DNA from: Kudoa neothunni
Taxonomy: Eukaryota > Animalia > Cnidaria
Reading direction: 5' to 3'
DNA: 64,000 bases
NCBI GenBank assembly: GCA_964304625.1
Contig: OZ199838.1
Span: forward strand, 8,081,550-8,145,549
In this document: one piece after another, positions 1 through 64,000 of the stretch
How positions within the stretch are numbered: position 1 is the stretch's first letter
Layout of the letters: each line of letters begins with the position of its first letter
The notes under the pieces: model-generated
Database searches by the model: none
Seen by the model: the letters and a program-made list of their open reading frames with translations, nothing else
Told to the model about the DNA's origin: nothing
Position numbers and translations under genes: made by a program

Positions 1-1969
1 ATGTATTTTTTCCGTGGTAATTTTATGTTTTCGTTGGTATTGTTTGGAGTGGGATCAACATTTGGGCGGCCTCGTTTACGATTTTGTCTGGATAATTGAT
101 TTTTATATAACGATGATTAACAAATTGAGTATGTAAAGGATAGCAGATCAAGAGTTTCCGCTTTGGAGGTATTTCCCATTTTGCACTATCATTTATATAG
201 CAACCATGAATTGGTTATCGCTGTATTGATACCCCCACAAAATTCGCATGTAGAATTTTCTGTACTTGTGACTCAATCTATAAATTGACATTAACATGTC
301 AGACATGTCAACATCTCCCATATTCTTGTTGTATTCTGATACGACAGCTGGACAATTTACTTTAACTCGCTTCTTTTGGCGCCTATCAAATCTGAATAAA
401 GTTGTTAAAGGTTCAATAGCAGAATGAGTTGATGATAACGTCACGACTGAATCATCGTACCGTCGAGTCAACACTAAACTTTCATTAGAACTTTGGGCAA
501 AATCAAAAGCACCACGTTCTTTCTTCATTAGCTCTTTTTTGGAAGCAAAGGACATCCTTTCATTCGATTATTCCGGATGGTTCCCACAGAATAAATGCCA
601 CTTTTTTCAATATTATTTGCATCTTGAATGACGTAAACCAATTATCAAGGTACACTAGAAAATTTCTGTTTCTAGGAAGATGCTCACATAACTAGATAAC
701 ATAATCTCAAGAACTTAAGCCATAACTTACAGCGACCATAGGAGGTTTACCATCTTAAAAACTAAAGTTATAAACCATCCCACCTCTTCCACATAATGCA
801 AAAACTTTAAACCCCGATTTTGTAGGTTTATTTGGGACATATTGTTTTGCTCTACATTTACCATTGAATGGAATCATCTGTTCATCCGACGAATTGATAG
901 TTTCAGAACTGATTTTTAAAAGCGGCATTCTCAAATGTTCCAAAAAGGGTCAAATTTTTGCAAATCGATCAAAGCATCGAGAAGATTGATCATTTGTAAT
1001 ATTTTTGTTGTCGTTAAAATGTAAATATTTTGATATCTGCTCGAATCTATCTCTCGAAAAGCCATTAGAAATGGGGGGGGGGGGGGGGTAATTAAAATAT
1101 TTAGACCAATAACATCTGTAACGGGGCGTTCGAACAATCCCCATCAAGATCAGTACTCCAAAGTTAGCTTTCGATTTCCGGAACAGAGGTTCTAAAGTTA
1201 GAATCATTCTGGATTGCGTATCGATTTGATTCGGCAACAATCAATTCAAGCAGTTCATTATGGAATAATCTATCAAAATAATCTATGGAATAAATTAACC
1301 CCTTTAAATTTTCAAAATGATCGTTATCGTTGGACAATTGCTGTGGCAAACCCATTTTGCTCAAGGTTTTTTTCCATTTTATTTTGGAATTAATTTTGGA
1401 ATCATCTGATGACACACATTCTTCTCTTTTCATACTTGATGATAGAATCACTGGATCATCGTAAGAATACGTATCTGGTTCAGATATGTCAGCACCAGTT
1501 AGGCTAATGATTTCTGATAATTCGTTTTCACTTCCATCATTATTAGTCCGAATGTCAGGATCCATTGTGGCTAATCCAAATCCAGTCCATGAGTGCCGGG
1601 TGTCCGGTATACGGACACGTGTTAAACATTGTATTATTTCAAAAATCATGCACCTGATTCGTTTACAAATCTATCTATTTAATGAAATTGATTATTTGCA
1701 TTACGTCAAATTTTTATTTTGGTAAATCATGAAAACCCTAAATGTTATGATCAAATTCTTTTGAATGCTGCAATGGTATAGTGGTTCTAACTTTAAATGC
1801 TTAATTTAATCATTAACATGTTTAGTGATAATTGTGAAATCTATTAATAAGAAACAACTAATTTAATATATTATACCGATATTTATTACCTTACGAAATT
1901 TCGTTTAAGTAAATTTCAGAATTAGAGACAAGTTGCTGTCCTGTATACCGGACATCCGGCACGAAAGGG
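1..1969 (-). mobile_element. Decayed piggyBac DNA transposon, truncated by the window start
   Basis: Frameshifted - strand ORFs (193-555, 755-943, 950-1240, 1164-1649) carry piggyBac motifs: SDEQMIPFNGKCRAKQYVPNKPTKSGFK and YNKNMGDVDMSD. The terminus ...GAAAGGG at 1969 is followed by TTAA (1970-1973). A subterminal 25-bp inverted repeat pairs 1593-1617 with 1937-1962. Confidence 0.9.
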
Positions 1970-2221
1970 TTAAGAAATTAATTACGAACGAAACAATTTT
2001 TAATATCTATTTAATAGGGAATGATATATATTTGTTATTAAACCCCATTATTTAAAAAAAGACTAAACTAGTTTAATTTAACTTTTTAAATGTTTCGGCA
2101 ATCATCGTTAATAGCCGGAGATATTATAATTGTAACGTTTTCCAATATTTTATCGAGTTTTCTTTTATTCTTTACCAAATTACTCATATCATTTTTCTCC
2201 ATAATTCACGCCAAAAAATGT

Positions 2222-2285
2222 AGGGTCCACTGGACCTCAAAAGAAGGAACGCGTAAAGTCGATTTTCAGGCACTCGGAAGGTTAA
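2222..2285. mobile_element. Isolated piggyBac-type terminus remnant
   Basis: A palindromic GGTCCACTGGACC motif is followed ~45 bp later by ...CTCGGAAGG-TTAA, the same layout as the long-spacer ends of the other piggyBacs here. No partner end was found. Confidence 0.4.
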
Positions 2286-2314
2286 CATTAAAAAATAAAA
2301 ATTGTTTGTATTTA

Positions 2315-4124
2315 TATATAAAGTCTCGTTATTGCGTGGTTTTAGTAACCCGTCTATTTAAAAATTGAAGTATTTTTTCACGATGTCCCGTTAAAAGCAT
2401 GATAAATAAGAGGAAAGAGAAATCATTGATTATTATAATTAGATAAAAATATTGAAAGTTGTCGAAAAAAATCACAACTTCTGAGTTTAAATTGAATGAT
2501 ATGGTGATCTATGTTGAATATTAATACATTGTCACGTTTAAGGTCATTTAAAAATTGATAGTATTCGTTCACACGAAGATAAATTCAAAAACACGGATAT
2601 TGAAACTAAAAAAAGAACACATTTTTCTGGAAAATTAAAAATATAGATGGCGAGCTGTGTGATTGGCTTGTTAAATAGTAGTCGAATGATAATGTTCCGC
2701 TGAGATATGTTATTGTCGAAATTGCTTTATATATTGTAGATAAAAAGAAATTTCCAATTTAAAGTCTAGTAAGAGTGGTTTCGAGAGTCTACGGCAAGAT
2801 ATGGGCTAGCTCTCATAATATTTCATGGTGAGGCTACGAATACAGATATTTCATCTCTTGACTCATAGACTGTTGAAAACATTAATTTGGTTACGGCATA
2901 TAGTCCTAAAGACGTTATAAACATTAACGCAACTGCTCTTCTTTTATGAGCAGTTACAAAACGTTAGTTATGTTTTAAAGGACGAAGTCGGAATATAATG
3001 CAAAAAATATCAAAAAAAGAATGAATGTTTTACTGTCACTCTTTTTCAAATAGGGGTAAACTTTCATCAGTTTTTACTGGTAAATTTCAGTCCTAGACGT
3101 TTCAACTGAGTTAAATATCTACCGCGTGAGTATTATTCAAAAAAACACATGGATGATGTGTGGTATATTTATAAACATAATTATAAAGTTGAATCAAAGA
3201 ATGATAGATGAGAACAGAAAAGTTTTAATTTTGTTGGATCAATATCCTCTTCATCCCAAAAATATTAATTTTTTAAATGTCGAAATTTTTTTCCCATCAA
3301 AACAACAACTAATATTCTACAAAACTTAATTTAGGCATCATCAAATGCATTCAAAGTAGGGCAAGGATACAATGACAAAGCACACGGTTTTATGTGAAGC
3401 TTTTATCATTGAAAAATAAACATTACTAAATTCAATCACGCCATCGATTAAACCTTGGGAGAGTATTATACCAAAAATTATATTTAATTGTTTTAAAAAT
3501 TAAGAATGTTTGGTAGTAATATATAAAACTGTAATAATAAAGTTATACCAATTTATAGAACAAGATGATTTAAGAAAGTTATCCCAAGTCAGAAACAGTT
3601 CACAAAGTAATATTTTATGTATACATAATTAATCGTTTTAATGAATTCGAAGTTTACGAAAATATATTTGACGATGATAATGCTGCAACATGTGAGGATC
3701 AAAATCATGCGGACTTATTGCTCATAATGGTTAATCTGATGATATCAAACCAATTATTAAAAAAGTCGAAATTTTAATCAAATGAATAAAAAATATAGTT
3801 AAAATTTTAATTCCAGAGGTTCCATCTGGATTTCTTGATTTATATCCCACAACGGACAGAATTTAAAAAATATCAATAGAAAGATTTCGACATATAAAAA
3901 TCACAAGATTTTTTGGCAAAATTTAATAACTCTTCCATAATTGAACTCTATGCTATCTGCGTTTTAACAAAGTTTGTTTGTAGGAATAATCATCAAACGT
4001 AAGCACATGAAAATCGTATTTTACAGTGTGACGTGCACGCAAGAAACTGGATATTGCGTAAAAACTTTTTATCGCGTAGGTTTTTGCTGGTCCCAAAAAC
4101 CCACACAACATTCAATCTCGACTG
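2315..4124 (+). mobile_element. Heavily decayed Tigger/pogo (DDE_1) transposon
   Basis: ORF 3126-3329 contains ENRKVLILLDQYPLHP, plus degenerate HGEA and YN-NATAL remnants. The right end reads ...TCTCGACTG-TA at 4124. The left end is approximate. Confidence 0.7.
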
Positions 4125-4232
4125 TATATTTTTTTAAGAAAAACAAAAAATATAACGTGAAAAGGTTAAATCACAATACGCGCAGTTCATAAAAATTAAA
4201 GTCAACGGAAAATTAACAGTTTTCACAAAAAA

Positions 4233-4775
4233 CTAAGATATGTTTGTCTCTTTTTTATTGACGTCGTCAAAACAGTCATCTGTAAGGAATGCGTAACGAT
4301 TACCTTTGATAATTGCAGTAATCGCATGAATCCGCTATAGAATAATTAAATTTATTAAGACACTAAACACATGTACGTTAACTAGATTTTCACCATTTTC
4401 CTTGCAAACGAACGTCGATTTCAGCCCGATTTCCTGAACAAATAACTCGCATGCAGTATCCATCAATTTTAAGGCCTACAAAAAATTATTTGCACCACTG
4501 AGATGAAATTACATTGGCGGAAATATGAAGATTTCCATGTTTTTGATTCATAATTGCTCTTATTCGTTCTCTAGAGAAATTTCCCTTCGATTCGCCATCA
4601 TTCTAAAGAAATTTGCATAAACTTTTGAATTAATGTACTATACCGCTGATGCTTCAAAGGCAGCATCAGACCAATACTGCTCTAAAAGCTGATCAATGTT
4701 AATCTCGTCCTAAGAATTTAAAAATTTTATTTATGAACGAAGGAAAATGTTCGGCGCACAAACCTCCCAATTCAT
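4233..4775 (-). CDS. Divergent NF-YC-like (H2A-type histone-fold) protein, 122 aa, 5 exons
   Basis: Exons 4775-4764, 4709-4644, 4602-4513, 4475-4377 and 4334-4233 join via GT-AG introns of 54, 41, 37 and 42 bp. Product: MNWEDEINIDQLLEQYWSDAAFEASANDGESKGNFSRERIRAIMNQKHGNLHISANALKLMDTACELFVQEIGLKSTFVCKENGENLVNRIHAITAIIKGNRYAFLTDDCF... This fits the NF-YC pattern L..FW / RIKKIM...ISA.A....A.ELF..E / AI....FDFL.D. Confidence 0.75.
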
Positions 4776-4841
4776 AGTTCATTGTCACTTAAACGCACAT
4801 GCGCACAAATAAAAACACTAATGCATACACACAATATGTTG

Positions 4842-7800
4842 CTACAACAAAGGAATCATAAAGGTTTTAAAAACAGAATTCTCGTCATCTGTTTGCTGCC
4901 TTGGGTTTAATTGATGTTCTGGGAGTACATTCCAACAATACGTCAATGCATACAATGAACTGTCATAATCTGGCTCTTTGTAGACTCTCACCTTTTCGAA
5001 GATGCTAAATAATCGTTAAATAATATTATATCTTTAATTAATTAATTAATTTAAATGTATAAGATGTATTATTTTCTTGAATATTGAAATGTTAAAACCT
5101 TTATTTGAAAATATAGAATTTATTAAAAGTGGGAAGTCCATTATACGAATTATTAACATCAAACAATAGAGGATAATGCTAATAAAGTTCTATTTCTCAT
5201 TTAAATGCGAATAAAAATTATATTTAATAACGAATAATCACGTTAAATTAAGAGAAATTATATCGTGTACACATTTATTCACTAGAGCAATATACAGTAT
5301 CAGTATATGTGGATATTTGCACCTTGGAATTTTTATTTTTATATATTTTAGGGGGAACAAGAAATAGAACTATTTATTAATTTATAAAATAGTTACACTT
5401 TTTAAGTTTATTTTATTTAAGGTAAAAAATGCATAATTCGAACGCTAGAGTGTTCCGCTAAACACTTGAATCAAATAAGTAATAGGGATTATTGAATCAT
5501 TTATTCGAAGACATTCAAGAGGATTATCATAATAACGAGAGCAAGTATTGTATAAAAATATAATTACAGTCGTGACTCGACACTGCGTAATTTAAGAAAG
5601 ATAAGCATTATACATTTTAATTAACAAAATTAAACAATTAAATCATATTCGATATGCTTAATAGGATTATTATGAAAAGAAATTATTATTTTGAAGAAGC
5701 GGATATACAATAAAATAGGAAAAACCTTGTGTCTAGCTATTTTGTGTAACTCATTTTCCACATTTTAATCCCTTTAATCCATTGGTTGCAGTATCGTAAA
5801 CATGGTAAGATATCAAAGAACTATAGAAGATCAAATTAAAATAATTGATTACTATAATTATCTTAAGTCTATAGCTGGTGCTAAATCTATGATTGTAAAA
5901 CATTTCGGTTTACCAAGTGATTCTAACCTAAATATTTTTCGGTAATTTAAAATAGGCCATTCTACTCTTGATAGAATCTTTTCAAAACAAGATGAAATTA
6001 CAAATTCAAGTATTGCAATATCTAGAAAAAGATTTAAACCCGGAAAATATGAAAATCTTGAAAATAACCTTTACAACTTGATAGTTTCAATTCGAGATAA
6101 AAATAAACTATTATCTGGGTTAATAATTATCGAAAAGTTTCTGTTATTTCCCAGGATATTAGAATCAACAATTTTAATGTAAGAAGGGATGGTTTAATAA
6201 TTTCAGGGTGCGTTATGGTCTGAAAAGTTATAAATTACACGGAGAAGCTGGAAGTGCCGACTTCAAATGTATTTATGAATGGATGGGCAAGTCGTCCGAG
6301 ATTTTGTCAAGATACAACCCAGAAAACATATTAAATTTGGATGAGACTGGTCTTTATTATGAACAGTTGATACAACGTACATACATTACTAAAAATGAAC
6401 AAAACGTAAAAGGTGTAAAACAATCCAAAAAGCGTGTTACGGTTTTGGTCGCTGTCTTAATGACAGGAGAAAAATTTTCATTACATGTAATAGGAAAATT
6501 TAAGAAACCTCGCTGTTTTAAGGGAATTAAAGAGTTTCCAATTGAGTATCATTCCCAAGCGAATGACTGAATGTCCTCAGAGATGAACCATAATCTCATT
6601 AAAGAAAACAGAAAGGTTTTAATTTTATTGGATCAATGCCCATCTCATCCAAAATCGATCGATAATTTGGAAAACATCGAGCTTCTATTTCTGCCGAAAA
6701 ACATTACCAGTGTGGTGCAACCAATGGATCTGGGAATAATTCATAGTTTAAAATAAAATTATAGAAAACTATTATGCCAAGATATTATATTTGAAGAGGA
6801 TGACCAAGATAGATTTAAATAAACTGTGCTCGATTGTTTAAATACTCTAAAATTGGCTTGGGAAGTGGTTACGGTATCAATTATTGGTAATTGTTTTAAT
6901 AAGTCGCCTATTTTCAAAAGTATATTATCGACTATTTCTATTGAAAAATTAAGATAAGCAAATTTTAATCGAATGCGAGGATGAAATAACATTAGAAGGT
7001 AACATAGAAGAATTTTAAAAATTACATCTAGATGAGGGTGAGCAGTGTAAAGTCACTGTGTGTAGTGAAGATCCTGATTTTGAACAAAAAGATGAATTCG
7101 CCGCAACATCTCAATTAAAAAGTGCAATTAATACATTAAGAAAAGCGTTTATCATCGATAATCCTAAAACCCTGTTTTCTCTGCGTCCAGTTATGGGTGT
7201 TGTACATGAAATTATTAGTAATAGAACCAAAACCCATAAAATTGGTGAGTTCTTTCGTAAGAAACGTTAAAATAGTAAACAGTATGCGTGCGTGGATGTC
7301 TCGATATTGCGTAATTTTTTCCCGGTCCCGAATTGTTACGCAATATCGAAACATTACTGTACTATGAAAAGTTGGGAAATTATTGAATACTTCAACATTT
7401 ATTCTAACCCTGCAAGGCTGTATGTATTATGATTAATTATAGAATGTCGGTACAGTAAACTCTCGACTCAAGTAGCTCAATACTATGTAATTTGCGATTT
7501 TTGAAATTATTATCTAGTAACTTTAAGAAACAGGTTAAACAGTCCATAAAAATGAAATTTTTCAAGTGGGAATCATTAATTGAATTTAACCCTAATGTCG
7601 CCAATAGATTTAATGTTGATATAATTGTCTTTGATGCTTCATAAAATTTTTGTTTGATTTTAGACTCTTATTTACAGAATGCAAAATTCCAAGTCGTGAA
7701 ATGGAAAAATACAATAAATATGCAAATTCAACTTCTTTAACAAAAAGACAACTGTAAAAAACCCTTGGGTTGCATATATGCGAAAATAAATGAATGAAAA

Positions 7801-10800
7801 TTTTTCTACAAAAAGGCCTCTACATTTTTGGATTAAAAGCTCACTAGGTTAGCGGATTTTACTTTAATATTAATTAATATAATAATTATACAACATTGAT
7901 GACAAACTAACTTAACAGAATGAGATGACCACGTAGGAAGAGAAAATAGAAAATTAGTTATAAGAAAAATTAAAAATTCTTTAATAATAAAAATATAAAG
8001 ATTAAGCATTTTTAAAACGTGACAAAACACACTCAAATTATATTTATTCTGCAATAATTCTAGTATATTATTATAATTATATATTTCAAAAAGGTAAAAT
8101 TAGTAACATGTCAGAAAATACATAAATTGATGGTTTAATAGTAACAAATTTATAGAGTTCGATTGTTCATACGCCACCTCTCATTATTTTATAAAACGAT
8201 CATTCTGATGCCAAATTTTGCACAATACCGTGTGTTCAGTGTAACCATTTTGGCCAATTTAGTGATTACATTTGTTTTTTTATAGTGCATAATACTTCAT
8301 GTAGCGTTTCAAAATTTAATTTAACGTAGTAAGAAAAGTGAAATAATTGTAATATGCGGATGTAAAGTCGGTGCTTTTAATCCTTCCGGGACGAAGGGGG
8401 TGCATTATGCACCCCAATTTTTTTATTATCAAAAATTTCCCTTTTTACACGTTAAGAATCTGATTCATATTTTGTCAAATCTCACAATTTTATTAATATT
8501 TTTATCTTATAAATTTAAAATAGATAATTTGAAAGAAATTGGTTTAATATTACTTGTTAAAATGACGCAGGTTATCCTTTACCTTCAAAAATTATAAATG
8601 ATGATAAGTAATGGTTACTACATAGTATAAAATTTATTTTTACATATAAAGCACTGATTAAATTAAAATGAAATACGTTAAAAACCTAAGAAATCATATT
8701 TATAACTTTACCGACCGAGCCTTATGGACCATAGGATTATTTTCAAAAACGCACGAGTGGTAACGTTGTCATTCGGGTTCTGCAGGTGCATTTACGTTTG
8801 TATGAAAATTTGTTAATATTTAATTTTTCGATAAAGTTATGGTATCAGAAAATAGTTCAGATGATCTTATTGGAGATTTTAATAATAATGTATATGCTGA
8901 CAGTGACCTAGAATTTGAAGGTCGCAGGTCTGATGAATCCTCATATGATGATTTTACTGAATATTCTGGAATTTCAAATGACTCAGAAGTCGATGGTGAT
9001 GAAATATTGCATGGGATAACAACTAATAAATCAGGTTTCTAGTGGAAATATGGCTGCAAATCAAGAAAACGAACGAGGTGCCACAATCATGTTATCGATA
9101 AGCCTGGTCCCATAGGAAATTCAGGAAATATTTCGTCAATTTTATCTTCGTTCCAGCTGTTTTTTTCTGATTCTGTGTTAGAAAAAATTTTATTCTTCAC
9201 GAATAAGTACAGGCAATCAAGTACTCAGTATAAACATACAAATGCAATAACGATGGAAGAATTAATGGCCTTCCTTGGTGTTATGATTGCGTCTGGTCGT
9301 TGTAATGGATCAAGAATGTCCCTCAAACTCCTCTGGGAAACTCACCCCCTATTTTAGCAGCCTTTTTTTCAGCTGCAATATCGAGGGACCGATTCACCCT
9401 CATTTATCGGAGACTATCCGATTTGATGACAAATCAAGGAGAACACCAAGAACCGATAGCTCATATGACAAATTAGAACCTATCCGTGAGATTTTCGAGG
9501 AAATCAATATATCTTTTCGAGGAAATTTTTCACCCGGTTTACATTATAACCATTGATGACCGAATGGTAGGTTTCCGAGGTAAGTGTCCATTCCGTGTCT
9601 ACATAAAGAATAAACCCGTACGTTTTGGTATGAAACTTTGGGTTGCAGCCGATGTTGACACTTCATATTTGCTGAATGTGCAACCGTACATAGGAAGGAT
9701 GGGCAACGTATGCGAGACTAAACAAGGGGAAAGGGTTGTCAAATACCTCATGACTCCGTTTTTTGGTTCTGGGTGAGGATTGACAATTGACAATTTTTTC
9801 ACCTCCGTCCCCTTGGCATTATTTTTACTACAGAAAAATATTACACTTACTGGAACTTTGAGAAGAAACAACAGATATTTAGCTGATATTCTTCGAGATA
9901 TGACGAATCGTGATGAGCCATCGTCGAGATTTTGCTTCTCTGAAGACGTGACATTAGTGTCGTATATTCCCAAGAAAAATCGTAATGTTTTGTTATTGTC
10001 GACTGAAATCCATGACAGTTCGATCGAACCATCAGAAAGAAAATGCCCCGAAATTATTCTGAATTATAATCAGACCAAAGGGGGCGTTGACAATGGCGAT
10101 CGGATGACGCAACAATACAGCTGTGCTCGGACAACAAGAAGGTGGCCATTCAAGTTGTTTATGGACCTTATTGATATATCAACATTGAATTCTTATATGG
10201 ATGATGGATGTCGAGGTTCCCAGACTGGCGATCAAGTGGTCGAAGTCGGCGCCAATATTTTCTTCGGGAACTGGCAACTGAATTAATCAAGCCGAATGTT
10301 TTGAGACGTCAAAGTTTAGGACATACTTATCACTCTCATATTAAATTTGGATTCAACATATTTGACGAATACATCAAGGACGGTCAAACATCTATTTCTA
10401 ATGAAGAAACTTTAATCCCAGTACAGTCAAAATGTACACTTTGTCCAAGGAATATTGACAAGAAGTCCAGAGTTTCATGCTACACATGCAAGGAGGCAGC
10501 GTGCCATTCGCATCGAATTAAAAAAAAGTTATACAATGTCTTAGTTGTAATATGGAATCAAACTAATGTTCAAAAAGTAGTCCCATTTTAACAGATTTTT
10601 TAAATTATGGAATATTTTTTAGTTCAAAAGTCCATTTATGTATGGTATTCATCTCCTCGAGAATATAATGAAAATTACACAATGAATATATCATGTTTTA
10701 GTTAAAATTATAATAGCCAACTTATAAATTTTTTTAATTGAATATTTATTTTCGTGATTTCGGTGCTGCTTTGAAAATTCAACTTAACCTATTAATAATA

Positions 10801-13800
10801 ATAATAAATAATATAATACGTTTTGAAAGCTACAAGTGAAAATAAATCCTAAAATACTTAACTCATATCGTTAAGATTAGTATTTATATATGAAATTAAT
10901 TTTTTCTATTCAATCATCAGTATTTATCTATATTACATTTCGTTGTTACCAGGTTATAGAATCGGAAGCTACAACGCAACGATGATTATTAGGTAAGAAA
11001 GAATTCCCTGCTAATTTAATCTTATTATCCATCTATGGGATTAACGAGAATAATCGGTAGTTTACATAAACCTAGATGGCTCGACTCTCGGTGTCGATGT
11101 GAGAAAAACACTGAAGCCGAGAGCCGAATCTTCTAAGAATTTATAGAGCTTTATTGTTTTATTGAATATGTTTCGCTTGAATATTACGTTGATCCGTCGT
11201 TTCTTTAATGAATCGTTCTGATTACTTACATGCGTTTTTTTCTATAGAGCTATACTATTTTGACTTCTGGGTGGATCTTTTTAATATGTAAATAATTTTT
11301 AATCAAATTAAACGGTGTATTGCATCAATAAAGCGTAATAACATGAAAATTTTCTGGGGTGCATAATGCACCCCCTTCGCCCCCCCCCCCCCACGTTAGT
11401 TTTTTGAGCTCCGTGTTCCGAGGGTTAAATAATCAGAGTTTTAATTTTCATCAAAATTGACGCCCGGTTTGATTATCAATGAAAAAAATAAAATTCTCCA
11501 TTTATTACTATCATAATAAACATCAGGGGAAAAATTTGAAAGATATACAAGAGTTTAATAACATACTTATAGAATAGTGATTTTTAAGCGGGGTTAAATA
11601 TTAAATGATTAATTTCAACGATAAGCATTTGAATGCATTAAAATACATCATGTATGGTGTAGACGCCTAAAGCTTTCCGCCTAGCCTAAGGTTCTATCAC
11701 AGCAAATTTATAAAGCTTACACTACTAATAAACACACGAAAAAATTAATAAAATAAAATTATACGAAGAATAGCTAAATATGAATAATAATGATAAAAAT
11801 TTACCCATAATGGAGAAACAAAAAAAGTTATATTAAATAAAGGAAATGGCTGCTCTCATGGATCCATTTAGTCAGGTGTCACTAGTTTTGACTATATTTA
11901 ACTATTTCTGTCTCCTAATGGCAAAGCGATGAGTCAGAAATAGTTAAATATAGCATATTCCAAAAAAATGAATTGTTCATATAGTCCGCAATTAAGAGTT
12001 GATGGCTTAAAAATGGTCAACCCAACTGCGTGCATGTCGTTTAGGATAAAATAACCCCATGAGAATAAATGGACAATGCCTAAATTAAATGTGAACAACT
12101 TAATTTGAAAGCTTACATTTTAATCATGCGCTCTTACTAATAATAAATACAGAGAACAAAGATTTTAACCAAGTTTTAACTTAATAACAATATAAGGTTA
12201 TTATTTGAAGTTTTGTAAAGAACAAACCATTTCTAGTTTTAAATTTTCAGAAAAAGACCTTATAAGTTACGAATAAATGGTTAATGATTGATGTGATTAT
12301 CGACTTAGGCACATTACATTAAGAAATCAGCAACCAGCTGTGATTTTTTAATAAATTTAAAATTATTAAAAATTTAGACTTGTAATATGATGCTTATTTG
12401 TTTTATAATACTATAAAATTTTATTCAACGGAAAAATCAAAATTCATAGAAAAAAAGAAGTTACTTGCTTCTAATCTCTAGCCCCGTTTAAATCGCAAGC
12501 AGCTTTAACCAGCGTTACCAACCCAAATCGGACAAATCCAATTTTTTGGAAAAACTGAACTAATATTTAATTATTTGTATAAATATTAAGTTAATTTATA
12601 ATTAACTCAGAAATTTCAAATTTATGACATCATTTGGTCGATGTGTTGAAAAATTTCCTCATTAGAACAAGATTACCTAATGTAGATCACAACATTCTAC
12701 TTCTTCTAATGTTTTCGATAATTTTAAAAGAGAAAATGCTCTTTCCGAAGAAGCGTTAATCAGAGCCGGAGGAAGTAAAGATGTACCGTATTTTCCGGTA
12801 GAATTAAAATTAATTTGCCGATAAACAATGGCCAAAAAAACGATTGTTAATAATTTAATCAAACAAAATTTGTTTGTGAGCCAATTCACTTCCTTTAACT
12901 TCAAACAATTTTATTACAGTCTCTCGTTCGATTTTTGAATAACACGTATCAACTATACCTAGATGAGGTTTTATTTGCATGTGTGACCATTTATTCATTA
13001 CATTTAAGAAAAATTGGTCAAGTAAATAATATTTAGTTGATACTTAAAATTAGAATTTTTTGAAAATTAATAACAAACACCGGAAATGATAACTTAACAT
13101 TGGACTTCACCAACATCAGAGTCTTAAATTCAAACACAAAAATCTCTTCGTAATACAGTGCAACATCGCCCGTGCGTAACGCGCTCGTACGTAATGTGCT
13201 CGTTTGTAGTACTTAACTTATATTTGACTATGATTGGTTCAATGACATAAAAGGCGATGTTTTGAGATTTTTAATAAACTACATTAAATTTTTTAAAAAT
13301 TATTTTAATTATTGTAAATGTGAAAAACATCTATCGTGCGTAATGCATCGATTCTACGTAATCCAGTTGAAAAAAACGATTGTAAGTTGCACATCGCTCG
13401 TACATAATCATTAGTAAAATGAAGCCTACCATGCAGAGAAAGTACAGAAGCTTGGCTGGAAAATATGAAATTATTCAATTTTATGAGTCTATTCATGAAT
13501 TGAAAAGTTCAAAAAGAATGACGACGGATAAATTCGGTATCAAAACTATGTCAACATTAGATGCCATTTTAATAAGGAAGGAGGAAATTCTTAAGTCAGG
13601 GGCATAGGCCTGCTTAATTGTAGAAGAACTTTAAAAAAGGTGTTGATAATAGTGTTGACAATGATATTTATCGATGGATCCTCGAAATTGAGGAAAGGGT
13701 GGTTGTATCAAGTCAGAAAATATTATTGAAAAGACTAGAAGAATTGCATTGGAAAATCGTCGTTCCAGTGCTTACCTTAATCGTGGTTGGTTTCAACAAT

Positions 13801-16800
13801 TTAGAAATAGCTTTAATCTAACATATGTTACCCTTCAAGGGGATATAGCAAGTGTTCCTACTGAAATAATCTTAGAGTGGTAACAAAAGCTTGTCACTAT
13901 TCTTGAAAAATGGTCACCTGAAGATATTTTTAACATTGATGAGACTGATCCTTTTACCAACAATACAAAGGTTTATACGAATTAAATGATCTGTTGGAAT
14001 TTTATTTGTAGGTAGTGATTATATAACCGGAATGGAAAGGAACGTTAGGGGAACAAAACAATTAAAGAACCAGGTGATTGTTCTTCTTGGATGTTCAATG
14101 ACTGGCGAAAAACTTCCTCCATTTATTATTGGAAAAGGTGGAAAGCCAAGATATTTTAAAGGTGTAAGTACTTGTCCTTTGCTCTACGAGTCGAATCAAA
14201 ATGTTTGGATGACTTCAGAACTATTTATAAAATATATGAATCACCTTGATCATCTCATGTCTTATCGAAATAAAAAAATCATTCTTTTTATTGACAATTT
14301 CCCAGCGTATCCTATATTAAAACTTAAAAATATCGATTTATGTTACGTCCCAAAGAGTACTACAAGTATATTTCAGCCTTTAGATCAGGGGATCATTAAT
14401 TCGTTTAAATTTTATTACAATAATTTTGTATCCCAACGGTTCCTAAACCAATTGGATATTGGTATCACTAAGCCAAAACCCATAGACGTGCTGGAAGCAA
14501 TGTATATGATTTCAGATGCTTAGAACAATGTTAAAGATACTACAATAACAAATTGTTTCAAGAAATCATTTTTTGAGTTTGAGAAAACTCCATGCGACTT
14601 CAGTGCATCTGATGATGCTGATAATGCCGATTCGGAAATTCTCCAAAATACTAAATTCGCAAAATCTATCAGTTGTAAAGAAATGGTAATTCTGATTGTT
14701 TAAAATAATATGAACGACTCAAGAAAAAAATAAAAGCGCAAACAATGAAATAAATTTAATAAATAATTTTGATGAAGAAATAGAATGTAAGCCGATTACG
14801 TATTCTGAGACTATAGAACACTATGAAGCGTTATTTCGTTTCTTAAAAGGTAATAAATCCTTATAAATATCAACCATTTTTGAAGTTGGAAAAGAAATAT
14901 ATAAAATTATTGATGAGTCTCGAGAGAAAAAAAAGATATTTGATTATTTTCAAGTAAGATGATTTTTTTAGCGTAATTAACTCTAAATATTTCTTCTAGG
15001 TACAAAAGCTGGACGAGAAAAATCGAAAGTTATAATCTTAACAGATTTATTGTTTCTTTATCATTTGAAATATTTTACATTAAGTTGATAAAAAATAAAA
15101 TAAAAAATTTTACTCTCCAACCGCGCATGCTCATACATCGCGCGTACGTAATGCATCAATTCTACGTAATACGTATTCATTCCCCGTACCATTACGTACG
15201 AGCGATGCTGCACTGTAATTCCAAAATGATTCATGGTCATGATAAAATTGTCTTGTCGCAATAATGGTAAAAAAATCCAAATTGCTGGTCTTAACAGGAG
15301 CGCATATAACATTTACTAAAATGTGTTCGTTTTGATAAATTTTTGGCAAGTTTTTTTAGCTCAATTTTTGTATTACGTGGGCTTTAAGAATTATTAAAAT
15401 TTCTAATTTTATCTTGCGTTTAGTGAATTTCTATTGCAGACATTTTAATATGAAATAGAGCATTGTTCCAAATATAAAATTATCTACTCGAAGATTTCTC
15501 GTAATGAAATCAGCAACGATTAAATTCCATTTTTTGTGAATTTGCAATAATTCCTTATCTTTGAAACATCGTTTTGCGATTATTCAGTCTTTCGAAGAAC
15601 GAGACTAAAAATCGGACAACTTTGGTTGATTTGTCCGACATCGAACACGGTAGGCAACGCTGTATTAAATACACATAAAAATCGTACTTTATGGTAATCG
15701 CAAGTTGTTAAATTAGTATAACATTTATTTATCAAATCATTCCTTTAGAAATAAAATGCTATTTAGACATATACTGTGATTATTAGGTGTATCCAAAATG
15801 AAACAAAAACTTCAAAATAAAGTAGTTTAATCTGAAGCGACGTGTATATGAAATATTTGGCTCAAACTTATGAATAAAAATGACAGCAACACTTTAACAC
15901 GTTATCACTAAAGTGAAATTTAACGCGAGATAAGATTATAAACAAACTTTAAATATTGATAATGGTGTACCTACCGGCTACCAAAATTTGGCATGATGTC
16001 GTGACTTTTTTCGTAGATATAGTCCATTCGTTCTATAAAGTTGCAACATATAAAAATAAATTAATTTTTTTTGTTTCAAATGGTTCCTAAATCCATTATC
16101 ATAATCTATTAATTGAGCATGGCATGTCACGTGATGCCAAATAAAAATATCCCCAAATTATATTTTGTCACATTTTATCGCGACATATAGCTCACCATAA
16201 TATAATATTGTATTAGAATCTAATATAATTAAGCATATAAGTAATTTAAGTTTTCATTTTATTATTTGAGCTTAAGGATGCACGTTTTCAGAAAATAAGG
16301 CGGCAATGGTTGATATTAAATCAGATGATGAGTTCTTTATGCTTGTAAATAATAATGGAATTTTATTTAACTTCTTGATTTCGGAAGAAATCGTCCATGG
16401 TCTTCCAAAACAATGTAGAAACTGTAGAGGTTGCGACACAGTGTATACCTCTACAAGAAAGAGAAAGGAAACTAGCCAATTGATTACTTCGTTAAATAAT
16501 GATGAAAATATAGTTATATACGTGTGTAGAAGGTAAATGATACAAAATAAATAGTTCTCATTAAATAAGGCACAGATGTAAAGTAAAACTATGCCAAACA
16601 AAAAAACCTTTTTTACCGGAAATAACGAAGGAACAAAACAAAAATTAACTAACAAGAATATCTTAAAGATCTTGTACTATTGATCTTTAGATAATACTAT
16701 TGAATTGGTTTAATCAATGGTTTCTGTCTCTAAAAAATCGATTATAAATTGGTTTATTAAAATTCGAACCATTTGTACAAACCAATTCTTCAATCAGAAA

Positions 16801-17038
16801 AAATCCGGTGGTGAAGGATACGTTATTGAAACAGATGAAAGTCTATTACACTGCAAAAGAAAAAATAACTGGGCAGTTAATTGAAAGGAGATTCTTGGAA
16901 GCATTCTTCTACAAACGAAATTTTCATTCCTGAGAATGAAGTGACAGTAATAAGAAAAAAATTAAATTAATTTATTGCCTTCAAGATGGACAGGAGTGGA
17001 TGTAAGTATTTCCCCCATTGCGGAGAATTATCCGACGA

Positions 17039-17071
<33 letters not shown>

Positions 17072-20000
17072 TATGTATATGTTATTTAACTATATGATAG
17101 TAAATTTTATTAATTAGCTCTATGTTCGAATTCTGAAAAATATGGGAATAAAATGGCCGGTCCCGGCTTTTTGGTCCTTTGCTTGTGCTCAGTTGATCAT
17201 GATGGAAAAAGGACTCTAAAGTGGCAAGGTATTTCAGCGTTCAAAGAAGAAATCATGAAACTCTGATACCAATCATTGAGAACCAGGTCCTTAAAGGGTC
17301 AACTATTTACAGTGACGAATTGCCTACTTCCTTCCAATAAATTATCAGAACGAAGCTACAATCACATTCGAATCAACCATTCCCAAGGTTGTTGTATTAA
17401 TAGAGCACATTCGAATACTATCGAATATTGTTGGAGTCGGCTCAAACTTAAGATCCTTAAAATTAAGAGAGGAGTGAGTCGACTAAATTTCGATAGTTAC
17501 TTGCATGAAGAATAGTTCCGATCTATTATGGGTAAGAAACTCAATTTATTTAACAACTATTTGAATATTATTAATAAATATTACCCAACTGAACAAACCG
17601 TCTTATTTTTTTCGCAACACAAACATAATAAATGTCTAAAGTTGATTGGAATAATTTTCTAAATCTAGCATCATAAATATATAGGGATATTAATGATTTT
17701 AAATGAGACGTGTAAAATAAGCCTTTTATAAATGAATACGCTATGAAATAATGAAAGTGTTAAAATTTAATTATAAAAGAATAAACAACATTCAAATCAT
17801 AAACTTTTAAAATATTTTATTAGAATATAAAATTCTATAAGCGCTATATTAACTATTTCGGTTACACCTAAGGTATATTTTTGAGCCGGCTGTGAAACAG
17901 ATATATTATAGCTGACATGATTTTTAACCTTATGCATAAACATAAAACATTTTGAGCAGATAGAAAAAGAATTAGTCACAAGATATAGAAATCATTAGTT
18001 AAAATAAAACATGTTGAGCTCATTTCGTAAAACGCAAAATATTATCTACTATTTGATAGAAAATTATCTACAAACAAATTATAAACTAAAAAAAACAAAT
18101 TTTTTTTTAAAACTTTGTTTTCCCCATTTTGATTCTGTATATTGTCATAATAATTTCCAAAATAAAATGATTCATTTGTAATTAATTAAACCTGCGAATA
18201 AGTAGATCCTACATATTCTAGAAATTATTTGTTAGTAATTAAATAGAATAACCTGACAAAAACATTTCTTTAAATTGGTTAAAACAGGAAAATAATACCT
18301 AAAGTAGTACCGTAAACGAGATTAATGCTACATATAGATGATTATGACAACGAATTTAGGAAACATTAGAAACAGAAAAAATTGATTTATTTTTATATGC
18401 TGCAACTCATTAGAGTGAATGAACTATACCCACGAAAAAATAGACCGAAAAAAGTCACGACATCATTCCGAATTTTGGTAGCCGGTAAGCAAACAAACCA
18501 TTACCTAAATATTAATCTCCTGGAACTATGCTCAATTACCTGATTAGCTCTTGTCTCAACTTTTGTTTGAAGTGATTCAACAGGTTTTCGTGAATACCCT
18601 GATCACTACTAAGAAGTAAATTCATTAATTCTCGAATGCTATTGACCTAGAATTATAGAATTTATTATATGCAAATCAATCAGGAATACTTCCATCGCAT
18701 CTTGCTTGGTGAATTTGAAAGGGAAATATATTTCTACGTCGTTATCGGAAAGTAGGGGTTGGCGAGTTTCACCGTCCAAACCTAGTCCACATATAGCTCC
18801 AGTGATCATTTTTTCGTTGCGATCAATTCTGTATTCGCCGTTTGGAGAGAAAATTAATACGAGCAACTCTCCAAGTCCAACAAAAGGAGGAAACGCAGTG
18901 GAATGTAACACCCTTATGTGATTACTGTTATATTCTGCTGTAATATCGGTGCCAACGTAAGTGTACTGAAGGTTATGTTTGTTATGAAGATAAAGTGATA
19001 CATTGTTCACAGACGAATGATTTATTTTGATAGCTCTAAATTTTATGATTAAATTAAAACTAAATTTTTGTCCAACCTTGATGAAAGTAAATGTGGATGG
19101 AAAGAAAACGAAAGTTCCAACGGGGAGTATGGTCCATTAAACGATTTTTTATAACGATCGTGACTATGGGAAAATACGGATTTTTTACTGTTTTCCATTC
19201 TTCTAGTTAAACATCGCGTGAAGACGTCTATAATTTAAATGACAATCTTCCGCATTACCAAAGCATTCATACTTCTTTTTGATAGCAACAAACACACTAG
19301 GATTGCAATCGAATGATGAAGCAGTAGGTTTTTCAAACTCAATATAACATCTAAAAATGAATGTGAACGCCGTAAACTCATATTTTAAACAATTATAACC
19401 TAGATGCTTCAGTAGTGATTTTCTTGATTTGAGAGAAATCCTTGAAGTATTTTACAACTTGCTGAGCATAGTCGGCCCTGCGATTGACTCCCGTGATCTA
19501 TTACATTAAGTCAATAAAAGATGTCTCAATTTATAATAGTTTCAAAATCTATAAATACCATTTATTCGCATTTATTATTAAGTAATGGCATACAATAATA
19601 GTTTTAAAAAATATCCATAACAATAAGAAAATTGAAATGTTATTTTAAAGATGAATAAAATTGAAAAATAAGATCTATTACATAATATTTAATAGTATTT
19701 AAAAAAATTCGATTGTATTATGTGTCATTATTAGTGTGTTAATCATACCATAACTGAGTTAAAGACATCTTTGTCTTGGTATTGTTTGCAAAAGTCACCA
19801 AAGCGAACAATACCGCTTGTAAAATAGTAAGGATAAAAAGCTCCAGCTAATGCTATCTAATAACACAGAGTTAAACACATCAAACTTTGATTGGTACCTT
19901 TAATAGAAAAACTTCTTTTGGCTTATCTATAATAGGCCTAAAGAATATTGAAAACGTGTTCACACAAGGGAACAATTAAAGAAACCTATTTAACAGTTGT

Positions 20001-23000
20001 GTATGTGGTTTTATTCCCATCTGTTGTAAACGTTTAAATAACTCTCCGATAATGTCATCCGCCTAAAATCAATGTTCCTTAAATGCAACAATAAGCTAAA
20101 ACTACTTCTCTCAATCCTTTCAGAGAAAGAAAGTGGGTTCTAGACCACAGTCTTTTATTCTAGACACAATTTACTACCGTATACTAGGTGCATTTATTTA
20201 ATAATTTACTTCATCAAAATTGGGACTAGCTTGTTGTTTTCTGTATTCCTAATTAGTATAAAAAATGAATGCAAGAAAATTCTACCCGATATATCTCCAA
20301 AAAAAACGATATGATCACTAAAAGATTCATTGGCCCATTGCATACGATTTCTAAAACAACGGAATATGTCAAGATGTATTATGTTTGCCATCGAAGTACA
20401 TATAAACATCCAAATCGTTTCCTGCCTGTTCAGTAAAAATGCTTCTCACTGACATCATTCCAGCTAGAATTAGATAACAACATTAACATTTCCAACTACA
20501 TTCTTGTTATCCAATATCACCAATAACAACAGCTTCATCGAGCAATCCAATTATGTTTGCAAGAAACAAAAACTTTCCTAGTCGCACGTCTATCGGTAAG
20601 TTGCTAAGCACAATTCCAAGGAATGTTAGATCCCCATCAAGGGTTGATACGGAACCATTGAAATTCACTGTCAATGCTCCAATCTCTTTGAGCACTAATA
20701 TCGCCCTTTCCAAATCCACAAAACCAGGAGGAGATATAGCAGCTTGTAGAACTAGAAGAGGAGGCCCAAGTTCTAATTTTTTAACTTTGAGTAGAATTTG
20801 CTCAAGAGGACTTCGCTATAAGACGCAATGTTAACAGAAAGTTGAATTTTCGTGTAAGGATCATTAACCTTCATTTCTGGAGTGTCAAAATCTTCCAAAC
20901 TATCGTAAAATTCTCGACTAACCAATCTAAAACAATAACCCTCAGAAACACGCCCAGCTCGACCTAAAAAATAAATCATTTTACTAAATTAACCAACACA
21001 TCGCCAAAATTCTGCATTTTAAGTTAAAAAATATTGTTTTAAACCAATAGTAGACATACTTGTAGGGGTGCGGGTCGCATTGTTGATTACGCGTTTTTTT
21101 TGTGAATCTAAATACCTGTTGGTGGCTTTTCTAACATTTTTGGTGCAATAAAAAAAATAAGTATATAAATTAATTTGAAAATACTGCCAATTAATAAAGC
21201 TTAATAAGGAATTAAATAGATTTGTTAAATATAGAAATTTTGTGATTGACATATTGTAAGTAATGACTGAAATAATAGGCTATATACTTAATAAACTATG
21301 ATTTTAACTGAAGTTATGAAAATTTAATAATACTTGTTAAGTAAACATGAAATATTTAAACAATGATTCTGATAGAATCATGTTATAGTTATTTTAAACA
21401 TGATATTCAATATAACATATCATACTCTAAAAGAGACCTAAGTTATAAATATAGGTATAATAAAGTTAGCCCAAAAATTACATTTATGATATTTCAGACT
21501 ACACCAAATTTTTTGTAAACTAAATATCACCAGCGCATAGAAGTAATATTCTTAAAACTTATTACGAAATAATTCAATTCTAAAGTATAATATAAATAGT
21601 TTTTAAATTACAAAAATCGTAATTTTTGGTAATTATCAATGTAATATTCATAAATTTTAAGGTTTCGTAAAATGATTTTTCAGAATAAAAATTCTAATCG
21701 ACGAAGTTATCATAAATTATTATTTGTTACCCTTCATTATTTCTTTCAATTTCACTTATTTATATCAATAGATAAAAGAAATATTTATCATAAGGTTTTA
21801 ACTCTGAATTGATTGGTTTTGTTTATTATAATTTTCAAAGTATTTTAAGGCCGTTCATCCTCTATCGTTATCGTTGATTTTCTCATTGAATTCCCCAGGT
21901 CTCATTTGGCGCTGCCGCATCAAGTTATATTCCTTTAATACAGGAACTTATTGGAGACAAAGCCAACAGATTGCTTGCTTTATCCACTGAATATGTCAAG
22001 AAATATTTTTGAGTCCAATCATAATTAAAACTACGATTTTCATCAATAAGTGTACGCTTTCAGGGTGACATTTATGTTTGATTGTACAAACATGTGATGT
22101 CAACAAACGACGATTAATAAGGGAAGTTTTCCCGCATTATCACTTGAGAAAATTAAGAGGATAAATAGAAAACTCTTCCTACATTAAGTTGATAAATTTT
22201 GATACATCTCTATTATAAACATTTATGGTTAAAAATCTAAGGATATCTAAAAAATTATACAAATTACATCGATTCTATGCCTTTTAAATATAGTAATAAA
22301 TAATTTTATCGTTATTGCATTGTTTGTTACGAAAAGTATGGGAATGGTTCCTATCGCGTCAAACCTAATTTATGTGTGAGTATCACATCCCCATATGTTT
22401 TTCTGCTATTTAGTTATTTTTAGATTCTTTTTGTTGTGAATTGAATCTCGTGTACCATTTTTTCTGAAGTTTATGACGTGGTTTTGTTTTGAGGGCGTAT
22501 TAGATCTTACCTCATTCACATTTACATATGATAATCATAGGTACGATGCAAGCATAGGTAAAACATCAAATCAAATAATAAAATCGCGTAAAATTAAAGT
22601 TTACAAATCCATAATATTCATCAAAAGATTGTTTATTTATTTGTTTATGGAAGATAAATGCTGTCTTGGTGTTTCTAGATTTTGAGAACATGTACATGCT
22701 CGCGCAAATTTCAGCCCTCATAAACCCGTCCGCGGGCCTCACTTGTCCAACACTGGTTTAACTATAAGAACAAATTTTCTAGCATTAACTATGTTACAAG
22801 AGCTAGGTAATTATATGTATCATAATTAAAACGTTAATATTTCCTGCATTTATCTTTAGAGACCTCAAATTTCATTAAAAATGTCAATATTTTAGACATT
22901 TTTCTAAATAATGTTGCAAAGATTTATTTTTTAGGGATTTAAGTACGGGGAGAATTTACGTCACAAACTTACGGGTCCCAATTATTATACTTCTAATAAA

Positions 23001-26000
23001 TCTTAGTCAAAAAGAAATTGTTCATAAAATTAAGTACTAAACTGGGTTTTCAACCAGAAAGTTTTTAAGTAAAAGCTAGATAAAGTCACGAATGACAACA
23101 CAAGCATGTATTATAATATAAACGTTGAGCCTAATGAACCAACGCATTCGAGGAGATAGGGTAGAGGTTATGGTCATTTGTAAGAGGGGATGTTAAATGG
23201 ATCCTACTCCTACATTGTCTTAAAGATACGGATATTTAATATTATCCACCAAAACGTCTAAAGCATCTATGGAAGTGAAATGATAAGCCATAACAATACA
23301 ACCTTGTAGGTTGGTGTTCCATAATACTTTTTAACAGTAATCCATATTTTTTAAAAATATCTAGTAATTCACGTAATTATTGAAAATCTATTATCAAAAT
23401 TAAACGCCCAAAATATAAAACTTTGACTAGATCAATGTTACTCGAATCCCAATATTAAGAAAGAATTTTCTATCGGGAGATCAGGAATACACTACACGCA
23501 GGGGTTGACTTTCGTCCAATATTAGCAAAAAATTTTTTGAGTCACCTAAAATCCTCTGTATTCCAATGATGCGAAACAACGTCATAAGCTCAATAAGACT
23601 CAACGGGACACGTCCTTATAAACATAAAAAAGAACATATTTATCTCTTTTTGAAAAACTTTTCCACCACACTTTAGATCCAAGAAACAACTTCCAAATGT
23701 AAAAATTTTAAAAACAAGATCGTTACATTAAGAATTTGGTCTCAATATATAATAATATTTGGATGCAAAATTTATCTAGTAAAGCTCTTTCTGTGATATT
23801 TATGACATTATAATTTATTATATCGTGAAAATAGTCAATCCAAAAGGTTATGTTATGCGATATTAAGTCAAACAATGAAACCAAATATAAAAATTGCAGA
23901 CAAAATCTCAAGCGAAATTTGATAGAAACTACAAAGTTATTCCATAAATAATGTTAATAAAAATATTATTTAAACATAAAGCTATTTATATACAATTCAT
24001 TTTTTAACGACTAAAATTAAATAGTGCATCATTTTTGCACACCAATGCATATACCACTCGTCTTATTTAAATACCCCCACTAGCTTATTTAACCCCCAAG
24101 CGATTTTGTATTCATTATATCTTTTTATTTCATTTATTGAATCTCACAAAATTTTCACTATTCCTGGAACATATAACGATTTATTTTACCAAACAAATTG
24201 GAAAAAACCAATGAAAAGAAAAAATTTTACTTAAATATTATCCTACATTTCGGGGGTAAAACTTATCCCACTTTTTTATTACTTTAAGGTAAAGAGTATC
24301 CTGTAAATAACCAAATAACAAATTATTAGTTATATCAAACGAGTAGATTTGAAGAAAACAATGAACAAAATGACTAGTTGGGCCAATGCGAACGTGCGCA
24401 TAGTGCATAATTCTAAATGAATGAGGCAAGTGATTTCATTGACGAATATACCCCATCTAAAAGCGAATTTGACGATCAAATTATTGATGAAAAAGATATA
24501 TCGGACGAAGAAATAAATCCCATATATATTAATGATAATAATTAAAACCCTCATACGATAATGCATTACAATGCAACCAAAGGTGCGGTTGATAATATGT
24601 ATAGAATATTGGCATCGACTTCTAACCAGAAGTTTAAAAGATGACCGCTTATCGTCTTTTCACATGATTGGTATCTCGTTTATTAATGCATTTGCATTAT
24701 TCAATGACATGTTTAATTCAGAGAAAACATTAAGGAGAAACTTGCTGAAAGAGATTCCTGAAGAATTGTGCAATTCACTGTAAACAGAATCTCCAAAAAA
24801 ATTTAAGCAAATCTGATATTCGAATAACGAACCAGGTTTAAGTAAAAAAATCGTCACGCTGGAATTATTATTAAAGATCTAATGATAAGAGAGACTCTAA
24901 ATGGTTTCATAATTGTTGTAAGTTTTATTTCTCCACTCATGCTTCGAAATTCTTTTAAAGTGTCAAAATTAATTATTGTGCTTATTTTAGTTATTTTTAA
25001 TGAGTTTTCTATTAGCCGATAACGTTACTTTTATTTTGTAAACACTTATGGAGAACGTCTATATATCCCGATAATGTCATAATCAAGATTAGTTTGAGAT
25101 TATTTGGTGTAATTAATACAATATTCCAATGATTCTACTCGTTTAAATTAAACAATATTTTGTATTCCCCAGTAAATTATTTTTTTACACACATCGGAAC
25201 AATAAAAAAGTGGGGCAATTTTTACCTCAAAGGTGTTACAGGGGAGTACCGTTTTTGAGATCGTTAGAGAGTAAACAATTCTAATCAATTCACTTATTCC
25301 CAACAAGAAAGAAGACTGTTTAATTACTCTTTCAACGTACCGCATTTATCCGTAAATATTTATAGAATCGGCGAGGTTGTTTGCGCAAGATAAACAAAGA
25401 TTTAGTTCTTTTTCGAAGATGAATTGTATGCGATAAAAATCACGGAGTACACCAAATCTTTAGGGAAAATAATGCGTTAAACCCCAATAATATAACAAAT
25501 TTCTTTGAAAAAAATAAAAAGTTTTGAAATTAGACACTCAAAATCGACGTTAGTCGGAAACCACCACATTTGTACTATAACAAGGATAAAAAATTCCTAT
25601 TTCGTGTTAAATTGATTAATTTTATTATTTATGAATTAAAACATCAAAGTTGAAATTGTTCTTATATTTTAGTCAAAACTGCTAAACTTGGCAATAGGGT
25701 AGAAAAAAGTTGACACGTACCTTGTCTTTGAGAGCCAGAAGATTTGGATATCCAATTCAATTTCAAACAGGAAAGTCCAATCGTTCTATCGCATTCAATC
25801 TGTTTATGAAGGCAGGTGTCAATAACTAAATTGTATACAATGGAATATTTTTAACTATAACAAATACCATATTTGATATCTGGAACTGTTATGGAACTTT
25901 CGGCAACATTAGTGGAGAAAATAATCTTCGATAATGTTTAAATAGCACAATATCACTAAAAAGTACTTTTCTCCATCCGGAATCACATTTTCTAAATATT

Positions 26001-27570
26001 TGAGCTTGATCATCCGCCGATATTTGAGAATGAAGGGAACGAATAACAAGCCTTTGACGTAAGAATAAATAATCGCCTTAAACACCTAAAAAATACTGTT
26101 TGGTTTTGTTCTCAGAATGCAATCTTTCATGTAATGCTTCCACTTCGGGAATTCCAGGTAAAAATACTAAAATAGACGAACGATTCTTGTCGCAATCAAT
26201 CTGATGAGATTTTTCAAATGTATCAATATTAAGAATAATGCTGATGATGAGGGCTTTCATTTGTTCAGAAAAATTAGGTTTTGATGTGCTAACATAGTCG
26301 TTCTAAATGTCCATGTTAGAAGAATCAGTCCGAATTTTTTAATAGCATGTAACTTGTGGTGTATTATTCAGAAACGTAAATTCGCCATCATGAAATGTCG
26401 TCACATTGTAAACACGACCTTGGACATTGATCACAGGTGGTTGCATGACCGAACTTCCAATTCTTGTTGCAAAATAATTTGCGAACAAAGTAACATCGAG
26501 TGTAGCTGACATTAGAATAACCTACAATTGCATACATTATCAAAGTATTTAGGGCGAACGTAAATTTTGAGACGGATTCTCAAATTTACTTTAATATTTT
26601 TGGACTTTTCTTTCATATAACGACTCAATACTAGTAGCAATATGTCAATTTCAACAGTGCGCTCATGTATCTAATTAACCACAGGATCGAATAGAGATTC
26701 CATGCGAAAAATTACCTCGTCAACAATTACATGGGTGTAACAATCAAGCACATCGACTGAATGGGCAATTCTTTCGATAAGTACACCAGTCGTCACGTAA
26801 CATATGCGTGTATCGACACTTGTGTTTTTGTTGTGAGCAACACTGTATCCAACCATCTGTCCAATCGGCCAATTTCTCTCAGCACATACTCGTCTAGCGA
26901 CAGACATGGCTGCTATTCTTCTTGGTTGTGTCACAACAATATTGCAGTGTTCATCTTTTTCACGGTGATAATCTAGGATGTACTGAGGTATTTGGGTGGT
27001 TTTGCCACTTCCAGTAGACCCTAAATTCAAATTATATCACCATTATTATTGTTATTATCCTTAATGGATTACCACACACAATAGTTACAGGACTAGTCTC
27101 TATGGTATTGGTGATGGTTTGGTGCGATTGAAATATAGGCAAGCTTTTATCGTAGCTGTGCTCGAATCCGTATCGATTATACACTTCGGTAGTATACTCG
27201 ATGCCTTTTTCTAAGATATCTTTGTTAAGAAGACCATCTTCCGGATTGTAAAAACAAGAGTGAACACTCCTCTCTTTTACTTGATGGTTATAGGTTTCTT
27301 GTCTAATAAGAATAACTTTAAGAGAAGTTGACATTCATTACATTTTCTCAATTTTTTTCTCTTGTTCTTTATGAATTAACCGTGCTTTGTTTTCTTCCGC
27401 AGCCGCCAAAATGGCGCTATTCATTTTTTTTACAGTTTACAAAATTGTAAACAAAAATATTACTTTTCTTCTTTAGATTTCGATTTAATGGTGTCGTCTT
27501 TTTTATTTAATGGCTGTTCAAATTCAGACGGAAAGAAAAAACTTAAAACTCGTTTGTCCTCCTCGTTCAT
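4842..27570 (-). CDS. TDRD9: TDRD9/spindle-E-like DExH RNA helicase (piRNA pathway), ~25 exons, roughly 1070 aa, apparently without a Tudor domain
   Basis: ATG at 27570. Helicase motifs: GSTGSGKTTQIPQYILD, VVTQPRRIAA, DE|IHER, ILMSAT, VFLPG, STNVAESSITVPDI, QRQG|RAGR. TDRD9-specific blocks: DGDLTFLGIVLSNLPIDVRLGK, LAGAFYPYYF, GPYSPLEL, LIFSP..EYRID....ITGAICGLG, DVEIYF. The last exon (5004-4842, IFEKVR..YCWNVLP..L*) joins the donor at 18539 in phase 2 (QELI-S-IFEK). Confidence 0.9.
5567..7359 (+). mobile_element. Tigger/pogo transposon with decayed transposase, inside the TDRD9 intron
   Basis: TA-CAGTCGTGACTCGACACTGCGTAA at left pairs with TTACGCAATATCGAAACATTACTG-TA at right. ORFs carry LHGEAGS, NLDETGLYY, LLDQCPSH and QPMDLGII. 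Confidence 0.9.
8381..11424 (+). mobile_element. piggyBac transposon with decayed transposase, inside the TDRD9 intron
   Basis: Flanked by TTAA (8377-80 and 11425-28). The palindromic subterminal motif GGGGTGCATTATGCACCCC occurs at both ends. ORF fragments carry IDDRMVGFRGKCPF, IDNFFTS, YNQTKGGVD, RRWP and a C-terminal Cys-rich domain. Confidence 0.92.
11892..11953. repeat. 62-nt near-perfect hairpin
   Basis: CTATATTTAACTATTTCTG (11892-11910) is the exact reverse complement of 11935-11953. After one mismatch the stem extends by CTC/GAG around a 16-nt loop. Confidence 0.9.
12510..15662 (-). mobile_element. hAT-like relic that contains the Tigger at 13156
   Basis: Inverted termini CAGCGTTACCAACC and GGTAGGCAACGCTG with subterminal TCGGACAA repeats. 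ORF 12677-12904 has the hAT dimerisation motif NASSERAFSLLK. The 8-bp TSD is not preserved. Confidence 0.65.
13156..15215 (+). mobile_element. Tigger/pogo transposon (decayed, intron-containing transposase)
   Basis: TA-CAGTGCAACATCGCCCGTGCGTAA pairs with TTACGTACGAGCGATGCTGCACTG-TA. ORF 14032-14523 has GEKLPP, WMT, FIDNFPAY and QPLDQGII. A 41-bp intron lies at 13971-14011. Confidence 0.92.
15958..18505 (+). mobile_element. Merlin (IS1016/ISXO2-like) DNA transposon, decayed
   Basis: Perfect 8-bp TSD TAAATATT (15950-57 and 18506-13). The ~55-bp TIRs share TACCGGCTACCAAAATT..G.ATGATGTCGTGACTTTTTTCG. Transposase motifs: GGEGYVIETDESLLHCKRK (~16807-16865) and HSNTIEYCWSRLK. Confidence 0.9.
17039..17080. 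repeat. (AT)n microsatellite inside the Merlin element
   Basis: The AT dinucleotide run is read directly from the sequence. Confidence 0.95.
21045..22755 (-). mobile_element. Internally deleted Charlie/SPIN-type hAT element in the second large TDRD9 intron
   Basis: The terminus CAGTGTTGGACAAGTGAGGCCCGCGG (- strand at 22755) and both flanks match the MITE at 40506-41231 in reverse orientation. It keeps a GTF2IRD2/SPIN-like N-terminal remnant, KRTLIDENRSFNYDWTQKYF (~22060-22000). Confidence 0.75.
24230..24960 (+). mobile_element. Old piggyBac transposase remnant
   Basis: HYNATKGAVDNM at ~24563-24600 and MIGISFINAFALF downstream. The ends could not be resolved. Confidence 0.55.
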
Positions 27571-29137
27571 TTTTAAACCCCTCGCGCAAACCCGCATGAC
27601 GTGTTGAAGATTAACTATTTAAAAAGACACAATTGTTATTTTCATCATATTATCCAGAGCTAAAAACTCAAACATAATTAAAATACCTGTAAGATTAATT
27701 TTGGACTTTAAATCTATTTGCGATAATAGTAAAGGAGACGGCTACTTGGTTTTAACCTCTAAACTTCACCTATTTTCGCCGATTCTTTTGCGATAACTTT
27801 TTTACAATTATAGATGTTGGGCAAGATCATTTAATTCTCCAAACATTTAATTATAAATTTTAAGAAACATCCGGATTAATCCTCTAGTTGTGTTACTTAA
27901 GTCTATATCAGTGCTTCCCCATTCATTTTAGTTTCGGGACACCCTACTACTTATGAGGACAACTCCACACCCCTTCTCAAAAAAGAGATATAACATGGAT
28001 TTATGTTTAGGCGGGGAAAATATTTTTATTACAATAACATTAAAAAGAAAAAACCGTCTATTTTAACATGAAAACAAATGTGAATGAAATAAATAAAACA
28101 GACAATAAATTAAATGTTTATGATATTTTTCTTGTCCTTTTTGAAGAATAATGGGGTCAAAATGGGAATCTTTATCAGATGAAGTTATGACTAAATCATA
28201 ATTCGTAAAGGTACAAGATATGTTGATGTTTTAGTGCAAAATAACGGACGTGAATAGTTGAGCTTCCGCGAAATTTTGGATTACGTAGTTTTGTTGTTTC
28301 ATTAGAAATTTAAAAATTTAATGAGGAAATTAAATATGTGACCCAATTTCGAATGCATAGTTTTAATTTATAAGCTTTTTGAGTGCAAACTGACTTTTAT
28401 TTAAAGTATAAAAATTTTAAATAATTTAACAACAAAATCTAAATAACGTAACCATGACACTAATTAAAATTTAATTCTTACTTGCAATGTAATTTAACTA
28501 AAAATAATAAATAATATAATTTTTAATAATTCATCCATTTTAAAACTTTTTATATGTCGTTTATCTTTCCCTTTAAAACGTAAGACCAGCTTACAGCACA
28601 TGTGTCCATCGTTCGCAATATTTCGTCTTCATTCGGTATATGAGCGTTGGCTATTCCGAAAAACGCGGAATTTTGATTTTTAGGCAATTGATAGAATCGC
28701 AATTTTAGATTATGGCTATTTTCGTGATAACCAACAATATATAATTAATTTTTGTAGAAAATTTAGATCGTATAAGTCTAAATCGATCATGTAATTGCGA
28801 TGGTAAATTAAAATTGATATCTCGAAGCGATATAAATGACAAATATCAATTAAAATGCAATCATTGAAAAAAACGGATGCCTATAAGATACGGAACAATT
28901 TTAGAACTCTCAAAACTTCCTTTATGGAAGTTATTTCTGTCGGTAGTTATAGTTCTTCAACATCCAACCACGACTTATGGAGATTTAGCGAGTCATTCGG
29001 ACATTTATTCATATACTACGATTTCCGAATGAAAAACAATAGTCAAGGACATCACTTTTTTAATGTTGAATGAAGGGTTTTCCAAAATTGGTGGGAACGG
29101 TGTTGTTATTCAAATAGACGAAATTGCCATATGTAAA

Positions 29138-32100
29138 TGTTAAGAGTGCTGATAAAAGAGACTATATTTCAAACAAACGCACTACTATCGATAACTAACT
29201 GGTCGTTGTTGCCGCGCGTGCGCCACACACATAACACCTCTCCCGCCTTTAATGAGGAGTCCCATGCTTTTGGCGGTCTTCTAATTCTTGTGCTTCTTCT
29301 AAGAGCCTGTTCGGATTCCACATTATTTGGAGGTGAAGGGTTATCGTTTATCACCTTTTCGGTCTCTACGGGTTGCCTTTTATTAATGTCCATTGTCCAA
29401 TAGAGTTCTCTGTTTTCCCCGTCGGTAGAGAACGGAATGCCCATCTTCGACCCTCTCAATTGGTCAACATGCTTCTTTACCACACCACCAATATCCAACA
29501 TTACCAAGTAATTCACATGACCAACTTTCTTAATTATTTCACCATTCTCCCATTTACATCCTCCCGATTTCTTGAAATTTTGAGCCAATACTCTATCATG
29601 TATTTCGAATGTTCTAGTACCGTTAATCGGACTATTTTCAAAGACTTCACTATTCGTGGTCTCTGATAGTCTTGTCCATAAATTGTGTGGTTTATAAGAC
29701 AATAATTTGGACACTGGTAACTCATTTGTTGTAGAGTGAGGAGTGTTTCTATACACCATCAAAAATTGGTTTAGGTTCTTTTCCAAATCATCTTCTCTGC
29801 TTTCATGTAATGCCTTTTTTAGTGTTTGTACAAATCTTTCTACTTGGCCGTTACTTGACGGGTGATACGGCGCTATTCTCACATGACGGATTCCATTACT
29901 TATCACGAAGCGATCAAATTCCTTGGAGATAAATTGTGGACCATTATCCGAAACGATAGTTTTCGCCAAACCAAATCTCGCCATCACTTCTCTCAACTTC
30001 TCCACAGTACGTTTACCGCAGAAGCTTTCATCGATAAACACTTCCGGCCACTTCGAATATGCATCAACGACTATGAACAACATTTTTCCCTTGAAGGGCC
30101 CGGCAAAATCTATATGAATTCGCTCCATCGGCCTTTGAGGTGGAAGCCATGGGTGGTCCGGCGCTTTCTTTGGTTTGTTTAATTTTTGTGTCATGCAGTA
30201 ATTACAATTTTTGATGAAGTCATTGATGTCGTTGTCGACAGTGGGCCACCAAACATATAGTCTGGCCAAAGCCTTGGTTTTTTCGACTCCCAGGTGGGAT
30301 ACGTGTAGCATTTTTAACACCTTCCTTTGTAATCCTTTAGGTATTATCATTCTCTCCCTATAGTAGAGTCTCTCGTCGTGAATTGAGATATGATCAAGCT
30401 TTGGCAGGTAAAACTGAATCAATTGTTTATTGTTTCCACATTCAAGCACGCTTCGGTCCTTTAGGACTCTTTTCAACGTGACCATTTCAGTTTCTTCCCC
30501 CATTAACCTTTCAAGCTCTGAGATAGGTATCAAAAAATTTTCCGACACATCTATAAAGTCAATATCGGCGTCCATTTCTCCAAAGTTTGCTGATTCCATA
30601 TTCGTGGATGGCAGCCGCGATAGGCCATCAGCTATAACGTTAACACTTCCCTTCTTGTATACAATTTCGTAATCAAATCCAGTAAGATAAATTTTCCATC
30701 GGATTCTTCTTGGCGATGTGTCATTAATACCTTTCACACTATCAAACATATAAACCAACGGCTTGTGGTCTGTAAAAATTTTGAAGTGCTTTCCTTCTAG
30801 ATATTGTTGAAATTTCTTGACGCAATACACCAAGGCCAAACCTTCTTTATCTACTGCAGAATAATTTTTTCCATTCTTAGTCAATGTTCTAGAGGCGTAC
30901 GCTATTGGTATATCATATCCACGCTCATCCTTATGTGCCAAGTAGCCTCCAATTCCATTATTCGAAGCGTCCGATGTGACAACGAGTGGCAGATCTGGAT
31001 TGAAATGGCCTAACATTCTCTTATTAGTAATAAGACGTTTAGCTTCTTCAAATGTTTTTGTATGTAACGTTTGCCAATTCCATTGTCTGTTCTTTTGCAG
31101 CATTTCAGTTAGAGGATAAATTACCTCAGCCATTTTTGGGCAAAATCTTCTATAGTAATTGAATAGGCCACATATTGAACGGAGTTGGGATATATTGGTA
31201 GGTTTAGGAGCATCTAATATCGCCGAAATTTTTGATTTCGAATGGGTGAACCCCTCTTTAGTTATCACCACTCCGCAATATTCTATTTCTTTTCTGAAAA
31301 AGGTGCACTTATCTCTGTTTGCTTTTAAGCCATGTTTTCGAATCAATCGTAGGACAATATCCAAATTTCTCAAATACTCTTTATCGTTCTTTCCTGTGAC
31401 GATAATGTCATCTAGATAGCATTTAATTCCAGGCAATGATCCAAATATGTGATCCATCGCTTTTTGCCATAGAGCCGGAGCGGAATTTATCCCAAACGAT
31501 AATCTCTTGAATCTTTTAAGGCCCGCATGTGTGTTAACTGTAAACAAATCTAGAAATTTATCATCAATCAGCATTTGATTGTAGGCTTTTTCAAGATCAA
31601 TTGTCGAGAATTTTTCTCCACCACACAAGGATGCCAGAATTTCCTCTATTCGAGGTAGTGGATACTCATACTTCTCTATAGCGCCATTCACTGCCACCGA
31701 ATAGTCCCCACAAATGCGTAGCTTTCCTGATTTCTTCACAACCGGAACTATTGGTGATTCCCATTTACTATATTGCACCGATTCAATAATTCCTTCCTCT
31801 TCCAATTTCAGGAGTTCTTCTTCCACCATCTTTTTCTTGAATAGCGATAATGGACGTGGTTTGCAAAATTTAGGGATAACATTGGGTTTCACTTCAAATT
31901 CAGCTTTGTAATCCTTTAAACATCCCAAACTTCCATTAAAAATATCGCGATAATTGTTTAATAGCTCCTCTAAATTTGAGTACGCTCTATTCGCAACGTT
32001 TGTTGTAGTTTCGTCTTGCCACTGTAATTGAATTGATTTGATATTTTTAGGTGCTACTGAGTGATCTTGAACGATTAGTAATACTTCCGTTGGTGGCCAT

Positions 32101-33285
32101 TTGCTAATAAAATGTTTGATCCAACTCCTACCAATTACTGGTCTCACTGCAGTCTCCGTCACAAACAATTCGCCCTTAAATTCCGTATCACTGGTTGTAA
32201 CTTTAACAATACACTTCCCCAATACAGGAATGCGGCTTCCGTTAAACGCTTTGAATGTGTCTCCACATTTCCGTAGTTTAAGATCAGTCTTATTGTATGT
32301 ATCAAAACCAATTATAGATGCTGCAGCACCAGTATCAATTTCCATGGGTATTATTGATTTGTTAAACTTTACATGCGCAAAGAAAGGAGGGCAATAATTA
32401 ATCAAATTGATATTATCATCATAATTTATCGAGTTCAAATCACCTTGAGTAGTATCTTCCTGGGTTTGAATACAGTTAATTTTCTTCTGCTTGCACATTC
32501 TAGACGAGTGTCCCATTTTTTTGCAAGTGAAACAATTTTTATCAGCAAAATAGCATCTACTCTCCGGATGATTGCTCTTGCCACATCTTCGGCATTTCTT
32601 ATATCCTTTTGACACTACATTCGCCATCAGGTCCTGGTTGCAGCTTTTCACGTTGACTATGTCATGAGAGCTTTCCATTGTTGCTTCCATAGCAATAGCA
32701 ATCTCTTGGGTTCTTTCCCAGGTTAAGTTCTCACCCTCAGACAGTAACCTATCTTGAATAGGTTTGAATTTAGGCGCCAGTCCACACACAAGTTTATCTC
32801 TCAGGGCATCGCGTAAAAATTGACCGAATTTGCAATCTTTAGCCTCTCTTCTCAAGCGTAAGGTGAATTCTCGTATAGACTCTTCCTCTCTCTGCTGGCT
32901 TTTATTGAACTTGAACCTTTCCACAATGGAGTTAGTTTTATGTTTGAAATGTTCGTTCAATGCATTCATAATCTCCTCCAGTGTAACTTCATCCAGTACT
33001 CTAGGTTGGATCAGGTTGCTCAGCAGTTCGACTGTTTCATTTCCAGCCACCGCAACAAATGCTGCTTTTGCCACCGAGGGTTTAATGTCATGAGCCACCA
33101 GCAACGCGTTAAACCTCTGTTGGTAAATTTCCCATGATTCACCTTGTTTATACTCTCCAAAATTATTGAACATACTCGCCGCCAATTGTTAAGAGTGCTG
33201 ATAAAAGAGACTATATTTCAAACAAACGCACTACTATCGATAACTAACTAGTCGTTGTTGTCGCGCGTGCGCCACACACATAACA
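29138..33285 (-). mobile_element. Intact Ty3/Gypsy (Mag-like) LTR retrotransposon, 4148 bp
   Basis: TG...CA LTRs of 99 bp (29138-29236, 33187-33285) with 2 mismatches. 5-bp TSD GTAAA. PBS-like TGGCGGCGAG follows the 5' LTR, and PPT AAAGGCGGGAGAGG precedes the 3' LTR. Confidence 0.97.
29169..33173 (-). CDS. Single uninterrupted Gag-Pol polyprotein (~1334 aa)
   Basis: Two CCHC knuckles, protease DTG, RT YLDD, RNase H (SDAS..G, TDHKPL) and integrase (HHCC, HIDFAGP, SDNGPQF, GQVER) in Gypsy order. First ATG at 33173. The stop codon lies inside the 3' LTR. Confidence 0.97.
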   Translation of the reverse strand: MFNNFGEYKQGESWEIYQQRFNALLVAHDIKPSVAKAAFVAVAGNETVELLSNLIQPRVLDEVTLEEIMNALNEHFKHKTNSIVERFKFNKSQQREEESIREFTLRLRREAKDCKFGQFLRDALRDKLVCGLAPKFKPIQDRLLSEGENLTWERTQEIAIAMEATMESSHDIVNVKSCNQDLMANVVSKGYKKCRRCGKSNHPESRCYFADKNCFTCKKMGHSSRMCKQKKINCIQTQEDTTQGDLNSINYDDNINLINYCPPFFAHVKFNKSIIPMEIDTGAAASIIGFDTYNKTDLKLRKCGDTFKAFNGSRIPVLGKCIVKVTTSDTEFKGELFVTETAVRPVIGRSWIKHFISKWPPTEVLLIVQDHSVAPKNIKSIQLQWQDETTTNVANRAYSNLEELLNNYRDIFNGSLGCLKDYKAEFEVKPNVIPKFCKPRPLSLFKKKMVEEELLKLEEEGIIESVQYSKWESPIVPVVKKSGKLRICGDYSVAVNGAIEKYEYPLPRIEEILASLCGGEKFSTIDLEKAYNQMLIDDKFLDLFTVNTHAGLKRFKRLSFGINSAPALWQKAMDHIFGSLPGIKCYLDDIIVTGKNDKEYLRNLDIVLRLIRKHGLKANRDKCTFFRKEIEYCGVVITKEGFTHSKSKISAILDAPKPTNISQLRSICGLFNYYRRFCPKMAEVIYPLTEMLQKNRQWNWQTLHTKTFEEAKRLITNKRMLGHFNPDLPLVVTSDASNNGIGGYLAHKDERGYDIPIAYASRTLTKNGKNYSAVDKEGLALVYCVKKFQQYLEGKHFKIFTDHKPLVYMFDSVKGINDTSPRRIRWKIYLTGFDYEIVYKKGSVNVIADGLSRLPSTNMESANFGEMDADIDFIDVSENFLIPISELERLMGEETEMVTLKRVLKDRSVLECGNNKQLIQFYLPKLDHISIHDERLYYRERMIIPKGLQRKVLKMLHVSHLGVEKTKALARLYVWWPTVDNDINDFIKNCNYCMTQKLNKPKKAPDHPWLPPQRPMERIHIDFAGPFKGKMLFIVVDAYSKWPEVFIDESFCGKRTVEKLREVMARFGLAKTIVSDNGPQFISKEFDRFVISNGIRHVRIAPYHPSSNGQVERFVQTLKKALHESREDDLEKNLNQFLMVYRNTPHSTTNELPVSKLLSYKPHNLWTRLSETTNSEVFENSPINGTRTFEIHDRVLAQNFKKSGGCKWENGEIIKKVGHVNYLVMLDIGGVVKKHVDQLRGSKMGIPFSTDGENRELYWTMDINKRQPVETEKVINDNPSPPNNVESEQALRRSTRIRRPPKAWDSSLKAGEVLCVWRTRGNNDQLVIDSSAFV

Positions 33286-33839
33286 GTAAAAGAAAACATG
33301 ATGTTGGTCGAATCCTGAAAAATCAACAATTTTGGATGACTGGAGGAGTAGATGAAAATGGTAACTGTTTTCTTAAATTTTCACGATATCGAAATACAGT
33401 AAGGTCTCGATATTGTGCACTAAATGGGGACATGAGCTTTTACTGCCCAAAAAGAAATCGCTGCCGAATATCAACGTTACGCGCGTGCGCCGCTAGTTTA
33501 ATTTTTTATTTTTAACGAAAAAATGATCTACCTCATTTTTATCATTAAATCAAAAATGTGAAATGCATCGATCTAATAATATACGGTCTTTTCTTCATCT
33601 TCCGCGAACTTTAGATCAAGAGTTTTCAAAATGTCAAAAGATAGTTGAAGACATCCAACCATTTTTTGATCGTTAATATTTAACAGAAAATTCATAAACT
33701 CCTTTAAAACAGGGTGTTTCTTTAAATTTACCAATGACACTATGTGGAAATTTTATCCCTATAAATTAAGCGCTCTATAATTCTATTACAGGTTTTTTGA
33801 TTGTTTCATTTCTATTTAATTCAACTTCCCTATATCATA

Positions 33840-34548
33840 CTAGCGCAAAAGCCCCGCTTCGCATGGGCTTCCTTGCCTGGCCACGCAGACTAAAGCCTTG
33901 AGTAGGTCATGGTCATTTGAAGTTCAAAGTAAATTAAGAGTATTTAGATCAATAGTACAAAGAATACCCGATTAGCGGATGATTTATTTAACTAATTTGG
34001 CGCATGAACCTTATTTAATATTTTTAAAGCCGAATAAACACTACTGAGCGTTTAAATTTCCTATTTAGAGCTCCTAAAGTATCGATTTTCTCCTTGTTGT
34101 TTGCGGTAATCTCTAAATCATACCATACCATACCTTATGAATTGGACTAATCTTGTTAAACATCAACAAATGAATTTGATATTAATGCTTGGATACATAA
34201 CCTAATATTACCTTTCTTATGTGGACTATTTCAATTATTAAATTACATTTCAATAATTTTAAAGTAAAATAAACACTATGGTACGTTTACAATTAACTTT
34301 GAAAACTTTAACAAAATGATCTATATGTTTGCATAAATCCTCAAATCAACCAATCATACCACGTGAAAACGTTTTTAATGATTTTGCAGGATGCAAACCT
34401 TTTATAATTTTTTACATATTTTATGTGTTGAAATAAAATTTTATCTTTCCATATGTATGCTCAAATGGAGCGATATGTCTCTCAATAAAGAATGAAAAAT
34501 GCGTACACACTGACACGGATTACCGGTTTGCTATATATAGTGGATAGA
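33840..34548 (-). mobile_element. Non-autonomous Helitron
   Basis: On the - strand it begins A|TCTATCCACTATATATAGC and ends with the hairpin GCCC..GCGAAGCGGGGC followed by CTAG|T, i.e. an A-T insertion site with no TSD. Confidence 0.7.
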
Positions 34549-34680
34549 TTTCTAAATAACTAACATATCATTACCAGTATTTTTTGGTTATTTATGTTAA
34601 CGTCGATTTTTGAGTCGTACGGCAAACTATTGCCTCTGGAGAAAGTTTGCCGGAATCTGTTAAATGCGCAAGTGTCATGT

Positions 34681-35987
34681 TCTATTATATCAGTGCTTCC
34701 CAACTAAAACTGGACTCGCACCCCTATTTTTTGACAAATCGAAATTCGCATCCCTTTTCATAAGATAAGGTGTAACTGACTTAAAATTTATTTTCAATTT
34801 TGACCGGATCTCGCACCACCTGAAACCAAAGTTCGCACCCCTTAAGGTGCGGGCACCCCCAGTTGGGAACCCCTATACTATATGTAAAGCTGAAGTGTCC
34901 GAGTGTGTGTCAGCAAATACGCATGTGCGTCTAATTTTTTTCCTTATAGAGAGACATATATGAAATTTTATAAGAATAACAACGTGTCAACAAATTTTTA
35001 AATAGTTTTCACACTACCAAATGTTCCCTAAGGTGTTTAGAAAATGGTGATTTGTCGTTTCAAAGTTTGTTTATCGGATTACTTGAGTTTAACGATAAGA
35101 TTAACGCCTGCTTATGACCTACTGATGGCTGGTTGATGTTGATTAACTGTCGCCATCTAACTTTTTATATAATATTGGCGTGTATATTTGGGTGTTTGCA
35201 CAAATTCACTCCTTATTTGTGGGGTTTTAACGTATTTGATTTGATAAGCGTATTTTGAAGTTTCTACTACTGGATTTAGATGCAACAAAAAGTCAATATT
35301 TGTTTCATTAATAACGAGTTGATAATGCATGTTGTAATAAGATAGATTGATTCATTGTAATGCAAGTACTGTGTTCATAGATTACATTGAAATCGTCCAC
35401 CAAGTCTAACTTTCCGTGATTAAATTAAATGCAGATGGCTGTACTTTTTTCGGCCAATTATTTAAATTGTTTATGTTGGCGCGGTTTGTGGCTGTTTATG
35501 GGAAAAAGTGCGTTAAGCTTTTGCCGAGTCAAAGGATAATAATTTGAGAAATACGAACTTATTTTCTTCTGTCTCCATATCTTTTTCTATTTATTTGTCT
35601 CCGGTAAACAGTGTTGCACAAAATTTCTGAGCCTGGCCAGAATTCGACGTTGAAAAATCCAAGGATCACAAAATGACGTTTTAAAGAACACTTTAAGGGC
35701 ATTTAAATAATTCGGAAATACAAAAAAATACGACACTGACAATAGATTATTTAACGTTGGTGCCGGGAAACGAAATTTTTAAATGGACGCCAGGATTGAT
35801 ACCTTCCTTCAGAGAAATGATCATAATTTAAATTGCATATTCACAGTCGTTAAAATATAATGCTTAAGAAAATGTTTAGTTTGATTAAATCTATTGGTTA
35901 ATTTGAAATATTAATATCTTTTTCGAATGCTATTAAGAAGTTTTTCAGTGCTTATTACTCCCAAACAACGCTGGGCAGTTCCGCTAG
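34681..35987 (+). mobile_element. Non-autonomous Helitron, interrupted near its 5' end by a hAT MITE
   Basis: With the MITE removed the 5' end reads TCTA(C/T)TATATGTAAAGCTGAAGTGTCCGAGTGTGTGTC. The 3' end has the hairpin CCCAAACAACGCTGGG followed by CTAG|T at 35984-35988. Confidence 0.65.
34691..34875. mobile_element. 185-bp hAT MITE
   Basis: TIRs CAGTGCTTCCCAACT and AGTTGGGAACCCCTA. 8-bp TSD TATTATAT/TACTATAT. Both halves match the ends of the 47396-58716 hAT element. Confidence 0.85.
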
Positions 35988-36717
35988 TTATTATAAAAAC
36001 ACGTACTTAAGCAACATATATAATTACCGCACAAACCGTAAACTATAAAATTTAGAATTTTTAAACTTATTGTTGTTTCCAATTATACGTCCTCGCCATG
36101 CGTCTAAATACAATATGTCATAGTGTATCTATCTACTACAGTATGCAGCCGATATTACGCACTTCCATCGATACGACGTAATCAAAATTTATATCAGGTG
36201 AGACGTTTTGTACTATTATTGTGATTGTAACAAGATAAAAGTCTTAAAAATATTTTTGAATTAAACTAGGAAATTTCCATCTGTCGTATCACGTGACTAA
36301 CAGACGATACGCACTTTTTCGATCAAACCACGTAGATTAAATTGTTTTGCTGGAAACGAGGGAAAAATTTTAATTCTGACGGTTGAATTTTTGAACGAAG
36401 GGAAAAAGTTTTTTAGATTTCTATCAAAAAAATGATCGTTTTCATAAAAATTAAATTAGAATAAATTTTATTTCAAGACAATGCTAGTTTCTAATTATAG
36501 AATGTTATAGATGCACATAAATAAAGATTTTTTGGTAAAAATATAAAAAAAAATTCATATTGCGCTAAAAAGTGAAGAAGGTATAAAATAGTATTTATAA
36601 TTTTTTAGAACTGACCATTCACTAAATTTTATCCCAGTGTAAAAGAATATAAATATTTTATCAATAAATATGATTAAAATAAAAATTGAAAATTATTTTG
36701 CGGCCAAATAATCTTAA

Positions 36718-38898
36718 CCTTCCAAGTAAAATGGGGTATTTTTATACCCCAGACCTATTTAATCTTTAATTTTTTACCTCAAATCTAAGACTAAAACTTT
36801 TTATATTCCGTCTAATCTTTTAACGTTGTATAATACATATTCTACCTGATACAAATTTTTTTTTGTAAACTAAAATTTAACGCCAAAATACCCTCAGAGG
36901 AAAATTGGGGTATTTTTACACCCCACATTTTTTTAAACTAAATTATTCCAAATACAAAATAATATTTATTGGGAAAATTTGATACAATTTCATCGACGAA
37001 TTATTGTTTAAATCAACAAATAGTACTGGTTATATTCCTAACGCGGATGGGCGTTAGGAATATGAGCTCGAGTGAGTATGACGGCAGCTGCTCTGATATT
37101 GATTCTTCTGACCTGGATTATTCCTTTATATGTGATAGGTCATCAGATAATTCGGAAGTTGAAACCAATGTTCCATCTGTCTCTTTAATAGATAAGAATG
37201 GAACCTTATGGACAATTGAAAAACCCTCGACTTCTAGAACTGCGGTCGAAAATATTTTGACCAGTTGTGCTGGTGTTTCATCCTTCGTTTTGCAGAATGT
37301 TAATGAAATTCTTGATACGTTTAAAGTGTTTTTTCGCTAGGAAATACATGATTTAATTTTAAAACATACAAATCAATACGGTAAACATTTTTTTGGTGAT
37401 GCTTGGAAGCAATTAGATAGTGTCGAATTCGATGGATTCATCGGATGTTTATTGTTGATGGGAATATTTGATGATAATCAACAACCAGTCAAAGAATTGT
37501 TTGGGTTAGAAGAGGGGAGACAAGAAAAACATTAGATAAATTTTGCCACATTCGTGAACTCTGGGATATCTGGGTCGACTCACTTATCCAGAGTTTTCGA
37601 CCTTTTGAAGATCTTTGCGTCGATGAGCAACTTGTGGCTTTTAGAGGTCGTTGTAAATTCAAACAATATATGCCAAAAAAGCCTTCAAAATATGGCCTAA
37701 AGTTTTATTTAATAACTGGCCCAAAGTCAACTTTTGTTTGCAATGCAATTGTCTATTTGGGAAAGCGATCTCAAAATGATACGAGGGCTGTGAATGTTGG
37801 GAGGAATATTGTTTTAAAGTTAGTGGAACCATTTGAACGTTCTGGTCGAAATGTCGTATGTGACAATTTTTTCACGTTTATTGAGTTAGCGGATGAATTG
37901 TTGCGAAAAAAACTTTCAATTGTTGGAACGATGAGTTCGAATAAGAGGGAGATACCACCATATTTGAGACCAGATAAAACGACTCCTCTTCATTCATCTC
38001 TTTTTGTTTTTAATAACAAAAAAATGATGCTAAGATATCTGCCTCGCAGAAATAAACCCGTTTATATGCTTTGTTCCTCCTCAACAAACACCCAAATATC
38101 AACAGAAAGGCCATTAAAACCCGATGTTATAATGCATTAGAATGCAGTAAAAGGCGGAGTTGATACGATTTCCAGATTATTGGCAGCAATAAATGTGAGA
38201 CGAATATCTTGTCGTTGGCCGTTAATTGTTTTCTTTAACATGGTTGATATCAGTCTGATTAATGCGTTTTGTATATACAAAAATTTATTCCCTTCCTCAA
38301 AATTACTCCGGAGGGAATTTTTGAAAATGATGGCAACCCAATTGACACATCGACTGCTTTTGAGACGGAAACAAAATATGACAGCTAGTGAAGATTCCTC
38401 TGTTATGATTGGACAAAATAGTTACGGGAGATGTCGATTTTGCGATAGGAAGTATGATAGAAAAACCAAAATAAAATGCGACGTTTGTGCTTCATCTTGC
38501 TGCAAATTCCATTCCAATCATATTTGTTTTAACCGATAATTATATGTCAATTTTGTCTTATTCTTATTATTCTATTATTAGTGTTATTCTTTTGTTCGTT
38601 CATTTAATAAAATAATTCTAATACCGCTTAAAAGCTTTCCTAAAATAGAATCTTAAAAGTATTGTCAATAAACATCCTACTTCTGCAATGTGATCAATTT
38701 TGATTTGTGCGGATGCGCTGCTGTACATGCTTAGCTAGAAATATTGGTCTATAATTTCAAATTTAATCGATAAAAATACTTCAAAATTTTCAAAAATAAT
38801 TATTTTCGAATTCTTAATAATTTGGTTTAAAAAAATGTGGGGTGTAAAAATACCCCAATTTTACTCAGAGGGTGTAAATTTTACAGTGACTTGGAAGG
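36718..38898 (+). mobile_element. piggyBac transposon with decayed transposase
   Basis: TTAA-CCTTCCAAGT at left and ACTTGGAAGG-TTAA at right, with subterminal GGGGTATTTTTA(T/C)ACCCC motifs. ORFs carry VDEQLVAFRGRCKFKQYMP, CDNFFT, KGGVD and RWP. Confidence 0.93.
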
Positions 38899-40436
38899 TT
38901 AATAACGTTTTTTGGTTATTCTATTTAAATAAACTATATAATACCCATGCTGAAAAATAAAGAAAACGCAAAATAAAATTACACGCACACGCATCTTTGG
39001 TGTGTATTATCGGTTGCCTATCGTAGATATATGAAGTTCTTATGTCTGTCAGTGTGTGTGTTTGCATCAGTACGCATGTGCCGCGAAGAAACTTTCATTA
39101 AATTCCGCCTTTAATATACATTTAGAAAGATGATACTATTACAAAAAATCGCTAATTCACTTACGATAGTTTACAAAATAAATATCGGTATCAGAAATAA
39201 GGAAATTTCTGGTTAGTTACATAAATTACCAGATTAAAGAGTACCTGCATAATATCTAATATTGCTGTTTGTTCACTCCAGAGTTTAACTCAATTAGAAT
39301 GAACTTTTACTCATTATACACAAAGAAAATCTGTTAATTATGATATAGAATGTTTTAAAAATTTTACGTATGCATGTTCGGAGTAATTTTAAGACAAATA
39401 AAACTATTAACGTCACATTTACAAGAGTTTTTTCATTTCCCTTAAAATTTTAAGCATAACCAAATTATTTAGGATGTATTTTCACTTATCAAGTGTTATG
39501 GATATAGTTAAGCGTACAAGATTATGGTCATTATAAATTGAACACATAATTTGAGATTAAAGTCGTTGTCATGTTGGAATAATTTGGGTCTCTACACGCA
39601 TTCTAAAAACGATGTAAGATGTGTGTAGAGTTTTCAAATAATTAAATTTTTGTGATAACTTCTTAAATGAAAATTTCTTTTTATCAAATATATCGGTTGA
39701 AGTTTAAACTATATCCGACTTTTCAATAAGTTTTACTCATTTTTTAGTTTTCCTAAACTTTCTTTCAAAACAGTTGGCATAACTAATTCTATAAGTTTCT
39801 ATATTTGATGAGATAGTTTTTTAAATAATGTTTAGTTTCTTAATAACCTAATTATTCCCTACCCCAGACCTTAAGGTTAATATTCAAATCAATATATAAT
39901 TTTCTTTTCGCTAAGCTACTTCATTGTGATATAAAAGTTGTGTGAAAATACGCGACACCTCATTCTATACGTAGTTTAAGAATTTATATTCACACATACT
40001 TTTGTACAAAATAAAGTCCCCTCTCAATTCGTGCCATGTAAGTAAATAAGAAATTATTGGTCTATTGGATCTAACCGACATTTTCACAAAGTTTTCGTTA
40101 ATCTGAGAATAATTTAATACAAGGAAATATTTTTAGAGCAATCAAACAGTACGTCTATTTTTAAAAGGATGCACTCCTTCGAGACAACCGGTTGATATTT
40201 AAGCAGTACTGCAATTATTCAAACCAAAAACACCTGTACATTTGAGATTTAATCGTATTTGATGATCAAATTTATATATTTTTGAACCAGTAAGTATTTT
40301 TGTTAAAAAGAAAGGTTTCGTTTATTTAAAAATTGGGAAATTATGCTAAAATAGTGAATATGTAAGTTACCACTTACAGATTATTAAAGCCTCATTAATA
40401 TCCTTTATAAAATTGAAAAAAAGGAGTAACAATTAA

Positions 40437-43373
40437 CCCTTAAAGGATAATCTTAGGCTCCACGAGCCCATCCACGTGACACAGCGTCCATTACTTAGGT
40501 TAGACCAGTAGTGGGCAAAGTGCGGCCCGCGGACGGGTTTATGTGGCTGAAAAATTGCGCAAGCGTGTACATGTTTTCAAAATCCAGAAACACCAAGGCA
40601 GCATTTATCTTCCATAAACAAATAAATAAACAACCTTTTGATGAATATTATGGATTTGTAAACTTTAGTTTTACGCGATTTTATTATCTGATTTGATGTT
40701 TTACCTATGCTTGCACCGTACCTATGATTATCATATGTAATGGGAATGAGTAAAGATCTAATACGCCCTTAAAACAAAATCACATGTCATAAACTTCAAA
40801 AAAAGATGGTACACGAGATTTAATTCACAACAAAAAGAATCTAAAAATAACTAAATAGCAGAAAAACATATGAGCATGCGATACTCATACATAAATTAGG
40901 TTTGACGCAACAAGAACTATATTCATATTTTCCATTACATTCGCTGGGTTTAAAAAAATCTAATTTATTAACATATTTGAAAAACGATATAATCTATTAT
41001 TCCGATCGAAACTTGCAATAATATGCCTATCATCAAATTTCTATTTTTTAAAAGTTATTTAGTTCCTTTTTAAATTAATTTATACACTAACTTTTGTATT
41101 GTACCAAAAATGTTAGAAAACCATCAATAGGTATTTAAGTTCTCAGAAAACACTTTATTAACAATGCGGCCCTCCAAGCTTTTGTAATGAGCCAATGTGA
41201 CCCGCAGAACCAAAAGTTGTGCCCACCACTGGGTTAGACCAATTTTTTCGGTTCAAATTTCATGTAAATTCATAAAAATTAATTATGTACCAATTGGTGT
41301 TATTCATAGGAAAAATTTGATGGTTTTAAGACCTTTTTTCATCTTTTGGGATATATTAAGCCCATGTTATGTTTGTACATAACAAAATTTGATCCCGATT
41401 TTGTACTAAACAGTTATAATGGAAGATTCCCATTTATTTATTGATATATCATCTAACACCGAAAGTATATCTTCAAACGAGCTAAAAAATTTCTTGGAGG
41501 ATGATAACGAATTAAACGAAAGTTTACTACATGAATTTGACGGTTGGTTTATCGAAAAAATATAAAATCTTCATTTCATTATTCATAGATTTATCTAAGG
41601 GACAACTAAATGTATTCAATCAAGATTGTTCTTCCCAAATTGTCTCACATGACTGTAACACTCGAGATTCCATTAATAATTATTTGTCGAAAGATACATC
41701 TATTATTTGGCCTTCCCAGCCCTCTCCTGGACAAACTTCCTGTAATAATGTAATAGATCGCAGTATTGTACAAGGAAAACCAATTGAATCTTTCGATTCG
41801 ACGACGCCACTTGATTGCTTCAATCATTTCATAACTAAACAAATGATGGAAGAAATCATGTTGTACACCAATCACAAAGGCATCGATGAGATGGGAGATA
41901 AATGGAAACATCTCGATCTGATTGAATTAAAAGCTTTTTTAGGATTATTGTTGTTAGTTGGTGCCTACAAATCCAATTTGGAAAGTACGAACATTTCGTG
42001 GGATGAAATTCATGGGAGGCCCTTATTTCGCGCAATGAGGAGTCAGGATAGATTCAAAAAAATCCTACGTGTATTGCGTCTTGATGAGTACTAGACCAGA
42101 AATAACAATTCAAGCTCGCAAGATAAATTTTCACCGATAAAAAAAATATTCAATGAATTTACTGACATCTGTAGAACTAGCTATATCCCAGGTCCTAATT
42201 TAACTGTTGATGAACAGCTGTATCCTTTTCGGGGCGAGTTTCATTTTTAGTGTACACGCCCAAAAAACCATCGAAATACGGTTTAAAATTTTGGATTGTT
42301 TGCGACAGCGACACATTTTATGTTCAAACATAATTCCATATTTGGGTAAAATTGACAGTTACCATGAATCCAATCTACCTTTAATGTTGTGGTAAATTTA
42401 ACACATCATCTTTTGGATGTGGGTCGTAGCATCACCTTCGACAATTATTTTACTTCATGGAAACTGGCTGAATATTTGTATGAAAGGAAAACATCAATTC
42501 TTGGAACTGTGCGTAAATGCAGAACTTTTATACACCCAGAAATTTTGGCGAATAGATCAAGAAAGATGTTTTCATCGCTATTTGGTTTTTACGAAGTATT
42601 CACTCGTATTTCGCATGTTCCGCGTAAAAATAAAGCAGTGGTTATTCTTTCATCAGAACACCGCACTCAAAATGTAAGTAAAGAATATCATGCTAAGCCT
42701 CAGGCAATCTTAGATTACAATAAAAAATGCGGCGTTCACACATTAGATCAATGTGTTTCAACATATTCTTGCAAGAGAAAGTGACAACGCTGGGCTGGCC
42801 ATTCGCGGTGTTTTGCCAATTATTGGATGTGGCTGCATTCAACGCATATGTAATTATCATTAATAGAAATCCTATCTACATGAGAACTGATAAAACTGGT
42901 AGAAGACAATGATTCCTATTGGATTTGTCTTATTCGTTAATAAAAGGTGAACAAGAAAGAAGATTCGAAACTCCATTAATTTCTACTCAACCCGCTTTGA
43001 AACGCTCGATGGAAATTATTGGATACCAATTTTCCAATAATGAACCAAACCTAATCCAAATCTGTGAAGATAACAGACGAAAGCGATGTCACTTTTGTCC
43101 AAGCCATGTAATTCGTAGGAATAAGCAAGTGCGTTCCCTTTGCAAAAAAAGTGTATGTAGCGAGCATTCTGCGAGAAATATTACTTGTTTTAATTGTATT
43201 TCAAAAAATAAATAGAATATTTACTATTATTGTTTTTCTTATCAATGCGTTATTATACAACACAGCTAACTTTAAGAAAGACCACGAATTAACGCATTAA
43301 CCAACACATTAATATTATAATTAATCCGGTTAATGTATATGGACTCGCGGAGCTCAGGGTTGTCCTTTAAGGG
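40437..43373 (+). mobile_element. piggyBac transposon with decayed, intron-containing transposase; hosts a hAT MITE
   Basis: TTAA-CCCTTAAAGGA at left and TCCTTTAAGGG-TTAA at right. ATG at 41419, putative 46-bp intron at 41543-41588. Motifs VDEQL, FDNYFTS, ILDYNK and WPF. Confidence 0.92.
40506..41231 (+). mobile_element. 726-bp Charlie/SPIN-type hAT MITE
   Basis: Perfect 8-bp TSD GGTTAGAC (40498-505 and 41232-39). TIRs CAGTAGTGGGCA and TGCCCACCACTG. Confidence 0.93.
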
Positions 43374-44053
43374 TTAATATTTTTATTTCCGACGCACCTT
43401 AGGTCGATTTTATTTTTTATCGTTTGTAGACTAATAATAAATTTTATAACTAAAAAGATTAATTTTTTTCGCAAAATTTTGAAAAGAACTGTAAGTCCTA
43501 TTTGAGTTACTTAATGATTTTGTTTAATAAGAAAATGAACTTTAAACGTTAATTACATTGCTCATAAAATGGAGGCCATTGTATTTTTGGTCAATAATTT
43601 GTAAAATCAACTTAAAAATACTCATTAATTTCTCTCAATACCTCTATTTATATTTGAATGGAAAGGACATGCATAATTTGGTGTATCTAAATCATTACAT
43701 TGCAAAAATAATGACAAGTTATAAAATGTAACAATTAAAATAGAAAAATAAAATTTACATGGTTTAACGTGCTAATTAGATCAAATCTTCCATAGAATTT
43801 CTTCATTCGGAAATAAAATCAGTTTCCTAGTGTTTCAGTTATTTTAGGAGATATCCTTTACTATTAGAATAGCCATCCCCAAAATGAAACACATATTATT
43901 ATTATTTCCATAATTAAAGGATTTTTAATATTTTGCCTTAATTGAACTCGAGAACACAGTAATTAGAGAACATGACAATATAACTAAGTCTACAACTGAA
44001 ATTAGTTACTCAATGAATATCTAAAGATTCAATAGCCAGCTAATATTTATGTA

Positions 44054-45999
44054 TTAACGTAATGAGTGCTCTTTCATTTTATTTAGAATGGGAAATATTT
44101 GACTGAAATTAGGTCTCTTGGATGTTATGAGGTTTATGCACATGTTGTAAATGCGTACAATCCTTTGTTCATGATAGGGAGCTGGTTCTAGGCGGAATTT
44201 GTTCTTGATTTTCTAATCATAAATGTAGGTTAATAGTTTAATTGTGGTTAATTAAAAATTACGTGATGAGCAACAAGTGCATTATTTATGTTAGCGCTGA
44301 CAGGTTTCGACTGAAAGAGTTCATGTAGTATCAAACCGAAACTCCAAATGTTGGCAAGTTCGTGCGAATATTCACTACGAGGTGTGGTCAATTCTATCAA
44401 AGGTCGAATATATCGAATCATCAGAAATTTAAGTACCTTCCTTTGTCATATAAACCGTATTTATCATTTTAAGATTGGATCTGAAAAGCAGATTCAATGC
44501 AGAAAAGTTTATTTTGGCAGTGAATGATGCGGATAGCTAAAATTTTATTCCCAGATTATTTCCATTTTCAGGTTCACTATTTTAACTCACAAGAATGTTG
44601 TAAGAGTTCAAATGCAAAGGAGGTGGAGTAGGATGGAGTGAATGTAAAAACTTCATCCCTGAACTAATATCAACGGCTAATGATATGATGGTATTGTAGG
44701 AAACCTTCTCTCCTGTAAAAAATAAGCATTAATTTTGTGAAAAAAATTGGAAAATTGTACCAGAATTTTGGAGAAAATCATGCAACGACCCATGCGAACA
44801 CCATGGTGTTAGCAACAGTAGTGATTTGTTTACTTTCATTATAGCTGTAATGGGAGCGACATTGAGGTGAGATCGCGTCCTATATTATCGCCAAGTGAAA
44901 TTTCTCAGTAACACTCATTAAATGTACTGTAATCTAACAATCTGTTCGTATAGCTCAACGGTATCCATGTTGAAGCAACTTTTTTTGATCCATTTAATTT
45001 CTTTGATGCCAATATTGCTGTTATTGTACGTTCCATTCCAGAACTAAACTTGTCATTATACATGATAATATCATAGCATAATTACATTTCCATTTATATT
45101 GTAATTTATCAAACCTTTTTTCTTAACATCCTGTTGTTTATAGGATCGCGGAATTTTCAAAACGGACAAACTTGTAGCTAAAGATGGGTGTTAAAAATAG
45201 CTTGTACTTTTAGCTGAATAATACCTAGCGGTAAACCAACGCCATTTTCAACTAAAATATATATTGAAAGCCAAATTTGTAACAGTAAATCTATCAATTA
45301 CCACAAGGAGGTGGAATAGCCTCAACAGGTGCATTTCCGATGTATCCTAAAACAGCTACAGGAGAGTAGGTTATATAAATCGGACTAAATTTTCAAAAAA
45401 TATACCTTCCAACTTTTCACATAAATCTATTGGAGCTATCTCCAATGATGTTTGTGAGTTATTGTTTTTGATAGTGACATCAGCTCCTGATCTAACCAAA
45501 ATCTATGAAAAAAGTTTTAGTAATAAACTCTCAACTAACCAAATGTTTACTTCAGCTATTTCATCTCTATTCCAAAAACACGCATAATGAAGAGGGGTGT
45601 TGCCGACAACATTTTGTGAATCTAGAGGTACTCTCATTTTTAGCAGCTATAAAGAATAAATTCTTATAAAATTAGATATTAACGAAGTGTTGTTGTACTT
45701 CTCTGACAATTTCCGTTTGCCCAAAACTTACGGCAAGATGAAGTGGTGTGTCTTTGGTGTTGGTGAGCGAGTAAAACACCGCACCCAGTTGTTGCATAAA
45801 CGTAAAGATTTCCATAGATGCCCTTTGACAGGCCCAGTGTACAATTGTGAATCCGTTGCTATCACTAGATAAATTTTATAGTTTGCTAACACCCCTGTTT
45901 TAGCATATACCATGTTGAGATATCATTATTAGGATCGCATAGCCACTTTTTTACATTGTCCAGATTTCCAACTTTAAACTCATCGAACAAATCAGTCAT
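44054..45999 (-). CDS. ILK: Integrin-linked kinase (ankyrin repeats plus pseudokinase), multi-exon
   Basis: Spliced product MTDLFDEFKVGNLDNVKKWLCDPNNDIST-CDSNGFTIVHWAC...DTPLHLAVSFG...GNTPLHYACFWNRDEIAE...FWNGTYN...KRPNFSQIFPILNKM. This matches ILK hallmarks (GN...V..WL...ND, PLHYACFW, KRP.F..I.PIL.KM). All introns are short. Confidence 0.9.
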
Positions 46000-47203
46000 C
46001 TATTAAATTTCAGCTATTCGAAAAAGATTATGTATAATAATATTAAAATATGGGGCCGACGATTATATGCATATTTAAGACGGATAACGTCATTGCTCGT
46101 AAGGAATACTTACGAAGGTATTTTTATCATATAATTGCTTAAATTCTCGTCATAAATTCCACAAATTCCACAAATATTTTTATTCGTCGTATTACAGCCA
46201 CAATACAGATAATTATATTTCAACCGTCAGAAGTCATTAACTTTGTATTGTATAAACTAGTTGACTGATAAATTCCTACTAGACGAGAGCAGGATTCTTT
46301 AAATTATTTATTATGAAAATTTGCGTGAATTGAATTCAAAGTGTTTCATACCTCTTGGATACGGATATTTAATAAAATCAACTCGATACTATAAAATTTT
46401 ACATCCTTTCTGGAATTTATCTTAAACAAGCTTAGACGTAATAAAGGAATTATTTTGTAGCCATCTCTACTGTATTATTTGACATTTAGGATAAAACAAC
46501 ATTTATAGCTTGTATAAGTCGTTATATCAATCATGAGAGTTTGGGGCTAAATTACAGTATCTGTGCAACCTTAGGCAGAAATAGATAAACACCTGTATAG
46601 CAATTGATTGGCTTTTTTTGTGTGCCAAAAAAACCAATACTTCTGATTTTTATCGACCCCAATTAGCAAATTCCGATTGTTAAAGAGATAAATAATTTTG
46701 TTTGCTGGTAAATGTTTATCTATTTGTGACATGAGTCACGACAATTTGTAAATTTCGAAAAAAACCAATTTAAACTGTAAAATACCTAAGTAAATAACGA
46801 ATTCGTATGCTTATATCGTTTCATAAGCATTTCCTTCTGAATAAGAAATCGGATATATGTTAAGGCAAGCTCGCTTGATTCTTATTTGATGCGTATCTAT
46901 CCGTTGGATAATTTCTCATATCGTTTCAATTTTGTTTGTGTTAACTCCATCAGTTGAAACGAACCTTCCTTTATGAATAACTTTATCATTGTTAAGAATA
47001 CACTTCTTGAGCACTTGGTAATTATTAAAGATAATTCCAAGTATCATGCTTATAACATTGGTGCTTCTATTGCGGCCGTAAATCCGACAGATGAAATGTT
47101 AGGGCATACTTTATATTTAGGGTTGAAAATTTTCGATTTAAAGCGTCGAATTTGCAAAAATTCTCCGGTTTTTGTGTTTTTATTGCATTAGACACATTCG
47201 AAA

Positions 47204-47395
47204 ATGGGAAGGAAACGATGTGAAATAACCAATTATTTAATGGAATGGAGTGATTTAAAAGTCGCTGCTGATGTGCTAATATGTAGATATTGCAAAGTGA
47301 TGATACCTACAAAATAAAATAGAATACAGGATCACGTTAATTCTCAAACATATTGTTCCATCAAGTCGAATTTGTCGAAAATAAACCTTCTAACT
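47204..47395 (+). pseudogene. CGGBP1-like zinc-finger transposase N-terminal fragment
   Basis: MGRKRC...VLICRYCKVMIPTK*NRIQDHVNSQ has C2H2/BED-like spacing and an internal stop. It ends where the hAT element starts. Confidence 0.4.
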
Positions 47396-48509
47396 CAGCA
47401 CTTCCCAACTCAAATTCGCCTCGCATCCCCTTAAATTTTTGATAAGATGTTGCCAACTTAAAAATTTTTAGGAAGAGGATTAGATAATTTAGTTCATGTG
47501 TGCTATAGAATTAGCTCAAAAAATCAAATAAAAATTATTACACCTCGTGTTTCCAATGTAGTCTAAATATTTTTAAGTTTGTCGATTGAATAATATTATC
47601 ATATTCATTTTTAAGTGATTGATAATAAATCTCATTTCTAATGTAACCCATTTAGGCTTATATCTTAGGAAGTTAAAAATATTCAATTGGAAATAGTTTT
47701 TAATTATAAGATTAATGGTTGGGGCCAAGAGGAATAATTATATTTCCAAAATAATATGTGAGTTACCGATAAAAAAAATACTTCAAATCACTATTAGACG
47801 AAGAAAGATTACAAATATTTATTGATAATTAGATGTTCGTATATTCTGAAATCACTCTGAGAGACAACAAGCTCCATAATATTTTGGAAATTTTATTAAT
47901 TTTAATTAGAAAGGCGTTTAACTTGGCATACCACACCATTTATTCTATATGTTGATAAAATTGTGTGTTTATAAATTAATCTGTAAAAAAATTTATTATT
48001 TTCTCTATAAGATATTTATATTTTTAGTAACTTCAAAACATAATTAATTTAAAGTAAAAAGTTTAATCTAATGTAATGAATAATATATTTCTTCATTAGC
48101 ATTTAATGACGGTTTAAAAATAAACAAGGTTAAAAATTAATAAGATTTGTATTCTATTATTATATTTTTTTAACTAAATAATAGTTTTTTCATTATAATT
48201 ACTGAAAGATGTTTTAAAAATACATAATAATTCCGTTTTATTACATACTGTGATATTATTGTACCGAAAACGACATGCAGATATTTAATTCGTTTTAAAC
48301 ATTCTTCGAGTTACATGTAATTGTTTTCGAAGTTTTTCCTGATTAAATATATATCAGTGATCGTAATATATTATTTTGAATTTAACATATATTTAAAATG
48401 AGATTTCAATAAATATTTTCATATATTACTCAAAATTTAATATATTTACTGAGGGATTATATGCGCAATCAAAAAAATTGAAAAAGGAAAAAATACTGAA
48501 TACAAAGAA

Positions 48510-50218
48510 TTAAATCCAAGTGTTTTTATTTTGTTGCTGTCTTTTAGTCTCAATCATGGATGTGAATCGTGGTTGCTTAGAAGACAAAGCTACTCTCAAA
48601 TCATTCTCTGGATTTAGTGCGTTCCTGTATTTGTTTTTTATATACAGTAGAGAGTAAAATCCAGATTCGCATAACCAGGTAATGACTAACGGGACCATGA
48701 TGTCAGGCTGTTTTTTAGAGAGAGTTCGATAATAATATTTTACACTATACCAAAAATTTTCCAGTGAAGTCGTCTCAAAAAGTAATTTCATTGCGTGGTT
48801 TTCCTTCAAATCGATCAACGCTCCTTAAGTCAATGTTCGTCCGCCATATTTTCTGGTTTGAAGGCAAAGGGATTAACGATCCATATTTCTGATTCTTCAA
48901 GCTCTCCGGTGGAAAAGTAACCAATAAAAGATTGAGTTAATGAACTCAGGTGACAACATATATCTTCTTCAACTTTAAAAGGAAACAGTTGTTCATTTTT
49001 ATTAATGATTTCATCCAATGAAGGAAATCGGAAACAATTTTCTGTTTGATACGTTTTCTCCGAAGTTAGAGTTTATTTTTGAAGGCTCAAAGTTTTTCAC
49101 ATGCAGTAATTATATTCATTTTTATACCTTGAATTGAATACTTCAAGTCGTTTAAATGCTGAAGTATATCTGTTAGATAAGTTCAATATAAATTGAAGTT
49201 GGAAACCTCGAAGATGTCAACAAGACCACAATTCTGTTTCAATAAAAACTGGCGAATCTCTTTTCTTAGCTCAAAAAATATGGAAAAAACTTTACCGCGA
49301 GAAAGCTACCTAACTTCGGTATGAAATAATAAGGCAGCCGTCTTATTGTCGAAATCGCTACAGAAATCCTTAAAAAGCCTACTATTGAGTGCTCTATCTC
49401 TAATAAAATTCACAATTTTGACACAATAATCAAGAGCATGTTTCAAAGTAAGAGGTAATGTTTTTGACATTAAAGCGTGGCGATGAAGAATGCAGTTAGA
49501 CGATTTAACTTCTGGGACTCTATTTTTGACAGGTGCCATGAAGCCGGAATGACATCCCAACATGTTAGGAGCACCATCCGTACATATCGATCCTACAACG
49601 TCAAAAGGAATTTCATTTATGTCAAAAAAGCTTTCCATCTCATGAAAAACATCCATTGCAATTGTCGTCGTCTTCAATTCTTTACAGAATAAGAAATCTT
49701 CCTCGATAACACCACCTTTAATGTAACGAACAAAAGCAATAAGATAGCTACCTGATTTAGTAGATCAGCACGGGTGTCATCGATTCTATTCCTGATCACA
49801 TTGTTTGATAGGGGAATCTTTTGAAGTTTTTCTGCGACTTCTCTACCGAGAATCAGATTTGCACTTTCTATCATACATGGCTTGATTAGGGTTTCCGCGA
49901 TTGTGTGAGGTTTCTTCATTTTAGCAACCTCGTATGCAATTTTTTTAAGGACGCCGTTAATATCGGTTTCTCAGTCGAAGACCACCCAAGCTTAGGAAGA
50001 GTTCCTCTTGCATCGAAACTAATTTTTGTAGCCCTCATGGATTCAGGGTCATACCCCGTTGCCGTACTTCCTTCATGTTTATTTTGAAAGCGGTCACCAA
50101 GCTTCGATGGTTTGAAGTTAAAATTTGCAAAGATGGCACCACAAAGTATACACTGTGCTCTTTCTACACCGCTATAACTACCTTGGTAAAACCATAAGCA
50201 GCCTAGGTTTCTTTCCAT
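48510..50218 (-). pseudogene. Frameshifted hAT (Buster/SCAND3-like) transposase
   Basis: Motifs QCILCG...KPSKL, KKPHTIAETLIKP, ICTDGAPNMLG, CILHRHAL, LLFHTEVR and TWLCESGFYSL. Confidence 0.92.
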
Positions 50219-50767
50219 TTTCTTATTTTCAGTTCGCTAGGCATATCACCAGGCAAGGGTCGGCAAAAATTAACTGCGATTATTGTGTTGGATTATCCAT
50301 TAAAAGGAAACGCCACACTTCGGGAAATAGTATGAGGGACATGAAATCCCTTAATGCCTTCCGCTAGCGCGGTATATTGACAAATAATGTAAACCGATAG
50401 TTAATCTGTGTCATTATAAAAAACAAGTGTTTCTATGGCTGCATTCGATTGAACAATATTATTGCTTGTTTATCTATTAATAATATTTTTAAGACCATTT
50501 TAATGTTAATATAAACATTGAAACCTAAAACTTATTCGATAAACATAAGCATTGAACTTTTTAAAAAGTCATCTTTGTGCTCTATTGTTCGACGCCTTTT
50601 ACAATTAATTAAAAAAGAATAAAAGAATACTGAGTGTAAAATTTCAGCTTAAATAATTGATAAATTTTACATGCGAGCGACATCGCGCCCACGTGTAATT
50701 CCTTTTTATTTACAAAACCCTGAAAATTTCCTTATTCATTGAACATTTTTACACATCGCTTCCTTAA

Positions 50768-53218
50768 CCTTCTAAAGTCGCCAAAAAACCATCCTCGGAG
50801 GTCTTTTGGGGTCAATTTGACCCCAGATTATTATTTGCTAAACTAATTACAAAAATTGTTACCAATTCAATTTTCCGATATTTTCGATTTCTATCGACTA
50901 GTTTTTCAGTAAAACAATGTGAAACATAAAAATTAATCCTGTTAAATCTTTTACGTAATTATTCGTAAGCTGTTAGGAAATGATCGTACATGTAAGTCAC
51001 TGTTTAATAGCTAATTTATTGTTTAAAATTATAATTTGGGGTCAATTTCTGGGGAAAATATTTTTATTTTAACTTTAGGTAAGCAATAACTTAATACATA
51101 CCCGGAAATAACAATTCTTATTTATTTTCACTTAGGCCGTAATACTTTTTCAGTTGGTTTTTTATCCCAAATTTATATTTTCACCTCGTGTTAAACTCTA
51201 ACTAAACAAATATCGATGAGTGATTACAGCGAATTCAATAGTGAATTAGAATCGCCAGGAAGCGAGCCTGACGACTGCTTTTTGGATTCATCAGTAGATT
51301 CATCCGATTCAATGGAGACAACGGTATTGACAAGCTCAAATCTTAGTAAATCAGGAATTGCATGGGACCCCAAAATACCTCAAACAAAACGCACTTCGGC
51401 GGAAAACATTTTGAACCCCTCTCCTGGTCCTACCGCATATTGTTACCAACGGATTCACAATATTCTGGACAGTTTTTCCATATTTTTTTCAGAAATTATC
51501 TGTAAAAAATACTCGATTGCACAAATCTGTTTGGGAAACATTATTTGAAGGATGACTGGATAGATATGGATTCTATCGAATTGAACGGTTATTTGGGGAT
51601 CCTCATTCTATTAGCTCTACACAAGGATCGTGAAGAGCCATTATCTGAATTATTCAGTCTATCAGAAGGTAGGGAGATATACCGAAATATTTTTTCGAAG
51701 ACGCGCCTTAAACAAATCACAAGATGTCTCCATTTTGACAATTATTCTACAAGGGCGGAAAGGAAACAAGTGGATAAGTTTTGTCCTATACGAGAATTAT
51801 GGGAAATTTTGTCAAGGGAACTTCCGAAGTATTTTTCGCCGAATGAGGATGTGACAATCGATGAACAGTTAATTGCGTTTAGAGGGAGGTGTCCCTTCAA
51901 ACAATATATGCCCCTCAAACCGGCAAAATACGACATCAAATTTTTTCTAGCTGTTGATCCGGCTGAAAAGCATATCATTAATATCTTACCGTACCTCGGG
52001 AAAAATAATAACTCAAACCAACGCAATACAAGAGTTGGGGAAAATATTGTGTTATCACTGTCGGAACCTTTGTTCAACTCTGGGAGGAATATCGTTGCTG
52101 ACAACTTTTTTTCCTCGGTTTGCCTTGCGTCTAAAAATAGAAGTCTTTTCAGCACCACATTTGTATTTTTCCAAAAGAACATGCTCACCTCTTATGTGAA
52201 TAATGAATAAGAGTGTTATAATTTTGTCTACGGAAACTAATAATGTAAAAATTATAAATGATTCTCATAAAAAAATACCTGAAATTATCACATATTACAA
52301 CAAAACCAAAGGAGGGGTCGACACTGTCGATCGTATGTTGGCGTCGGTTTCAACACGTCGATTCACTCGTAGGTGGCCAATGATCGTATTTTTCGATATG
52401 ATAGATTTGTCACTTATAAATGCGTTCTCATTACATAAAATAATTTTCAATTGCAAATTTAAAAGACGTCGTATATTTTTAAAAGAAATCGCACAAGCTC
52501 TCTATCAACCTCTCATAGATCGTAATTTACAGAAGGGGAAAATTGTCAAAGCAAAATCACCCCATTTAGGGACTCCAACCAACACTTTCCAAATCGCCGA
52601 AAAAAGACGTCGATGTGAATATTGTCCTCGAGGAACCGATAAAAAAACTCAAACCAAATGCTCCTGTTGCAATAAATACTATTGCTCAATTCATTCATCA
52701 AAGAAATGTAAGAATTGTTAAATTAGTTAGATACTCCGAATAAAATTTTACAAATTTATATAGTTGTTTTTTTTGCATGAGGAATATTTAGTCTTCAATC
52801 TATCAACTGAAATATTATACGCGAAGTGTTATTTTTTTGTACGATAACTTGCGAAGTGGATCCGAGACTACTAGTAAGGTATTAACACGGATTAAATGTG
52901 ATATTAATTATTATTTTACCAAAAAATGAGTCAATAGAATTCAAAATAAACACGTCTCCACTTTTAAAATAATTTTTATAATAATATCATAAAATAAAAA
53001 CTTGGGGTCAATTTGACCCCAAAAGTCCTCCGAAGATAAAAATTTTTTACATATTATTATTGTGATTATTTTTTCCCCTAATTTTATCATTGTTTACTGT
53101 ACACATATTTAGGAAAATAGATAAGAAATCGAGAAATTTTAAAAAGTGCACAAAGAGTAATATTGATTTTAATTTTACTTTGGGGTCAAATTGACCTAAA
53201 TAATTTTTCATTAAGAAA
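50768..53218 (+). mobile_element. piggyBac transposon (decayed), nested in the hAT element
   Basis: Left end TTAA-CCTTCTAAAGTCG. The palindrome GGGGTCAATTTGACCCC occurs at 50808, ~53003 and ~53182. ORFs carry IDEQLIAFRGRCPFKQYMP, ADNFFSS and YNKTKGGVD. The right terminus is degenerate and approximate. Confidence 0.85.
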
Positions 53219-53288
53219 TTAACATATTTATTAGTACTGGACTCTATTCATCTTGTGTTGTATAAAAATAAAGTTTTAAAGACAATTA

Positions 53289-56200
53289 CAGTCGGTGACC
53301 ACTAATTCGTAATGGCTTCATGCGCGCGCGCGAAAAAAAATAACATGAAAATTTTGATTTTACTATTTAATTTTTAAGGATTTCTACAATAATCTGTTAT
53401 TTTTGATTGTATTTGGGGGCTTTCAATATACTCATACACATACAGTATTTCACGATCAAGATGCAAATTGTCAGCGCATGTAGCGCTTATATCCAATCGA
53501 GATGCAAACACGCTTAAAAATGACGCAAAAAAACTATTATAATGCCTTAAACTTACAACGAACGAGCAATCTAATTGTTTATTTCTTCACTTCTCAGACA
53601 TGCTGAAAAATATGACTTGGAATGTCGAATATAACTTTGGCAGTTGGCTGCTGAGACAACTCTTTAGCTTAATTTAATACATTTAAGCAAGTCTTCATGA
53701 GTTTTTTGGGCCTGCCTTTTCAATTCACACTCTAACTGATTGAAGACTTCCCCAATGGGGTTTAGCATGGGGGAATAAGGCGGCAATAGGAGTACTTTGT
53801 TCCCGCCATTATTTATAATGCTCCTAACATCATCTGTTTTATGGAAGGTCACATTATCCATGATTATCAAGTATTTTTTATTTTCTGTAGCCAAATCATG
53901 GATGGAAAAGTTGGATTAAGAAGTCGCAAAAAACAGATTGGTTTACACCACCTCGATGTAGCTTTAAACCGCATATTTTAGTGGTGCTCATCGCCGCAAT
54001 TAGGGTGATATTTTGCAATATGATGGTTTTTACTCTTAAGTCGACTCTTGTTCCACAAAGAGATCTACCTTGGGATCGACGTGTTGCCAAAGAAAATTCG
54101 GACTCGTCAATGAAAATCATATCTGAGTACGCTGGCTTAAGGGTTATATATTCGTTGACATAACTAAATTATAATTACTATATAAATTAAGTCTTAATTA
54201 TTTTGAATCTTAGAAGAATCGTTCGGCAGTATTCCTATCAATTTACACTAGAAAAATCTTCTAAGGGGTTTAATGAAATTCATTTAAGATTCATACTATT
54301 ACTTTTATTTGCGAATGCATGCTAAACCATTTGAAAAAGTAATATGACAATTGATTGATACATGAATTTTCGAGAATTTTGTAAACCGCACGCGCAAATT
54401 AGCATCATGTCCAGCGATGATTCGTGTTTGTCAGATATCCAAGAGAATAGTTCTAAAAACATAAGAGCCTATAAATTAACTCCTCCATCAACCATAGCTG
54501 AAATTATAATTAGACATAAGGTATTAATATTCGAAAATATAGTTAATGAAATAATGGTATAGAGTGGCATGACTAATCGAGGAATATCAAGTGATCTAGG
54601 CGTACATGAGGCTACAGTTGAATAATAAAAAAATGTAATAAGACTGGTTCTTATTGTCGAAAGGAAACTGGTGGTGATCATCGCTCATTATTAAAAGAAG
54701 AACATAAACAATTCATTCTTCATGTGATTGATGAAAATTGCACATTATCACTCATCCACTTAGCCGATAAAGTTTTCCAACGATATAATTTAAAAGTATC
54801 AAGGCAAACTATCCAGAGAACACTTAACGAGTTTCATTACACCCTTAAGAAGGTTTCTCTTGTCCCAACTGATAGGAACTCCCCCAAAACAATCTGCTTG
54901 AGGCTTGAGTAAACAAATCTTTGTCTTATCTAAATTATTATAATTTAGTTATGTCAACGAATATATAACCCTTAAGCCAGCGTACTCAGATATGATTTTC
55001 ATTGACGAGTCCGAATTTTCTTTGGCAACACGTCGATCCCAAGGTAGATCTCTTTGTGGAACAAGAGTCGACTTAAGAGTAAAAACCATCATATTGCAAA
55101 ATATCACCCTAATTGCGGCGATGAGCACCACTAAAATATGCGGTTTAAAGCTACATCGAGGGTGGTGTAAACCAATCTGTTTTTTGCGACTTCTTAATCC
55201 AACTTTTCCATCCATGATTTGGCTACAGAAAATAAAAAATACTTGATAATCATGGATAATGTGACCTTCCATAAAACAGATGATGTTAGGAGCATTATAA
55301 ATAATGGCGGGAACAAAGTACTCCTATTGCCGCCTTATTCCCCCATGCTAAACCCCATTGGGGAAGTCTTCAATCAGTTAGAGTGTGAATTGAAAAGGCA
55401 GGCCCAAAAAACTCATGAAGACTTGCTTAAATGTATTAAATTAAGCTAAAGAGTTGTCTCAGCAGCCAACTGCCAAAGTTATATTCGACATTCCAAGTCA
55501 TATTTTTCAGCATGTCTGAGAAGTGAAGAAATAAACAATTAGATTGCTCGTTCGTTGTAAGTTTAAGGCATTATAATAGTTTTTTTGCGTCATTTTTAAG
55601 CGTGTTTGCATCTCGATTGGATATAAGCGCTACATGCGCTGACAATTTGCATCTTGATCGTGAAATACTGTATGATTCTAATTTAGCTAATTCATCACCT
55701 AAAGAGTAACCAGCACTTTTGAAAATTATTTTCAAATTTTCTACAAAAATTAGAGCATCTTTAGAAGTGAATTTAGGCTCCGCAGGTTCGTCCTCTACCT
55801 CTTCGGGCTCGCTAACGATTTCCTCGTATGAGACGTTCTCTAAATTATCACATACGGGAAAAAACTTTCTTCAATACCTAATTCATCGACTTCTTCTAGA
55901 GATATGGAACTATCTGGAGATAAAATTTTATTGGAATTTTCTGGTTCATTTACGGATGTTTTTAAGCTGAAACCAGATTTAGAAAAACAATTAATAATCG
56001 TTTCAGGAACTAATGAATTCCAAGTATCCTTAATAAGAGTCATTGTTTCCCATAAATCTAGAGGTTTTATATCCAGTCCAATTTCTGCACGAAGCGTATG
56101 TCGCCTCGTTAAGTTTTTCCGGTCTGTTGCCATAAATGAACGAATAACACCTTGATCCATTGGTTGTAGGACCGATGTGGTGTTTTGGGGAAAATATACT

Positions 56201-57396
56201 ATTTGAACGTTGGAGGGTTTCATGTGTTGATGGCAACTTGCGTTGTCCATAAAAAGAACAATTTTTTGGTTTCTACTTCTGAAAATACTGTTAAGTTTTA
56301 ACAGATAATTTCTAAAAATGCTTGCTGTCATCCAGCCTTTCGTGTTGTACTCATAGGGAACTGGAGTAGCATTTATACTTTTAAAGCATCTAGGTCGGAC
56401 ATGATGACCCATCACTAAGGGGTCTAGTTTTTCGCCATTCATTGAGGCTCCAAGTAGTAATGTGATCCTTTTTCTGACTTTTTACCACAAGACATACTAT
56501 TTTCAGTAGCAGAAACATAACTTTTTTCCTATAATAATATAGATAAATACTTAAGCAAAAATAATTGATTGTAGAATATTGTGGAAGTAATACTATTAGA
56601 AAAAATTTTTTCATTTAATGTATGTAAAAATATCTAATCGAAACAAAAATAACCATTTTTAAGAAAAACTTACGAGGCGTTGATTGATAGAACAGTGCGG
56701 TCTCGTAGACATTGTATATTTGATCCTCTTTATAATTTTCAAGAATTTTAAGAAGTTGAGTCTTCCATTCTGTGATGATTCCTATGGGTGCCATGTTAGC
56801 ATCGCCATGAAAGCTGACTTTTTTTAATTGAATTTATTTTTAAAGCCGCGAAACCATCCGTAGCTAACATTTTTGAAATCGTCATCAGAAGCACCGATCC
56901 CATTTCTTTTATTAATTATTTCGATGGACGATAATTCGATACTTTTCGACCTCATCCAAATGAACCACTCATAAATACGTTGATCGGCTTCTTCATCTTT
57001 TCGTTTCCGCATTGATCTTCGTTGGGATGGAAGCAATTGATTCTCAAATGCTTGTGTAATTTTAGCCCTTTTTTCTAAAATGCCATTTAATGTTGAAATA
57101 TAACCTATTTTGAAGTGTTTTTTAATTTCCGTCTTTCTATTTAAGGGCGGAAAACTATCATAATATTTAATTATGTCATATTTCTCTTGAAGCGTTCTGA
57201 ATTTGTGAATTCTTTTTTCGGGCATTTAGAAATAATTACGAATTATCGGTTAATACACACTTTTAAAACTTTTTATTTGACAAAATATTAAAATAACTCG
57301 TATATTTAATTGACAACTCATAATAAACGTTATTTGACAAAATTAACCGAATGGATAAAGTTTTAAGGGATGTTACGAATTAACGGTCATCTACTG
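53289..57396 (-). mobile_element. Tigger/pogo transposon, interrupted by the fold-back element
   Basis: TIRs CAGTCGGTGACCACTAATTCGTAA and (reverse complement) CAGTAGATGACCGTTAATTCGTAA. ORFs 56824-57225 (HTH) and 55840-56442 (MDNASCH, QPMDQGVI). The C-terminus LES-YVYEYIESPQIQSKITDY is continuous across the insertion. Confidence 0.9.
53443..55670 (+). mobile_element. Fold-back Tc1/IS630-type (DD34E) element with ~734-bp inverted arms
   Basis: 53443-54175 is the reverse complement of 54937-55670 except for one indel. TA TSD on both sides. Transposase motifs FIDES, IMDN..FH and LPPYSPMLNPI. Introns at 54521-54562 and 54909-54948. Confidence 0.93.
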
Positions 57397-59610
57397 AATG
57401 ACTTTTTTGGTTAGTAATAATCATTACAAAATTTCCTTCGATACATTAGTTATAAAAGTCACCTCAGTAATGCTCCAATTCGATCTAAAAATTGCAAATA
57501 TTTTAATTTCTTTATTCTAATGAAGGAAAAAATAAATTGTACCAGTATATTCTCTCTTAAATGTTCGTTTTAACAGGGTTTTAATGTAAAAATACAAATT
57601 TCGATAACAACTCAAAACCCCATGGATAAGATTTGCGGGGCCTTCATAATTCTGTATGCAGCTTTCGACAAAAAATTACATTTTTACAAGTTAAGATACT
57701 AACAATAAAAATATATGTTTATTTTAATGTTAGATTATTTACAATTAACAAAATAGATTATGCCCCAAAAAGAGTTTTATATGTATTAAATATTCACCAT
57801 TGATTGTCTAAAATATCTTAAAAATCCACTTTTTAATTTTTCTACGATTACTATAATTTATATTTTATATCATAACTAAACTAACAGTGCATGATTTTTT
57901 GGGGAGGAAGTAAATAATTATAAAATGTCAAGATTGAAAATTAAACAATACTAAATTTTGTTATGTAAAAACATTAGTCATATCTATATTTCATCTATTA
58001 ACATATGAGTAAATTGTTTTTTTAATATTCGGAAAATTTAATGTCAATATATAGAGCATTTAAACTCTCTTGTTGGTTGAATAATTCTTCGAAAAAAATA
58101 ATACAAGTCGTTTCAAATAAAATAGATGCTAAAATATGCAGAAAATACGGATTTTTTTTGGTTTTTGTAACCAAAAATGAGATTACATGTGGGCACGATA
58201 TCGCTCGAATTTGTATTTATCAATTCTTTAAACTCAATTTTTTTAGCTGAACTTTTGTACTCAATATTCTTTTTATATTTTTAAAATAATGATGTTCAAT
58301 TTGTTTTCATAAAATTATTTTACGGAATTAGGCAATGAAAATTTTTTGTAGATAAATTTCAATAATTGCAATTAATTAATAATTGGTTGTAGCGAATCGA
58401 AATTAAAATTAATTTATTGTGAGCCTAATAATTGAGTTTATCCTAAAAATCGATTATTTCTATATTCTATAAATGGGATTGTTTTTAATCTACACACATA
58501 CCCCTCGTGTTAAAATGCTATATTTACTTACAGAAAAATTTTTATTCATTCATTTTGTAAATTAACTTTGATTTTTTGTATATTTTTGCATTATAATAAA
58601 TGAAAACTGATCAGTCTAAAAAAATAAGTTTAAATTCATAATTTTGTACGACTTAAAAATCTAAAATTATTTTAATTTTGATCGGATCTCGCATCCCTCC
58701 CCGTTGGGAACCTCTGATCTTGAGGTTTCCGGAGTTAAACGCCGCGAACACTTTTTATTTGATTTAGAAAATTAATTGTTCTATTAAGTTATTGCCAATT
58801 TAAAATAATTCATATGGTGATTGTAGTTCAATTGTTAATCGATTTATAAATACATTTATAAGCTAATACCTCAAAAGTGTTTATGTAATACAAATAACAG
58901 ATATATGTTAAAAGCTTTAAATTCCTTTGTTTTAAAATTAGTTGTAAAACTAAAAACTTTTCTTACTCGTATACTAAACTTGTATAAAAATTTTTGTACT
59001 AACAAATTTTGTCCATTTTTTGACCCAAATAATTCCTAACGAGTAAATTTCTTGTTGAGTGGACGATATAAATACTTTACAGCTATATCATCTTTATATT
59101 GTTGAGTTAACTTAAAATTATATATTTTGAAGCATTTATTGTTAGAAGAATATAACGAAAATTCTAGCGCGTTGAGAACGACAAACTAAATTTAAATGGA
59201 CTAACTTAAACACCTTAATATTTGAGCTACAAAACTCTATCATCTTAAGTAAGCATTCTTTTTTAGACTCATCCGAAAGAGAATAATATTCTTATATTCT
59301 TTGTTATAAAAAATTAATACAACATAGCTCTAGAAATTTTTTTGATACAATTCGTTTTCCTCAAGATCCTTAGAACTTCTTATCAACGTTACCGGTTTAA
59401 TAGGATAATTTTAAAGTATAATATTAACAAACTTTATATTTTTAATCTCTATTAACATTTGAAACTTTATAAATTTTGTATTCAAAACAATTTGATCACG
59501 CATCCTTGTTCGTATGGTGAGGGTCATGCCTTATTCACGCGATGCGGTCATTTTTCTTATGCGATTGTTGCCCTGAAAACGTCCCCCATGCGGAATTTTT
59601 GATATATCAT

Positions 59611-62600
59611 CGTTGAGGCTGGATGATTGTGTGTGGGTTTCTAGAATAATCCGTTACGTACTGGTGAGATAATTACGACATGTGTGAGATGCTGCTATCT
59701 GTGGAACCTCCGTATAATATTAGCCTCTCATAAGAACCCATTAGCTTACCTTATTATTATTGTCATATTTAAACGGTGGTTTCTTGTCTTAACATTGGCG
59801 CAGTAAGCCACTTGGATTCGTTTGATGGAATTGATGTGGAATCTTGGTTAGCAAAGTTTGATTTACTCCAACTCCACAGAAATATTCCGGAGGAAAGACA
59901 TACGTTGGAATTATTGGTCTCGTTGTCTTCGAAAGTGTTTATTATCTTTCAGGAAATTGGTTTCAAGTTGAACTCACCTTGCGCTTCTGTAAAAAAATTT
60001 CCTAAGGCAAGATTTGGAAAAGTGAAGGACTCTCATGTTGCACAACGGGAGTTTTCTACATGTTCTCGAGAATGTGGAAAGCTCTTGTAGAATTTTTAGA
60101 GGAAAAGCTGCGTATTCTTCCATCGGACCTGATCAACTTGATCGAATAATGAAAAATCAGTTCATATATGGTGTTTTGTCAGCTGAAACAAGAAAGATTC
60201 TTCTTAAAAATCCGGAAAATTTTGAGGAAGTCTTCGAACTGGTTCAAAAACTTGAATTTTCCTTAAGTAAAGATGTGGAAGTATCATCTGATGATAAATC
60301 CATACCAAATGTACTGATAATTAAAAGGGACGAAACGCTCTTGAAAACATTGCGTAGATTTTTGATATATTAGAACAAAAATAAAGAAAGAAAGCGACGT
60401 GTTACAACTGTGGCAAATTGGGACACTACAGGAATAATTGTTAAAAAAACAATATGTGAAGTGTTCCGCTTCTTCTTTGTTATTTTTACCGCTAATAATT
60501 GCAAATACACAAGTTTAATGTATGAAGGATACGGAATCTCAATCAAGCCTGATTGCCATAGTTTATATGGAAAAATCAATACAAGAAAAATGAGACCTAC
60601 AGCTGTGAAGTTATTATCTGCTTGTGGTAATGATATGAGTTTAAAAGGTGTTGTTAGTCTACCAGTGAAGTTTGAAGATCAATTGATTAATCAAAAATTT
60701 GTTTTGGCCGATGATCTGTTATTTGATTGCATTATTGGAATGGATATGCTGAATATGATGGATTTATCTGTTAAACTTGGAAAATATACGCTAAACACAC
60801 GAGAAAAAGATTCTGACAAGCGGGAGAGAGTCGTGCTACTAAATATGGGAAAACCCGTTAAGAATGTTACTTATCACGAAATAGACACTGGGCCTCACAA
60901 ACCAATTAAATATTTTCGACGCAGAATTCCATATTACCGTAGAGAAATAATGGCAAGTTTGATTCAAGAGATGCTTGATAATGATGTGATTGAAAAATCT
61001 TCGTCCGAATGGGTCTTCAGTGCTGTTGTGGTACCAAAAAAAATGGGGCAATTTCGCTTGTATTTGGATTATAGAAAATTGATTTCGGTGACCATAAAAG
61101 ACTCGTTTCGTTTATCTCGAATCGATGACATACTTGATTTAATTGGTAATGTCAAATTTTTCTCTGTTTTGGATTAAAAAAAAGATTACCACAACGTTCA
61201 AATATTGCCTAAAGATAGAGAAAACCCCGAATTTTATGGAGTGGATGGCATTTACCATTTTAAAAAGATGCTGTTTGGATTGTGCAACGCACCAGTGACA
61301 TTTCAGACTCACGAACAGAGTGTTGGATAAGATTATAGGGATTTCACGTCGTGTATATTTGGATGATGTCATTGTATATAGCGATAATTTGGATAGCCAC
61401 AAAAAAGATGTTGATAACATTATCAAGACATTAAAGGGCTGCATTCAGAAAATTAACGATGAGAAGTCGACGTTATACAATGATCAGGTGAAATTCTCGG
61501 GTCATGTAATTAGTGGAAAAGGAATGATGCCGGATCCATCTAAAGCCAGTGTCATTGAAAACTGGCCAGTTCCTCTGAATGTCAAACAACTACAAAAATT
61601 CTTGGGATTAGCCAATTATTACAGAAAGCTTGTTAAGGATTTTTAAAGAATATTAGCGTCATTGTATAATCTTTTAAAGTCGGAAACTGATTGGTATTGG
61701 TCTTCGGATTGCAAAGCTAGCTTTGAAAGTTTGAAAGAGAAATTATTGATCCAGTGATGTTGACATTCCCTATGCAAAGAATAGCTATTGATGTAATTGG
61801 ACACTTATGTGTGACAACAAATGGAAACCGGTTTATTTGCGTTGTACAATATTATTTCACTAAATGGGCGGAGGCTTTTCCAATCAAAGATCAAGAGACA
61901 AAAATAATTGTAAAAAAGCTGGTTAAACATGTTTTCAGTCGATTTGGAATACCAAAGATAATTCATAGCGACCAAGGCAGAAACTTTGAGTCGTCTTTAT
62001 TCTACGAAATGTACAAAGTTATGCGTATTGATAAAACTAGAACATGTGCTTATAACCCTAAATCTGATGGAATGGTGGAGCGATTGAATAGAACCATTAT
62101 CGATATGCTTAGTAAAGTATCATCAAATAATTCGAATTGGGACAAGCTGTTTCGCTTATTATGATGACATACAGATAGGCGACACATTGCGTCAAAATTT
62201 TCTCCAAATTATCTTATGTTAATGAGGGAAATTAAATCTCCGCTGGGCGTTATTTTGGAGACTGATAAAGTTGCCACTGTTAAAGAAGATTACATTCGTT
62301 GTTTGTTAAAAGACATGAGGTTGGCCCATAATGTTGCTGTAGGTAATATGGAAATGGAGCTAGAGAAAACTAAATCTCGATATAACAAGCGCGCTTATGG
62401 AATCCCCTACAATATTGGCGATAAAGTATGGGTTGGTATTCCAGTTAGGAAAAATAAATTAGACCCATTTATGAGGGTCCCTATACTGTAAAACAAAAGA
62501 TTTCGTATTCTGTCTATAGATTAGACATGAATGGTAGGTAAGATTATTGTAACCAATTTTGATAAGATGAACCCTATGTTGATCGGAGTGAGCTGATTAG

Positions 62601-62842
62601 GAAAGAGCCCACAGAAGAACCTCCATTTGCCGAAACTATCGAAATGGGGGATAATGTTAGGGCTGGAAGATTGTGTTTGGGTTCCTAGAACAATCCATTA
62701 CGTACCGATGAGATAAATACGATCAGTGTGAGGTGCCGCTCCCTATGAAAACCCCTCTGTATAATATTAGCAGCTATATAAGATCCTATTAGCTTACCTT
62801 ATTATGATTGTCATATTTTAACGATGGTTTCTTGCCTTAACA
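59611..62842 (+). mobile_element. Decayed Ty3/Gypsy LTR retrotransposon
   Basis: Diverged LTRs at 59611-59794 and 62655-62842, 5-bp TSD ATCAT, PBS TGGCGCAGT, PPT-like AAATGGGGGATAA. Fragmented gag, protease, RT (YLDD) and integrase (HSDQGRNFES, GMVER). The RNase H region appears deleted near 61750. Confidence 0.92.
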
Positions 62843-64000
62843 ATCATATTATAGCAAAATTTGTCATTTAAGAGAATAATTTTATTTTATTCCCTCCTCG
62901 ATAAACTGAGCCAAAGTTTTTTCTCGTCATTACACATATTACAAGAATTATTTAATATTGGTATTGAGGTTTGTATTGTATATGATCCATTATTAAAAGA
63001 AAACCTGTATAATCAATTAGGTTTCTGAGTGTACTTATTCAAAAAAGTTACATATCATTTCAAAAAATAGCAATTTATTATGAAGACTTTAATTTTGTTG
63101 GTTATACCATTTTTCGATGATTTCGAGCAATTTTCTGGTTTAAGGTATGTGTAGAATTCAAAAATTAAAATAATATTGCAGCAATAATATGATATAATTC
63201 ACCACTAATTTTACTATGAAGTGTTTCTAGGGAATAAACTTTATAATAGCTTGACGGAATAATTAACAATAAAAATTTTATTTTAATCGCTTTTAGAATT
63301 TTAACCTTTACTATTTTAAGAATAAAATTACTTAAGACAAGAAAATTTTGGAAAACAGGCAGGTACTTCATCGTTTAATCCATTAGTATATATTATACTG
63401 TTTCGATGAATTTCGCACAAATATGACAAAAAATGATTGAAAACTATTTATTGCAAACAGTAAACAACAAAATTAATATCTAACAACATCAAGCGTTTGT
63501 CGACAAACCTTGGAGAATATTGCTTACCCGGAGATCACTCGAAATTAGCTCAAAAGTCACGTGTTATGAACACTAGGCACAGTCGAGTGCAGTAAATGAG
63601 TGATTTTGATGTTTGCGAGGTAACGCTATTCAATAATTGTCCTATTATTCTATAATTTATGGTCTATTGATCAATTTGTAACCTTGGATAAATTGTTTAT
63701 TACAATTTCAACAAATATTTGAATAGCGTTTCACAATACATTGCTAACTGTATCATAATGGGTTTATAATTTGGTAAAATATTAAAACTGACTTTAAATA
63801 ATGTATAAAATATTTTACCAATACATATTTTGTTGATAAAAAATTTCCCTCATTTAATATAAGCTAGCTTGGATTATGTGACTCTTTTTGTGTGTATCTA
63901 TTGTATTATGTAATAATAAACACTACTCTAGTGATAAAAATAATAATTAAAGTTATAGTAATCCAATTAAAAATTTTTCTTTATTGATCTTTTTAGAAAA

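Follow-up and report, generated by a model that had tools for sequence, protein, structure and literature searches.

TDRD9/Spindle-E is a helicase of the piRNA pathway, which silences transposons. The question raised by this locus is whether such a helicase can lose its own Tudor domain and still serve the PIWI pathway. In Drosophila, Spindle-E (Spn-E) consists of a helicase core, an extended Tudor (eTudor) domain and a zinc finger (PMC12526068). The first-pass annotation of the 64-kb window (the whole stretch of Kudoa neothunni DNA analysed here) described a gene that passes from the helicase region to the C-terminal domain across a very short intron, and took this as the sign of a clean domain loss within a rewired piRNA pathway. 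We examined the gene, the junction, its relatives and its partners.

A TDRD9/Spindle-E orthologue in the window

The predicted gene lies on the minus strand at 18536–27334 and comprises at least 20 exons, whose order is collinear with a profile built from 44 full-length TDRD9/Spindle-E proteins (1429 positions) and concordant with tblastn searches using orthologues. Database searches, fold models and family assignments used individual exons, and frame continuity was checked between pairs of neighbouring exons. Possible first exons would extend its 5′ end up to about 27,600. The helicase exon at 26716–27020 (profile 149–250, E = 3.7e-58; Pfam DEAD) carries motifs I (GSGKT), Ia and Ib; the DExH box begins in it and is interrupted as DE|IH by a 45-nt intron. 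Six more helicase-core exons at 25719–26670 (profile 250–486, E = 1e-6 to 1e-13 each) contain SAT, TNVAESSITVPD and the first half of motif VI (QRQG), all seen directly in the exon translations. Motif VI is divided as QRQG|RAGR by a large intron of about 4.75 kb (20965–25718), for which the frame-keeping GT..AG candidates measure 4724–4763 nt. Motifs I–VI of the DExH core are present, exon by exon, over profile 149–519. The next two exons (20519–20964) encode the end of RecA2 (GRAGR...; profile 486–519, E = 6e-12) and the HA2 winged-helix/ratchet region (profile 519–617, E = 9e-37), with a weak Pfam HA2_N match. Exon A (19749–19856; profile 733–769, E = 1.6e-7) opens the OB-like region (IALAGAFYPYYF...) and is followed by exon B (19400–19497; profile 778–803, weak). 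Beyond the junction, exon E (18690–19035; profile 1158–1277, E = 7e-26) encodes the core of the TDRD9-specific C-terminal domain, and exon F (18536–18646; profile 1277–1315, weak, sequence read directly) runs to a TAA stop at 18538–18536, although the gene may instead end in a more distal exon. A candidate for such an exon at 4866–5004 matched the profile weakly in a whole-window scan (1314–1357, E = 7.6); it continues the exon order and is compatible in phase, and would need a 13.5-kb intron (18539–5005), with AG|GTAATT at 18540|18539 in exon F as the alternative donor candidate. Three introns of the gene are longer (about 148, 251 and 4757 nt), and the short ones measure about 36–57 nt besides that at the junction, which at 31 nt is the shortest yet in character with the others.

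Sequence comparisons identify the gene as a TDRD9/Spindle-E orthologue rather than a relative of DHX36/57/29. Among 1.84 billion representatives, the best matches of the helicase exon are TDRD9/Spn-E proteins at 57–65% identity, 65% being the top value for TDRD9 exon matches, and the nearest full-length matches combine DEAD, Helicase_C and TUDOR in seven of seven cases. In a single-exon tree, poorly resolved within the TDRD9 group, the gene falls inside that group, separated from the DEAH paralogues of its own genome by a branch with an SH-aLRT of 98. The model of exon E (pLDDT 79.8) has a sole significant PDB match, Spindle-E 1169–1282 in 9NHS. This family-specific domain follows the OB region and sets the gene apart from DHX36, DHX29 and MLE/DHX9, which resemble it in combining a DExH core with HA2/OB in the absence of a Tudor domain. 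Canonical proteins (Bombyx Spindle-E, PDB 9NHS; Nematostella TDRD9, P0418) arrange the DExH core, HA2/OB and C-terminal domain in the same order, show 51–65% identity to the window gene in helicase exons and have at least one intron in common with it in position and phase. The gene structure is shared with Nematostella TDRD9, a distant orthologue, in which the phase 2 intron after exon B (19399–19351, 49 nt, after profile 803) recurs at the same position and phase, and the intron positions at about 769 and 1277 likewise coincide. A CCHH match to the C-terminal zinc finger was not found in the window. This pattern (profile 1399–1421) occurs in 23 of the 44 orthologues, and its lack carries little weight since the feature varies within the family. 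The retention of the helicase, HA2 and the TDRD9-specific C-terminus, as originally described, is borne out by the profile-matched exons.

The extended Tudor domain is absent from the genomic DNA

Exon C (19350–19259; profile 798–834, weak, sequence read directly) holds the last block ahead of the missing segment (CYIEFEKP...KKKYECF) and terminates in ...VFVAIKKKYECF plus one base. After a predicted phase 1 intron of 31 nt (19258–19228; GTAATG...TTATAG, also read directly), exon D (19227–19077) resumes with D-VFTRCLTRRMENSKKSVFSHSHDRYKKSFNGPYSPLEL... and contains an unaligned basic linker of about 18 residues, followed by the start of the C-terminal domain (NGPYSPLEL...; profile 1129–1152 at 19174–19103; tblastn to orthologue residues of about 1123–1138). 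The profile alignments of these two flanking exons are weak (E = 0.1–1.7). An intron is required at this point because the unspliced frame of exon C reaches a stop 19 codons on and the conserved C-terminal block lies in a different frame. There are 18 frame-keeping GT..AG pairs at the junction, and the 31-nt intron has the best donor among them, in agreement with the splicing first proposed. The span over the junction encodes 79 residues with this choice and at most 84 under any of the 18 pairs.

The exons skip profile positions 835–1128 and are otherwise collinear with the profile. Residues 834 and 1129 of the profile are just 97 nt apart in the DNA (19272 to 19174), and therefore an extended Tudor domain of about 290 residues could not be hidden by any splice choice; the earlier statement that the intron is too small for additional exons holds. 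The missing module amounts to 294 profile positions, matching the interval of roughly 300 residues first given for the orthologues, in which PF00567 lies at about 830–1019. In its place is a linker of about 22 residues across the intron. PF00567 has zero matches in the exons or in the six-frame translation of the whole window, and profile 835–1128 has none on either strand of it, the 4.75-kb intron and the 13.5-kb downstream stretch included. These results confirm, at the level of genomic sequence, the proposed in-frame loss of the whole extended Tudor domain found in canonical TDRD9, with the helicase core, HA2/OB and the C-terminal domain kept. By its predicted architecture, the gene product is not a Tudor-domain protein, though it is a TDRD9 orthologue by descent.

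A simple intron-to-intron deletion is not supported as the origin of this arrangement. Nematostella TDRD9 has a phase 2 intron at profile 834 and phase 0 introns at 1096 and 1138, whereas the junction intron is in phase 1 and lies about four codons beyond the profile-834 intron of Nematostella. The aromatic-cage pattern is conserved in most orthologues and the segment is predicted to fold as a canonical eTudor, so the domain missing here had probably been a true reader of methyl-arginine. We also considered whether the eTudor is disordered in the cryo-EM structure of SIWI–GTSF1–Maelstrom–Spindle-E, which would favour its dispensability for docking. This idea was rejected: the eTudor model matches chain G of 9NHS (E = 1e-14, 215 columns). 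Being ordered and modelled there, the domain may be of importance to that complex; nothing specific to the eTudor emerged from the papers citing the structure.

Tudor-less TDRD9 proteins occur in other lineages

The first-pass annotation implied that such a loss is unique, which fails on comparison with other lineages. The Tudor domain is missing at matching boundaries in three eutardigrades, in an ant-wide paralogue and in a metagenome eukaryote, and its loss was verified at the DNA level for one tardigrade and one ant as well as for the metagenome contig. The TDRD9-like proteins of the eutardigrades (Paramacrobiotus XP_055337489, Ramazzottius RvY_09360 and Hypsibius; 953–995 aa) are alike to the window gene in architecture and boundaries, leaving the profile at 838 and re-entering it at 1129–1130, with 81 nt between these points in the Paramacrobiotus DNA. 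Only Tudor-less TDRD9 forms occur among the eutardigrade proteins listed, and this is apparently the sole form there. The ant Spindle-E/TDRD9 paralogue (e.g. Wasmannia XP_011696838; full-length forms of 1188–1210 aa, at least 17 ant genera listed) lacks the eTudor between profile positions of about 865 and 1127, where the flanks are 66 nt apart at the DNA level, and keeps the helicase and the C-terminal domain. Unlike the window gene, it also keeps the C-terminal tail, and it stands alongside a canonical Tudor-bearing Spindle-E.

A single Tudor-less clade that includes the window gene is not supported by exon ranks or by the tree. In four of the five exons compared, the three Tudor-less proteins (tardigrade, ant and metagenome) rank far below Tudor-bearing ones; in the fifth (66 aa), the ant protein ranks 4th. 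In the comparisons with the window exons, the eutardigrade protein P0089 comes no higher than 96th where it appears at all. On the single-exon tree, the three Tudor-less proteins occupy three separate places, that of P0089 being apart from the window gene. This evidence against common ancestry of the Tudor-less forms is suggestive, given the low resolution of the tree. Most simply, the eutardigrade loss is independent of that in the window gene, and the loss in the window gene is likely to be independent of those in the ant paralogue and the metagenome eukaryote as well. Judged by these comparisons, the Tudor-less TDRD9 described here does not stand alone but adds another instance to a loss that recurs. 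Our literature search found no description of a Tudor-less TDRD9 or of its recurrence at identical boundaries.

A single gene copy in the assembly and the presence of partners

The coexistence of both forms in ants raises the possibility that the window gene is likewise a Tudor-less paralogue, with a canonical Tudor-bearing TDRD9 located in sequence outside the 40-Mb, 4-contig assembly. Probes of three types, a TDRD9-type eTudor, the C-terminal block and the helicase core, found no second TDRD9 locus and thus no Tudor-containing paralogue in this assembly, in searches that scored the best candidates exon by exon; this scoring of best candidates only leaves the possibility some room. The C-terminal block of exon E occurs once, and other DEAH loci of the genome reach at most 42% identity to the helicase query, versus 51–59% at the TDRD9 locus. 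The window exons are closest to canonical TDRD9s and not to a divergent paralogue, and the eutardigrades also present only Tudor-less forms among the listed proteins. A hidden canonical copy is accordingly improbable, and the gene is, as far as these searches indicate, the single TDRD9/Spindle-E gene of the assembly. Fission of the gene into a stand-alone TDRD9-type Tudor protein was also considered and rejected, the only match being a weak one to a TDRD1-like ORF 0.5 Mb away.

The genome encodes the partners expected for a PIWI-pathway helicase. A PIWI-clade ORF (PIWI match identity of at most 40%) has 12 RG and 6 GR dipeptides within its first 90 residues, the N-terminal repeats that the first-pass annotation had proposed to seek together with PRMT5, which is likewise present. 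A TDRD1-like protein combines a MYND domain with three Tudors, one of which has a full aromatic cage, and Maelstrom, GTSF1-type fingers and a LOTUS gene are found as well. The remaining arginine-methylation/Tudor axis thus looks intact at the sequence level, and the claim of a rewired piRNA pathway is not supported as stated.

These partners also bear on the idea that the helicase has departed from the piRNA pathway for another RNA process, such as a nuclear or general mRNP role. Such a shift would be in line with fly Spn-E, whose intrinsic location is nuclear when it is not recruited by Tejas (PMC10412688), and with the undetectable CCHH finger of the window gene, a feature that about half of the orthologues possess. 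The helicase nevertheless keeps all its motifs and the family-specific C-terminal domain, and PIWI, GTSF1-type fingers, Maelstrom, LOTUS and TDRD1-like proteins persist beside it. Moreover, transposon control may still be needed because the window contains a Ty3/gypsy-type element whose pol frame is long and open. We regard a departure from the pathway as unlikely. An artefact, either Tudor exons lost by mis-assembly or an untranscribed pseudogene with a seemingly intact frame, could be suspected from the junction intron being the shortest of the gene, but is very improbable: natural Tudor-less genes of three other lineages are interrupted at these very domain boundaries, at least 20 exons are open with all catalytic motifs present, the linker and the start of the C-terminal domain lie within one exon (exon D), the locus is interior to a 17-Mb contig, and a random assembly collapse is unlikely to excise precisely a single domain, preserve the frame and yield a good GT..AG intron.

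A helicase that may act without its own Tudor domain

The explanation we consider probable is that the window gene is the sole TDRD9 orthologue, Tudor-less through a loss that arose independently, and still a PIWI-pathway helicase by way of Tudor-independent surfaces. Its product would remain an ATP-driven RNA helicase on PIWI-bound transcripts, a piRNA role assumed from orthology, and would be placed there through surfaces independent of its own Tudor domain. One candidate route, by analogy with flies, is a contact on the helicase core: the short SRS/SIR motif of Tejas, the fly TDRD5, binds the Spn-E core at residues 334–393 (PMC10412688, PMC12526068). As a second candidate route, the protein may join a complex of target-engaged PIWI, GTSF1 and Maelstrom. 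The reading of methylated arginines on PIWI would in this model fall to other scaffolds with several Tudor domains, of which the TDRD1-like protein is an example. Because the sole orthologue lacks nothing but the Tudor domain, and the genome still encodes PRMT5, a multi-Tudor scaffold and a PIWI rich in RG, the comparison suggests that the TDRD9 helicase need not read methyl-arginine itself.

More broadly, losses of independent origin would make the eTudor a module that TDRD9 can shed while the rest stays. It is conceivable, although we put it forward tentatively, that this detachable domain has been shed repeatedly at the same boundaries and that PIWI-guided silencing in sole-copy lineages proceeds without methyl-arginine reading by the helicase. 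Of greater interest than the locus alone, a well-founded if modest addition, is that the loss recurs at identical boundaries. TDRD9 takes its name from its Tudor domain, and surveys in which piRNA factors are recognised by this domain would score the window genome and the tardigrades as being without TDRD9. Together with the tardigrades and ants, the window gene offers a natural test case for the contribution of the TDRD9 Tudor domain, and, if the broader proposal is true, such genomes would be natural separation-of-function experiments for the eTudor.

Gene structure at the junction

The TDRD9/Spindle-E gene is a multi-exon gene on the minus strand of an AT-rich window (GC ~30%), extending from about 27,300–27,600 to 18,536. 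On direct reading of this strand, exon C (19350–19259) reads ...CYIEFEKP...VFVAIKKKYECF plus one base, and is followed by a 31 nt phase 1 intron (19258–19228, GTAATG...TTATAG) and by exon D (19227–19077), which reads D-VFTRCLTRRMENSKKSVFSHSHDRYKKSFNGPYSPLEL...; the junction coordinates and translation of the first-pass annotation proved exact. A 41 nt intron (19076–19036), exon E (19035–18690), a 43 nt intron, and exon F (18646–18536), ending at a TAA stop, lie downstream. Since the unspliced frame from exon C meets a stop after 19 codons and the strongly conserved downstream block lies in a different frame, an intron is required at this junction. Enumeration of all GT..AG pairs yielded 18 that keep the frame, and the 31 nt pair has the best donor. 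The junction span comprises 79 residues with this pair and at most 84 with any of the 18. The other short introns of the gene measure about 36–57 nt, and three are longer (about 148, 251, and 4757 nt). Approximately 1.5–2 kb upstream of the 5′ end of the gene lies a Ty3/gypsy-type pol (29172–32000, minus strand), a 943-residue open frame with RVT_1, RT_RNaseH, Integrase_H2C2, and rve that reaches 32000, the upper limit of the region scanned.

Absence of the extended Tudor domain

A profile of 1,429 positions, built from 44 full-length TDRD9/Spindle-E proteins, was scanned against all open stretches on the minus strand. Positions 104–834 match 27205–19272 and positions 1129–1315 match 19174–18542, in collinear exons. 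Positions 835–1128 had no match in these stretches or in a subsequent scan of the whole window on both strands, and no Tudor domain (PF00567) was found in the window. For the window gene, sequence searches, fold models, and family scans were run on individual exons. The whole gap between the residues aligned to positions 834 and 1129 is 97 nt, so that no choice of splicing can hide a segment of ~290 residues, in agreement with the earlier argument that the intron is too small to contain Tudor exons. The loss of the Tudor domain is confirmed as real at the assembly level. The whole-window scan added only a weak match of positions 1314–1357 at 5012–4866 (minus strand), which continues the exon order. 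This match is not significant alone but is phase-compatible with the donor 18540|18539, implying a last intron of 13.5 kb, and represents an unproven candidate for a distal last exon.

The counterpart of the absent segment, modeled from one orthologue with a 41-sequence alignment (pLDDT 85), adopts a canonical extended Tudor (eTudor) fold. The pattern AP[YF]...[YF]YRA...VF[FY][VI]D[YF]GN is kept in most Tudor-bearing orthologues, and we take it to be the methyl-arginine cage, by the SND1 residues F740, Y746, Y763, Y766, and N768. The top structural matches of the model are TDRD1 TD3 with a dimethyl-arginine MILI peptide, the TDRD2 eTudor, and Spindle-E in the cryo-EM structure of SIWI–piRNA–target–GTSF1–Maelstrom–Spindle-E (PDB 9NHS). 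The canonical fold and the widespread cage pattern suggest that the ancestral TDRD9 probably had a working methyl-arginine reader.

Identity of the gene as TDRD9

The helicase exon (26713–27018, minus strand) served as the query for a search of 1.84 billion representative proteins. The best matches show 57–65% identity, the full-length ones comprising 1,285–1,510 residues and the named ones being TDRD9/Spindle-E of horseshoe crab, spider, and scallop. All seven nearest full-length matches contain DEAD, Helicase_C, and TUDOR, with the Tudor at about 830–1019. As the first-pass annotation had claimed, the helicase and the TDRD9-specific C-terminus are retained: the motifs GSGKT, DE|IH, SAT, TNVAESSITVPD, and QRQG|RAGR are all intact in the exons, and the C-terminal exon matches the profile with an E-value of 7e-26. 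The fold model of this exon (pLDDT 79.8) has a sole significant structural match, residues 1169–1282 of Spindle-E in 9NHS (Foldseek E 8e-4; VIA Z 4.4, rmsd 4.6 Å, 106 residues). The C-terminal block occurs once in the 40.26 Mb, four-contig assembly.

A TDRD9 helicase query shows 51–59% identity to the window gene versus at most 42% to the other DEAH loci of the genome. In a single-exon tree (102 columns), in which in-group resolution is poor, the window gene falls within the TDRD9 group and is split from the genome's own DEAH loci by a branch with an SH-aLRT of 98. The 49 nt phase 2 intron (19351–19399) after profile position 803 shares position and phase with Nematostella TDRD9 (L024:12721–13200), and the intron positions at about 769 and 1277 also coincide. 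The gene is TDRD9 by descent and apparently the sole TDRD9 orthologue of the genome, and its product is not a Tudor-domain protein by architecture.

piRNA partners in the genome

The assembly contains two PIWI-clade loci. One of them, an ORF of 889 residues with PAZ and Piwi domains (L013:2791–5457; about 4,676,290–4,678,956 of contig C3), has PIWIL1-type best matches at about 1e-180, versus about 1e-50 for the AGO clade. Its N-terminus is dense in RG/RGG, with 12 RG and 6 GR dipeptides in the first 90 residues. This ORF lacks introns; the TDRD9 gene of the same genome has at least 20 exons separated by tiny introns. PRMT5 was also found, as were one LOTUS, one Maelstrom, and two GTSF1-type double-finger loci. 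An exon-by-exon six-frame search for PF00567 detected three Tudor loci in 40 Mb, a lower bound, and the genome could have undergone a broader thinning of Tudor domains. One of the three, an intronless TDRD1-architecture ORF of 752 residues (L008:40–2295, minus strand; about 8.65 Mb on contig C1) located 0.5 Mb from the window, carries zf-MYND and three Tudors, the first of which keeps the full aromatic-cage pattern. In the assembly, a TDRD9-type eTudor query matched only this ORF, weakly. Given these partners, the arginine-methylation/Tudor axis looks intact, and only the helicase has lost its own reader. The in-frame domain loss in a TDRD9 orthologue stands, whereas the "rewired piRNA pathway" of the first-pass annotation goes beyond the data.

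Other Tudor-less TDRD9 proteins

Several proteins among the best 150 matches listed are broken at the same profile positions, and three such cases were examined in DNA. Positions 792–838 and 1129–1196 are separated by 81 nt in the tardigrade Paramacrobiotus, and positions 506–865 and 1127–1279 by 66 nt in the ant Wasmannia. In JGI metagenome 3300044994 (contig Ga0484946_005625), positions 43–850 and 1129–1405 lie 189 nt apart in a single ORF (L016:702–5171), which is eukaryotic, intronless, 1,489 residues long, without Tudor, and labeled 'HrpA-like RNA helicase' at its source. The Tudor-less ant paralogue (P0034, P0277–P0294; L017) is listed for at least 17 genera, with full-length forms of 1,188–1,210 residues, in each case next to a canonical Spindle-E that bears the Tudor and comprises about 1,400 residues. 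It is conserved and annotated under the same names as the canonical copy, and no discussion of it was found in the literature searched. PF00567 is absent from all three eutardigrade proteins listed (Paramacrobiotus, Ramazzottius, and Hypsibius; 953–995 residues), and no Tudor-bearing tardigrade copy is among the listed proteins.

The module is lost in four lineages at nearly identical boundaries. Since exon comparisons and the single-exon tree show no particular affinity between the window gene and the tardigrade, ant, or metagenome forms, independent loss is the simplest reading. A simple intron-to-intron deletion as the origin of the loss mismatches the Nematostella intron phases. No description of a Tudor-less TDRD9 was found in the literature searched, and a 2025 survey counts as Tudor genes those that carry the domain (PMC12147562). 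The novelty is modest, since tardigrade and ant annotations already contain the same architecture, which seems to have passed without comment.

Implications for helicase function

Fly Spn-E reaches nuage through a short Tejas/TDRD5 motif that binds its helicase core at residues 334–393 (PMC10412688, PMC12526068). In silkworm, according to the 9NHS entry and De et al. 2025 as cited in PMC13523842, Spindle-E joins target-engaged SIWI, GTSF1, and Maelstrom. The eTudor is modeled as part of Spindle-E in 9NHS and may contribute to that complex, which calls for caution regarding a Tudor-independent mechanism. The window encodes an intact DExH helicase that belongs to the TDRD9 lineage and lacks a Tudor, and the usual piRNA partners are encoded in the same genome. 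This helicase would act as an RNA helicase on PIWI-bound transcripts, may be positioned through Tudor-independent contacts, and would leave methyl-arginine reading to the TDRD1-like scaffold.

Follow-up and report, generated by a model that had tools for sequence, protein, structure and literature searches.

A palindromic Tc1-type transposon in Kudoa neothunni: one dead copy of a small family whose long coding arms appear to evolve in concert

Tc1 is the textbook minimal transposon, with one gene between 30-bp ends. Considerably longer terminal inverted repeats (TIRs) occur in Tc1-type elements such as Tc3 and those of the Sleeping Beauty-type IR/DR; the long repeats of such elements are non-coding, and the IR/DR type has a second binding site at the inner end of the repeat. 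In the Tec elements, one open reading frame (ORF) possibly lies inside the inverted repeats. Drosophila FB and Galileo are fold-back transposons, and their arms, as well as those of Tetris, are built from non-coding tandem subrepeats. Arm-to-arm conversion is known from human Y-chromosome palindromes and plastid inverted repeats, which are fixed structures of tens of kilobases to megabases. Canonical Tc1 measures ~1.3 kb and has TIRs of ~30 bp and a single transposase gene; Minos is a Tc1-type element with long TIRs, and Tec1 and Tec2 of the ciliate Euplotes are members of the Tc1/mariner superfamily with TIRs of ~700 bp and three ORFs (PMC7325037). Tetris is presented as a fold-back transposon (PMC4079207). 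Mu killer, finally, is one rearranged locus that differs from the autonomous MuDR element and silences it via small RNAs (PMC3440606).

The locus described here is located in a window of 64,000 nt, i.e., the whole stretch of DNA that was analysed, from the Kudoa neothunni assembly GCA_964304625.1 (contig OZ199838.1, positions 8,081,550-8,145,549 of the forward strand). It is very probably a dead, single-copy member of a small Tc1/IS630-type family (DDE_3, DD34E), in which the fold-back is the normal architecture and the two arms evolve in concert. With canonical Tc1 it shares the TA target duplication, the CAGT termini, the helix-turn-helix head and a DDE_3 domain with DD34E spacing, but it is a fold-back of 2.2 kb with coding terminal repeats, and its catalytic exon occurs twice, once in antisense. 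Like Minos, Tc3 and the IR/DR elements, it has terminal repeats of several hundred bp with short repeated motifs, probably bound by the transposase. Unlike in the IR/DR elements, these motifs are confined to the outermost 65 bp, with the catalytic exon taking up the remainder of the arm. Tec1 and Tec2 agree with it in superfamily, TA target and terminal repeats of ~700 bp, whereas they are 5.3 kb long and carry three genes including a tyrosine recombinase. As in FB, Galileo and Tetris, most of the element consists of very long inverted arms, but here the arm is a DDE-encoding exon and lacks direct repeats of at least 20 bp. The Y-chromosome palindromes and plastid repeats offer a parallel in that their arms stay near-identical in the long term while diverging from their homologues, and in the sharp edge of the converted tract; in our case, in contrast, the structure is a mobile element of 2.2 kb.

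The window element has a length of 2228 bp, starts with CAGT, ends with ACTG, and consists of terminal repeat to two thirds. Its left arm (53443-54175, minus strand, 733 bp) and its right arm (54937-55670, plus strand, 734 bp) are separated by a core of 761 bp (54176-54936), and their sole difference is an extra G/C in a run near 55161. This reproduces exactly what the original prediction had read by eye, namely arms of 733 and 734 bp that are identical save one G and flank a unique core of ~760 bp. The perfect inverted-repeat blocks abut each other, 53439-53952 pairing with 55161-55674 and 53951-54175 with 54937-55161. Arm identity and the single extra G are read from the assembly, where consensus polishing could in principle smooth small differences between arms; the indels and mismatches that persist in the copies L001-L003 suggest, however, that the arms were resolved separately in the assembly.

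The element is flanked by TA target-site duplications at 53441-53442 and 55671-55672, which follow from the flanks and from a single TA in paralogous empty sites. It is inserted into a fragmentary pogo/Tigger copy (55675-57225, minus strand, with Pfam matches to DDE_1 and CENP-B_N), whose left part lies at ~53285-53438. At least 11 Tigger paralogs of 94-96% identity match both flanks, and 6 bases separate the two matches. At the insertion point, nine of the 11 checked read CATATG and one reads CATGTG, and the predicted CA-TA-TG target with its duplicated TA is thus found as a single TA within CATATG at the empty sites. The host Tigger ORF had been regarded as continuous on both sides; a minus-strand frame does cross the empty site, although this Tigger copy is fragmentary overall. 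A target preference beyond TA was considered and dismissed, as the outer CA..TG is sequence of the host Tigger and no such pattern surrounds the other fold-back copies. Perfect palindromes are a typical signature of an assembly or amplification artefact, here a fold-back chimera or a missed adapter. We regard such an origin as extremely unlikely in view of the unique 761-bp loop, the canonical CAGT termini, the TA duplication at a position where 9-10 paralogs lack an insertion, flanks that continue in the same orientation, and five further full copies on three chromosomes.

The left arm mirrors the right end of the element and comprises the terminal repeat, the 3' UTR, the whole of exon 3 in antisense and 12 nt from the 3' end of intron 2; it contains two minus-strand ORFs (53664-53894 and 53896-54120) and has a DDE_3 match. 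The right arm holds the same parts in sense, from the end of intron 2 through exon 3 and the 3' UTR to the terminal repeat. Exon 3 is hence present in both orientations, as expected from the proposal of two right ends with sense and antisense copies of the catalytic domain. A terminal repeat core, the first 25 nt, is followed by two short direct-repeat motifs (53443-53508, plus strand; motifs at 53458 and 53499), and this region is mirrored at 55605-55670. The short motif is restricted to the outer 65 bp of each arm, i.e., to these two positions and their mirror positions, and its number varies from 1 to 3 among the family copies. The terminal 25 nt and the short motifs are likely candidates for transposase-binding sites. 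Direct repeats of at least 20 bp were not found in 52500-56700.

The transposase gene runs on the plus strand and has three exons according to a model predicted from GT-AG boundaries, reading frame and conservation. Exon 1 (54407-54520, 38 codons) is open. It is followed by intron 1 (54521-54562, 42 nt, GT..AG), which shows 95-98% identity between lineages, and by exon 2 (54563-54908) with the helix-turn-helix DNA-binding region (Pfam HTH_Tnp_Tc3_2, 22.9 bits in the window copy). The 3' splice site of intron 2 (54909-54948, 40 nt, GT..AG) is located 12 nt past the inner edge of the identical arm (54937), such that exon 3 (54949-55542), encoding the DDE_3 catalytic domain with DD34E spacing (Pfam), lies completely within the arm. 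Domain matches were obtained exon by exon. The core itself is composed of three parts. Its left inner segment (54176-54285), an old and diverged part of the palindrome that is not homogenised now, aligns to the reverse complement of 54826-54936, which is its right counterpart and contains the last part of exon 2 as well as the bulk of intron 2. Left-right similarity ends at these inner segments. Between them lies the unique loop (54286-54825, plus strand), which includes most of exon 2, preceded by intron 1, exon 1 and ~120 bp of sequence ahead of the start codon.

The window copy is dead and unable to make its own transposase. In exon 2, a 4-bp deletion near 54620 shifts the frame and leads to in-frame stops; each of the other four copies is 4 bases longer at this point. 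Exon 3 carries the extra G near 55161 in the right arm only, while two further lesions, a frameshifting 4-bp duplication near 55212, after LFHP, and a replacement of the catalytic E by G (NPIE to NPIG), are present in both arms. The latter two are the shared lesions pointed out by the original prediction; they are private to the window copy and absent from the other copies. In total, all 22 private exon 3 changes of the window copy occur in both arms. The branch of the window copy has an omega of ~0.9 (6 synonymous, 23 non-synonymous changes), compared to ~0.1 on the L004 branch (18 synonymous, 9 non-synonymous changes).

A search for copies at different TA sites, as had been suggested, retrieved five further full copies on three chromosomes with the same architecture and the same arm-core junctions, yielding four lineages in total. 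Four of them, L002-L005, match the window copy over its full length with 89-91% identity, and L038 represents the fourth, more distant lineage. Flanks are distinct in every other copy, with TA on both sides or with one base changed. One lineage comprises three copies that are 98-99% alike, have all three exons open and are under purifying selection; from this near-identity, it follows that the family transposed recently despite its fold-back structure. In L004, exons 1-3 are open and the same 181-aa ORF is found in both arms. Its DDE_3 match reaches 97.3 bits versus 50.7 bits in the window copy, and its exon 2 matches HTH_32, HTH_23 and HTH_29 above the cut-offs and HTH_Tnp_Tc3_2 just below. 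The spacing from the second D to the E, counted on the L004 ORF, is 34 residues. Thus, the TA duplication, the DDE domain and the N-terminal helix-turn-helix place the family in the DD34E group of Tc1/mariner-IS630, while 2228 bp with 733-bp arms departs from the typical Tc1 anatomy (~1.3 kb, TIRs of ~30 bp), which is a norm rather than a definition of membership.

It was also proposed that the element is a non-autonomous derivative of an autonomous parent with short TIRs. This is not borne out by the genome, in which no short-TIR form of the lineage was found, and the copies with open exons are equally long-armed. The short-TIR elements present (L029, L031 and L032; 1.23-1.26 kb, TIRs of 24-32 bp) were considered as a parent and rejected, since they form a separate family with ~65% DNA and ~55% protein identity. 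The first 25 nt of the termini are the same in the fold-back family and in these kin. When fold-back copies were sought in other species, the best public protein matches had 63-66% identity and resided on ~1-kb contigs, and one of them, L066, is a canonical element of 1.28 kb with 27-bp TIRs; these matches are uninformative on the age of the fold-back. As judged from comparison of the copies, the long coding arms are the normal terminal repeats of this family and not a local derivative, because the five other full copies share them, including the open-exon lineage under purifying selection.

How the arms remain alike can be deduced from the distribution of substitutions. In five copies that were compared closely, the two arms of each copy are 99.7-100% identical (0-2 mismatches over ~650 columns), whereas the lineages are ~9% apart (~91% identity). 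Of the variable columns of the arm alignment, 91 show the same state in both arms of each copy, as opposed to ~8 events in which the arms differ. In L002 and L003, the arms conflict at one site that is homogenised in L004. The edge of the homogenised tract varies by lineage: the left arm of the window copy carries right-type sequence, and L005 shows the reverse. From this pattern, we infer that gene conversion between the arms keeps them alike and therefore also produced the same lesions in both arms of the window copy. Further inwards, the left and right inner segments of every copy are 58% identical to each other, as against 88-100% identity when the same side is compared across copies. Their alignment score of 31 is not reached by any of 2000 shuffles (mean 9.1, maximum 17), and this diverged inner part of ~110 bp suggests a single ancient origin of the palindrome.

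The 100% identity of the arms and the two lesions in both of them would also be in agreement with a recent local event, in which template switching or hairpin repair provided an ordinary element with a second arm after it had decayed. We give this explanation very little credence. The same arm-core junctions and the diverged inner segment are found in four other copies and in L038, and all five closely compared copies are near-identical in their arms, yet belong to lineages 9% apart. Moreover, a local event cannot explain the private changes of each lineage in both arms of every copy, and the distinct flanks exclude the other copies as assembly duplicates of the window locus. The view that the duplication post-dates decay does not hold, because four lineages inherited the palindrome from their common ancestor and conversion from arm to arm accounts for the shared lesions. 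From the two modes of arm copying that were offered, gene conversion is thus favoured by the substitution pattern, and recent local template switching is contradicted.

We propose the following history for a concertedly evolving family. The right 850 bp would have been copied in inverted orientation, with the copy replacing, or coming to lie outside, the original left end, and the palindrome would have arisen once. The original terminal inverted repeats would have comprised at least 845 bp and now measure ~735 bp, each with a complete exon 3, while the DNA-binding exons occur once, in the loop. Since this origin, intramolecular arm-to-arm conversion may have held the outer 735 bp identical, and would halt at the sharp edge in intron 2, presumably because divergence of the inner 110 bp had become too great there. 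Mobilisation of the window copy probably took place in trans, through a transposase of the family that acted on the terminal 25 nt and on the short repeats next to them. After or before that move, it would have decayed without constraint, with conversion spreading the arm lesions to both sides. A candidate relic of the canonical 5' subterminal motif (21 nt) is located just upstream of the start codon, where 2 of 2000 shuffles reach the score in L004; it is not significant in the window copy or in L005, with 107 and 295 of 2000 shuffles for these two copies. A relic of the original 5' TIR might thus persist in the loop.

End-to-end transcription of the perfect 733-bp coding inverted repeat would produce a long double-stranded RNA, and read-through could give a ~730-bp hairpin of the catalytic exon that is diced to small RNAs silencing the family in trans. 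Read-through hairpins of Tc1 inverted repeats trigger RNAi in C. elegans (PMC3878927), in Mu killer, part of a transposase gene is duplicated in inverted orientation (PMC3440606), and two PAZ+Piwi genes are present in the genome. An inverted partial duplication of the transposase gene and a potential hairpin RNA are indeed common to both systems; unlike in Mu killer, the duplication is part of the mobile element itself and occurs in all members of the family. A silencer function of this kind seems quite improbable to us. The architecture is not a derived allele but the standard in all six full copies, including those with open exons, and the lineage under purifying selection, with its three copies of 98-99% identity, transposed recently in spite of its supposed killer structure. 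The mobile killer locus of the original prediction is hence not sustained, since every family member carries the long arms as its ordinary TIRs, an outcome that the prediction itself had named as refuting the silencing idea. RNase III, Dicer and RdRP domains were undetected, which may also speak against the silencer, although a six-frame search can miss diverged or intron-split genes. Specifically, Ribonuclease_3, Ribonucleas_3_3 and Dicer_dimer gave no match at E up to 1 in a six-frame search of the 40-Mb assembly, no third PAZ domain was found there beyond the two Piwi-domain genes, and RdRP was not found in the same assembly by a search without positive control. Dicer is expressed in other myxozoans (PMC10454682), and its absence in Kudoa neothunni is thus not proven.

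A different, tentative and rather unlikely idea is that the element makes use of its mirrored catalytic exon, either as a conversion template that restores the coding copy, or for self-limitation by antisense or hairpin RNA through a PIWI pathway. Restoration of coding copies by gene conversion has been proposed for the Y-chromosome palindromes. If true, this would be a new strategy of self-maintenance or self-regulation for a cut-and-paste transposon, and the conversion-template variant would mean a slower decay of the transposase.

The window locus itself is modest, being one dead copy of a family. What the family suggests is that an autonomous Tc1 element can hold its entire catalytic exon within 735-bp terminal repeats, and that the arms may stay identical by conversion across lineages with a synonymous divergence of ~0.2. 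For annotation, the warning is that neither a recent rearrangement nor a silencer locus should be presumed whenever a transposon contains a perfect palindrome of coding sequence. With 2.2 kb and several independent copies, the family is a compact natural system for measuring inverted-repeat conversion, and it offers a test of whether a coding palindrome protects a gene or silences it.

The fold-back at 53443-55670 is a real structure and interesting as architecture. Its left arm (53443-54175, 733 bp) and right arm (54937-55670, 734 bp) were delimited by two pairs of inverted repeats, 53439-53952/55161-55674 and 53951-54175/54937-55161, both perfect and abutting in the output of the repeat finder. 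The arms enclose a core of 761 bp, and their sole difference lies in a short run near 55161, which is longer by a single G/C in the right arm. The unit starts with CAGT, ends with ACTG and carries a TA on both sides. All coordinates and counts of the original prediction for this unit agree with the repeat finder and with the sequence read directly.

On both sides lies a minus-strand pogo/Tigger copy, with Pfam matches to DDE_1 at 55843-56442 and to CENP-B_N at 56827-57225. A whole-genome search yielded at least 11 paralogs of 94-96% identity, each of which matches both flanks of the fold-back with a gap of 6 bases between the two matches. Read directly, this empty site is CATATG in 9 of 11 paralogs and CATGTG in 1 of 11, whereas the occupied site in the window reads CATA-element-TATG. 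The TA is therefore the target-site duplication, and CA..TG is Tigger sequence. Across the reconstructed site the Tigger frame is continuous and ends 22 codons further on; overall, the host copy is broken into several separate ORFs. Empty site, TA duplication and frame together bear out the proposed true insertion into Tigger and in practice exclude a chimera created by assembly or amplification. The host family itself (window 55675-57225, paralogs L042-L052) is young and abundant. Directly left of the Tigger fragment, some 147 bp (53050-53196) recur in at least 25 other genome copies of 79-97% identity, probably a MITE or SINE-like family. At 51545-52721, two neighbouring plus-strand ORFs, the second with a cysteine-rich tail at its end, match the piggyBac-type domain DDE_Tnp_1_7 and represent a broken piggyBac copy adjoining the nest of Tigger and fold-back.

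A predicted three-exon gene on the plus strand spans the loop and the right arm of the window copy. Exon 1 (54407-54520), exon 2 (54563-54908, with helix-turn-helix matches) and exon 3 (54949-55542, with a DDE_3 match) are separated by two GT..AG introns of 42 nt (54521-54562) and 40 nt (54909-54948). This prediction was built on splice signals, the reading frame and between-copy conservation; the exons were searched individually, as they stand in the natural copies. The spacing from the second D to the E, counted on the open ORF of the full-length copy L004, is 34 residues, which indicates a Tc1-like DD34E transposase. With four lesions, the window copy is dead. Exon 2 has lost 4 bp near 54620, and the additional G near 55161 is confined to the right arm; a 4-bp duplication, leading to a frameshift after LFHP, and the exchange of the catalytic E for G are found in both arms. 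Between the lineages of the window copy, L004 and L005, the introns are 95-98% identical versus 87-94% for the exons. Constraint on the transposon introns seems to be tighter than on its coding part.

In the whole 40-Mb genome (G000), four further loci align over the entire 2.2 kb with 89-91% identity: L002 and L003 (G000:C2:4920413-4922568) on chromosome C2, L004 (G000:C1:13393744-13395887) on C1 and L005 on C3. L038 (G000:C1:16072571-16076258), a copy of 3.7 kb, is more distant and represents a fourth lineage. It has the same arms, whose identity to each other is no more than 88.8%, and an insert of unrelated DNA, about 1.5 kb long, between left arm and core. The other full copies are all palindromic, with arms of 780-865 bp, and each has its own flanking sequence with TA at both ends; L004 and L005 each have an altered base in one flanking TA, and L005 additionally carries TAGT in place of the terminal CAGT. 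Solo arms (L018, L019) are also present, as is a mini-palindrome made of arm pieces (L024). Within L024, positions 1389-1720 (G000:C3, approximately 2484750-2485080) form arms of 107 nt with 97% complementarity. The match to the window element begins at element position 52, which leaves the terminal 51 nt without counterpart. L024 is not a complete MITE but a deletion derivative.

No short-TIR version of the fold-back lineage was found in the 40-Mb genome. The short-TIR kin L029, L031 and L032 measure 1.23-1.26 kb, have TIRs of 24-32 bp and share only about 65% DNA identity with the fold-back. Because the first 25 nt of the termini are nevertheless exactly the same, a common binding specificity is suggested, and cross-mobilisation between both groups is possible.

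The original prediction held that the arms were duplicated recently, after the transposase had decayed. This is not supported. The segments that border the identical arms on their inner side, 54176-54285 and 54826-54936, are recognisably homologous when one of them is reverse-complemented, with an alignment score of 31 (shuffled sequences: mean 9, maximum 17, 0 of 2000 reaching 31); further inward, the alignment of the window copy revealed no left-right similarity. The original inverted duplication thus comprised at least 845 bp, from the last part of exon 2 through intron 2 and exon 3 to the right end. Left and right inner segments are 58% identical, with the same divergence in five out of five copies, whereas segments of the same side are 88-100% conserved between copies. 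We therefore infer that the palindrome has one old origin, that the duplication predates the split of the lineages and that the inner part of the palindrome escaped conversion. Today the identical arms end inside intron 2, at a distance of 12 nt from its 3' splice site. Directly upstream of the start codon, a canonical 5' subterminal motif may survive.

Within a copy, the arms differ by 0-2 substitutions over approximately 650 aligned columns, compared with about 9% between lineages. Of the variable columns, 91 are concordant between the arms in every copy (33 private to the window copy, 28 to L005), and about 8 events are discordant. One site, T/C in L002 and L003 and T/T in L004, suggests conversion visible inside the young L002-L004 subfamily. 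At the edge of the identical tract, the left arm of the window copy contains about 25 nt of right-type sequence, L005 has left-type sequence in its right arm, and L002-L004 keep their own type on each side. This is the pattern expected from repeated bidirectional gene conversion between inverted repeats, which may act at the resident site or accompany gap repair once the element has excised. In behaviour, the arms are comparable to human Y-chromosome palindromes and plastid inverted repeats. Such conversion would also explain the lesions shared by both arms of the window copy. On the neutral-looking branch of this copy, every one of the 22 exon-3 changes private to it occurs in both arms, so homogenisation does not require a functional gene. 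The short terminal direct repeats vary from one to three per end among copies; as the two ends differ in L003 and L004, the outermost 70 bp or so are not always homogenised.

It was further proposed that the locus may silence its own family, an interpretation that is not supported. In principle this is reasonable: Mu killer, a rearranged locus distinct from MuDR, gives rise to a read-through hairpin RNA and to small RNAs silencing MuDR (PMC3440606), and in C. elegans, hairpins formed by read-through of Tc1 repeats are likewise a trigger of RNAi (PMC3878927). However, every family member, including the constrained and recently multiplied lineage, carries the inverted coding arm, an observation named beforehand as one that would refute the silencing idea. 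Whole-genome domain searches identified two PAZ+Piwi genes (C3:4677181-4678911 and C1:898178-900327) and no third PAZ. In six-frame searches of the whole genome, which can miss diverged genes, RNase III (PF00636, PF14622) and the Dicer dimerisation domain (Dicer_dimer) gave 0 matches at E up to 1; a search for the RdRP family, run without a positive control, gave no match at E up to 1e-5. Dicer is expressed in another myxozoan (PMC10454682). The absence is suggestive, not proof, and Dicer and Drosha may have been lost from this genome; antisense transcripts of the arms could conceivably feed into a PIWI route.

The features of the Tc1/IS630 superfamily are all present: TA duplication, DD34E DDE_3 domain and helix-turn-helix head. 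In anatomy, the fold-back (2.2 kb, 733-bp arms) departs from the Tc1 norm, an element of some 1.3 kb bounded by TIRs of roughly 30 bp (PMC7325037). Long-TIR relatives are known, such as Minos and the Euplotes Tec elements with TIRs of about 700 bp (PMC7325037), but in the cases checked a catalytic domain inside the TIRs is not described. Unlike IR/DR elements, the fold-back family has no inner binding site, and unlike those of classical fold-back elements, the arms of the window copy are not composed of tandem subrepeats. A limited literature search brought up no report of Tc1 TIRs that are homogenised and contain the catalytic exon.

In L004, exons 1-3 are all open, and the same ORF of 181 aa is found in both arms; it matches DDE_3 with 97 bits, and exon 2 matches the Pfam domains HTH_32 and HTH_23. 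The arms of L002, L003 and L004 are 98.4-99.1% identical to each other, and thus this lineage moved recently. Substitutions were polarised with three lineages, the window copy, L004 and L005. On the L004 branch, synonymous changes outnumber non-synonymous ones by 18 to 9 (omega about 0.1); the branch of the window copy has 6 synonymous against 23 non-synonymous changes (omega about 0.9), and L005 is intermediate. Together with a dS of 0.18-0.24 between lineages, this indicates that the lineages split with the palindrome already present and that at least one was selected for a working transposase, while that of the window copy has been drifting. The window locus is one dead copy of the fold-back architecture, which itself is the working form of the family.
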